Positions 1-64,000 of a stretch of 64,000 bases of DNA are shown piece by piece. Under the pieces are notes generated by a model. The model made no database searches. It was not told the origin of the DNA and worked only from the letters and a program-made list of their open reading frames with translations. This DNA comes from Podarcis erhardii (lineage: Eukaryota): assembly GCA_964252035.1 (NCBI GenBank), contig OZ176211.1, one strand, 5' to 3'. Position 1 is the stretch's first letter. Each line of letters opens with the position of its first letter. A program made the translations under genes and the position numbers.

Positions 1-109
1 CCGGAGCCTGATTTCTGTTCTCATCCTGAAGCAAAGTTCTTAACCTGAAGCACTATTTCTGGGTTAGCGGAGTGTGTAACCTGAAGCGTATGTAACCCGA
101 GGTACCACT
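1..109. mobile_element. Tc1/mariner-type MITE, cut by the window edge
   Basis: Matches 46620-46731 and ends in aacccgaggtaccact. Confidence 0.8.
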
Positions 110-368
110 ATATGTTGTTTTCACTAAGATAGGTATTTTTGTGTGCACTTTGACTTAATACTTGGTGTGCATTGCTTGGTTGGTGAACTGCACCACAAAA
201 TTCAGAGAAGTACACATTGAAAAGGGATGCTTGTGATTCAGTTCACATGCCGGTTCAAGCAAATGCAAATTGGGTAGATATCCGAACAAATTTCTCCCCC
301 ATTTTTACATACCTAACTAAAAAAATAACAACCACAACATAAAAACCATAGTGTTACCAGACCCATAC

Positions 369-587
369 CTGGTAATGCATTAATATATGCATGATGTAAT
401 CATATACTTCGCCCGCAAGCTTGTTTTCTGGCCTCCATGGAATAATGACAAACTGAATTCCTAATAAGGGCACAAGGATTAAAGTGGCTCTGACAGCTTT
501 CATGTACATGTTGGACTCGGCGCGATGAGTGTCTCTTAGCTTGGTTACTAGAACTCGCACAATGTTAAGCAAAAAGAAAAAATTGAC
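369..587 (-). CDS. CALCR: Calcitonin receptor exon, 219 nt, TM5-TM7 ([73 protein letters not shown])
   Basis: cag acceptor and gtatg donor. Linkage to mir-489 and the HGPVMAAL and WDDTPAG motifs favour CALCR over its paralog CALCRL. The remaining 3' exons are off-window. Confidence 0.95.
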
Positions 588-1963
588 CTGTAAGAACAAA
601 TGCTTTATTAATCAACCATCATTTTAGATTTATTTTATTTACAAAAAACTTGTAAAACATTAAAATATCACGCACACATATATTTTGTTTCCACAGATAT
701 TTTGAAACGAGATCAATTGAAATTGCATTACATGAAAACAGTGCATAACTCATATCACTGATATGTAAAATTAAATGGAATCAAACATGAAGCTGACCCT
801 CTGGAACTTTGTAAAAATAAATAATAAGACTAGAGCTGGGAGCAAGGGAAAATAACATGGACCAATGGTCCAGTTTCCTAGGTCACATATTTTAGGACTC
901 GGCACATTGTATTCTCAGGATCAGACTGGGTTTATGACCTGTAAGATATTATCGGCATCCCTGAACTGGATGCTCCCTAATCCCTGTCGACTGATCACTG
1001 GGGAATAGCCAACAGGAGCAGTAGAGCATCTGGTTCAGGATGAATCCTCCTTGGTTAGATGAAGGTGAAAAATGTTGCTGACTGTCTAAATGCAGGTAAC
1101 GTAGAACTAACAACTGGGTGTGTTTAGCAGGGGATAGTCCCCAGTCAAAGAGGCCAAAGGCTGTAAGGAGGCAAGGCACATGCTGGTGCCTTCCAGAAGT
1201 CATCGGACTACAAATCCCATAACACCCGTGCACTGGCTATGCTAGCTGGGTTGACTGGAATTGTAGTTCTAGGTATCTGGGGAGCACAAGGCTGAGGAAG
1301 GCTGCAATAGAGACATCTGGAGAAGAAAACCATGTAGAGACAGGTGCTTTGCCACCCTCTCCAATATTCAGAAGGAATAAATTGTTCTCGTTTTTCCTGT
1401 TTTTTTTTTTTTTTGAAAATAACACTGTTTAAAAATGTTCCTTTCCCTGCTCCACACCATGTTATCTGAAGTGTCTTTCTGAAGCTCTCTGCTAAAAGTG
1501 CTGCACTTAATCACAGATACATTAGAAACTAAAACACATATATAGAAACCAGAGAACAAATGTACACCTTTTCCCCTTTCAGCACTGAAACAATGCTTAG
1601 GCATGTGTGTGTGCTGTGGGGGCGATTATAATTTTATAGTCTTTAAGTTGCTGAGGAATGCTCGTAATTGGTGCTTATTCAAAAAAACATGCCACCTTAG
1701 GGGCAAACTACTTGTGACACTAGAAATGTCATTTGCAGTTGAGTAATTTCATTTTCTAACATTAATTAGCGGGGTGTGTGTGTGTGCGCACGCGTGCGCG
1801 CAATTGGAGCGAATCAGGACAACAGTTCATGGGAAGGAAGACACAAGCTTTCTGGTGTAATTGTTCCAACTAAAATTACCCTCTGCTATTTGGCATGGGA
1901 TGGTTGCTCCCCCAGCACCAAAAATTCCTTTTCGAACAGCTACACATTTAGTCCCTAAGGGGA

Positions 1964-2103
1964 AGGGCTATAGCTCAGTGACAGAGCATCTGTTTTGCAT
2001 GCAGAAGGCCCAGGTTCAATCGTCAGCATCTGCAGGTAGGGCTGGGAAAGACTCCCTATTTGAAATCCTGGAAAAACCCCTGCTGCTGGTTAATGTAGAT
2101 CAG
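1964..2103 (+). mobile_element. tRNA-Ala-like SINE fragment (related copy at about 3845-3965)
   Basis: tagctcagtg..agagcatctg.tttgcatgcagaagg.ccaggttcaatc head followed by a non-tRNA body. Confidence 0.7.
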
Positions 2104-2402
2104 GCATCTTCAATTTTTTTCAGGACTCACTCATAATCCAAATATGCACTTGAAGACTCATTTCTTAATCTTTTACCATATACTGGTGGTAGTGCTCCTG
2201 CTGTGACCCACCTTGGATCAGGCTGTGATCCACTGGGTCCCAACCCATCAGCTGAAGACCAGTGGTGTGGAGAGAACTGAGCAAGATGGACAAAAAGGTC
2301 TCTGCCCCTGTATAAAGGCAGAATTATTGGTTTGTTTTTGTTTTAAAAACAGGTGCTTAAACTGTCTACTTTATTTTGATGACAAAGCACGTGAGCAGTA
2401 AT

Positions 2403-2769
2403 AAGGTAATGGTAAAGGACCCCTGGACGGTGAAGTCCAGTCAAAGGCGACTATGGGGTTGTGGCGCTCATCTTGCTTTCAGGCCGAGGGAGCCGGCGTT
2501 TGTCCACAGACAGCTTTCTGGGTCATGTGGCCAGCATGACTAAACCACTTCTGGCACAACAGACCACCATGATGGAAGCCAGAGCGCATGGAAACGCCAT
2601 TTACCTTCCCGCCAGAGCGTACCTATTTATCTACTCATGTTGGTAGGCTTTCAAACTGCTAGGTTGGCAGAAGCTGGGACAGAGCAACGGGAGCTCACTT
2701 CATCACAGGGATTCGAACCGCCAACCTTCCGATCAGCAAGCCCAAGAGGCTTAGTGGTTTAGACTACAG
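2403..2769 (-). mobile_element. Sauria SINE
   Basis: Same core as 37551-37897, with an (ACCTTT)-like tail at 2403-2418. Confidence 0.9.
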
Positions 2770-4486
2770 ATCCACTCTGATCCAGAATCCACTCCTTCTC
2801 TGGACAGGGGCTCTGTATTGGTTTCCTGCTGAAAATCCCCTTGCCCCATTTGTTCCCAAGTATGCAGTTTTACAGCAAATGGTTCATTCAGGGGGCAAAC
2901 AGAAGATACCCATTGGGATCACAACCTGAATCAGGACCCTGTACTGGTTTTGTAAGCTCAGTTCCTCAGATTGCTTAAGCCAAAATCATATGATTCTGGA
3001 AGCAACACAGACACTGCACCAATTAAGAAAAGAAAAGACATGTCTGCTTTGAGCCCAAGTACCATTATCTCTCCTTCAGTGGCTTCTGAGCTCATAGCCA
3101 ATGTATTTTTGGAAAGGCAGTGCTGTAATGAGCAAGTCAGATAGTAAAGGAGACGATTTGAAGCCAGCAATCATCACACCTGTTTTTTCCCCTTTCTTTC
3201 GTTTCTTTTCTGAAAGTGATTAGAGTTCCTTTTAAAAAAGATGATGGGCTTTACTTTGCAGAGTAACCAAAGCATAAAGCTTGGGCGTAGTGGTGGTGGA
3301 GTTCAGAAATAGGAAAAGGTTTGCACATCATCAGCCAACCTTGGCCTTTAGGATCCCAGAGCGGAGGGGGGAAAAATCAGACTGCTGCAATAAATCTTGA
3401 GCTGGTTGTGGTTCTTGAGAGGCCAGAGGGCATGCAAAGTATTCCCATCCAGATGATAAAATTTAGTATGGCATTAAGCACAGCAGCCCTCTTTCACAGA
3501 CCGTTACACGGAGAACGATCATGTGTCATTTCCATTCTGGATAAATGAATTGAGTCATTGAAGCCTGACTACTATAAGCAACCTACTATTTCTCCAGATA
3601 TATTATTGTTTTATTTTTTTAAAAAGACACCAAAACTCTGTCGGAAAACTGAAAGCTAAATTAACTTTGTGAAGACAGACTGAGGCTACTTCCATCGCCA
3701 TTTCTGCCTTACTCATCGCCAGAGTATTTCTGCTTATAACGCACATGTCTGCAGGCAAAAGCTAAATACCAGGTCATCCCGCTTTGAATCTTTTGGGGTG
3801 TCAACATGCCGATCTTACACAGGTTATGTATATAAAGCTGTGGGGAAGGTGCTTTGCATGTAGAAGGTTCCAGGTTCAATCCTTGGCAGGAGAGATCCCC
3901 TGCCTGAAAATCTGGAGAGATCCTGCCAGTTGGTGTAGACTGTGCTGAGCTAGATGGTCTGACTTGGCCAGTCTTGCCAGTTGCAATCCTATTAGAAACA
4001 GTTGCTATCAACATCTAGACAGGAAACAATACACAGGCATGGAACAGTTTCAGGATTCGTAGTAGCCAGTTCAAGAGCTTTGCTTGGCGGTAGCAGCTAC
4101 AATCCATATTAAGGCCGGCCATTCCTGCCTTTTGCTCGGGTGGTGAGCTTTCGTGGAAGGTCCTATGGGAATAGTGCACCCCCCCAATTTTGTATACCAC
4201 CATTTTATTTCTGTGTTGGACGCCATTCTTTCTCTTTTTCAGTTCCAAGCTGTTGAATTAGGTTAGCTTTTTTTGTATTGGTTTAAATAATACTGTATAG
4301 ATTTCCTTTCTCTATTTATTGACTTTGGGCAGTATTCAACTTACTAATGCTTTGCATTAGTGCACTTCTTAGCGCTAGCGCAAAAGGATTTCCTCCCTCT
4401 CCTCACTCCTGCATGCCCCACACCACCCCCAAATCATCTTTGGAACAGATTTAGTGGGTGTGTTGGGGGAAGAGATGGGGGGGGGG

Positions 4487-4730
4487 AGAAGAAGAAGAAG
4501 AAGAGTTTGGATTTGATATCCCGCCTTTCACTCCCTTTAAGGAGTCTCAAAGCGGCTAACATTCTCCTTTCCCTTCCTCCCCCACAACAAACACTCTGTG
4601 AGGTGAGTGGGGCTGAGAGACTTCAGAGAAGTGTGACTAGCCCAAGGTCACCCAGCAGCTGCATGTGGAGGAGCGGAGACGCGAACCCGGTTCCCCAGTT
4701 TATGAGACTACCGCTCTTAACCACTACACC
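4487..4730 (-). mobile_element. tRNA-derived CORE-like SINE (Squam3-like), young copy
   Basis: Near-identical reverse complement of 45547-45789, with a (GAA)n tail at 4487-4506. Confidence 0.8.
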
Positions 4731-5031
4731 AGAAGTGTAGTGTTGCTCAAGATTGTGTTGCTCAAGGAGAAATCTTTTCAATGATGGAACCTCAGTCTTA
4801 GCGGCACACTGAGTACAACCCAGTCTGGTTATTTTTAGGGAGTATGTTTTCTGAACTGTTATATTTATTGTTCATTTGGTATGCTGTTGTGAGACACTTT
4901 GGCACATTATTTTTTTTTTTAATTTTCTATCACTTTTGGAGACTTGGGTTAGATGGTTTTGAACCTTGCGCCTGTCTTGTATTGTAGTGCTGATTTTATG
5001 TCTGTGTTCTGTTATTGACATCTTACTATTA

Positions 5032-5260
5032 CAGTCATACCTCAGGTTACAGACGCTTCAGGTTGTGTTTTTTCAGGTTACGAACCGCCGAAACCCGGAA
5101 GTACCAGAACGGGTTACTTCCGGGTTTCGGTGGTCGCATATGCGCAGAAGCGCCAAATCACAACCCGTGCGTGCACAGACGCGCCGCTGCAGGTTGCGAA
5201 CGTTCCGGGTTGTGAATGTGCATCCCACACGGATCATGTTCACAACCCAAGCGTCCACTG
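5032..5260. mobile_element. Tc1/mariner-type MITE, family 2 (relatives at 61644-61851 and 38846-39066)
   Basis: CAGT...ACTG ends, TA TSD, internal palindrome aaacccggaagta...tacttccgggttt. Confidence 0.8.
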
Positions 5261-6573
5261 TACTTCTACTTTGTTATGTGATCCTTAATGATGTGGTTTA
5301 TTTATTCTTATGTTAAATTTCTTTAAGATTATTTTGAAGTAATGAAAAATGGCATACAAACACATTAAATAGAGTTGTTCGCTCAGGGCCTTATTCCCCA
5401 AATTTTAGAAGGAAAACTTCTGGGTTCCTGAGGGCAGCCAATATGCTACTTGAAGCAGCAACAAAGCTTTCTCTCTCTTCTAGTTATGAAAAAAAAGGGT
5501 CGGAGGAAATAACAATTTCATCTTTAAACGTAAGAGATCCACTCCCAACTGGAAGTTCCTTAGTTTCTCCCTGCCTCCTGAATATTAATCCAGTCTCTGG
5601 GATGACTTTTACATCATTTGAAAGGGCCAAAAACCACTGGGCTAAAATATGTTGGCCTAATGCTATAGTTATATAGATATATAACCACATAATCAATACA
5701 ATCAAGTTGCTGAAACCATGTCTGGCATACTGAGAAGCTCCCTGCTGCCACCCGTGCTTTCCAGGTATCTGGAGTCAACCAGGAACTACAAATATCCCAA
5801 AATAATGAGTCAGCTCCTTCAAAAGATCACACGGAGCCAATTAACAAGAAAACAAAGACGTATCAAGCTGCAAGGATAATAAAAGGAGCTGAAGGAAGAA
5901 CACATAAGAAAAAGCTGAGAAAGGTGTGTACCGTATTTTTCGCACTATAGGATGCACTTTTCCCCTTCCAAAAATGAAGGGGAAATGTGTGTGCGTCCTA
6001 TGGGGCGAATGCAGGCTTTTGCTGAAGCCTGGAGAGCGAGAGGGATCGGTGCGCACCGACCCCTCTCACTCTCCAGGCTTCAGGAAGCTCTCCGCAAGCC
6101 GTGGGAGCCCGGCGCGAAGTCACGCAACTCTCCCACAGCTTGCAGAGCTGAGCTCAGCGCACCTCAGGCTTTGAGCTTCGCACAGCTCTCCGCAAGCCGT
6201 GGGAGAGCTGCGCAAAGTCGCGCAGCTCTCCCGCGGCTTGTGGAGAGCTGCCTGCATCCCGAAGCTTGGGGCGTGCTCAGCGTGGGCAGATATCCGCAAG
6301 CCTGGGGAGACCGGCGCGATTACCGTGTTACTTTAAAATTTAAATAATCTTAACTGCTATTAGCAGTGTTGGGTGCCATGCAGAAAAGGGGGGGGGGTAA
6401 AACTACTAAGTCATAACTGTAATCATTAATAACAATTTTTTAGAAAAAATAACAGGTTGTATCCAATGTTAGTCTGATTCAGAGCAGACCAACTGAAATT
6501 AATGGCCATAGCTAATTTAGGCCTATTAATTTCAGTGGGTCGACTCTGAGTACCATTTACTTGGATTTAGATA

Positions 6574-6773
6574 CCGTATTGGCCTGAATATAAGCCACAC
6601 TTTTTTCCAGTTTCCGACTGTGAAAAGTTAAAGTGCGGCTTATATTCGTGACCTCACGCTGCCGGCAAAACAGCTCGGCTCCCCCCCCCCCCCTGAAGGA
6701 ATGAAGGAGCCACCAAATTTTAATTTTAAAGGTGCAACTTATTGCAGGTGCGGCTATATCTGGGCCAATACGG
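6574..6773. mobile_element. Tc2/Kanga-like MITE with CCGTA termini (relatives at 7981-8344, 42223-42401, and truncated 5931-6320)
   Basis: TIR ccgtattggcc.ga.tata.gcc and TA TSD. Confidence 0.78.
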
Positions 6774-6853
6774 TAGTAGTAGTAGTAATAATAATAATAG
6801 GCAAAATAATAATAATACAGTGCTTTTAATGCAGCAGCAAATGATTTTCTCAC

Positions 6854-6920
6854 CAATAAAGCTGCCATCACAGGCCCATGAACAACATACAACAAGTGAG
6901 TGTCCACACTAATCCAGCAG
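6854..6920 (-). CDS. CALCR: Calcitonin receptor exon, 67 nt, ECL2-TM5 ([22 protein letters not shown])
   Basis: [16 protein letters not shown] motif; cag acceptor and gtgag donor; only 97 nt from the previous exon. Confidence 0.96.
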
Positions 6921-7017
6921 CTGGAAGGAGAGAAAAAAAATTTACTAAAAGAGCAAAATTGCTTTGTTTTTATAAAGAAATGTGAAGTAAACTATAAAGA
7001 ACAAACACAATACTTAC

Positions 7018-7078
7018 TTATCATTGAAGTATTTGGTTCTTGCCACAGCATGAATTGATGCCGGCACTAAAGGAAACC
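7018..7078 (-). CDS. CALCR: Calcitonin receptor exon, 61 nt, TM4 (GFPLVPASIHAVARTKYFNDN)
   Basis: Translated by hand; GFPL.P..IHA.AR..YFNDN motif; tag acceptor and gtaag donor. Confidence 0.96.
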
Positions 7079-7980
7079 CTAGAATGGATAATTATACGCA
7101 TCACATTTCAGTTTTTGTAATGCAATCTATGTTAGGCTGAAAAAACCTTGTGAAAATCATACAGAAATGTGAATTAGAGAGTAACAAGCCTCTCTAGTGC
7201 AGTACCTATATGAGTAAGAATGTTCCCACAAGACAGCTACTACATATGAAGGCCTTAAAGTGTGAGGAACCTGCAGCTTTCCAGAACCTGTTGGTTCTTA
7301 CTAAAGGAGAGAGGCACAGCAAGAGACCTCCCCCAAAGAATCCTGGGAAATGTGGTTTACCCCACACCATGCTACAATTCCCAGCACACTATAGTTCCCA
7401 GCATTGTTTGTGCTTTAAATGTTTGTTGTGCATGCAGCCATGGTAACATGACCACTGACTGTAAATATATTTCTCACTCTGGCTGTATGAAAGAACCTTT
7501 ACAAGTGAGCCTTGTAATGAATATGCCTTGTCAGTGTGAGAGATTTTAGCGCTGCTGGCTGAGGCAAGCCATGGAGTTAAGGCTGACAAGCACATACATA
7601 CAGTTATTTTTCCAAAGCATTTTTCTTTTAACACTGCCCTGACAAGCTTGCCCCTGTCAAATTAAGTGCAGGCTCAGGGTGTCTGAAGGAGCGAAAAGTT
7701 TTTGCACTCAAATCATTGCTCTGGTAAGCCTCCCAAAATGCTGAAATAACTAAAAATAAATAAATGTCAGGGAATTCAGTTGGAGGGACTGCTTACAGAT
7801 ATTGATTATACTAACATTTGGGGGGTGAGGTGTAGTGGAGCATGGAATACTTTCTTTGGTTATTGATTTCCATCTGGTTTTTTAAAAATAAAACACTGCC
7901 ATTTTAAAGCAAACTGCTGCCACTCATTTTAAGAGCTATTCTTTTCTATAATAAGGTTCAGAGCCGTATGCCTCTAAATA

Positions 7981-8344
7981 CCGTATTGCCCTGAATATAA
8001 GCCTCACTTTCCTCCCCCCAAATTCCGACTGTGAATAGTTAAAGTGTGGCTTATATTCGCGACCTTATAGTATGCAGCCAGGAGCATGGGGCAAACAGTG
8101 CCAGGAGCGCTGCAAAGCAGCGCCTGCCCCATGCGTAGTCCCCCATCCTTTTCCCCAAGGCCAGGAAGGGAGAGAGCGAGGAAGGGGAAACACAGCGCAG
8201 CTCCCCCTCCCCTCCCCCTCCCCCTGCCTAGTGTGCAGCCAGGAGCAGCAAGGAATGGAGTGGCTTAAATTCAGGTATTTCCCCCCCTCCAATTTTAAAG
8301 GTGCGGCTTATATTCAGGTGCGGCTTATATTCAGGCCAATACAG
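7981..8344. mobile_element. Tc2/Kanga-like MITE
   Basis: ccgtattgccctgaatataagcc ... gcggcttatattcaggccaatacag, TA flanks. Confidence 0.78.
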
Positions 8345-8408
8345 TAGATTGCCAAAGTCTTCTACACTTTGAAAGCATGCTCCCTGCCTCAAATGGTTTC
8401 CAAGGCAA

Positions 8409-8690
8409 TTTGAAAGAGGGTAAGGATTTGCTGAATTTGATTGTGTAAAGGGGAACGCAGGAAAGGGAGACGTGAGGAAGTCAGGAAAGAGGGTTATAAA
8501 GATAAGAATCCCAAAACTAATTTTCTCTATTTTCTGTTTCTTCTTATTTTTTCTGTCATATATTCTTTACTGTGTTTTTTTTAGTTCTGTTGGATTATGT
8601 TGCTTTTTATTGTATTTTTTTCCCCGTTTTGTTTGATTGTAATATTTGTTTTATTATATAAAATCAAAATAAATATCTTTTATTAAAAAA
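8409..8690 (+). mobile_element. L1 3'-UTR-only insertion with A-tail and 18-bp TSD
   Basis: aaatggtttccaaggcaa is duplicated at 8391-8408 and 8691-8708. It shares the ggaacgcaggaa..g..acgtgaggaagtc motif with the 3' UTR of the L1 at 14.4 kb. Confidence 0.85.
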
Positions 8691-8855
8691 AAATGGTTTC
8701 CAAGGCAAATGGCTAGTGCTGCAAGTATACATGTGCTTCATAGGACTTTAGTTCTTTGAAGAAAGTGTTGCTGTTAAGGTTTTCTGCCATTCATCACAGA
8801 GCACAAAGACTATGGAATTTGCTACTGCAAGATGTAGTGATGATGTCGACCACCA

Positions 8856-9112
8856 ACTGAGATGGCTTTAAAAGGAGATTTGACAAATTAGGGAGACAGT
8901 GCTATCAGTAGCTACTAATCATGATGGCTTCAGTTCTGAGGGTGGTCTGCCTCTGAAAGGCAGCCACTGGGGAGTAGGAGAGAGGAGACTGCTGTTGGAC
9001 TAATGGCCTGATTGCAGGCTTTCCATAGGTATCTGGTTGGCCACTGTGGGAATAGGATGCTGGAATAGATGGAGTTTTGTTTGATTCAACAGGATTCTTT
9101 GGCTTTTATTTA
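8856..9112 (+). mobile_element. CR1-type LINE 3' end (second family; related copy at about 19880-20135)
   Basis: gatggctttaaaagg...tggttggccactgtg...aggatgctgga shared between the two copies. Confidence 0.6.
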
Positions 9113-11257
9113 CATGAATACAGTTGGCTTGGTCCTGCTTTGTTTTAACTAACAAGTCAGAACAAACCACCGTCCCTGGGTTTGCATGACTCAAGAAGCT
9201 CTGGTTCCTTCGAAATCGAAGGCCAAAGCTTTTAATCACCTCCTGTCATTTGTAAAGGAGGAGGAGATGGGAGCGTGTGAATCCAAGGCTGCTGCAAATG
9301 CTAAACCATGGTTTGGCATCACTTCTCAGCTGAGTCTATGCCTTCTCATATTCTTCAGGTTTAAGCAATGAGCCCTGCTCTCTTTTTGCTGTAACTGAAA
9401 ATAAATTGATCGGAATTGGCAACAGTAACTGGGCTGAATTGAAGATAAAGACAGAAAATGATTCTGAGAGTGCAATTTTATACACGTCTACTCTGAGATG
9501 AGTTGGACTTACTCCTAGGTAAGCATATAAAGGACTGGAGTCTAATTTCACATTTCAAAAAACCACGGCCAGCATAACTTTTTTACACTTTGTTTTTGTT
9601 AGTGTATAAACATTTCAAAACTAGAATGTGCTTTTGATAAAAAAACCAATACATAGTTGAGTTATGTGGATTTTGTGTGAAGGCTTGCAAATGATTTCAA
9701 AACTTATCCAAACATCAGCATTCTGGTATGTTAATGTCTGTGATATGTCATTACTGCTGATGATATTGGAGCGACGTTTGAAAGTTTTATGGAAACAATC
9801 TGTATTCAGATTGCTTGAATAAAAACAAGATCATTCTTCTTGCAAGCAGTTCTAATTTCAGCCTCAGATAACACTGATAACTCTTGCTTTCTTGCTCCAC
9901 CTGAGTGGTTTTACATCTACTGAAGTGAAATTGTAATGTGCAAAGCTGTCAGTATGACAAAGGCAAAACAGGCAATGGTTTGTCTGCCATGGAAGTATGG
10001 CAGGAATCAGTTTTGCATTTTTAACAGCTCTCCTTAATAAAATTCAGATAGTTCATTTAGTCTTCTCCCAATTAGCATTCTCATGGATATTGATTCATGT
10101 TAAAATACATGCAGGGTTGGCATATTACCACAATGCACCAAATACAAGATTAAGCCAGCTACTGTCTCAAGGTGTTTAGTCAAATATATCAAACCCAATG
10201 TCAAAATAAATATTTTGGGCATACTATGCAATTTTGCCCACTTACTGAGATGCACAATCTATTTGCTCTAACGTGAGAGGCCATTTTGCTAAGCTGATTC
10301 CAGTTGGTTCACGTGGGGCATAACATGCTATGGGAGGGAGTTACTATAGCTGGAAGCTGTGGTAACCTCTAGGAGATTATTCTTCTGACAATCTGTCTAA
10401 AAAGCAATTCATCTAATGCAAAGGCTTTCCTTGAACACCACTGTTCCCACCTCAACCCATCCCAGGCACCATTTCTGGGAATAGCATGCAGGGATCATTT
10501 AAAAAGGACAAGGGAATCATTGCTCCTCATGCTTCCAACCAGGCGTGATTATTTCTCAGGGGCCCCTATATTTCTGGCCAGCTCACTGGTTCTGCACACT
10601 GAGTGATCATGGTTATAAAGTATGCAGACTGCAAGAAGAAAACCCTTCTGGAGTAAGGAAAAGAAGATAAGTTAGCAACTGCTTTATTGATAAATGGCAT
10701 TTATTTGTTGGTGCAATAAAACGCAATGTATTGTTGAACTATAATCACTGCTAGGAACACTGCGATTAAGAATACACAAGACCTGGCTTTAGCATTTCCC
10801 TTCCTTTTTCTATGTGTTTATCTGTAGGTGTGTGTGCATTTATTATTTTACAATATATTTACAAATATATAATAATAATATTATATAAACAAATTAATGA
10901 TTTTATGCAAGCACAAACTTTCAAACTGTAGTGTGCATAAAGGTCCTGCTTAAAGGACACAGACTTTTAAGCCCAGGTGCCTTAACTTCCAATTTCTGTG
11001 GGGGGCGTTTGTACCAGTAGATTTGTAAGTGTCTTATGTCTTCTCTTAAAACAAATATTTTTTCAAAGTAGAATATCAGTACTATGTTTTATGATTCATC
11101 AGGAGCACTGCCTAATAATTAACAGAAAAACAAAACAAAACCTTGCTCCCTTCGTCACCAGCTGGTCTAGGGGCCCTCACACTTCCAGCCACTGGAAACC
11201 AGAAGAAAGAAGAACAGAAGAAAGTAAAGAACAGGAAGGAGAGGAAATGCCACATAC

Positions 11258-11411
11258 CCCAACCCAAGAGGTAATACCAGTGCAGACGCTGCTCTTCAGC
11301 AAATACTGCCACCACAATGAGAGTATGAAGATAAATGCCTTCACAAAGCATCCAGAAGTAGTTACAGCCCATCATGTATTGGTGAAAAAACTGAAGCACT
11401 TTGCAGCTTAC
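11258..11411 (-). CDS. CALCR: Calcitonin receptor exon, 154 nt, TM3-ICL2 ([51 protein letters not shown])
   Basis: [22 protein letters not shown] signature; cag acceptor and gtatg donor. Confidence 0.97.
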
Positions 11412-14322
11412 CTGTCAGACAAACAGAAAAGCATTAAACTGTAGACAGACAACCATATGAATGCCATAGGTAAGCAAGCAAACAAAAATATCGGTGCTAT
11501 GATCCAAAAGGATTTTCCATGCCTGGTGTTTGTTGGAATCTTTCAACAACTGCCACGGACTGTGAGCTACAAATAAATCAGATATATTGAGTACATGGAC
11601 CTCCTAAATCACCAGGCATCAGGCACAATGAGCCAAAATTCCAAAAGCTACTACCAACAACTCACACTTTAGAATTTTTTCCCTTCACTCTGAAGTTCTG
11701 CAGAGCTAACAAATAAGTAGACCTAGAGGCCAGCTAAAGTGCTAGAGAGATGCTAGTTGGATCCTTCAAAGGTCACGATAACCTGCCTTTCTTGATCCTT
11801 CCTCTTGCAGTTATAAACATTAAGTGGTGCTCTGTTTCTAAAAGCTAGAATTGATTTCCAAAGTTACGTATGACTGTTTTAGAGAAATGGACTAGTTATC
11901 AAAAGGAAACTCTCACGAGACCTCAGGATTCCTGTTTAAAATATGAAGTAGGGGAAACTGAGTAGGGGGAAAAGTGCATCAATAATCAGGCTCTATACAT
12001 TCTGGAATAAGGCTGGATGGGCATTCTCAGCTGAAACTTCCAAGCTGATATGAGCCATGAAAACCTACTTTTCACAAATTAAGCACTGAGACAAAAGAAT
12101 TGCATGTAAGAAGAAAGCAAATATCTGCATGTTATGTACCAGCCAAAATGTAAGGTCCCTAAATCTTCCCCAGACTGTTTTCCTAAAGCATGGGTCAATA
12201 TGTTCTATGACTTGTCCTTTGTATACTGAATGAGTCTCTCAGCTGGTGTTCAAGACACCCTCTTCATGTTCTTATTGATCACAGCCTGTTGAGCATTGCG
12301 GTGACTGACAGACACACAGAGCTCTGTACATACTGCTCTTTAGTCATGATGGGACTTTACCAAACCAAAACATATCTGTCTCTAAAAACTGTCAATAAAC
12401 AGCCTCTGTGAACTCGACAGTGCCTTTCGGTAGATAACTTTAGTTTCTTCTAATTGACTGACAGCCAGCTGCTCCAAAAATCATTATAAGAGAAAATTTG
12501 GGTCTAAGAAGACATGCAATTGATCTAAAAATGAGTTTGTTCATTTCATGGACCTATTGAGCACAGATTAGGGTGGCCACTTATATATCACCAAAAGGGG
12601 GGGGGGGAGCAAAAGAGAACAAAAAGAGGGCACAGATTTGTATACAATTTATGTATGTTGGTTTATATGTATAGAAGCAAGTTTATAAAGAATGGCTATC
12701 ATTTAAACACAAATGCACGTTACCATAATGAGGAAGACCAGGTAACCTATGTGCCTTCTCAGAATGTTCACCACGGTGATATCGATTGTCAATTTCAATG
12801 CCCCTGCTCTCTCTTCTTTATATTTAAAGCAGACAGCTCTTCAACTAGAAGTCATCTTCAAATAGAGGACTGTTCTTAGACAGCCCTCCATATAGGACTG
12901 TCCTCTGTAAAGGACACATGGCCACCATACACAGATGCGGAGAACCACCTGTCAAATGATTTAGGCCCCATCTCTCTCTTAATCTCTCTTTGCAATGTAA
13001 GGCAGGGGATATAGCAACATCACCTAGTGCTACTACGAAACTTCTGGTTCTGAAAACAGTACCATGGGGCAGGCCAAATGGATGCCAGCTGGGATATGGC
13101 AAGTGGTCAAAAAGAAACAACGCAAAGTATATATACCATATGAAGTACCCTATGCAGGTGATCTGATCTTATCAAAATGTCTGCATCTTTCTTTCTTAAA
13201 GGTAAAGGACACACACATCCATCCGGACACTGCATATGTAGTAAATAGAGCACTTTCATCCAAAAGGTGGCATTGAGACTCAGCAATCAACAACAGGTCG
13301 GTTCTCAATTATGGGACTCTGGGCCCTTGACTTCCTCAGGTTTTATCCAAAATCATGCCACTTGATAGCCTTCTAAGAACAGTAGCTAAGAGGACCACTG
13401 CAAAAGGTATTGAGAGCAGGTGCCCCCAGTAATTCAAGAACTGCAAAAGGCCACTTCTGATATACTTTGACGCCTTTGTCAACTTGTCCTTTGCTCTTGA
13501 TAAAACAAGATTGCAAAAGAAAGCTAGCTACTGAAGCCCCAGTGTTACTTTTCCCGCATGGATAAAGCCTTTTGCAACAATAGTTGAATGCAGCCATGAG
13601 AGCAGAGTTGAATGAAGCAGTGGAAATAGAGAAAGAGGGAGTTATCTGGAGGAGTCCAGCTTGTCTGAGAGGTACAGCATGTGAGCATCCCAAAGAGCTA
13701 AGGAGTTACTGTTATTTGTATTTCATCTCATTGTTTCTCCAATGGGCACAGAGTGGCATAGATGGGCTACTGCCCTTTGCCCTCACAACAACCTGGTGAG
13801 GTGGGCTGCACCGAGGCAGACTGACTAAACTAGTAATGCAGTGAGACTGAATTTGAACCCAGATCTCTATATTCCCAGTCCAACATTTTAACCACTATAA
13901 AACACTGGCTTTCTCTGTGGAGTTGGGTTGTACTGCTTATTCAAAAGCATTTCCCCTGCTTCTCCTGAAGCAGGTCGTCAGAACAACGCAGCGAAGTGGA
14001 TTGGGATGAGGTACACTAAGCCATCATGCAGTGAGGCCAAATGGGGATTTGAACCCAGATCTCTACTAGATTTCTAGTCAAACACCTTAACCACTATACC
14101 AGACTGGGGGTCTCTGTAGAGTTGGGTCACATATGGGTCACATATCCTAAAGTGTCTCTTAAAGGAGATCCTATTAAATTTCTGCCGACTGGCCTGCAGC
14201 TCCATTGCAATCTGAGCCAAATCAGTTTTTTTAAAAAAGGGTGGAAAAAGAAGAAAATTTTCCTAAAATCTGAATTATTTCTAATCCTGGGGTTCTTTGC
14301 TTGTGGCTTAATCTACTGTCTT

Positions 14323-15866
14323 TTTTTTATATAAAATATTTATTAAAAGTTTTCTCAATACATAAAGAAAAACAAACAAACAAAGTAACATGATCATATT
14401 TTCTTCACTTCATTGGACTTCCTCACGTCCCTCGTTCCTGCGTTCCAAGTTTATCAAACTTAATCCAGCAATTTATCACCTTATTTCAATTCTTATTTTA
14501 TAACTTTCAGATATTGTATCCCTAATTTTAGATAATTTAACCCAAACCTTAAAAACTTAATCTTAACATAATATTTATCCAAAATTTAACTTTTTCTTAT
14601 ATTTTTACTTATCTTCATATTCCTTTCAACTAATTTAATGGTGCCATATTATTTGTAATCTTGCATCTTTCTTAACACTCATTCAATTTACAATATTTTT
14701 GTAAATAGTCCTTGAATTTCTTCCAGTCCTCCTCCACTGCGTCTTCTCCCAGGTCTCGGATTCTGCCGGTCATTTCTGCTAGCTCCATATAGTCTATCAG
14801 TTGCATCTGCCATTCTTCCAGTGTGGGTAAATCTTGGGTTTTCCAGTGCTTAGCAACTAGTATCCTTGCTGCTGTTGTTGCATACATAAAAAATGTTCGG
14901 TCCTTCTTTAACACCCTCTGGTCGACGATGCCTAAAAGAAAGGCCTCTGGTTTCTTAAGGAAGGTATACTTAAATACCTTTTTCAACTCATTATATATCA
15001 TTTCCCAGAAAGCCTTAACTCTAGGGCAGGTCCACCAGAGGTGAAAGAACGTTCCTTCGGTTTCTTTACATTTCCAACATTTATTATCAGACAAATGGTA
15101 TATTTTTGCAAGCTTGACTGGGGTCATGTACCACCTATATATCATTTTCATAATATTTTCTTTCAAGGCATTACATGCCGTGAATTTCAAACCGGTGGTC
15201 CATAACCTTTCCCAGTCAGCAAACATAATATTGTACCCAATGTCCTGTGCCCATTTTATCATAACCAATTTGACCGTTTCATCTTGTGTATTCCATTCTT
15301 GTGTATTTAAAAATTTAACTGATGCAAAAGAAAGAGGGGGGTTTGCCCTGCCGGACTTAAGGTTGTATTATGAATCAGCAGCATTCTGCTGGTTGAAAGA
15401 TTGGCTGCTTCTCGAAAACACTGATGTTTTAGATTTGGAAGGATTTAATAACATGTTTGGATGGCATGCATATCTGTGGTATGACAAGGTTAAAATTCAT
15501 AAGACTTTCAAGAACCATATTGTTAGGAAAGCAGTGTTTAATGTCTGGACAAAATATAAAGACTTGTTAGAAAACAAGACCCCAAGGTGGTTGTCGCCTA
15601 TGGAAGCTAAGGCTCTGAAAAGACCCAATATGGAGGCCAAATGGCCGAAGTATTGGGAATTACTAGAAAAAGATGGAGATAATTGGAGGTTGCAGAGTAT
15701 GGAGAAATTAAAAGACAAGGTGCGAGATTGGCTATATTATGCTCAGATTAAAGAGGTTTTTAAATTGGATAAAAAGATAGGATTCCAGGTGGAAAAATCA
15801 AAGTTGGAAACAGAGCTGTTAGAACCTAAGACTAAGGTACTTTCCAGAATGTATAATTTGCTGCTG
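14323..15866 (-). mobile_element. 5'-truncated, 5'-inverted L1-clade LINE (ORF2 C-terminus and 3' UTR)
   Basis: Minus-strand ORF 14672-15298 with the CWKCKETEGTFFHLWWTC cysteine-rich motif, and a T-run at 14321-14328. Plus-strand segment of about 15300-15866 encodes the immediately preceding ORF2 part (KERGGFALPDLRLYY...MYNLLL). TSD taat(c/t)tactgtctt at 14309-14322 and 15868-15881. Confidence 0.9.
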
Positions 15867-16846
15867 ATAATTTACTGTCTTATGTCATTCAGAAGGACTT
15901 AATCCGAATGTCCTTTAGGAATATAAGCTCTCTGCTTGTGATACAGAGTTGTTTAGATTCCATGGTGTCATTTGTTGGAGGCTGATGTATTTATTGCTGA
16001 TCAGAGCTCAATGTGACGGCCTTTTCCAGTCATGCGGTTCAGTGTCCAGACACTGTGAGCTTTTAGGACACTTAATTTCATTATGTTGCCCAATGTTCCT
16101 ACATGTCTTCTGTATTTCCATTCTCTCGGTCACATGCAGCGATTGCAGTTTGTTTTCTGATTTAAATTCTGCATCCATCTTCTGAGTTATTTATGGCTTT
16201 CTGAGAAGCTTAGTCTCTTGATGTGTAATAGCTTTGGGAAAGCTATTAGACAGGGCATGAGGGATGCATCTGGCTAGCGCTTAGAGTCGCGTCTCATCAA
16301 TTTGAAAATATATTAGAAAATATTAGAATGAAGAGTTCAGACCTAGCAATACATCAAGATGAACTGCGTTGAAAGAAATAGTGTTGAGGACATGGTAAAC
16401 ATCAGTCTTCACTTGCAAATATTTACGGAATTTTTCATTCATGCTGAAGTGGTTTAAAAGGAATTTCATTTTAATTAATTAGCCTCTCTCAGTCAGCCAC
16501 TATATACTAATAAGCTTCCAAGTGACTGTAGAGGCAGCCCTCAAGATCAGGCTTCCTCAACCTCAGCCCTCCAGATGTCCTCAACACTATTCCCATCATC
16601 CCTGACCACTGGTCCTGCTAGCTAGGGATCATCGGAGTTGTAGGCCAAAAACATCTGGAGGGCCGAGTTTAAGGAAGATCAATAGCTAAAGGAACCCATT
16701 TCCAGTCTTCTCAGTGTCAGAGCCTGCTGCTGCTATGACTCACTCACTCACTCACTCATTCACCCAGCTATATTTCAGCAGAAGATGTCTTCTTCTAACA
16801 GCCCAGAGGAACAAGGAAGTTGCAATGAAGATATGCTGCAATTATA

Positions 16847-16926
16847 CAGGGTGTGTCTTTTAAAAGAGGCCCTGTGGAACATGTGTACTCTGTATCCATG
16901 GGGCCTCTTTTAAAGGACTCACCCTG
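16847..16926. mobile_element. 80-bp palindromic mini-MITE (Tc1/mariner-type)
   Basis: TIR cagggtg(t/a)gtc(t/c)tttaaaagaggccc and TA TSD. Confidence 0.7.
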
Positions 16927-17094
16927 TACATCCTACATGAGTGAGTGAGTGAGTGAGTTGTTGAATTACGTATAAGCATTTAGCGTGAGATGTAGTAGCT
17001 GCTGCATCATTGCTATTCAGCAAAAGGGAGTGATGTGAGCAGAGCCAGGACTTCATGGTGGGCTAGGCAGTATAGCTTAGTGGTGCTCCAAGAT

Positions 17095-17292
17095 CAGGGG
17101 TGGCCCACCCATGAGGCAAGGTGGGGCAGCAGCCTCGGGTGGCAGGATCCACAGGGGCAGCAAATCCCAAGGTAGATATTTATTCCTCCCTTGTTACTGA
17201 TGTAGATCTTCACTTACCCTTCTTCCCTAGCAGGAAGGGAGGTACCATTTTGTGGCTCGCCACAAGTGCCAAAATGTCTTGGGCCAGCCCTG
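17095..17292. mobile_element. hAT MITE
   Basis: TIR caggg(g/c)tggccca and 8-bp TSD tcc(a/t)agat. Confidence 0.8.
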
Positions 17293-18015
17293 TCCTAGAT
17301 GCCTTCCAACCACCACCACTGGATGCAGTATAATGTTATTATGCGGCTCTAGGTATGTGAAGAAGTGTCTAAGTGGTAAACTTAGAGGAATCAAGTGTAG
17401 GAAAAGCAGAATCCTGAATGAATTTTGCTTGGCACAGAGCCAATCCAGCACTACTTACGTATCTAGTATGCCGAAAAACAACATGACAAGATGCACTGGT
17501 TCCCTGCAAATCCACTTAAGTCTATAAACGTTACTTCTGTGTTCCAATGGGACTTGGGACTTGTCTGCACATGCAGCAAAGTGAGGTGGAAATGCAGTGG
17601 AAAAGTTTTAAGGTGGTAGAATGGACTGTATTTATTTCAATTTATGGATGGAGAATCACTTTTTAAAAAGGGGAAAAAAGAATGCTCCATTACTCTAACA
17701 AGACACGCTACGATCAGAAAACTAATGCAGCAGGAAATAAGCTGGGACAGAACCTTTTCCCTTGTCATGCTAGTTCTTAACTGGATGAAGCTTGTTATAT
17801 GGGAGAACAATAACAAACAAAGAAAGGCAATCCCCCACAGTCAGACTATTCTGCTATGCCAGAAATCTCACTTCGTTCTACTGCGTATGTAGACCAGGCT
17901 AGAAATCACAGGTAAGCTGCAAAGAGCTGTTACATGAGACATCTGTTTAAGCCCTCAACATTCACATGCCCCTGGTGACCTGTCTCAAAAATCAACAGTG
18001 CTAAAGTTCTAGTAA

Positions 18016-18163
18016 ATCATAGAATCATAGAGAAGTGGAGTTGGAAGGGACCAGGAGGGTCATCTTAGTCCAACCCCCTGCAATGCAGGAATATTTTGCC
18101 CAATGTGGGGCTCAAACACACAACCCTGAGATTAAGAGCCTCATGCTCTAGCAACTGAGCTAT
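18016..18163 (-). mobile_element. Short SINE with tRNA-Lys-like head and CR1-type tail (partial copy at about 49870-49960)
   Basis: Reverse complement reads ATAGCTCAGTTGCTAGAGCATGAGGCTCTTAATCTCAGGGTTGTG..AGCCCCACATTGGGC, then TTCCTGCATTGCAGGGGGTTGGACT...GGTCCCTTCCAACTC..CTATGATTCTATGATT. Confidence 0.8.
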
Positions 18164-18630
18164 GTTGATGGACAACTGCTGAAAAATTTGCTCCGCTGTC
18201 TGTTAGTATTGAAAATGGCTCATCATTTTATTACATTTGTCATTTGATTTCAGATCATAAGACATCAGGAGATTTTCCGCAGACAATATAATTCAGTCTT
18301 AAATGAGTTTGCGTTGGGTTTGGATCACTAAGCTCCCTCTGCTTATTAGATCAGTGCTCTAGGACAGCATGCTTAAATTCCAAGTGTCCATAGATTCTAA
18401 TAAATAAGCAACAGACCTTTTCCAAAATAACACAAGGCTCAACAGTGCAGCTTTAAATCAGTTTTCTGTCAGAACGTATTATACCCGTTCATATGTCATT
18501 ACCTGTTTTCAGATTTTGAGCTGTTCACTAAAACCTATTTCAGTTAGCAAAGTGTAAGTTGAGGACTCCTCCCAAGAGTGATGATTTCATTTACTTTTTA
18601 TCCATGTTAAACACCTCCCACCCCCCCAGT

Positions 18631-18798
18631 GGTCGCATCCACACCATACATTTAAAGCACATGGCTTCCCCCAAAGAATCCTGGGATCTGTAGTTTACCC
18701 ACCACAGAGCTGTAATTTCCAGCAGCACCAACAAACTACAGTTCCCAGGATTCTTGGAGGCAAGTCATATGCTTTAAATATATGGTATGGATGTGACC
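18631..18798. mobile_element. Palindromic MITE, possibly PIF/Harbinger (partial relative at about 7330-7440)
   Basis: Imperfect TIRs of about 30 bp, ggtc(g/a)catcca(c/t)accata.atttaaagca.at; TSD not clear. Confidence 0.55.
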
Positions 18799-20659
18799 AG
18801 CGTGTCGCGGGTCTTTACAGCCATTCGCAACATTATCCAAAAAGCTACAGGCCGAATTAGAATAGTACATGCCTATGCAATCTACATCGCAGGAACACAA
18901 GAGCCCTGTCATGGACAGAATCCTCTCACCCCTACTTAAAAGTTCTGCGCCCTCTTCTATAATGCCTGAAGAGGGCAAAATAATTTGTCTATAAAAGGTG
19001 ATGATTCGATTCCTGAGATCAGAGAGGTTTTCCTCTGTGTTTGGGTACAAATGGACACCATTTTGAATCAAGGGGGCAGGCTAAACCTTTCAAAACTGCT
19101 TGATCTTTAACCACTGATTTAAAAAATGTGCTGATTTTTTTTTTATTCTTAGAATTCCCAAGCAACACTGTACGAGGCTACTAGTTTTTAACATCAACTG
19201 GATCCTCTTGCTATAGATGACCAATACTTCTTATTCTAATGACAAGAAGTAGAAATCATATCCATCAGTTATCAGCACCCGAGGCTGATGAAAAGGACAG
19301 TTAAGTATGTCAACACAGTACAGAAATGGTGGATCAGTGTCAAAATCTATTTTAACAGTTACTACACTCCAAACAACACTCCCCCCCCCAAGAGACTCAG
19401 TCTCCACAAAACATTAATGGTAATTGCTATTTTTTTGGTGAATGTTCAAAACTGGATAAGATTCCAGAAGGCTACTTTGAACGATGTTCCCTTAGCATAC
19501 AAGCCTAATGGAAGGGGGAAATTAAGTCCAATGCAAAAGGAGAGACTAATGATGATAAATTGGAAGAAAATACCTTCTCCATCAAGATGCCAGAAGAAAC
19601 ACAATGGCAAACACTATAGAAGCCAGGTCAGTCTGATCTTTAAAACACTGATCACATATTGTGCTTACTGACAGAGCTTAAATGTAGATTTACAGATTCC
19701 TGAAATCCACTTAAGCTTCTAGGTTTCTGCCTGCCAGATTGTTTCCTAAATTCTGTGACTCATTTAGTGACAGCAGATGAACAGCAAAGATCTTATCGCC
19801 ATGCAGAGCTGCTGGTAATATGGAGGAAATAAGAGAGATTCCTATAGCAGAAGGAGGGCAGGTCCCTGGTGGGGTGGGTTACTCAATCAGTTTTCTGCTG
19901 GCCATTGTCTTCTCTACTACCATGGTTACTAGCCATTACAACTATGTTCTGCCTCCATGGTTGGAGACTATAATGCTTCTGAACACCAGCTGCTGGAAGC
20001 CACTGAAAGGACCAGTGGTCTTGTGCTCAGGTTCTGCTTGTGCATTACCCACAGGCTTCTGGTTGGCCACTGTTAGAAAAAGGATGCTGGACTACATGCG
20101 CCATTGGCCTGATCCAACAAGTTCTTCTTATTTTCTCACAATAACCCTCCTCAAGTAAAGATATGGGGTTCTGTATCTTTCTTCTTGGAGGGTAGTAGTG
20201 AAAGGAAACAGCTTGGGTGATTCTGAGGGTGGGGGAAGAGTTGGCAGGCAAAAGTAAGTAATGTTCTTTTCAGACACCCATCCTGTGCTCCTGACTGCAA
20301 TCTCCACTAGCTGCTTTTCATTTAAAAAGGAGAGGAAATCTATATGGCAGGACATGTAATGTGTAATTTGACCTTTGACTTTCACCACTGTGTTGTAGTA
20401 GGTAGACTCCCGGCGGTAACTTAATGGTAAGCCGCTTTCTCCAGTTTACCCCACAGAGTTATTGTGAGGTTAGAATGGGATAACGTCATGTGTGCCACCC
20501 TGAGCGACTTGAATGAATGGGATAAAATTTTATAAATTGATGCTGCTATTATTCATTCATTCATTAGTTACACAAAAAACACCTAATACAGCCCAGTAAC
20601 AGTTAAATGTGTGTATGTGTGTGTGAAAGAGAGACTCAGCCTAACCTCTAAAAATAATT

Positions 20660-21130
20660 ATCACAAGCATCAGAACCACTCCCCACTCCAAGCACCGTAA
20701 ACACAATCACCACTAAAACTGATCAGACTACTTCTACCTGTGGGTGAACTTGGAAGAAGGCCTCTGAAGATGACATTAAAACCATATAGGCTCATACAGG
20801 AAGAGAGGTATTGGGGTCTTGAGCCATGTAAGGCCTATCAGTTAAAACCAGCACTTTGAATTGGGCCCAGAAACTGATCAGAAACCAATGCAGGTGGACA
20901 CTCAGACTGTTTCACACCCTCTTAGCCTTCTGACCACAGTATTCTGCCACAGCTGCAGTTTCTGAACCGTTCTAAAGGCAGTTCCATGTAAAATGCATTG
21001 TAGCAATTTGTGGGTTTCCTGGAACACAAGACCACCGAAGACTTGTTATCCACACCCAAGTAGGGGCATAGCCGGGTGCCAACCTAAGCTGGAGCAATGA
21101 ATCTAAGAGCTCCTCACTACCACAAGATAT
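20660..21130 (-). mobile_element. Old L2 3' fragment
   Basis: Resembles squamate L2 3' sequence (aaaaccagcactttgaattgggcccagaaactga...). Confidence 0.55.
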
Positions 21131-21575
21131 GGCAGTATGAAGATTGAACCAAGAGGAAGAGGAAACAAAGTGAAGAGGAATGAGGGGAAAGTAGGAGTAG
21201 AAAATCTAATAACTGTTTTGCAGTTTTGTCAGTCTGATTCTTTGCCCAGCAGAGAAGTTAAGACCCCATCCTTGGATTCCTATATGGCCAGGCAGATGTC
21301 ATCCACAAGAGGTGAGGGTTGCGACTAGCTATTCACTGGCAGAAACCTTATAGCAATTTTCTATACTTTAACTTCTATGTGAACACTAAATCTTAAAAGA
21401 TTTGCATTCAAATACAAGTGGATTGTGTGAAGGCTAACGAATGCTAACTGGGATATAAAAGGGACTATCTTTTAAACTTTGCCTTGCAAAGGATTCACTA
21501 AAACAGATCAAAAGTAATTGTAACTGGGGAACAGCAAATTCCTGCTGAGTCATGCCTCATTACCAACCCGGTTTC

Positions 21576-21579
21576 ATAT

Positions 21580-21622
<43 letters not shown>
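21576..21622. repeat. (TA)n microsatellite, left flank of the PLE (right flank 22209-22252)
   Basis: Read directly from the sequence. Confidence 0.95.
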
Positions 21623-21624
<2 letters not shown>

Positions 21625-21706
21625 TTTCGTAGATTTTCACGGGTACAGGAATGCAGGTTTTGGTGTCCTCGGGTGTCTTCCCGTGTAAAAGTTGGGGTGT
21701 CTAGGC

Positions 21707-21740
21707 GACGTTTCGACGAGGTCTCACTCGTCATCTTCAG
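21707..21740 (-). ncRNA. Minimal hammerhead ribozyme motif, minus-strand copy 1
   Basis: Exact reverse complement of the 22091-22124 motif. Confidence 0.65.
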
Positions 21741-21878
21741 GCTGGTGCTTTCGGCTTCTTGTTACTGGAACAGAGCAGGATCTCAGTGTTTGAGTTCCTA
21801 TAAATACTGTAGAGGGGGTGTGGTGTATAGCCTCCAATGTTCTGGGCAGAGAGGAAGTTCCCAGGCTAGTGTGCCTTT

Positions 21879-21912
21879 GACGTTTCGACGAGGTCTCACT
21901 CGTCATCTTCAG
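21879..21912 (-). ncRNA. Minimal hammerhead ribozyme motif, minus-strand copy 2 (ends at the GUC triplet)
   Basis: Same core as copy 1. The sequence 3' of GUC is replaced by the duplication junction, so it has no helix I of its own. Confidence 0.55.
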
Positions 21913-22090
21913 GCTGGTGCTTTCGGCTTCTTGTTACTGGAACAGAGCAGGATCTCAGTGTTTGAGTTCCTATAAATACTGTAGAGGGGGTGTGGTGTAT
22001 AGCCTCCAATGTTCTGGGCAGAGAGGAAGTTCCCAGGTTAGTGTGCCTTTTCTTCTTTTGTTCCTTAATTACTTGAGAGATATCTTGAGC

Positions 22091-22124
22091 CTGAAGATGA
22101 CGAGTGAGACCTCGTCGAAACGTC
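22091..22124 (+). ncRNA. Minimal type I hammerhead ribozyme motif (PLE-type), plus-strand copy
   Basis: CUGAAGA-U-[GACGAG/ugagac/CUCGUC]-GAAA-CGUC with palindromic ACGU helix III; predicted cleavage after 22124. Activity untested. Confidence 0.65.
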
Positions 22125-22206
22125 GCCTAGACACCCCAACTTTTACACGGGAAGACACCTGAGGACACCAAAACCTGCATTCCTGTACCCGTGAAAATCT
22201 ACGAAA

Positions 22207-22255
<49 letters not shown>

Positions 22256-22289
22256 CCCTATATGGATTCAAATAATGGCCTGTCGTGCT

Positions 22290-22343
22290 AAAAGACTCAG
22301 TGTGGCACTTTTCAAAAGACTCAGTGTGGCACTTTTCAAAAGA
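22290..22343 (+). repeat. 24-bp perfect tandem duplication
   Basis: aaaagactcagtgtggcacttttc twice, plus aaaaga. Confidence 0.95.
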
Positions 22344-24189
22344 ATATAAAAATGTTACACGTTTTCTAATTTCACTCTGAGGGATTGTTTAACATTTCCT
22401 TTCTAATGCTACTCGAGAGAATTGATTATTATTATTATTATTATCATCATCATCATCATCATTGTCCATTATATCACTATTTTTAGTTTCTTTTCTTTGC
22501 AAACTGTAACCCAAAACAACCCTAATATATGCTTAACCCTTGCACTGAAATAAAGGGCAAATAGATTTCAATTCGCTTTTTCTCATTGATCTATTTCAAT
22601 TTCAACAGTCTTCTAGACAGTTTTAGGTTGGTTCTAGTACAGCTCAAGTTATTCTGAGCTAGGGTGTAGTGTGTATTAAATCTGCAAGTAATATCAAAAG
22701 GAGCTGGAAACTGAACCAGAGAAGACTGGGGTAATATTATTAGCAATGTTCTAAAAAACCTAGTAAAGTCTCATTTGCACAGCATTGCAGTAGAACAGGG
22801 GTGGAAAACCTATGGCCTTTCATTTGCTACAGGATTACAACTCCCATCATCCCTGACCACTGGCCACGGCGGCTAGGACTAGCACCCAACAACATTTGGA
22901 AGGCTACAGGGTCACCCACCCATGCCAAGGACTCAGAATAGAACTGCCAAGGTGACAAACGTTTTAGAAGATATATTTTTTTAATGTGATAGAAGCCTAA
23001 AGTGATCCGGTATGTTTTATGTAATTTAAAAAAAAATATGGAAGGGGCAACGTTTTTTATATTTAGCAGAAATATTACAACAAGGATGGAAAACTCAGAA
23101 TTACAAAATAAAAAGGATGGCGTGTCAGATAAGATAAAGAAGTTGAAAAACTTCCCTCCAGTTAAGAGCGATAAGAGCAGTTAATTAATGCAATTCCCTT
23201 TGTAGAGAGGATGTGACAACAGAGAAGGGTATGTATAATTAGCAGAAAGTCTTGTGGGAATCCCCCCCCCCCATTCCCGCTCTCTGGCTGAACCTAAATT
23301 CTCAGCTGGAGTCACTTTACTGCAAATGGGGACAGATCAAAATAGCTCTCAGAAGCAGTGGGAGAGTGATAAGGGTTTGCTCAGCTTATCTGACGTGCCA
23401 CAGAGACAAGAGAATGCTTTTGCTGAGAACAGCATGGCTGGAGATCTTTTCTGACTTGGGGACTTTGAAGAGCAGGATGGAAATATATCTGTATGAAGCT
23501 CATCAAACAAATGAATGTGAGCAGAAGGTATATGGAAAAATAATAGTAAGAAAAAGGCTCTGATCCAGGCAACGTCAGTTGTGTCCAATGGAAAACAACG
23601 TTCCTTAAACTAGTCAGGACTAACTTTATTTTCTTCTTCACCCTAAGGCTGCTGGGCAGGTTACATAAACTAAGATCCCATAAAAAAAGAATAGTCAACA
23701 AACCATTCAACTATTTTAATAAAGGAACTAAAAACACCATTTGCAAGGTGGACAACTAAAAATGTGTTATGAATTTGAGGGTGCAAGACCGTCTAACTTT
23801 CAGATCATGCTAGTGCCTGTGATAGTTAGATTCATGCATGTAATTAAGTGTCAAAAGTCAATTAAGTCAAGACTAGCCTCCTGCATGAGGTGTTTAATTA
23901 CGCTTGCTTTAAAAACGAAGTGTCAGACTACCTAGAGGTTAGAATCGAAGGAACCGTAGTATTCTAGGCACAGTGCATTTTACATTGTAATCCTAGCCAA
24001 ATTAACAAGCGTTAATGAAGTCAGGCAGACTTCGAAGCCCCTTTTTTTGAGAGCAGGAGAGCAGGTACTGTCTTAAAGCTCTCCACACTTAGTCACTTAA
24101 AAGAGATGCATGGCTCCAGGCGCTCCAAGAGGAAACTGGTTTTCTAGATGCATTTCAATTGGAGTTTAGGTCCACTTTTGGCATAGAAA

Positions 24190-25500
24190 CAGCTGTGATC
24201 ACCCAGTACGACAACCTCAGTTGGGAGAGAGCTGGGGCGGGGGGAATGTGTCCCTGTTAATACTCCTTAACCTCTCAGTAGCTTTCAATACCATTGGCTA
24301 TGGGCCCGTCCAGGGGCGCCAACTTATAAAAAATATTGGGGGGGCCCAAGACCTCCAAACCGCTGCTGCTGGGGGAACGAAAGGGGCAAGCCCCGGGCTG
24401 CCCCGACCTTAAGTGAACCTGTGAGGGCCCGCCCTTTGCGGCAGCCGATTGGCTGCCGCCGTGGGCGGTGAATATTAATGAGCTAGGGGGAATCCCCGCT
24501 TCTCGCGGGGCTGACGCCAGCCCTGCGAGATTGTTGATGGGTCGAGAGCCTGCAACCCCACCCCCTCTCTAGATCGGGAGTGGCTTTGTTTTAACTCATT
24601 ACTGAATGTATTTTAAAAGGTAACTATCGTCAAACAAGGAAAATAAAAAATACCAACATAATTTTGTGATTTTACAAAGCATAATATAACTAATAATTTT
24701 CTTAAATTATTGGGGGGGCGGAGCCCCCCAAACGAATTTTTGAGGGGGCTCGGGCCCCCTCAGGCCCCATGGAGTCGACGCCTATGGGCCCGTCTGGAGT
24801 GACTGTCCGAGTTGGGGGCGGGTGGCACTGTTTTGTGGTGGCTCCGGTCCTACTTGGAGGGTGGTGCTTGGGGAGTGCTCTTCAGCCCCATGGAAACTTC
24901 AATGTGTGGTTCCTCTGGGTTCTATTTTACCCCCTATGCTGTTTAACATCTACATGAAGCCAGTGAGTGGGTTTATCCAGAGTTTTGGAATATGTGGTCA
25001 GCAATATGCTGGTGACACACAGCCCTACTTCTCCTTTTCATCTACAGGTGAGGCAGTGGATGTGTTGGACCCTTGTCTTGTTTTGGTAATGAACTAGACA
25101 AGAGTCAACAAACTGAAGCTCAATCCAGATAAGACTCAGGCCCTGTTAGTGGGTGGTTCCCTACACCAGATAGATGGGGTTACCCACTTCCCTTAAAGGA
25201 GTGAGTATGAAACTTGAGGGCATTCCTGAATCCTCTGCTGTTGCTTGGCTCAGGTTACTGAGTGCTTTTCATCAGCTTTGGCTGGTGGTCCAGTTGCCCC
25301 CTATCTGGACAGAGATAGCCACATGCACCTTTATGGGGGAAGGAGTTTACTGCTTTGGGGCTGCCACAGAGAAAGCTCTTTTACTGCCTCCCCTGCAGAT
25401 GAGGGCTGCGACACTCCCCACCGATCCCTGACGGCTGTGGCACTACCAACAAGACCTCTTCTACTGATCAGGATATCCAAACTGGTACATATTTGTTCCA
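24190..25500 (+). mobile_element. Decayed L2 LINE reverse-transcriptase fragment, split by a hAT MITE
   Basis: LLILLNLS.AF.TI, VP.GSIL.PMLFNIYMKP, QQYA.DTQ.YFS and NKLKLNPDKT RT-domain remnants. Confidence 0.8.
24311..24786. mobile_element. Non-autonomous hAT element, CpG-rich, inserted in L2
   Basis: Perfect 8-bp TSD ggcccgtc (24303-24310 and 24787-24794); imperfect TIRs CAGGGGCGCCAACT / CATAGGCGTCGACT. Confidence 0.85.
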
Positions 25501-26674
25501 CTGGTCATGGTAGGACTTAGCTGTGGCTAGCTTGGTCTGAAAACCTTCAACAAATGCTATCAATTTCAATTACCTTTAACTTCTTTTTATCTTTCTCTGA
25601 GGAAAATCTAGGTGCACCGTGATCTTTTATAGATGCCTGTCTATTTCTCAAGATAGAGTAAGGTCACATCTCAGCCCTGTCTGCTGAAGGTTTCTGCCAA
25701 TAGACTGCAGGTCAGCACTATGTCAGAAATTCACACCTGAATTATTCAGGTATTTGAGGTGGCCCTGGGTGCCCTTTAGGAATTGCAACAAGCTCCTTGC
25801 AAGATGTTTGGCTTCAGCTACGTCCATGGTTGGGTTGGTGGTGGGGAGGGAGAACACCACAGTGTTTTTAAATCACTGAAGTAAAAACACAGTTCAGACT
25901 GAGATCTCCAGTTTATTTTCAAGGGCCTAGAATTCAGCCTTGCTACGAGAAAAGGTTTTTTTAAAAAAGAAAACATTCTCAAAGGCATTGTGAGGCAGTG
26001 TAACAAATTTTTCCTGCTGAATTTCAATTGGGAAAAAGTGAACATTTACCTAGTAAAAACAAACAAAAACGGAAGTACATATTTCTGTCTGTACAGCACT
26101 ATCCTTTCCCTTCCTCGTCTGTGTACTCATTTCAGCTGCACCCTTAGGTAATACAGAAAAATCAATTTTGTCTTTTGTTCCATAAATTACACAGGAATTT
26201 CTCTTTGCACTTTAACAGAACAAACTGCAGTGCTTTCTCTCTGTCCTCTCATTCTCACCTCTTTGTACAAAAAACTCCATTAGAATTGAGCTAAAGTGAC
26301 ATACTAATTGTAATGATTAGCTCAATTGTTATCAATGTCTACCTGCCATTCCTATCGTTGTTTTATTTAATTTCTTACATTTCCATTTCTTTCCTCTAAG
26401 GAGCTCAAAGTGGTGTGTATGGTTCTCCCGATACCCATGTTATCCTCACAACAACCCTGTGAGGTAGGTTGGCTGAAAGACTGTCCAACGCTCACTCAAG
26501 GTAATGTATATCAATTGACCAATGTATTACTGCTCTTCTTTGGCAGGGGTGGGAACAGAGAAATGATGCAGTCCATCATATTTGCCTGAAATTTATAACA
26601 TGCTCTGAGCTTTAGGCTCTTCTTTGTGGATTAACAAAGCTATATTTCAAATTTTAAATTGATGATTACATTTT

Positions 26675-27950
26675 ATTTGGATGGCATGCATGCCTATGGT
26701 ATGGAAAGGCAATTATATATATGAGCTTCTCAAACCATATAATCAGAAAAAACCTCTATACAGTTTGGGAAAAATATAAAAAACCTATTAGAAAGAAAAA
26801 CATTGCTGTGTTTATCACTGACAGAAGTCCTCTCAAGAAAAAAAATTAACACAGAAACAAACTAGAGTACATATAGAGATCTTCTAAATCTCATTGGGGA
26901 GGAATACAAACTGAAAGAATATGATGAGATAAAAGACCAAATGACAGATTGGTTAAGTTATTACCAGTTAAGGGCAAAATTTAAATTAGACAAAATATAC
27001 AGTTTTGCTGGAAAGACCTCACAGTTTGAAGATATTAAGATCCAATGCCTAAATATTGTCAAAATGTATAATTTATTACTTGAGTGGGAGACTATGGAGG
27101 AAACAGTAAAATCTACAATGATAAGTTGGGCTAGGGACGTTGAACACAATATAGATTTTATACTATGGAAACAACTGTGGAAAGTAAATATAAGATTTAC
27201 GGCATGCTATACGTTAAGAGAAAAGTTTATGAAGGTGCAGCATAGGTGGTATCTGACACCCAACAGATTAGCAAAAATGTCAAAATCAATAAAAGGTAAC
27301 TGTTAGAAGTGTAAAACAACAGAAGGAAGCTTCTACGACATGTGCTGGTCATGTAGCATAATTAAAAATTATTGGGAAATGATTTATACTGAACTTAAAA
27401 TATGTTTAAAAAATCTTTTGTTAAAAACCCAGTAGCACTACTGTTAGGGCTAAAAACTACAGAAGTTTCCAAAAGAGAAAGCAATTTGTTTCTATATGCT
27501 ACAACGGCCGGCTGTGTATTATTAGCACCAAAATGGAAAAGAAGACTGGCATATTAAACTGTTAGAATGTGCAGAGTTAGCAGGGATGACCACTAGAATA
27601 AGAAATCAAAACTATCTAAGATATAAAGAAGACTGGATACTATTTACAGAATATATGGAAAAGAACTATAAGCAAACAATTTACCTAGCAGGATGGTAAC
27701 TTTTTCAGCAGAGTAAGACATCAATAAAGTATATAAAAGTGGTCACAATAGACGAGGTGAACTAACAAAACAAGATGAAAAGAGGGGCTAAAAGGAACCA
27801 TAGAAGAAGAGGAGAAGTCAATGAATGTTTTCTGATTTTTTTGTCAATTATTTAAAATCTTTGAAAGGAAAGATTTCTCTTTGTTGTATCATTTTTGTTG
27901 ATGCTTTGTTGATGTGGAATGCTATCAGAAAATCAAATAAATAAAATATG
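26675..27950 (+). mobile_element. Degenerate L1-clade LINE 3' fragment (non-inverted relative of the 14-16 kb element)
   Basis: Translates as KMYNLLLEWETMEETVKSTMISWARD...RWYLTP.RLAKM, with frameshifts and stops elsewhere and an A-rich end. Confidence 0.85.
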
Positions 27951-28150
27951 GGAAAAGAACAAAGCTATGTCTTAGAAACCCAGGAAGCTACATGATATAT
28001 TTAGTCAGACTATTACTCCATCTAGCCCTGTCTTGTCTACTCTGATTGCAGTTGCTCTCTAGGGCAGTGGTGGAGAACCTCTAGCATGTGGGTCTCATGA
28101 GGCCTGCTAGGCCTCCATCTGCCCTACGTGATATCAAATGTGGGATCATA

Positions 28151-28565
28151 AAGGGTCTGGAAACCCAGCCTTATTAGGAATGTTTGAGGGAATTGGGTAT
28201 GTTTAGCCTAGTAAAGGGGAGACTGGGATGAGATACGATAGCCATCTTTAAATATCTAAAGGGCTGTCACATGGAGGATGGAGCAAGCTTGTTTTCTCCT
28301 GCTCCAGAGGGTAGAACCCAAACCAATGGATTCAAGTTATAAGAAAGCAGATTCTGACTAAACATCAAGAACTTTCTGACAGTAAGAGCTGTTTGACAAT
28401 GGAATTGACTCCCAAAAGAGGTGGTGGACTTTCCTTCCTTGACAGTTTTTAAGCAGAGGTTGGGTGACCACCTGTCATGGATGCTTTAGTAGAGACTGCT
28501 GAACTGCAGGGGGTTGCAGGAGACATTGGGGTCCCTTCCAACTCTACAATTGTATGATGATATGA
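28151..28565 (+). mobile_element. CR1 LINE 3' fragment
   Basis: Typical CR1 end: gaattgggtatgtttagcct...tttaaatatctaaagggctgtca...ggtcccttccaactctacaatt.tatgat. Confidence 0.85.
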
Positions 28566-30109
28566 GGTGCTGATTGGTGGCAGCTCCAAAGCCCTGTGCC
28601 AGGTCCCTTGTACAGCACTTTGCAAGCCTCAACAACCATGTCATAATGGCATCAGCTAATTGGCAGGAGGGTGGTCTCACCAACCTGTCAAACTTCACTC
28701 ACAAGTGGGTGGGAGAGTTAAAGATCTGGCCCACTGGCTGGCTCTCAGGGCAAAGTGATCCACCTCACCACACTACTTGATCTTTTTAACTGGAGATGCC
28801 AGGGATTGATAGGAAGATGTATAAACACCCCAAAAGTAAATGAAGGTGAATGCTCAATAAATACTGGAAGCAATCTGACTGCTGTGTAAACAGTAAAAAA
28901 ACTATAGTAAATCAGGATGATTGCTAATAAATAGGTCATCTGGAGAAGGTCTTTTAGATTTTTTTTTTTTTACATATATCCAGAAATAATTGCCTTCCTA
29001 AAGTGCCATTTACTGCCAGAAGCCTGACATTATTCTCTTTATTTAGAATATTTACACCCCACTTTGCAGCCCCAAGAGGCTCCTCAAGCAATTTACAAAA
29101 GGTTCTCACAATGAAACCACTTGCATATCTTCAATTTTACCTTGCATATTTATCTTCTGATATAAAAAGTACTTTGATCCAACTATTTGCATAAAAATGG
29201 AAACATGGCAGCGGGAACAAATGCAAGATACTTTTAGAGAATTCTCAATGGAGGAAAATCTCTCCTAAAACATAACAAATTTCTGTAGCTTCATACATGC
29301 AGAGATACAAATGGACCTCTAGTGAACTTAATATGAATCACTGGCCCGTGCATTAACAAAGATGTACAAACATTTGTTGGCTTAAACTAAAGGCTTAGGA
29401 AAAATGAGACACCTAACAGCTTTATCCTATAAGGGAATGTGTCAAGCAGCAAAGGGAACTGACTGCATAGAGCACTAAGTAGCACACTGCCATAATAGCA
29501 GACATATGTGGCATAGATAGTGGTACCACATATCTACTCAGAAGTCCAATGGACAGAGGATTGTAGCCTAAGGCTGCAATCCTACGCACAGTTACCTAGG
29601 AGTAAGCTGCGTTGAACTGAGTGGGACTTGAGTGGAAGCAGATAGGCATTGGATCGGGTTGTATTGAAGGTGTTCTTTCTCCTTTCTGAACCACTAAAAT
29701 TCCTGCAGATGACCATAACCTTATGTGGCTCTTTTTGCAAGACAAATAAGAATATGGGCCATCACCACAGCAACCAGTCTCTCACCCATGTCCTGTACAT
29801 TTCACCACCAATCAACAATATGGGGCACATCCTAAGGAAAATGTACTCCATAAGGGGTGCTCCAGGGACATTAGGGGTCTGTGAGGAGTTATGGAATTGG
29901 ATAAATTTGATACAAGGCTGTTTTGTGGATCAGCCCAACGTTCTTTGCAACATGAAATTTCCCCCTGAACAATAATCCAGGATCTTACTTTAAAGGAAGA
30001 TTTTGTGATGGCGAGACATTTGTCCTCTTAGCTTTCAGAGCCAAGAGTTCAAAACCCTCCTGTTTGTAACAGATTCTCCACCTAGCAATGTAAAGGAAAG
30101 AATACTTAC

Positions 30110-30236
30110 CGGGTCCTTTTTTACCAGGTTTCGATCAGACACTACTGCAATGAGGTGGGCGAGTGTAAACACAGAATTAAGAACGTAAGAAAGAAACAAA
30201 TTCTTGTGCAGTGTTATCCTTTGACAGCTGAGGCTC
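30110..30236 (-). CDS. CALCR: Calcitonin receptor exon, 127 nt, ICL1-TM2 ([42 protein letters not shown])
   Basis: [11 protein letters not shown] signature; cag acceptor and gtaag donor. Confidence 0.97.
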
Positions 30237-32613
30237 CTGCAAGATACGCACCACAAATTGTAAATTAGTGTTTTGATTCTTATGTCACTTTTTAGCAAGC
30301 ACATGCTGGCAAGTTTTTTTCCTGAAGAATGCAATCTGGCAACAGGCAGTTGGAAACCCATGGCTGGCAATGAACCCATGGGAGCCAAACATTTTGCTTA
30401 AAGATGCATGCTTTCCAAATCACACTTAAAAGGACCTCTCAAACCTGCTTTCTGTCTGAGCCCTATAGGCTCAAACTGTACACTACAGGCAGAAAGGTGC
30501 CCTGATACTAAGTGGCATTTTTGTGTACATACAAATTGCAAACAGCAAATGAGGAGATGTTCTTCAGAACACTTAGATGGAAATTACATAATGCCGTAGG
30601 AATGGGTAATCAACTAAGCAAAGAATTTTAACCTGGAATTTCCCTGGATGTCAGGGAGATTTGTATTCATATTCTGCATGGTTTTTATTCCTTCTTGGAT
30701 TCCACAAGAATGAGGGACTTATTTCCTGCTTGATTGTGGCCAACATAATCAAGGAAGTGACCTATTTTTCAAGATTTCCACACACTACAGCCAAAATTTT
30801 ACTTGAACTAATCACAAATTATTGTGTCATTAAATCACTAGACTCATTGACACAGAGAACAGCAGTGCTATTGTATGTTTGAACTGGCCATCAGTAGTTG
30901 GGATAGTCGAACAACCAAAAAAGGCTCCTACATGTATACTAGAATGTGGACAAAGTGATACAATTGCTTACATTGAATTTCATCTGCTATTTTGTTGCCC
31001 ATTCATCCCAGCGTGAAGAGTTCCTTCTGAAGTTCTTTACAACCTGCATTGGAAGTTGCTAGCCTAAATAATTTAGGGTACCCACCCTGTCCACCCAACT
31101 TGGCATCCTGATTGCAGATCATTCAGTACACTAAATAGAAGCTGCTGACTTCCTTCCTTTATGACCACTTAATTCCATCCTCTGTTTCCTATTTCTGTAA
31201 ATAGACTATTGGGGCACATACCCATGTCCTTTCTTATTCATGCTCAGGCTATTCATTTCTGTTTCTGTAATGACTGCAGAAAGCATGAACAGGAATATGC
31301 CAGAAGTGGCTCACCAGGTGGGAGGAAATGTAACACTAGCTTCTGAGCAGGTGAATTGCAGTTGCTTACCAGAAGGTGGAGGGACAGAGACAAGTCTGGA
31401 ACGTACAAATATCCAGACTATTATTCTCACAAACTATGAAGCAAGTTTCATCAGAGGAGCAAACTCAGCAGACAAGCAGTGAACCACCTTTTAGCCCAAG
31501 GATCAAAATAAGCCCCATGTTTAGGACCGTATGCTGTTAGTGGAGGCAGTAAAACTAAAAGAATGTTGTTGTTGTTTAAGAAAACATTAAGAAAACACCA
31601 TGCCTGCAACCATGGGTGAGTAGCCCCTAAACACTGCAGTGAATTTTTCCCTCCTCAAATCACTGAAATGCTCCACACAAATTAGATGCCTGCAAATAGG
31701 CTAGTGAATTTGGAGGAGACATTTTTATTTAGCCCTCATTTGGAGCAGGAGAGAATTATTTAAGAATAATAAACTGAAGCACTATAACAGCATTCCACGT
31801 TGTGCATGAATGGAATGGCCGGTTGCATCGGTACGTCACACAAAACCATGGTTTAGTGAAACAGAACTGAGACTTGGGCTCATGTACTCTCCCCTCTCTT
31901 CCTCTTTTGCAGCTGGGAGGAGGATTTTGGCAGCGTTTAATTTCAGTTTCCTTGAATCTTGGCTTGTTGTGTCTGTTGGAACAAGGAATCGCAATTCATT
32001 CCAAACCAGTAAGCTTCATAACAAATTATTTCAGAATGGATTATTTTGAAACTAATCATTGTTAGGAATAAAACACGATTCCTCATCTAGGCAGCATGGC
32101 AAGCTGAGATTCAGAGAAACTGAAAAGAAACACTGTCAAAGTCCTCCTACCAGACTTGCAAGAGAAGGAGGTGTGGGGAGAAGGGGAGAGTGCAAGTTCT
32201 AGGTTCATTGTGTCTCCATTCTGCATGTGCAGTTTACAACAGGTAAGATAATTTATTTGAGCTAGACGTATGTAACCTGGAAGGAAGTCCTACAGAGTAC
32301 AGTGGGATTTACTTCCAAGTAAACATGCACAGGGTGGCGCTGTAGATCTACTTTGGTAAGGAAAGCAGTAGGCAATCTTCTGTTACACAGAATAGCACAT
32401 CAGAATTTGTCTGTTTTGAATTTTTTTGCATAATTTCAGGTAGGCATGGTGCTGTACCTTCAATGAGATGGAACAAAATGGAATTTGAATAAGGTTATTT
32501 CTAGTCACTGTAGGCTGATGAGCGAATTGTTGCATTGCATGGAACTGAGGATGACTGGTTGCTGTCGCTGAAGAAAAGAAGTCATTGAAGAAAAGAAAGA
32601 AAAGAATACTTAC

Positions 32614-32705
32614 TTGAAATGGAAGAAGATTCCCAAGGAAATCAACAGGGAGGTTATAGACAAAGCGTGTCCTACTATAGTCATATAGTAAAGGATGAAT
32701 ACCAT
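32614..32705 (-). CDS. CALCR: Calcitonin receptor exon, 92 nt, TM1 (MVFILYYMTIVGHALSITSLLISLGIFFHFK)
   Basis: TM1 motif IVGH.LSI.SL.ISLGIF; cag acceptor and gtaag donor. Confidence 0.96.
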
Positions 32706-34544
32706 CTGAAATTTAAAGAGAAGCAACAAATGGCAATATTTTTGTTTGCTTAGACATCCTTTTGAGACATAGATATTAGATATGTATATTCTCATTTGAA
32801 AAATGCTAAAGTTGACGTCCCTCCATGTGTTGAAGATTTAAATGTACATAGATTTAGTTAAAGAGCTATAAGACCATATGTAGTCATGGGTCAGGAAGAA
32901 CACGTCCCTTCATATTCATTTCTGAGCCTTACCCCATGAATTGTTATAGAATTCTATAACATTTTGGAAGGAAATGGATCAAAACATACAAACTTTATAT
33001 TACTAAAATAAACCCCTATAGTATGGTACTGATATAGCTATAAGCACGGTACGCTTTTGAAGGATGATGTGGTTCATCATGAAGCCAAGAGAACCGAGGA
33101 AAATGCTTCCTGCTTCACTCAAGGTACTTCGGGGGCATTGCGGGGGGGGGGGGGAGATGCCTGACAGCTACTAGGACTCTAGTCATTCTTCATATAACCA
33201 CGTTGAAGCTGGAAGAATTTGTTTCAGCCACTCTCATTGAAACAAAATAATTAAAAATCACAGAGGAAACAGAAATCATTTTTCTACAAAGGGATCACTC
33301 TCTTTCTTTCTCTCTCCCCCCCCCCCAATAAATTGCAGTTGGTTTCAGATGCCTGGACTACTTTGATGCTCTACTGCACACCATTTCTATTTTATTTGTC
33401 TCTGCATTTAGGATAAATGATTGCCAGAGTTCTCACCGAGAATAGAATATCATTACTGCTTCTTACAAAGGGATACAGATTTCATTAGAATATTAAAAGC
33501 CATATTTATCAATCTAATTAGACTTTTCCACAGAATTATGTGCTGAGTATTAGGCCACAGCTGGGTCTAAATGTCACAAACAAAATGGAAAAGTCCTCTA
33601 ACCAACAGCAGCCTACAAGTTTACAGAATGGGAAAAAGGGGGGCGTGGGAAGGATTATTCCCTATCCAGTGATGGGCAACAAGCTTCAACTGCCGAGTGC
33701 CATTCTGGAGGCTGGCACTAGGTGGTGGCAGAGATCCTGGAGCTGCTACCCCAACATGCAGTGCTATGTAGATACATGGCTACTGAGCAGGTAGACTTGT
33801 CTAGCACATGCTGATCGCCTTGGTGCTTCTTCCCACATGAAGTGGTGCTCAGTGGTGGAAGCTCGTAGCCCTTTGGCAAAATTCTGCTCTATCTACTGCC
33901 ATTGCCAGCTTTTTCATACCTTATAATAACTACAATGATGTTATCAGAAGGGTTGGATTAATCAGCAGATGATCCAGGCAGCTGCCACTGGCAAGAGGCA
34001 CAGTGGGCCCCTGTTATGGGTCTACTCAACTGGTCTACTCAACAGCTGAAATAAACCAGATAAGCAATTTGATCTTCAGTTGCAAAATGGCAGCACGGAC
34101 CTGTATGGCCATGTTCCTTTGGTAAACAACATTGTTTTAATTTGCAGGAATATGTGCAGCATCAGTGCCAATGTGACAAGAGATTATTGTGATCAAATCT
34201 AGGTGTGTAAATTTATCATCTCTTATCATATGGATGGAAAGTTGAGAAATGGGCTACATTACAAAACAACCCCCCTCCCCACACCCGGCATATTCCAAAG
34301 CTGAGAAAAACAGAGTGTGCTTGCTTGCCTAGATACTACAGGGATTTGCCCTTAGCATCCACAATTAAGTACCAGCTTTAATTTTAAACAATAGTGCACA
34401 GAATGTGTCCCTGAGGCCTATGTCATTTGAAACATAGGGAAGGGGCTAGCACTATTTTATATTGCATCCTAAATCGTAGGCAGAAAATGTGTAGGAGTCA
34501 ATTTTGGATAGTGGCAGCCGTTGCATCAAACTTTAGAAGCCTAC

Positions 34545-34657
34545 CTTACGCTTTTCATTTGTGAAGGAATTGCACCGTGTGTAGTTGGACCAGGTACGAT
34601 TACTTTCAGGATGCCGGAACCAGGTCCCAGTCTTGTCACAGTATTTTGTTGCTATTT
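34545..34657 (-). CDS. CALCR: Calcitonin receptor exon, 113 nt ([38 protein letters not shown])
   Basis: Translated by hand (not in the ORF track); [19 protein letters not shown] motif of CALCR; cag acceptor and gtagg donor. Confidence 0.96.
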
Positions 34658-34789
34658 CTGTGAATTAAAAAGGCAAGAGTTTGTAATTCATACCAGAACC
34701 CTACGCCCAGATACCAAACCATGCTAGATCTGGCACATTTCAATAATTTTAGGTCACGTTTAAAATAAAGCCGATCTATTTATTCCTTT

Positions 34790-35420
34790 TCTTCAATTTT
34801 TTATTTTATAAATAGTGTATTAATTTTCAAGAAAAAGATAAGCATTAACTATACAATTGATTTAGCCCCTTCCCACCTCCCCCCACAAAAAAACCAGAAG
34901 ACAAATGTGTCAACTTGTCCCATAAATCTATATGTGTAGGTTGGTAGGTGCCAGACATAAGGACGTCCATTTGAGTATTTTATAAAGGGGTGCCATATTT
35001 CAACAAAATCATCTGTATCGGATATGTCATTCAAGGCATGAAATCTCTTAGTTAGTTTCTCAGATAAAGCAATTGTCCATACGTTCTGTTTCCATCTTGT
35101 GATATATAGGCGATCAAATCCTTTCTAAAGGTAATTGTGTAGCTACCAAAAGAAAAACGACAAGTTCCTTGTCTAATAATTTAGGAATCTTTGAAGATTT
35201 TTAAAAAACCTAGACATAGATTACATCTTGGTTCCTGAATTTGATTATTTCTGTAAAGACCCTTTCCCAAAATGGTGGCACTAATTCACATGTCCATCAC
35301 ATATGAAAAGTTGTGGCAATTACCTTGCACCCTATCCAGCATGCCGAAGAGGATACTTTATCTATATAACTGAGTCTTACAAGTGTTAAATGCCATCTAT
35401 ATATTAACTTAAAAGAATTA
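34790..35420 (-). mobile_element. Old L1-clade LINE 3' fragment
   Basis: Reverse strand reads roughly IYRWHLT.VRL...CW..C...TFHM.WTC...PFW, followed by an A-rich tail. Confidence 0.65.
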
Positions 35421-37550
35421 AGAGGAGGTGGGTGAGGAAATACGGCGCTGGGAGGGGGTGGAATTATTCTCACAATACCGGCTGTTGAAAGCTATTGAAG
35501 CAGTTAAGGGCTGTTTCTGCATAAAGGAACTAGTACAATATAACCTTAGAAATAAGTATTTAATAACCGTAGTAACAAGCACCGTATGAAATTGTAAGGT
35601 AGATGGGTCCTGATTTCCCTCAGAAATCATAATATGCAATTGACATTTGAGTTTAATACATATAATGTAGGCAACGAATGCATCCTGAATACTAAGCCAC
35701 TCCATTTGATTCCCCAGGACTATTTATTAAAATAGTCGGAACTATTTATTAAAATACTCCCAGAACAGAAATTCATCTGCAGAACAGGAATATAAATTCA
35801 TCTAGTATTTTTTTGTTCCGTAGGCACACAGAACAAGGCCCAGAGCTCTGGTGGGCTAGTGTTCTTGGAAAAGTTTTTGGTATATAACATTTAAATAGTA
35901 TTTTAATATTTAATATTTTTAAATTTGCTTTTTTGGTTGATAATCTGCGTTAACTGCTGGCGGTTTTATAGCACTGAGATCTGTGTTATGACTATGTGTC
36001 CTGTCTTGTATACCTAACCAGGTAGAAAATATAAGACATATGGCTTAACGATTCTAGTGCTGGACTAGAATTGGGAAGACCTAGGTTCAAGCTGCCACTG
36101 GCACATGAAGCTTACTCAGTGACCATGAGTCAGTCACTCTCTCTTAGCTTAACCAATCTTAATAGGAAAGGAAAACCATCAACGCCACTTGGAGCTCCTT
36201 GGAGTTGAGGGAGGATACAAGCATAATAAACGAATAAATAAAATAAATAAATGAAACACATTAGGTTATTTTCTAGGAAATTTATGAGTGCGGGTGGGGT
36301 GGAAGTGCGTAACTTTAATAGCTTTTAAAAGTGGTTCTTTACACTCTCATAATTTCATGAGTCTAAGTATTTACATAGCTTTGCTCATCTTTACAAATCA
36401 CATCGATTTCAACGGGAATTGTTAGAGCAGCACATTGCAACACCACACATAACACTATCCAGCAATCACACCAACTAACTAACCTATTATTTATTATTTA
36501 TTATATTTTTTTACCAACTAACCTATTAAGAGCAGTTCAAGTTTCGGCAGAATTGTTTGATTCTATCATTCTCTCCCCCCCCCCCCCCCGACTATGTCCA
36601 TCTAAAAATTGGGTTGGTTTCATTTCATTTTCATGACGGTATCCTCCACTTTTAACGAAAGAAGCGAGCCAAAAACTGAGGGAGACGTGTTCTCTTCCTA
36701 TGACCAGGAACACAACTTTATATAGAAACACTTGGAATAAGCACACTCCAAGCAGTCCAAAGGAAAAGTCTTTTGGATTAACTACAGCTTCAGCACAACA
36801 GCTCTGCGGATCCAGTGTTCAAATGCGAATACGTGCCCAAGCAAAACACAAGAAATGAAAAGAACATTGTCTTTCGGCTGCCTATCAATTTAACTTGCAG
36901 ATCATCCTAGACTTGCTTTCCTCCTATCTCCCCCATCACATCTGTTGCCAGATACTATCTAGGGCTGGAAAGCATCTGAAGTCTTAAACAGAGATTAAAG
37001 GTGACTATGTGATAGAACAGAATGTACCAACATTTCACCTAAATGTCCTTGCGCTGCTATCCAAGGGATCATTACATTAACAACATATATTTTTTCTCTT
37101 CCAATGGCTGGAGAGGTATATTGCTCCAGCCACTTTGAAAATGCCTGTGACTCCAGGGGGTGGGTGGAGGAGGGAGGGAGAAAATCTTTGGTCTAGTAAT
37201 TATGAAGCCTAAGCAGTATATCTCTTTTCCCCAGACCCTATTCAACAAGCCTGTCTCACTGGCAATGAGCAAGGATAATCAATCAGACGAAATTTTTCCT
37301 GACAACCCTCTGCTCTGTAGCACTATAATAAGGAGCTATATGATAACTTTAACTGCCTCAGTATGGAAGATTTGTCCCAATACACTGTGTAGAAAGGAAG
37401 TCTGGTGGGGGCAGTATGTGCATTTGTATTAAACTGTCTACTTCTAATATTGTTATTGTTTCTTCTGTGGGAAAGGAGGTTGTGGGTCTATACCAGGACT
37501 AGGCAATAAAGGGCATGATGTTGCAGCCTTGAACTATGACTGCTTTGGGA

Positions 37551-37897
37551 GTAAAGGGACCCCTGACCGTTAGGTCCTGTTGCGGACGACTCTGGGGTTA
37601 CGGCACTCGTCTCGCTTTACTGGCCGAGGGAGCCGGCGTACAGCTTACAGGTCATGTGGCCAGCATGACTAAGCTGCTTCTGGTGAACCAGAGCAGCACA
37701 CAGAAATGCTGTTTACCTTTCCATCGGAGCGGTGCCTATTTATCTACTTGCACTTTGATATGCTTTTGAACTGCTAGGTTGGCAGGAGCAGGGACCGAGC
37801 AACGGGAGATCACGCCGTCGTGGGGATTCGAACCGCCAACCTTCTGATTGGCAAGTCCTAGGCTCTGTGGTTTAACCCACAGCGCCACCCGCGTCCC
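37551..37897 (-). mobile_element. Full-length Sauria SINE
   Basis: Reverse complement begins GGGACGCGGGTGGCGCTGTGGGTTAAACCACAGAGCCTAG, has a B-box GGTTCGAATCC and the core ggtcatgtggccagcatgact. Confidence 0.9.
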
Positions 37898-38506
37898 TGA
37901 AAATGCCCCTAGATCTCACTAATTTAACACATAGCACATCCAAGCTATGATGGAGAATGCCCTGAAAAGTTTTTAGTTATGAAAAGCAGGAAACCATAGA
38001 AACACACGTCCTGAAATCTATGACTTTTTTTCCAGAGCACGAACAAATTGGAGTTGAAGACCTGTGCATCCGTACCTAACACATTTCTTTGTTACAGTGA
38101 AACCTGCACCATCAAGCGATGACCACCTCCATCAGCAAGGACTGGCTTGCCGTCAACTTCAAGTTTCCCCGATTCACCCACTTTTGATTAAATCCCCCAG
38201 TGAAGATCAGTCACCTGTGAAGTCCATTTCTAGCCATACTCTAACTTGCCTGTGAAACCTGATAAACTGACCTGCAGAGAAGCCTCTCCATTTGAAACAA
38301 AAGTTAATGAGCAGGCCAGGGAGGGAAGGGAAGAGTGCCAAATGGAGAAAATGCAGGGGAACAGAGAACACATGTGTGCACATGGGCATGGAAAAGTGTA
38401 AGGCGTTGAAAAATGCTTTGTAATTGATAAATGCATAATACATGTAGACCTCAGAATCTAAATAAGCGTTACTAAACTAAAAAGAAGGACAATTATCTAA
38501 AACAAA

Positions 38507-38550
<44 letters not shown>
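38507..38550 (+). repeat. (TATC)11 microsatellite
   Basis: Read directly from the sequence. Confidence 0.95.
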
Positions 38551-38845
38551 GTGTATCTATCATCTGTTCATCCACAGGTGTGTATGGGGAGTTAGGGATG
38601 GGAATCTTATGTTCAGTTCTCTACATTTCTACACGTTTCCTTTTTTTAAGTCCTGATGAAAACTTATCAATATTTTAGTGCTAATTTCTTCTAATATATA
38701 CATTTTTATAAGCAATTTTGCCTAATATTCTTATATTTGCAAAACCATTTCCCCATATATAATACATTATTGAATGTTATTTTCACTAATATACACATTC
38801 CTGTATGCATCTACCTGTATACCACAGTACATGCATTTTTGTATA

Positions 38846-39066
38846 CAGTGGACCCTCAGGTTACATTACTTTCAGGGAACGAAACTTTCGGGTTGCGAAT
38901 GCAGCAAACCCGGAAGTATATTCTTCCGGGTTTCGCCGTGCGTGTATGAGCAGAAGCGCTCTATCGCACCACACATGTGGACAGAAGCAGTGCCTCTGCT
39001 TACGGATTTTTCAGGGTGCATACAGACCGCTGGAATGAATTACATTCGTATCTAGAGGGTCCACTG
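38846..39066. mobile_element. Tc1/mariner-type MITE
   Basis: TIR cagtggaccctc / gagggtccactg, TA TSD. Confidence 0.8.
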
Positions 39067-39231
39067 TACTTTTACGCCCCTGTAAGATTTGGATGAGTGA
39101 GAATTTCAAAGAATAGCTGTGTTTTGGTTTGCGCAATGTTTTTTTTTTTTTAAAAAATGCAAATTTGGTAAGTTCAGCTTGAAATGCAAAACTGAACAAA
39201 TTTCTCATCCATATCTCTGTCTCTCCCTCTC

Positions 39232-39264
<33 letters not shown>

Positions 39265-39712
39265 TGAGAAGATTTTGGTTGGATCTACAATGGTTGTCTT
39301 TTGGGGGGGTTGGGGGTTGGTTCAGTTTCTGAATAACAAGTTGAAACTTACAAATTCCCTACTTTAGGGGTAGCCACTGTCCAGATGTTTTAGGACTCCA
39401 ACTCCCATCAACCCCAGCCAACATAGCCAATTGACTAGAGGGTACCATATTTGCTGTCCAGCTCTACAGAACTGCTAATAATCAAAATCCTTGATTTCAT
39501 GTGTTTTTTGGTCATAGTATTCCTGCTCTCCCCCAGCTTGCGTTTCAGGCTACGTCAGTGGAGGTATAGACGTTCTGACGCAAGTATGCTGGTGTATCAC
39601 CCACTGAATGCGAGGCCCCAGACAGAACAACCCAGTAGCAACACTGAAAAACCATACAGACTTTTCCCTTAAAATGCTACTTTCAGATTGGCACATCTGG
39701 CTGACAACTATG

Positions 39713-39930
39713 TATTTATTTATTATTTTTGTAGTCCATCTTTTGTTCAAGGAGCGCAGGGTGGCATACATGTTTCTCTTCCCATTTTATCCCCAGAACA
39801 ACCCAGTGAGGTAGGTTAGGGCTAAGAGACTGTGACTAGCCCAAAGTCGCCCAGTTAATCTGATGGCTCAGCAGGGATTTTAACCCTGGTCTCCCAGGTC
39901 CTAGCCTAACACTCTAACCACTACTCCATA
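39713..39930 (-). mobile_element. Older CORE/MIR-like SINE (related copies at about 13770-13910, 14000-14110, 20400-20530, 26380-26500, 36040-36250, 63350-63510)
   Basis: Recurring acaaccc.gtgaggtagg...gactagcccaa.gtc.cccag...aaccact motif. Confidence 0.6.
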
Positions 39931-40406
39931 CTCTCACTCTTTCTTTTTTTTTACACATCTATCTGTCCACACCCACATGTTTGTCAAAGGCTCCAGAATC
40001 TATGTAATTGGTTATATGTATCTCAATGAATGACTCATGCAGCAATATGGGGAAATAGGCATCAGTGACTTAATAAAGTGGTTCTCTTTTTCTTTTTTGC
40101 TTCTGTTCTTCCAAGAACTTTTAAAAAATCTGTCTTGGACTGTAAAATATAGGAGAGAGACCCTGGGAATAACGACATGCATTTTACCAAAATGAACCAG
40201 CTCTTTAGCAGCTGCTGTTCAGATCACTACGCCTAAAAATGGAATGATTATAAAAAGCAGACCAGCATATAAAAACAAACAGTGCCACTTCCGTTATGCT
40301 GGTTTCAAGGGAAGGCATGGATAAGTCAGACAATATACTATAATGCAAAGGAATTTGCCCAGGCACTGAGTTGGTAGGCAGGAAAGCTATGAATATATGT
40401 TAATTA

Positions 40407-40657
40407 CAGTCATACCTTGGAAGTCGAACGGAAGCCATTCCGGAAGTCCGTTTGATTTCCAAAACATTCGAAAACTGAAGCGTGCATTCTGATTGGCTGC
40501 AGGAAGCTCCTGCAGCCAACCGGAAGCCGCAAAAGCCCCGTCAGACATTCAGCTTTCAAAAGAACGTTCGAAAACCGGAACACTCATTTCCGGGTTTGCA
40601 ATGTTTGGGAGCCGATTGGTTCGGGAGCCAAGGCATTCGAGATCCAAGGTAAGACTG
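40407..40657. mobile_element. Tc1/mariner-type MITE, family 3
   Basis: cagtcataccttgga...tccaaggtaagactg, TA TSD, internal ttggctgcaggaagctcctgcagccaa. Confidence 0.8.
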
Positions 40658-40774
40658 TATTATAGTCCATTTTTAAAAGTTACAACACCACCGTTATTTT
40701 GGATAGCATTCACCTTTCACTTTCAAACACTAAACACATTCTGCATTCAATGAAGATAAAAGTAAACACTCTAC

Positions 40775-40885
40775 CAGTTGGATCAAAGTCTGGGAAATAA
40801 TCAGGGCAATTTTGATCAGCAAATTCTCCAGCAGGTGTGTCATCCCAGCAAAGCCATCCATCCCATGTCCGGTTGCAGAATAGTC
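40775..40885 (-). CDS. CALCR: Calcitonin receptor exon, 111 nt ([37 protein letters not shown])
   Basis: Class B GPCR hormone-binding signature [11 protein letters not shown]...CPDYF; tag acceptor and gtag donor. Confidence 0.97.
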
Positions 40886-41444
40886 CTAGAAATTCAGAAA
40901 GAATCAAGCTATATTATTTAAAGGTGGTGGTGGTGGGGAAACCACTGGCCTTCTCTTTTTTCTTTCTTTTGTTAAATGTTTGTAAGACTCACAGAAACAT
41001 CTTGTGGTGCTAGTGTTTTTAAACTTGGAAGCACCATATTACTCATTGGTACTTCTCACGTTGTATCCTGCCTTTTCTCCAAAAAGGTTAGGATAGCACC
41101 CGTGGGGATTACCTGTTTTTTTTTTATCCTCTTTACAACCCTGTGAGGTAGTTAGACTGCAAGGATATGACTTGGGCACACCTAATTCCATCCTTAGAAC
41201 AATCTCACGAGGTGGTTAGGCTGAAAGACAAGTTCACGCTGGAACCTTTGGGGCTGAGTCCACTTCATCAGATGCATGAAAGCTTAGAGGTGTAGATACA
41301 CAGGTTGTATCTATGCCTGTAACTTCAAAGGTGTTGGGATTAAAGCTACAACACTTGCAATAAGTTACATGACCCAGTTGGGGGTGACAGAGAGAAAGGC
41401 AATCTATTATTCCCTCACGGATTCTTCCTTAGTAATGGCTTATT

Positions 41445-42044
41445 CAGAGGCATCGGAAGGTCAAGTGGTACCCGGTGCGGAAAATTTCTTGTCACCCCCC
41501 ACAGATATTTTTTTTTGCCTGCAAAAATGGTTTTACGTTATTTCATATTTTCTTACAAAGGAATAATAATAATAAACAACTTTTATTTATATCCCGCCCT
41601 CCCCAGCCAAAGTTGGGCTCAGGGCAGCTAACATCAGATACATAACATTGGTATAAAATCAAACTAGAATTAAATTACGTCCTAAAAACATGTCAAAATC
41701 AAATTAAAGTCTCATTAGATGGCTTTCAGCAGGGTTAGGGTTGGGAACAGTAAGTGCTCCACTGAATTGAAATTTCAGCCTTCACAACATAGGAAAACGG
41801 CCAATTAAACAGCTATTTTTGTGGAGGGTCAAGATATTAACTGATATGTATGAACTTTCATATATAGCTATATAATCCCTAGTGTAGTAAGATAAGACCT
41901 TTGGAGCAGGCATTTTTTTTTAAAAAAAAGTTTTTTTATGAACTGCCCTAGTAGGACAGTAATTGTTCCTTGATAATTTGACACCCCCCCTCCATGATGG
42001 AACCTGGGGTAGACCACCCCCCGCCCCCCCTTCCTATGCCCCTG
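41445..42044. mobile_element. hAT MITE interrupted by an L2-like 3' fragment (about 41561-41875, minus strand)
   Basis: TIR cag(a/g)ggcat(c/a)ggaagg, TSD g(g/a)cttatt; the internal tttatttatatcccgccctcc tail is L2-like. Confidence 0.7.
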
Positions 42045-42222
42045 GACTTATTGACATTTAAATTGCTTTTGGGGGGCTTTCCTTCTTTCTGCTCCACGTT
42101 GAGATAGTTCATAGCATGTGTTAGTGGTAACCTCTGGACTCCATGTTGGCTTTATGTGAGCTTACTATGATTAATATGCCTTAGGTTTCTTTATCTTTTC
42201 AACTAGCTGCCTTATCAGACTA

Positions 42223-42401
42223 CCGTATTTACACAAAGGTAATGCACACCTTTTTTGGACAAATTATGTCACAAAAATTAGGGTGCGCATTAGATTTGAT
42301 GGCACATTTACATTCACCAGCAAATCCTTTTTTGGTTTCAAGGTTTTGAAAATCGAGGTGTGCATTAGATTCGATGGCGCTTTAGATTCACGTAGATAGG
42401 G
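42223..42401. mobile_element. Older Tc2/Kanga-like MITE
   Basis: ta|ccgtattt ... taggg|ta with repeated gtgc(a/g)cattagatt.gatggc. Confidence 0.6.
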
Positions 42402-42782
42402 TATTTATTTCTGCATTCTGCTGTGATATATACAAACTCCAACAAAATGGAGACTCTAACATGAAACCAAATTCATCAAGAAGCTCAGTGCTATCACCTG
42501 TGGCTTGAACTGTGACAAAGGTTTTTTTAAAATTATTACATTATATGTGTCAAGAAGCTTACCAATGTCAGGATCACCATGTTATCATCAGCACCTGCTT
42601 TTGTGAATAACCACTGAGAATAATGTAAATAATGTGGTCTTTCAATGAAGGGTGGTATATAAATAAATAAAATAAAATCAATGCCACTGCCTGTATTTTC
42701 TGCATATAATTTCCTTCACACAGTTTTACAACCCCCTTCTCCAAACCATGTTACATAATTATTCTGTAACTTGGGGTAATAC

Positions 42783-42890
42783 TTCATGCATCTGATGAAG
42801 TTGACCCTACTTCTTTAAAGCTTATTCCATAATAAAATCTATTAGTTTCCAAGGTGCCACAAAGCTCTTTGTGTTTTTATTGCTGCAAAC
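42783..42890 (+). mobile_element. Decayed Penelope-like 3' pLTR fragment with degenerate hammerhead
   Basis: tcatgcatctgatgaag...taaagcttattccataataaaatctattagtttccaaggtgccac; the core GAAA is mutated to TAAA. A shorter inverted remnant lies at about 41240-41280. Confidence 0.55.
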
Positions 42891-44929
42891 TCAGCCTCCT
42901 CTCTGAAAGTTCATAAAGAAACATAACAGTCAGAATAACGGCTGCTTGTAGATTTTAGGCGATGACAAAAGGTACAGAAACTTGGCAATGATTACGGAAG
43001 AAAATTGAACTTCTCTGCTTGTAGACAAGCAAACATTCCAAGGCAGATACTGTTGTACTTGAAAACAACAATATTTTTTTAAAAAACTTTGTAGCTGTGT
43101 TAAGTTTTCCCTTTTCCAAGTGCATTTTTCTCATTATGTGTAAGCATATGATTTCCCCTTAGAAATACAGAGGTTCTAAAATATTTGTTCAGATTATTAA
43201 TAAATCCTAACAGCATTTCAATAACAGCACTGTGGTTTCGAATCTAACAACACCCTTCCCCAGAAAATAATCTTTCTTTTCAACAAATACTCAGTTTTCA
43301 CTCCACTTTGGGATATATTTTCTATGAGATGAAATCAGGGGGAAAGATCAGCAGGAGAACCCACCTGCAATGAAAACACGGCAGGGTGGGATACATTAGA
43401 GGTCTTGTTTTTAATTTTGCAAACATTTGCTATTCTGTAAAATGATAAACAGTTGCATTTTTCAATACACTACACCAAGTTTCTCACCCAGGGGAAATAA
43501 GTATTTGTCCCTCCCCTCCCCTGGATATTATTCTTGTTTTATGAAAAAGAGTAAACCAAGGTTTATTTCAATATTATGTTATTTTGGGAAGGAATTACCT
43601 TCTTATTTGTTATCCCCAGTTATTTGTCTCATTAAAATAATCACTGTTTTTCTGACGCTTCCCCCCCCCATCCAGAAAAGTCTCTTCAGTTTAGTTTTAT
43701 GCAATGCAGTCTTGACTGTGGCGTTTGAAATTGACAGCGATGTAATAAAACTAAATGGTCACTTCTAGTTACACATAATTCATTCTCTGGCTCAAAATGC
43801 ACTGAGCATTTAGAACAGTATCAAACCCAGCCAGATGGGTGGGGTATAAATAATAAATTATTATTATTAAAAATTATTATAATGGCCTTCCCCCCAAACA
43901 CCCTGGGGCCTGTAGTTTGTCGAGGATGCTAAGGGTTCTTGGGGGACCCCTATTCTCCTCCCAGAGCTAAAATTCTCAGAGTTGCTTTGAAAGAGGGATT
44001 GGTTGTTCAACAATAGTGGGAACTGTAGCTCTGTGAGGGGAATGTGAAGCTAGTATCCCTATTCTACACATACCAAATGGAAACAAGTCCCTTATATTCA
44101 GTGGTATTTACTTCTAAGAAACTGACTTGCTGTCAAGCCCTTAGTGTGAGAGCGGGGATATGACTGACATGGTCAAGCTCAAAGGCCTTCTTTTGGCATA
44201 TGTGCACAATTAAACTGCCCAAGGACAGCACACTTCTCGTGGTTCCTTTTTTTCAAACGCCTCAGAATAACCAGAAATGCAGTTTTCCCTGAGGCAGTCA
44301 GATGTTGCCTGAAGCAGATCGGCTGCTATCCCTTCAAGATGCCAGGCATTTTATTTTATTGTTGCAATGTGCTGAGTGGGGTTAAAACTTGCTAAGAGGA
44401 AGCTTTTAATTCAAGGCACAGTAGGCCTTTAATTCCTGCCCACATTCAACAAACTTTGCATGTCCACCCTCAGCAAGGTAAGCGCTGCAGTTGCATTTTC
44501 TTTTCTTTTTTTAAAGAAAGACCCTGCCACAACTCAGGTCTGAGGGGAAAAAAACAACACAGAAAACACAGGAATGTAATGATCTGGCAAGTTTGCCACC
44601 CACGTTCTCTGTAAAGCATGGTGAACTAATGATGTCAACTCCTTAAAAGGCTAGTGGAGAAGCAAGAGCCAGCAGACAACTTGGTTTCGTCAACAAGCCT
44701 GTTTTGAAGACATCTTGCTTCACTGGATTTATCCAGCTCAGTTCCAAAATTAAGTTCTTGGAGGTGTTGTAGGAAAGCTATTCCAAATCTCTCTCCCCTC
44801 CCCCCCATTTTGGAAGCTGATATATCCATTTGCTTTTGTGGGCATTCACAGAGGTTATTTTTATGTTTTTTCATGGCAGTATTTCAGAAATGCATTAAAG
44901 TAATTTTAAAGCACCTGTCTTTTCCTTAC

Positions 44930-45083
44930 CTTTTTTCTTGTAAGGAGGCTGCCTGTTCATCCTCTCATAGCATTTGAACTGGGAATCTACTATCTTCTGG
45001 CGTATTGCTGAATGTTCAGTTTCTATAGGCTCTAATGTGGGATCAGTATAACTTACAGTAGAAGAGAGACTTGGAGCCATTCT
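44930..45083 (-). CDS. CALCR: Calcitonin receptor exon, 154 nt (RMAPSLSS...QKIVDSQFKCYERMNRQPPYKKK)
   Basis: cag acceptor and gtaag donor; carries the first extracellular-domain cysteine motif (QFKCYE); in frame with both neighbours. Confidence 0.93.
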
Positions 45084-45546
45084 CTGTGCAAAGAGGAAAA
45101 ACTGTTAATGGATGCGAGTAAAACCAGGAGAGTAACATCAAAAACACGAGGTGCCCATCATTCTTACTTTTATCTCATTGTATACTTAAATGTTGCTATG
45201 GAGATTTTGATGTTTTGCTTGCAAAAACATGTAGTACCTTCTCTCCAGGACATACAAAACACAGGATTAAATATGGCTGTGCAAAGGACTGCTTGCTTTG
45301 ATTATGAGAGTTTTTATTGCTTCTCCCTATGGGGAAGCAATCTGCGTGGCAACTGCAGCTAAATAGAATGGAAGCTGAACAGTGGTAAGGCATAGTGAAT
45401 TTCACACACACAATTCCATACTGCAAATACATTTTGGGGGGAAATGGAAGCCCACTGTGAGTCTCCAAATCTTCCCATTGGCAAAAATTGAGTTCACACA
45501 TTTAAATGTTGTCATTAGGTATTTCCCCAACACCAATGACTGAACT

Positions 45547-45789
45547 AGAGCCAGTGTGGTGTAGTGGTTAAGAGCAGTAGACTCGTAATCTGGTGAACCG
45601 GGTTCGCGTCCCTGCTCCTCCACATGCAGCTGCTGGGTGACCTTGGGCCAGTCACACTTCTTTGAAGTCTCTCAGCCCCACTCACCTCACAGAGTGTTTG
45701 TTGTGGGGGAGGAAGGGAAAGGAGATTGTTAGCCGCTTTGAGACTCCTTCGGGTAGTGATAAAGCGGGATATCAAATCCAAACTCTTCT
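45547..45789 (+). mobile_element. tRNA-derived CORE-like SINE (Squam3-like), young copy
   Basis: A-box gtggtgtagtggtt, B-box ggttcgcgtcc, CORE-like gggtgaccttgggccagtcac, (CTT) tail. Confidence 0.8.
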
Positions 45790-46513
45790 ATCTAAATTAC
45801 CAGTTTTCATATTCTCCAAAACAGTGTTCTTCAACCTTGGGTCCCCAGCTACAGCCAGGCTAGTCAATGGTTAGGGATGATGGGAGCAGCGGTCTAGCAA
45901 CATTTGGGGACCCAAGGCTCAAGAACACAGCTCCGAGGCATACAGCATGCTACACACTGAAGGGGTTACTACTCTGAGGTTTTGTGAGAAGACATACAAT
46001 GAATTTGCATCGTGTGTGTTACATTTAATGAAAACTGCTGTGATTTAAAGCCCACTGGTACACAATTAAATTGTCGGCAAGCACACCATTGGATTCGACA
46101 ACTTAAGGGACCCTAGCCTTCGTGGAATGAGTAATCTGCTGTTCAGAAGCGGCTGGAAGTGAAATAGCAGGGACCATACCGTATGTGATTTAAGGGATTA
46201 ATTCTGTTATTGGGCAAGGCAGACTCTGATTGACTGGAGGTTCTAGACAATTGGGAGTTAGCTGTCAGCGAGGATGGCAGTTGAGATTTGACAGCTGGAG
46301 GAGTTGGAGGGAAGAGTTGTTCTGAAGGTATTTTTCCCCTGTGTAAGCCTGAATTCCTGCCTTATTTCTCCTCATATTAAATATAGTACTGTTTTGTTCA
46401 GTTTACCTCAGTAAAGTTTATTATCACTTTCTTTTCTCTCTGGACTCCATCACCTTTATTCTAGCCATTCTGCTAACACCCCGAACCTAAGCCATCCCTC
46501 TTTTCTTCTGATA

Positions 46514-46731
46514 CAGTGGTACCTCGGGTTAAGTACTTAATTCGTTCCGGAGGTCCGTTCTTAACCTGAAACTGTTCTTAACCTGAAGCATCACTTTAGC
46601 TAATGGGGCCTCCTGCTGCTGCCGGGGCACGATTTCTGTTCTCATTCTGAAGCAAAGTTCTTAACCTGAAGCACTATTTCTGGGTTAGTGGAGTCTGTAA
46701 CCAGAAGCGTATGTAACCCGAGGTACCACTG
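46514..46731. mobile_element. Tc1/mariner-type (Tigger-like) MITE; related copies at 1-109 (partial) and 55948-56143
   Basis: TIR CAGTGGTACCTCGGGTTA and TA TSD on both sides. Confidence 0.88.
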
Positions 46732-48743
46732 TACTGTGCAGGCTCAAATGTACCGCTAACAAACACTGAGAACAGAGAAAGGGGAGCAGATAGAGAAGAG
46801 GCAAAGACTCTTGTCATTCGATTGCTAGAGGACCTGGTACGGTCCATCAGTTAGGGATTGCAATGATAAAGAGCTCAAACAGAAATGACTGCAAGCCTTT
46901 ATGAGTTTCCACAAAGTGTACCGTAATTAGCTAAATGCTGGCATAAAGTAGGAGGTTTTTTTTCTCCACTTCATTGGCTGTGCTTAATATAATTTGTGCT
47001 GGACAGTAATAGAATGGTAAATTGAAATTACACAAGGCAGACCTGACCATAGATCTCCAGATGTTGTTGGACTCCAACTCCCATCAGCCCCAGCCAACAT
47101 GCCCCATGAACAGGGTGATGGTAGTTGCAGCCCAGCAACATCTGAAAGGCCACAGGTTCCCTATTCCTGAATAAGGAAGATACTTTCAAACCTGCAGGCA
47201 GTCATATTTCAGCCACACTGGCCACCCATTGCCTTGGTTTTCAAGGCCGACGATCAAGGGAAAATAAGAGAGGTTTGCAGCGGTACTAGCTAAAGAGGGC
47301 TTGACTGGAAATAGTCTTCCGCTGTCAGGACCAAGAAAGTATAGCAAGCACCATGACCTACAACCAGTGAAGAGTTAGGCACCAGGAATCGATAAGTATA
47401 TATTTTCATAATGTCCCATTTCAATCTACAGAACCCATTAAATTCAGTGGAAGAAGTAGATTCATGTGTGCAACGCTCTGCACATGAGAATTATCTTACT
47501 CTCCTGAAATACACAGGATTCATTTGTTTTAAATGAAATATTTTTACTGAATGCATCAAGGTATTTCATGCTCTCAGGCTGCAATCCTAGGCAAACTTAC
47601 CAGAGAAGAAGTCCCATTCAAATCAGAGGGACTTACTTCCAACCAAGTAAACATACCTAGGATTGGTCTGTTGAAATGCCAAGTTATTCCTGTCATTCCC
47701 TTTCTTTTCCTCATATTAGGACATCTTGTCCACTCAAGAGTTTTGCGTGCACATCTGAGCACATCTTAACTCAGTGGACACAATCATTCACCGCTGACTT
47801 GTCTGTTTCAGCCATCTTCTTCTGTTTTGAACAAAGCATGTTTTGGGTTTAAAAATATTGTCAAAATTTATGTGCTTTCCTCAGTGGCAGTGGTTCAAAG
47901 ACCGAATGGCAAATGCACATTGAAAACAACCTATGAAAGATCAGGTGATTTTAATGTTTACTTTTATATTTTGGGCACTTGCCTTTTTTGAAACAAAAGT
48001 GAGCAGGTGAATCTACCGCCAGTGTTAAAATATTTCTTTTTGATTATATTAGTCTTGGCTTAAACTAGAGTAGAGCTCTCCCATGAGGAGTCTTGGAAAT
48101 ATGGTTATCTGTCTCTTTCATAAGCCATTCACTTCACCTCTGCGGTTTTATAAAATTTAATGATTTAAACAGAGGTTTGCAGTTGTGCAAGGAGGAAGCA
48201 TTAACACTTATAGAATTAAATACCAGCTTTTTTCATAAAGAAGCATTCTATGTCATCCTCCTCCTTGCTAACACTGTATTCAGTTTGACTAAATACTTTT
48301 AGATGACCACAAAAATATCCTGGGGATTGAAACATGATATGGAATCACATTAACTGTTGTATTTCCAGTCTTACATTCAGCACTCATAATATTTATTCAA
48401 AGCCTAGAGAAACCTATGTAGGTAATAAGTGTTTAAGCTTTCTTTTATCAAGGATTTTGAATAAATGTTATTCATTCATTCAGCAAATCAGTCAACAGTT
48501 AAACACCACCATAAATCATAAAACACTCAACACTTTATGAAAATGCAAGCATAAAACAGACTTGCCAGTGCAGAGCAAAACCTAGGCAAATTCAACATCA
48601 AAAAGGCCAGGAAAAATAATGTTTTTACCTGTCACTAAAACACATCAAAGTTATGCCAGGCAGACTTTGCTTTTCAAAGTTGGGGGAGCCAAAACAGAAA
48701 AGACCCTGTCACTGGTCAGATCCATCTAACTTTTGAGTGACTA

Positions 48744-49084
48744 GGGACCAAAAAACCAGTATATGAAATTGGTTTTAATACAGTGTATTGATGGAATAAG
48801 TTGAAGTATATGGCATTCTTGTTTTCCCACTCTCAGTTCATAATTTGAGATGGCATACATGCAGTAGGAGGAACATTCCTTGCATTACTTTGGGTTTTGA
48901 GAAGAAAGTAGTGTTACAGTCTCTTGTCCAAAGTAAAGTGCATAGCTTCAACATACATATTCACATCTTCTGTATCTTGTAGTGTTATGAACTGAGAGTG
49001 GGAAAACAAGAATGCCATATACTTCAACTTATTCCTTCAATACACTGTATTAAAACCAATTTCAGATACTGGTTTTTTGGTCCC
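48744..49084. repeat. 100-bp inverted repeat with 141-bp spacer
   Basis: 48744-48843 and 48985-49084 are reverse complements with 2 mismatches. Confidence 0.95.
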
Positions 49085-49575
49085 CCCCATCCCAAGAAAA
49101 CTATACCCATTTTAAGGTCAGGTTGGATAAAATACTGTATCATCACTGAGATCCAAAGAGCTGCCTGAAGCATGGCATGCCCAGTTGATTTTGTTTGTTT
49201 GTTTACATTTTCTTTGAATAGCAGATACCCATTCTATAGAATAAATTACCCTTGAGAGTTTCTTCAGTTTCGAGTGCTAGTATTTGAGAAAGACAAATAC
49301 CACTCCGGGTGTACAGTTCTTTGAATGCCAGTCACTGCATATAATATTGAACAAGAACAGATTAATTACTCCCTGAAATAATGACCATCCAGGGCAATAT
49401 TTTCAATAGAGGAATGAATGTTACCACATATAAGAAAGTGGAAGAATACACTGAGCATATAGACAATGATTATTTATTAAGAATAAATGATTCACAGCTT
49501 CATAACTGTAATTTTTTTTAATGAAAAGGGTCAGCAATAATCTTCCTGAAGAGAACAGATTAAATGATGTCCCAT

Positions 49576-49659
49576 GTGGCAGTTTAGCAGCCGTACATAT
49601 GATGTCACTCCTAAAAGTACAAGTAAATGACGTCATACATACGACCACCAAGCCACCAC
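49576..49659 (-). ncRNA. MIR489: microRNA precursor mir-489 (5p UGGUCGUAUGUAUGACGUCAUUU at 49625-49647; 3p GUGACAUCAUAUGUACGGCUGCU at 49586-49608)
   Basis: The reverse complement folds as a hairpin whose arms match the sauropsid miR-489 sequences I recall. It lies in the CALCR intron after the first coding exon and on the host strand. Confidence 0.93.
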
Positions 49660-50467
49660 GCATTAAATGATTGTTATAAAAGGTGCATTACTATGGAGTA
49701 AAAAACAACAACAGATTTCTTTGAATGCTGGCAACCACTTTATACCTAAAAGATGATAGTCGCGTCTTTTAGATTGAAGCAACCGCGCTCCCTGCGAATT
49801 AATATTAAGACTTGCTATATTGTATACTCTCAGAATAATTCATAACTAACAATCAACAGCAAAATGTAATAGAGTGGTAGAATTGGAAGGGACCATGAGG
49901 GTCATCTAGTTCAAACCCCTACAGGGCAGGAATCTTTTGCCCAACATGGGGGCATGGTCTCTATGACCAATTCTTTGGATGATGAAAATATCACACACAA
50001 ATCCTGGGAAAAGAAAATCCCCCCCCCCAATACTTCAGACGATGGGCAAGCATCCGAAAAGGCGCCTCCATCAATAATGCAGGCATAATATGGAATATCA
50101 TTTTTTGTGACCTTTAAAGCAGATGCCACATATCAGGTGAGTTTTCCTTCCAACCCTTTTAAAAAAACAGAGCAAGGCAGAAAAACTCTTAATGTCAAAC
50201 AGAAGGCAAATCTCAAATACAAATTGTAGCTTGGTACATTTTATGCATCTTGTCACTACTCCCTCTTCCTCCCCATAATATTTAGCAGGAATGAATTGTC
50301 ACTGAATCCTGAATGTCAAGTCAAGAGTTTCTGTGCCACAGGCGTGGGGAATTTCACTCCACAATGCCTGGGATTCAGGTAGTGAGAGCAGCACATCTGG
50401 AAGTATATAGAAAACTCCACAAGGAGCCCAGTCCCCACCTAAAAGCAATGTGGAGTCCAGCTCTGAC

Positions 50468-50778
50468 TGGGGCAGAGGAAGGGGGGGGGTCACCACTGAG
50501 GCGGGTGACAAAATGCTGGGCTGCACTCACCGCGGGGCCTGCAGTGCGCCTGAGCCACACATCTCTCCTGGGAGTGATGCAGTGGCTTGGGCGCTCACAG
50601 GCTCTGCATTGCCCCAAACAGTCTGTCCGCCGCTGCCCCCCAAGCTGTAGGGCAGCTGAAAGGGTGGAGGCAGGCAGAGTCTGGAGGCCTCGCGGGTCGT
50701 CCTGCCCCAGCTGGCCCTGCCCCTGGGCACAGGGCATGCACGCCACCCCAGGTGCCCAATCAGCTTGCTCCGCCACTG
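50468..50778. mobile_element. GC-rich hAT MITE
   Basis: 8-bp TSD gctctgac (50460-50467 and 50779-50786); right TIR gctccgccactg; left TIR decayed. Confidence 0.65.
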
Positions 50779-50833
50779 GCTCTGACAAACTGATTACAAG
50801 CTAACCTTCTGTTCTTCTATGTGTCTCTATAAA

Positions 50834-51076
50834 AAGTAAAGGTAAAGGATCCTTGACAGTTAAGTCCAGTCGCGGACAACTTTGGGGTTGCCAGTGCTCA
50901 TCTCACTTTACAGGCTGAGGGAGCCAGCCTTTGTTTGCAGACAGTTTTTACAGGTCATGTGGCCAATATGACTAAGCTGCTTCTGGTGCAACGGAGCATC
51001 GACACCAGAGCAGCGCACGGAAATGCCATTTACCTTCCCACCGGAGCGGTACCTATTTATCTACTTGCACTTGTGT
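50834..51076 (-). mobile_element. 5'-truncated Sauria SINE
   Basis: Tail and core match the other copies; tRNA-like head absent. Confidence 0.85.
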
Positions 51077-52745
51077 CTCCATACAGTTTAATAAATAAAA
51101 ATAAGTATTTTCTCCACACAAAAGAAACTTATTCCAGCAGAAAGGTACTGAAACATGTGTGAATATATTAAGAGTATGGCAGTCATATTCGAGAAGCCTA
51201 CAACTCTGACGGTCACTGTCAATTTTTAAAAGAAGGATAAAGATATTAAACTACTCAATAGACATATTAAAATGAAACACTATTAAAAATCCTGCACCAC
51301 AGGGAATCCTCTTCACATTTACTAGGGAGTAAGCCTCACTGAGCTCAATGGAGCTTTTTACCGTTCGGCAGAGATTGGGGCTGGTGCACAACCTTCGTAA
51401 CAATACTGTCATTCTTTTAAAAAGATCAAGATTACTTAGTTTTAACACTGTGCAGTTGATTTTTGATTTTTAAAAAATATAGTTTAGGCAATTTTACTGC
51501 AGTGAAAACAGATCACATGTGGGTCCAACAAGCGCTACCTGACAAATGTGAATTATATTTTGCAAGTAATTCTAACCAATTATTGCTAGCTATAATTTCA
51601 AATTACACTGTACATTATCTAGTTCTCTACCACCAGCCTCAAGCATAATTATATTACTTTATCTTGTAATTTGTCCATGGAAAAAGCAGGCTAAGAATGT
51701 CACACCACTGAATAACTGCTTTTAATCAGGTCTGCTAAAACCAACCAACCAACCAACTAACCAACCAACCAACCAACCATCTTTTCAGACTCATTTTATG
51801 TCCCAATGTCACTTCAGTCCTGTCACTCATATGATTAAGCCACTGAGTCTAAATTTCAGCTAGGGGTTCTTTTCCTGCCCTATCTGAAAATATCAGGGAT
51901 TGAACCTAAGACTTTCCACAAGCAACGTACACTCTTGCCTTTCCTTAAGGAAGAGGGGTTCGTGAATTTAAGGTTGTAATCCTAATCTCACTTACTTGGG
52001 AGTAAGACCCACTGAATTTCAACAGCACTTACCTCTGAGTAGACATGGTTAGGCTTACACAATCACTCAACTGTCACTCATGCTACCATTGCTGTATTCA
52101 AACACAGATACAGGGGGGCTAACTCATGGGGGCCGAGCCCTTTTGGGTCCCCCATGTCCCCAAAATAAGGGGGCGGATGAGGCTGAGTGCAGAGCCAAGC
52201 ACAGTGTGGCTTCAGTGGCCGACTTCTCCTGCCACGGAGGAGGAGCAGGGAAGCAGCCCTTAGCTGGTGGCAGGAGGACAAGAACCTGCTGGCCACTGAG
52301 TGCTGCTGCCACATTCAGCTCCGATACCAACTCCTCCAACGTCCTGACAAAATGTGCACATCATAGAGACATCGAGACTTCGGGACCCAACACCGCCCCC
52401 TGCATTTCTCTTTCGGAAGCTGGTGCCTCTGCATCGATAACCTGGGACCTTTTGCTTGCGAGGTAGAAGCTCTGCACTGAGCCATGGTTATTCCCCAAGT
52501 GAACGAGACCATTGCCTTACAAGTATTTCCCAAGAAAGGTAAAAAACAACAACCCAGGAGACCTCTGATCACTTCTGTTCATAGTCATTTGAATTGGTGA
52601 GCCTGATTTTAGAACAAAGTGAACTAGCACAATGCAAACAGTATCAATCCATTTCACAACAATACACATGCAATTCTAAAAGCCTTCTGTTACTTTTTAT
52701 TATGAAAATAGAAGTAATTTTGTTAAGCGGTTTGCTTTTACTTAC

Positions 52746-52793
52746 ATTTAGTAGAATAATCAGTAAGAAGCAACCCTTGCTTTTTTTATCCAT
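52746..52793 (-). CDS. CALCR: Calcitonin receptor, first coding exon (MDKKSKGCFLLIILLN, signal peptide)
   Basis: Exon 52746-52832 with a polypyrimidine cag acceptor and gtaag donor. The ATG is in good Kozak context (GCAATGG) with an in-frame TAG 39 nt upstream. Phase 0 joins in frame to the next exon. It lies about 3 kb upstream of mir-489, as the first coding exon does in mammals. Confidence 0.85.
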
Positions 52794-55651
52794 TGCAGAT
52801 CCTTTCTGGAGCAATGTATCTCCCAGGCCCTACTGGGAATTAGAAAAACAACAACCACTATCATTAGATTTTATTTGTCAATATCCTCATTAAAATGTAT
52901 ACAAGTTTCTTTCTTAAACACAGTGTGCATATTCAGGTGTTACCAGGAGTGGCTAACACTTTTCATCCCAACTGCCACATTGAGGATTAGGCAACACGAT
53001 GACCATATATGTCATAGATGACATATATGATGTAAGAGACAATCTTTATAGAATTCCTTCAAACAATAACAAGTTCAAAATGAAATCTGAGACTCAAAGT
53101 TTCTGAAAGTCTTTGAATGAAGTGAGGTACCAAACTTTGCAACACAGGGGTTTGTTTGGATACACTGAGGATTAGCAAGCATGTAACACACTCACAAAAC
53201 ATAACCCATATACAAACAAGGAGACTGTAGCTGTCCTCCCAGGCCAGCACTGCAATAGGGAGGGAAGCCTCGGCTTACGGTGCAAAGTTGCCTCTTTTAC
53301 CTCCAGTGCAGCATCACAGCTAGGAGGTATTAGCACTGAGAATGCAGGAAACCTATAGATGCACCAGAGGAAGAAGAGGTATCTGTGCAAGCCAAGGGCA
53401 CGAGGAGGACGCATCCAGTTTTCGGTCTTCCGTTGCAAGTGGCTTGCCCCTGAGTCATGGCTTTTCTACCCCTGCACTAAACTATAACTGAGTGTGATGA
53501 AAATGTGCTGCAGAAAACTTCAGACCTGCATGCTCCCTCCTGTTGTCTTCCATCAGCACAGCTGTGAGTGGGAGAACAGAAGTCTTTGCTTCTGCCTAAT
53601 ATTGCATGCTAAACAGTGGTTAAATTGAACTCTAAAGTGTGCTAATAATGGCTTGTTTAAACATGCCGACTTCATTACCTACGGTCTGAAGTTGATTAAT
53701 TTCAAATAAACCTTAGTGATTGACCACAGTTTGTTGTTGCTTTCAGATGACACAACAATCCACCATTAATCTAAACTGGAAGCAGTAGATTCTAAACTCC
53801 TCCTCACAGCAGCGCCAGAGGAGAAGTACACAAACCCAGGGGTCTCTGTGGATTGGTACTGTCACACTAAACTATGGTTTAGCATAATGTCAACAGGTAG
53901 CCTGATCATGTGTGCACATTTTAAAAAATGACAATATAGGTGCTAAGAAAGTTGTACCAATATGGCACCTTAAAAGTTTTCTCATTAATTTTTCTTCATA
54001 ATATGTAATTTGCTAAATATGTCAGTGAAGCACAGAATGTGAAATGCCATTTAAGCTAGCGTTGAGCTGAATTATCATGGCTTTCTATTTTCAGCATGAG
54101 ATTTGCATGTTCAATGAGGGATAGCCTTTAGTCAAGCGACTAAGCAAATTGCACACTAATAATAAAAAATCTCTTTATCCTAGTTCTAAACATCACAGTG
54201 CAGGCACAGCAATGAAAATGCTCCGAAAGGGGATCTTTAAAACTGAACTATTGGCCCACAGGGCTGATTCCAAAACAGGGAAAGCCACAGTACCCAGGGA
54301 ACTTAACTGACTCCACCATACCAAAGTTTTGGCATGCCTTTTTATATACTCTCTGTGAACCCGCCTCAACCACCAAAGTGATCAGAAACAGTCCCAATCC
54401 CAACTGCTTTCTGCAGACTTACGGCTATAGGAGAGGGAGGGCTTAGAGAGGGTATAAAAAAGTCTGTACAACTTTTGCTCAAGGATTTTTCCAAGTTTAA
54501 TTAGAGAAGCTCAAAGACTGGATAGCTCCCAAAGACATGAATATTCTGTGGGTTGCACCCTGTGGGATAACTTGGGTACCATACAGTTCCCAGTAGCCAC
54601 GAAACCCAGTATTAGTGGAGGCATTATGCAGATCTCTCTGCTGCTCCAATATACAATTCTGAGTTTGTATTGTACATTGCTTTAAGTATGGCTTTTAATT
54701 TATTGTACCACCAAACACCTGACTTTAAAGTGAGAGGAAAATATGCAAGTTACAATGTTATCCTAAATGTGTAACTTGCAACTACTTTGGGGGATTTTTA
54801 AAAATAATAATGTAATACCAGGTGTGCGAGAGGCAGGGTTAGTAGTCATCATGGCATGCGGAGAGGGGCATTTAACCCTTCACACCCCAACTGCAATCAT
54901 CATAAAATCCATCCCACCACAAGCCTAGGGAGCTGGGGACCCAGTGGGCTGGTTTTTGTCACAACAGTCACTAGAGTGTTGATGTAGTTTGTGGGTGTGC
55001 ATGACGGCATAGTCCCATCCATTTCTTCGGCTGGATGCAGTGCAGACCACTCCTTAGTAACTGTGGTTAGGATTGCAACCTGAATAATCTTGAAACCAAA
55101 TAATACGTTTTTATTGGCTTACAAGTAAGGTAGGCTGCTCCTCACCCCACCCCTGCTTTGTTCTTAAAAATAAATAAGTAAATCTGTGCTACATGCTCTT
55201 TAAGATCACTGGTGCAATAAAATAGTCTAGTAATGTACGTTTTTATGTCTTTGAAGCAGTATGTTCCACATACTTAATTTTTATAACAGTTAATGTTCAG
55301 TTATTAAGCCTTTAAGGATACTATTAAATTAAATCACAATAATATTTCATAACGCTTTTTATATCCTGTTCTGGGGGAATGGTCCAGCCAAAGTGAAGCA
55401 CTTCTAAGCCGCCATGATTTGTGAGACAGCTTAAAGCACATGTATAACACATCCAGAGAAATCAATGGGGTTTTTCTTTTTTTAAAGTGCTTAACTTTGA
55501 ACAGATGTGTCCCTAGCTACTACTTGTCCAATACTTATATATATATTTGCAGCAGTGAGGAAGGTGTATTCAGTCAGGTGTATTCAGCGATCTGCACACG
55601 GAGTTCCTGTATGTTTTGGATCTCTCGTTTACTTCAGAAGAAGATGTAGAG

Positions 55652-55787
55652 CAGGCATAGGCAAACTATGGCCCTCCAGATGTTTGGGACTACAATTCCC
55701 ATCATCCCTAGCTAACAGGACCAGTGGTCAGGGATGATGGGAATTGTAGTCCCAAACATCTGGAGGGCCAGAGTTTGCCTATGCCTG
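55652..55787. mobile_element. 136-bp hAT MITE forming a near-perfect hairpin
   Basis: 58-bp arms with 1 mismatch, 20-nt loop, perfect 8-bp TSD atgtagag (55644-55651 and 55788-55795). Confidence 0.92.
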
Positions 55788-55828
55788 ATGTAGAGCAAGG
55801 AGGGGGAACCTGTTACTCTCCAGATGTT

Positions 55829-55927
55829 AAAACAAAATTAAAAAATTCCTTCCAGTAGCACCTTAAAGACCAACTAAGTTAGTTCTTGGTATGAGCTTTC
55901 GTGTGCATGCACACTTCTTCAGATACC
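55829..55927 (-). mobile_element. Penelope-like (Neptune-type) 3' pLTR fragment
   Basis: The hammerhead is followed by the tail ...ttagttggtctttaaggtgctac..., similar to the decayed copy at 42783-42890. Confidence 0.7.
55889..55926 (-). ncRNA. Minimal type I hammerhead ribozyme motif in a second PLE family remnant
   Basis: GUAU-CUGAAGA-A-[GUGUG/caug/CACAC]-GAAA-GCUC-AUAC: 4-bp helix I, 5-bp helix II, palindromic AGCU helix III. Confidence 0.7.
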
Positions 55928-55947
55928 TCTCTAGACCAAGGAGTATA

Positions 55948-56143
55948 CAGTGGTACCTCAGGTTACAGACGCTTCAGGTTACAGACTCCACTAACCCAGA
56001 AATAGTACCTCGGGTTAAGAACTTTGCTTCAGGATGAGAACAGAAATCGTGCGGTGGCAGCGGGAGGCCCCATTAGCTAAAGTGGTTTCAGGTTAAGAAT
56101 GGACCTCCAGAACGAATTAAGTTCTTAACCAGAGGTACCACTG
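55948..56143. mobile_element. Tc1/mariner-type MITE
   Basis: TIR cagtggtacctc.ggtta, TA TSD, internal sequence antisense to the 46514 copy. Confidence 0.88.
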
Positions 56144-57552
56144 TATAGGTGTAAAATAAACCATATACCTTAAAACACTACAGTCTCTGCTGTGCCTGAA
56201 TTCCCAACAGAAACATAACCCTGATTATGCACCTATGACCCCCTAGAATTCTGCTACCGCTTGGCAGAGATTGGGGGTGGCCAGAGTTTTGGTGGTTTTG
56301 CAGAAGTTGTCCACTTAAGTGGGGCTATTTAGGGGACAAAAAGAAAAAGGATGGACATGATGTCAAGAAGCTTGTTTCAAAGGTCAATGCAAAATAAAGA
56401 TGACAATCTCAAATTTAGTAATACCATCCTTCCAGTATAGTTTGAAATATAATTGCATTCATTTAGAGCACTTCCTGACATGTAATTTACAACAAATTAG
56501 CAAAAGTCAATCTATGCTTGGAAGGTTCTATATAAATGTTGTTTGTTTTTGTTTTTAAATTAAATGTTGAATTTTATCCTCAGTGCGGCATATATTTTTC
56601 TGCGTGTTCAATTCAAAAATTAATAGAGCGAGCCATGTCAGGAGCTGTAAAAAATGTTTAATGGGCTGTTTAGCAAAGTGATGATTTTGTCCTAATTGAA
56701 ACTGGGAATTGTTTCTGTCATGTTAGATCAAAGCACTGAGAATAAGCAGGTCTTAATTCCTAGTGGCTGGGCCTGCATGGGCGGAAATAACTAGATCTGT
56801 GATGTGTTGCTCCAATTAGAGTTCTTGCTTTCATCTCTGCTAAATGATAGGAATATAAGGTTGAGTGTTTTGCCAGATATCAAAAGATTTCCTTAACTCA
56901 GCTAAATTTCCCAGGAGCAGAATGGGAAAGCTAATTTTAAATTATATAGAGAAGTGGCAATATTAAAGCCATGTCATTTTCTGGCTTAGTCTTTTTTTTT
57001 TTTATCTATACAAGCTGGGGAAGGACATAGATTGGCTTTTACGTTCATTTAAAAATGACTGATTAAGTGAGTAAAGTCTGCTTATGTACCCTACACAATC
57101 AGAGTTCTACCACCTGCCTGAGAGCTACCTGCTACCTGTATGGTTCCTATCTGCCTGATTCCTGCTATCTGCCTGTTAGCCTTAAGGTCTATCTTCCTGC
57201 CTCTTGGGCCTGAGCGCCTGACAACAAACCATTGTTTTGCTCTCCATTTTGATATAGCATTGGTGGAAAAGTGAATGGTTTTCTTTAGCATGCATTTCAA
57301 AGCTACCAATCACGTAAGAACCAAAGCAAAGCAAAACAACCAGAATGGATAATATTAGTCTGCCTTTATATATTTTGTAAGATGTATGGTGCTAATTTCT
57401 GAGTCCACGGATTATGAAAGGCCCGGGGAAAACCTTAAAAGTGAGCAAAAAGTTTATTTACCAAAAGGCCAACATAAATGGTCTCAGCAGTCCACACAGC
57501 TGCCGAGGGTATGGTTCAGTGCATTAGGCATACATAACAACGAAATGAAATA

Positions 57553-57801
57553 AAGTCATAACTTGGTTTCAAACAGCTTAGTTCTCGAATGTTTTGGTTC
57601 CCGAACGCCGCAAACCCATAAGTGGCTGTTCTGGTTTGCCAACTATTTTTGGAAGCTGAACATCTGACGGGGCTTCTGTGGCTTCCAATTGGCTGCAGGA
57701 GCTTCCTGCAGCCAATCAAAAGCTGCGCTTTGGTTTCTGAATGTTTTGGAAGTTGAATGGACTTCCAGAACGGATTCCCTTTGACTTCCAAGGTACGATT
57801 G
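57553..57801. mobile_element. Tc1/mariner-type MITE, family 3, antisense to 40407-40657
   Basis: Same internal palindrome; decayed TIRs with TA flanks. Confidence 0.72.
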
Positions 57802-60477
57802 TAAAAGACAAAACATAACCCATCATCAGACAATGATAAACAGCTAAAAATCATTTTTTAAAACCACAGACAAAATGTAACCCCTTTAACAATCCTGGGT
57901 AAAAAAAAGGAAAGATTTAACCTGGCACTGAAAGAATTGTAAAGTTGATGACCACCAAGTCTCTCTCTAGGGAGTGTGTTGCAACATACAGGCCCTCACC
58001 TTCATGCATCAGTGATGTCATCATGTGATTAACAGGTGGGTGGCTGTGCTCACCTGTCAAATTTGGCCCATGATGCTGATCCTGATCAGGATTGGGCCTG
58101 AGAAGCCATTTCTGCAATACCAGCCCTCTGGCTACTGAAGCAGCAGCAGCAAGCACACAAGAAGTGCACGTCACAAGGAATTTACCTTGCTCAGAAACCC
58201 AACTAGCTAAAGATGCTGAACTACAATTACTGAGCTATATAATTACTGGGCATCCATAGGGTGCTATGCAATAAATAGCTGATCAGCTGCAGAAACTCTT
58301 GAGATCTAGATAAGCTTCTCCAGTAGTGTAAGAGCTCTGGCCGAGTCCATGAATGGCTTGCCTGCCATTTCGGAAACGTGCAATGCTCAGGTTGCCAAAA
58401 TATGCCTCGGCACATTGAACAAGTGTGCCAACAAGCCAAAGTGAAATTGGCCTTCCTCAGAAGTAGCACAGTGGAAGGGAAAGCAGATCAAGGGCACAAA
58501 ACAGCAGTACATGCACTGCACAGATGTCTTCCACATCTGGCAACACAGAGGAGGCAATTAACCATATCCAGCCAGGAGGACAAAGACATTGCAGTGGATC
58601 AACATTACCAGAACCCCCCTATCCTACCACTGCTTTACCAAAGGGAAAGACTAGGTGGAGGGGCATATTTGATCTTCCTAACAATTAAGTGTGTTTCATG
58701 GAGAAACAAGGCTGCTTTTGACAATAAAAAGAAACAAACAAAAACAGAGTGAGGAGGGAAGGGGTTGACTGCCGCTCACTATGCCAAGAGCTTTTTCTCA
58801 CATGCTGGGAAAATGTACCAAAGGATAATTTATCAGTCCCTTTGGCTTCTTGCTGCTCCTGCCTGCAGATCTAATTCACATTCTCTCACTTACCTTGGCT
58901 TCATCCTATCATGCCGTAGCCATTCATACATGATAAATATAGAAGCGGCTAATCTAAGATCTGCTTTGCCCAGCCCATATATTAAGCCCTAGCATGCTGT
59001 TTGCCCTTTTATAAATGTTCAAATGTCGTAATAGTAGTAATCAAGGTGGCCACCTCTCCTAGGGATTTCAAAAGACAACAATTTGTATTTCCATATGGTA
59101 ATTTGTATGCAGCAATTTGCCACCGGCAGTCTGATGTTCAGCAAAGGCAGAAATCAGCAATCAACATCACACACACCCGTCAAGCAATACCTAACCTTGC
59201 AAGGTGGCAGGGGCCAGCCCCAGAAAGTTTGCTGCCTGAGGCAGTTTTCTCACTTTGCCTAATGATAGGGCAGGTTTCAAAGAATGGCAACCAAGGTATG
59301 CCAAGGCAGGCGAGCAAACAGGAAGAATAGGTACAGGGAAAATATGCTTTCAACTTGCTGCTCAACAGAAAAGTCAGCAAAGTGAAATGTCTTGACATAT
59401 GGAGCTCCATCTCTGAAGATGCACATAGTGCCACCACTTGCCTTTCCTTCAGATTCCTCCTATAAGCCTACCTTTCCTGGACAGCTTTTGCCTTAGCCTC
59501 ATCTGGGAATGAGGACTGAGAAGATGTTTGTGTGTTGTTGTTTTTCTGTTGTGCTTAAGTGTCAAACAGTCCCAAAACACCAGTGCAGAGGAGTACACTG
59601 TTAAACTATACAAACTGTACAATTTAAAGGGCAAATAATGATAACTATAAATGGCTGCTGTTACTATTATTTACTTAGCTAAACAGGGATTCTAGCATTT
59701 TGCTAATCTCTTTTCCACATCCTCAAAACATTTAAGTTTTGCATTGGCTCTCCAATGACAGAGTTTGGCGTGGCTTCTGGCATCAGGATTATGCAGAGCC
59801 ACCTTCCATATAGTATCTGTCTGCACAGAAGGGGAATTTCAAATTAATTTGGCATTTGAAACAAAGAAAGGCCTCAAGTAATAAATCATTAGCATGTCTT
59901 TATATAATGCTTTTAGCACAATACATAGGTTGATGTTGCATTTATTATCCCCACTGCTTTGGAACATACCACATTTGGCAAGGCTCGATCTTCAAATTTT
60001 ATTTTTAAAGACAGCAGCTGAAGGAGAGACACACTTCAGTGCATTTAAGGTTCTTCATAAATTATTTCAGATTTCAGGAACCAGAAAAGTGAAAATGAGG
60101 CTCACATCCTAATAACACTTGGACATATGTCTCAGTGTAATCAGTGTGACCTTCTTCTGACTAAACACAGTTCAGTCTGGGGAACTCCAGATATTAGTGA
60201 CTTTATATTGTTATCTTAAAAAACACATCCATATGAAATGTATCACAGCTGTGAATGAAACTAATTGCAGACATGGTCTCTGATTGCAAGCCAGCAGGAC
60301 AGTAATCAAAAAAGTTCTTTTCAACTGGTAATGTTCAGTTAGAATATAATTTTCTGCAACAGCCATAAGGGAACTCCCTCACCCCTTCTATTTCTGCTGC
60401 TCACAAAAGAAGATGGATCGTAAAAATAAAATTAAAGGGAAAATCAAATAAAGGCTTTGGCTGCAATCATGCTAAAC

Positions 60478-60613
60478 CAGGCATAGGCAAAGTCGGTCCG
60501 CCAGATGTTTTGAGACTACAGTTCCCATCATCCCTGACCACAGGTCCTGTTAGCTAGGGATGATGGGAGTTGTAGTCCCAAAACATCTGGAGTGCTGAGT
60601 TTGCCTGTGCCTG
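60478..60613. mobile_element. 136-bp hAT MITE (same family; decayed relatives at about 1180, 16548, 22797, 45825, 47035, 60690)
   Basis: TIR caggcataggcaaa and perfect 8-bp TSD tgctaaac. Confidence 0.9.
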
Positions 60614-61643
60614 TGCTAAACCATAGTTTAGTGCAGCATGCAAGAGCAGATGAACCACAGAGAGCCTCAGGCAAGCACACTCCTCCACCCAGATGCTGCT
60701 GAACTACAACTCCCAGCAGCCCCAGCCAGAATGGCCAATGGTTAGGGATGATGGGAGTTGTTGCCCAACAACACCTGGAGGGCACCATTTTGACTACCTC
60801 TATTTTATGAAATATTGTAGGGTGGAGCTTTCTGCCACAAAGCTTCTTCCTTTTCTTCATCAGGGCCCCTATTTTTTTCTGAGGTTCACAATCTGTAGGG
60901 AGAGCTATTGTAATACAGACATTCAACTAAATGCATGCAAGGAGAAGCTGTTTCTGCCAGACCCAGACACACAGCTTCACTCCCCCTAGTTATGCTATGA
61001 AAATTTGGCTGCCCTCTTTTCTGTTTATTGCTGGGTTAAAACTGAGCACCATTTCATGCTATAGCCTTCCTTAGCTATTTGTCTGGGCCCCTTGGCGAAA
61101 CTCTGCGGTTGCAACTAGGAATCTCTGATCCCTTGAATTTGGGGCACTAAAAGGGCAGAATCAAATCTACTTTGTAGCTGATAAGAGGTATTCAGTACCT
61201 GATATTCCATACACAATACAGAGGGGCAGGAAAAGCAAGAACAATAGACTATGTCTGCACATTTGAAAAGGCCTGGAGTTTATGCCTTGCCTGACAAAAC
61301 ACTATTTTGTAGATACTGTGGTCTGCTGTGAATTAGCACCACAGTGTTTGAGTGCTAATTTTTAAGCAGTGGGAAAGTAATGTAATGACTGTGCAGAATC
61401 AGAAAATGCATATGCTCAATCAAAGCACATGGCGGCCTTTTGCTCTGTATTTTAAGTTGGCATCTGGTTTTATTAACCTGTTGTTTTATTTTAAATTTGC
61501 ACTGTTGTTTATGTTATTATGTTGCTTTTTAATTTATTTTGATAACCCATCTTGTGAGGACTCCATCCTGAAAGACAGATTAAAATGTTTTGACTAAACT
61601 AGAACATAACTAAAACACAGGAAACTAGAGTTATACATTGTTA

Positions 61644-61851
61644 CAGTGGAACCTTGGGTTGCAAACGTGATCTGTGCGGGAGAAACGTTCGCAACCCACA
61701 GCGCCTTGTCTGCGCACGTGCGGGTTGCAATTTGGCGCTTCTGCACATGCACCAAAACCCGGAAGTAACCCGTTCTGGTACTTCCGGGTTCGGCGCAGTG
61801 TGCAACCCCAAAACGCATAACCTGAAGAGTCTGTAACCCGAGGTTCCACTG
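61644..61851. mobile_element. Tc1/mariner-type MITE, family 2
   Basis: TIR cagtggaacct.gggtt, TA TSD; antisense to the 5032 copy. Confidence 0.82.
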
Positions 61852-64000
61852 TACTTGCATAGCACATTACTACAACAAACACTCTCTGGTTTGGGAAAGG
61901 AAGGAACAAAATGAAAGTCTTACTCACACATTACACAGAACGCAGGTACAAGTTGCCTCTGCACATGTGTGTGTTTTTGTGAAAGACTGTTGATCAGCTC
62001 AACTACTGTGTACACAGTACACAAGCTGTACACTCTTTGAACATTGCAAGTGAATGACTGTACGGTTGTTCAGTTCAATTATTCATGTCACAAGTACAGA
62101 GATGACCCGCCTTGAATGCACCATGGGGAACATCCCCAAAGAGCTCTGCCATGAAGAAATATATGCATGCCAACTGTGACGACTACCATGACTACACAGC
62201 CTGTGTGCGCCCACATCCTTGAGTCTGATTTTGTCACACTTTTCCTTGGCTGGCACAAATTCCTAGACGTGTCTCCAATGGACAAGAAAGAGCGGGTGGT
62301 AGACAGCCTCATGGGAAGCGACACCAGGAAGCGAGTTTTCTACACACCCTTTCTGTGCATTTTTCTCTCCCAGGCCTCCTTTGCTAGCATCCCTGGGCAA
62401 ATCAAGATGGCTTGTTTATTGAACATTCATCCTGATTTGCTAGCAAAAAGCTTAAGGAGATGCTATCTGAAATCCTCTCTTAACTGCGCATCCACTGTTG
62501 GGACGTTATGGAACACTGAACATTCATGAGCATTTGCTTGTGCTGAGGTTATATACCTTCTCATCAAACAGTCATTTATTCCACACTTTCCTTGTCACTT
62601 TCCTATCTGTAATAACAACAACAACAATACCACACACACAATTTTTGTGCCACAGCATTTTAATTGTACAAATCTAAATTTTCGTTATGCATTTGACTCC
62701 TGCCTGAAAAATACTGACCATCTAGAGGCAACCCGTGTCCATATACCCATGTTCTATGTTTGTGTCTTTCTCCCTGTGCCCCTCTGTGTTCATATTACCG
62801 CAGAGAAAATGTGGACAATTTCCTCAATTGACAAAAGGAATAAAAAGGTTCTGCTTCAGAAGCACTCTTACTTCTGCAGCTGTTAGCTTGCAAGGCCCCA
62901 GAGAGTAGGGAACTGTACTCATTTTGAGAGGCCTTCTCATCAAAATACAACACGGAGCTCTGCTCACTCCAGAGGGTTTTAAATCAATCAACAGTACACG
63001 CCTGATGACTATACGTCACTTCAAATGCAGGAACGGCTTATGTCTACACCAATGCTCACGCTATCGCTTCCTTGAAATGTGATTCCAGGAGGCAATCTCC
63101 GACATAGTTACCAGGCTGCTTTCCAGGGTTTGGTATTGGAGATAACAATATTCTTCTTCCTGAGAAGGTGAGATGAACTATGAGAACCCAATAACAACAC
63201 AGCAGATATGACTCCCAGCTGCAGGGCAGAGTGCGAGATAAACAGCGGCTTTCTGATCTGCATGTAAATTTGTAACTCCCTTCATTTTGGTATCTCAGAG
63301 GGGTAGAGAGCTTAAAGCCTTTTGCAATGCTGCCTTATTCAGGCATTAGTTGAGAGCCACTGTAGAGTGTCAGACTAGGACCTTGGAGACAAGGCCTTGG
63401 ATCCCCACGTGGCCCTGAAGCTCACTGGGTGACCTTGGGCCAGTCACTCACACTCAGATTAATCTACCTCACAAAGTTATTGTGGGGATTAAATGAGGAA
63501 GGGGAGAATCTCCAGAATTGTCCAGATATATGCATTTTTGAACATGTCATCCAATGAGATAACTTCATCACATCAGAGAAGTCTGAAATTTGAAGGAAGA
63601 TTGTGTTTTGGTTTACACACTGCTCCAAGAATGTAAATTAAGTAGTTTCTCATTAAAATTCAAATAAAATCAGATTTCTCATCCATTCCCAATCCTCACT
63701 ATTTGATTCCTAATAATTTCCCAGAACTTTTTCTTCTTCTTTTCATTCCTACCACATGCAGTAAAAATCCTCGCCTTTTTACTGGCATTCTAACATGTAG
63801 CTGGATAGTTTTTATTTTATTACCGCTGGGGTAATTGTGCCATCTGCACATTATTGTATAGGAAATCAAATATGTACAGCCATATTCAAAGAGAATCTAA
63901 GCGCACTATTCCAAAGCTTTCCCCATGCATTCACTGGGGTGCTTTTGCCTACATCTTGAGCCCATTTAATCATGGAGTCATTCACCTGTTCTCATTCCAC

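Follow-up and report, generated by a model that had tools for sequence, protein, structure and literature searches.

Can the edge of a tandem duplication in genomic DNA mark the place where an RNA was cut by its own ribozyme? The question is raised by a Penelope-like insertion in the 64-kb window (the whole stretch of Podarcis erhardii DNA that was analysed), in which the joint between two tandem units falls on the bond that a hammerhead is predicted to cleave. Positions are those of the window; element positions are numbered from the ATG that overlaps the ribozyme, with ORF position n lying at 21735 - n on the minus strand.

The insertion and its duplication seam

The duplication was measured in several ways. 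Tandem Repeats Finder (TRF) reported a period of 172, 2.0 copies and 99% matches over 21707-22050, and an independent repeat search returned the same two 172-bp units. A script comparison found a single mismatch between them, C at 21866 in unit 1 and T at 22038 in unit 2. The initial annotation, which had described two 172-bp units with one mismatch, was thus borne out to the base. Neither the bases preceding the two units (C at 21706 and T at 21878) nor those following them (G at 21879 and T at 22051) agree. Because the flanking bases differ on both sides, the seam cannot be shifted in either direction. On the minus strand, GAAACGUC is followed by AAAGGC at the seam and by GCCUAG at the intact end. 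The last letters of unit 2 are ...CGAAACGTC, up to 21879, and AAAGGCACAC comes next; unit 1 closes identically at 21707 and runs on into GCCTAGACAC. The breakpoint had been placed exactly 3' of the GUC triplet, that is, at the predicted C17, and this position was confirmed, with 0 microhomology on both sides and 0 filler. On the other hand, the sequence beyond the seam had been taken for unrelated internal sequence, which was wrong: AAAGGCACAC is -144 of the element's own pLTR. The canonical sequence upstream of AAAGGCACAC (22051-22087) was matched by contigs of a related species, with a loose end at 21877. Splicing was rejected as the source of the seam, as the removed segment would start with GC and end with GA and the seam position is fixed. 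A self-excising 172-nt circle was also ruled out, helix I being absent at the seam.

The duplication lies within a 586-bp fold-back insertion between two (AT)n tracts (Table 1). The arms of the inverted repeat are 153 nt long and 99% complementary (21591-21743 and 22088-22240). The minus-strand copy runs in the order -181 to -145, -144 to +28, -144 to +28 again and +29 to +112, and a shorter plus-strand copy faces it. The inverted junction at 22087/22088 needs at least one further homology-free end-to-end join of two cDNAs, which fits the priming on both strands shown for Poseidon_Ac (PAc) of Anolis carolinensis (PMC11167929). The only mismatch between the arms, at 21671/22160, is a private CpG change and not a family variant, consistent with some age since insertion; this CpG transition at 22160, in the inverted arm, changes codon 22 of the element ORF start from CGA to a TGA stop.

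Table 1. Features of the insertion, in order along the window (TRF, Tandem Repeats Finder).
Feature	Position	Strand	Remarks
Left (AT)n tract, target microsatellite	21576..21622	.	abuts 3' end of minus-strand copy; TRF
'Tail' module, ORF +29 to +112	21623..21706	-	starts just past the predicted cut, ends at reverse-transcription start site
Unit 1	21707..21878	-	pLTR -144 to ORF +28; ends GUC, runs on into canonical GCCUAG; TRF, repeat search
Putative minimal hammerhead 1	21707..21740	-	CUGAAGA-U-GACGAG/UGAGAC/CUCGUC-GAAA-CG-UC; native 3' flank
Seam	21878..21879	-	+28 (C of GUC, 21879) joined to -144 (A, 21878); script
Unit 2	21879..22050	-	second copy of -144 to +28; T at 22038; TRF, script
Putative minimal hammerhead 2	21879..21912	-	AAAGGC follows; helix I lost (A opposite C at 1.1/2.1)
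Canonical -181 to -145	22051..22087	-	likely ORF stop TAA at -165 or -161; same sequence in X3 loose-end consensus at 21877
Inverted copy, -9 to +112	22088..22208	+	contains putative hammerhead 3 at 22091-22124; arm of inverted repeat
Right (AT)n tract	22209..22252	.	TRF

The locus is a Poseidon/Penelope-type element inserted in an (AT)n tract of a lizard CALCR intron. A full-length Rfam match to the mir-489 precursor was found at 49576-49659 on the minus strand (105.5 bits), from which we take the window to lie within the CALCR intron. As is characteristic of Penelope/Poseidon, the pLTR of the element carries a hammerhead where the ORF starts, and the 3' end of the element falls within the ORF, at the 'tail' sites. 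The (AT)n on both sides and the inverted 5'-truncated partner are those of a Penelope-like insertion, for which AT-rich or (TA)n insertion with such a partner has been described (PMC8557442). An ORF for reverse transcriptase and GIY-YIG endonuclease was not found at the locus, where the copy is 5'-truncated; the coding remnant consists of 37 N-terminal codons and about 6 codons before the likely stop. A blastn search with the 465-nt element found no further pieces of the family in the 64-kb window, and exact-sequence look-ups found neither the seam-spanning 60-aa ORF nor the 78-aa tail ORF on record. Apart from the duplication seam, this is an ordinary truncated fold-back Penelope insertion, and it is young.

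Three other features of the window were recorded. The tandem hammerheads lie on the sense strand of the host gene CALCR. A perfect 24-bp tandem repeat, AAAAGACTCAGTGTGGCACTTTTC, is present in 2.2 copies just right of the insertion (22290-22343). At 18101-18164 on the minus strand, a weak tRNA-like match (31.5 bits, barely over the gathering score) probably represents a SINE-derived or degenerate tRNA.

A putative minimal hammerhead at the pLTR/ORF boundary

In the window, the 34-nt motif CTGAAGATGACGAGTGAGACCTCGTCGAAACGTC has three copies, two on the minus strand and one on the plus strand, where none would be expected by chance. It was assessed by hand against the hallmarks published for the minimal hammerheads of metazoan Penelope elements (PMC4209133). 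The core boxes CUGAAGA and GAAA and the GUC triplet are present. An extra U separates A9 from G10.1, G10.1 pairs with C11.1, and helix II (GACGAG/CUCGUC) has 6 bp, where 6-8 bp is the published length; its hairpin was recovered by folding. Helix III is absent, and A15.1-C-G-U16.1 reads ACGU, which is self-complementary and palindromic at 15.2/16.2, as expected of a hammerhead that works as a dimer. The hallmarks are those of the published motifs save for a short helix I, which has 2 bp in the native context (G1.1-C2.1 and C1.2-G2.2) and no pairs in the seam copy. Helix I is 4-5 bp long in minimal Penelope hammerheads and 2 bp in that of Drosophila virilis (PMC4209133). Paired motifs on opposite strands, 100-700 bp apart, were noted in the same study and are found at this locus as well. 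By these features the motif would be a Penelope-type minimal hammerhead at the pLTR/ORF boundary that carries most of the listed hallmarks, with helix I short. The earlier statement that PLE pLTRs carry minimal hammerheads holds here, with a helix I of only 2 bp.

The Rfam hammerhead models (types I, II, III, HH9 and HH10) gave no match to the locus at the gathering score or at E up to 10, and none is expected for a motif without helix III. Scans with the motif pattern gave five bacterial chance matches in metagenome contigs and none in viral contigs. Close to the cut site, a CGUCG direct repeat and the ACGU palindrome might on their own make slippage of the template more likely.

The closest comparison is with PAc. 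In both elements a minimal hammerhead spans the boundary of pLTR and ORF, its A9-U-G10.1 overlapping the start codon, and the cut is predicted after about nt 28-29 of the ORF, at the end GAAACGUC; for PAc the site has been put at about position 30 (PMC11167929). Both have two reverse-transcription start sites about 28-34 nt apart, here at +84 and +112, and both show an AT-rich target, both-strand priming and inverted copies. For PAc, a tail of ~34 nt (about +85 to +119) and priming of both DNA strands have been described; its pLTR ends ...CUGAGG, and its ORF begins AUGCCUGCC...GGGCGAAACGUC/AGG, with the slash at the cut (PMC11167929). In vitro, the PAc ribozyme cleaved the equivalent bond when the element protein was present and not otherwise, and its C3/G8 mutants behaved in a hammerhead-like manner (PMC11167929). 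The two differ in helix II, which is GACGAG/CUCGUC here and GCCUGC/GUGGGC in PAc with compensating changes. The N-terminal peptides differ too (MTSETSSKRR... here, MPAIDVGETSG... in PAc), as does the sequence. The shared core and GAAACGUC end, together with the compensating changes in helix II and the unlike peptides, argue that it is the RNA structure that is conserved. Helix I has 2 bp here and 3 bp in PAc, and the untranslated pLTR is about 160 nt long here and 126 nt in PAc. The locus has a seam at the cut site, whereas no PAc copy with such a seam has been reported.

Source of the two units and behaviour of the family

Logan contigs from three species and raw RNA reads from one were aligned to 21623-21878, a reference that ends at the seam. 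The family contigs were 57-86 nt long, and the joint from 21878 to 21707 is not callable on a reference ending at 21878. The lizard family is very abundant and young; its summed word depths reached 1e5 to 1e6, and it was very uniform. In organism A, where the locus is best represented, only one site of the 256-nt module had a variant at 1% or more. This was 21866 C>T, with a word depth of 1615/126729 (about 1.3%); in organism E the same variant reached about 12%.

The mismatch between unit 1 and unit 2 falls on this one variable site and shows the same base, which favours two source RNAs over a later duplication of DNA. A random later mutation would hit that site with that base in roughly 0.4% of cases, and two family RNAs would differ there and nowhere else in about 2.6%. 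The units were probably copied from two different RNAs during retrotransposition, an explanation favoured by roughly an order of magnitude over later DNA duplication. The mismatch may also stem from a mutation hot spot or from a duplicated master copy marked by T. As to the seam itself, its exact position between C17 and 1.1, with neither microhomology nor filler, fits an end-to-end jump and not a homology-driven internal switch.

The best-supported loose ends listed for the three species, in these short contigs, were at 21651, 21742, 21782 and 21877, the start site at 21651 and the fold-back at 21742 being conspicuous. Those at 21651 (+84) ran into (AT)n in all three species and represent the second reverse-transcription start site, and family 5' ends or fold-backs at -7 to -9 (21741-21743), just before the ribozyme, were likewise seen in the three species. 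Among the best-supported ends listed for these species, none fell at 21706 or 21707. The initial annotation had called for a comparison of breakpoints with the GUC; no peak at GUC was visible among the listed loose ends, in short contigs and on a reference that ends at the seam. Other junctions of the family lie elsewhere, for example 21802 to 21728 and 21766 to 21623. A single-copy contig of organism A, with a joint from 21708 to 21690 and an inverted duplicated GAAACGTC 8-mer by the tail, was considered and rejected, since 2 nt of microhomology puts its breakpoint at +26/+27 and not at the cut site. RNA reads (X23) were flat over the cut site, at about 108-111 per bin, with no pile-up of read starts or ends.

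The same RNA reads carried clustered T>C changes over 21623-21878 when the first mate was on the plus strand and A>G when it was on the minus strand, and a loose end at 21875 proved to be the canonical upstream sequence with many T>C. The clustered changes look like A-to-I hyper-editing of dsRNA from fold-back copies.

Explanations of the seam and relation to known systems

The best explanation, held tentatively and with a little less than even confidence, is that reverse transcriptase jumped onto the end of a ribozyme-cleaved RNA. A single retrotransposition into (AT)n, with both DNA strands primed, would have left two 3' modules head to head. In the minus-strand copy, reverse transcriptase would have started at +112 of a first RNA (RNA 1) and copied it through the hammerhead and the pLTR to -144, where the template would have ended. 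It would then have jumped, without homology, to the free 3' end of a second RNA (RNA 2), ...GUC at +28. Such an end is the product that would be expected from the protein-assisted, dimer-type hammerhead of the element. RNA 2 may have been the dimer partner of RNA 1 within one ribonucleoprotein particle, and a dimeric protein-assisted ribozyme would hold the cleaved partner RNA near the enzyme. RNA 2 would have been copied to -181, and the product joined to the short cDNA of the other strand (-9 to +112).

Several observations count against this jump. It is a single event that was picked because of the coincidence. The donor would end at -144, and the usual 5' end of the family is at -7 to -9. 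The weak 2-bp helix I, the Rfam null result, the flat RNA reads at the site and the lack of listed loose ends at 21706/21707 weigh in the same direction. Moreover, 3'-phosphate or cyclic-phosphate ends are poor template-switch acceptors for some reverse transcriptases. Of the jump from a 5'-truncated template to a cleaved RNA, as put forward in the initial annotation, the seam at C17 and a probable retrotransposition event with two templates stood up to analysis, while cleavage of the acceptor by its ribozyme is what we infer from the position. The seam could be a trace of self-cleavage in a living cell, a single locus being insufficient as proof.

The main rival is coincidence, in which the extra unit came from some process independent of cleavage (template switching, end joining or duplication of DNA) and its edge met the GUC bond by chance; we regard it as possible, if rather doubtful. 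It draws on the fact that there is only one locus, on a very abundant family with many rearranged copies, some of which will meet any given bond, and on the other family junctions, which lie elsewhere with no visible GUC enrichment and with RNA that carries no sign of cleavage. However, a random duplication edge in the 293-nt module would meet the GUC bond in only about 0.3-0.7% of events, the lack of microhomology is unusual for replication slippage, and a mismatch at the sole polymorphic site of the family argues against a later duplication of DNA. Another rival is an inherited seam, in which a master copy, perhaps the one marked by T, already had the duplicated pLTR and the locus is one of its offspring, so that the seam is older. 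The T variant at -132 does occur in organism A at a depth of tens of copies, but a hammerhead without helix I before the seam has no obvious advantage, and no seam-bearing ORF is on record; this origin is rather improbable.

Cleavage without a jump would be implied if the GUC end, as a 2',3'-cyclic phosphate, had been ligated by an RtcB-type ligase to a 5'-hydroxyl at -144 and the resulting chimera or circle copied. Ligation of this kind has been proposed to circularise retrozyme RNAs (PMC7229834, PMC4209133), and the seam is clean, with no added bases. Yet there is no hint of an RNA with a 5'-hydroxyl at -144, the mismatch between the units is a family variant, and a 172-nt circle would lack both the +29 to +112 tail and -181 to -145, so that a jump would still be required. 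We consider such joining of RNA improbable. Finally, the extra unit might be an error made when a palindromic repeat with many copies was assembled. Assemblers are known to have difficulty with the tandem and inverted structures of Penelope (PMC8557442), and the locus is not spanned by any of the listed contigs. The difference between the units is a genuine variant of the family, though, the flanking sequence and the two (AT)n tracts fit together, and the 586-bp insertion is far under the length of long reads, all of which makes an artefact highly improbable.

The jump onto a cleaved end was also set beside what is known of related systems. Our literature search found no paper on genomic seams at the cut site of a Penelope hammerhead or on jumps onto cleaved ends. 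For Penelope elements, circular RNA and more-than-unit-length copying have been proposed, not jumps onto cleaved ends, in a study that gives no evidence of cleavage in cells (PMC4209133). The role of hammerheads in endonuclease-bearing Penelope-like elements has been described as unclear (PMC8557442). Insertion of PAc in vitro does not require the hammerhead, and cleaved RNA has not been observed in animals (PMC11167929, PMC8557442), nor were RNA-seq ends found at the PAc cut site (PMC11167929). Among non-LTR elements, R2 and others carry a 5' HDV-like ribozyme that sets an RNA end recognisable as a precise DNA junction, and their reverse transcriptases jump end to end between templates without homology (PMC3774820). 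The difference from R2-type elements is that here the cleaved 3' end would be the acceptor of the jump.

Non-LTR retrozymes consist of tandem units of 150-400 nt, each with a type I hammerhead, and are related to Penelope pLTRs (PMC7229834; bioRxiv 10.64898/2026.07.22.740005). From our analysis, the 172-nt dimer looks like a first step towards a retrozyme array. In contrast to retrozymes, the locus has two units only, and the seam destroys the upstream helix I, leaving a unit that cannot self-excise. An array with active hammerheads flanking every unit was not found at the locus, and the aligned contigs and RNA reads gave no evidence of circular RNA. No mechanism has been proposed for the route from pLTR to retrozyme array (bioRxiv 10.64898/2026.07.22.740005), and the published model of the pLTR invokes read-through transcripts of tandem copies with internal initiation of reverse transcription (PMC11167929). 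The initial annotation had gone further and seen in the seam a general account of how tandem PLE arrays form, which this locus alone does not support. A broader proposal is that GUC-cyclic-phosphate fragments from the dimeric hammerhead in the Penelope RNP regularly serve as jump acceptors, which would be the birth step of pLTR-only arrays and of the non-LTR retrozymes of animals; we think it unlikely.

If the jump onto a cleaved RNA did take place, the position of the seam on the very bond of the cut would testify that a cleaved RNA end had existed in the germ line. Ribozyme cleavage would then be tied to the intricate tandem arrangements seen in these elements, and also to a pLTR origin of retrozyme arrays. 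If such jumps were regular, a genome-wide excess of +28/+29 seams would be expected, and this would be the first evidence of the ribozyme cutting in a living cell.
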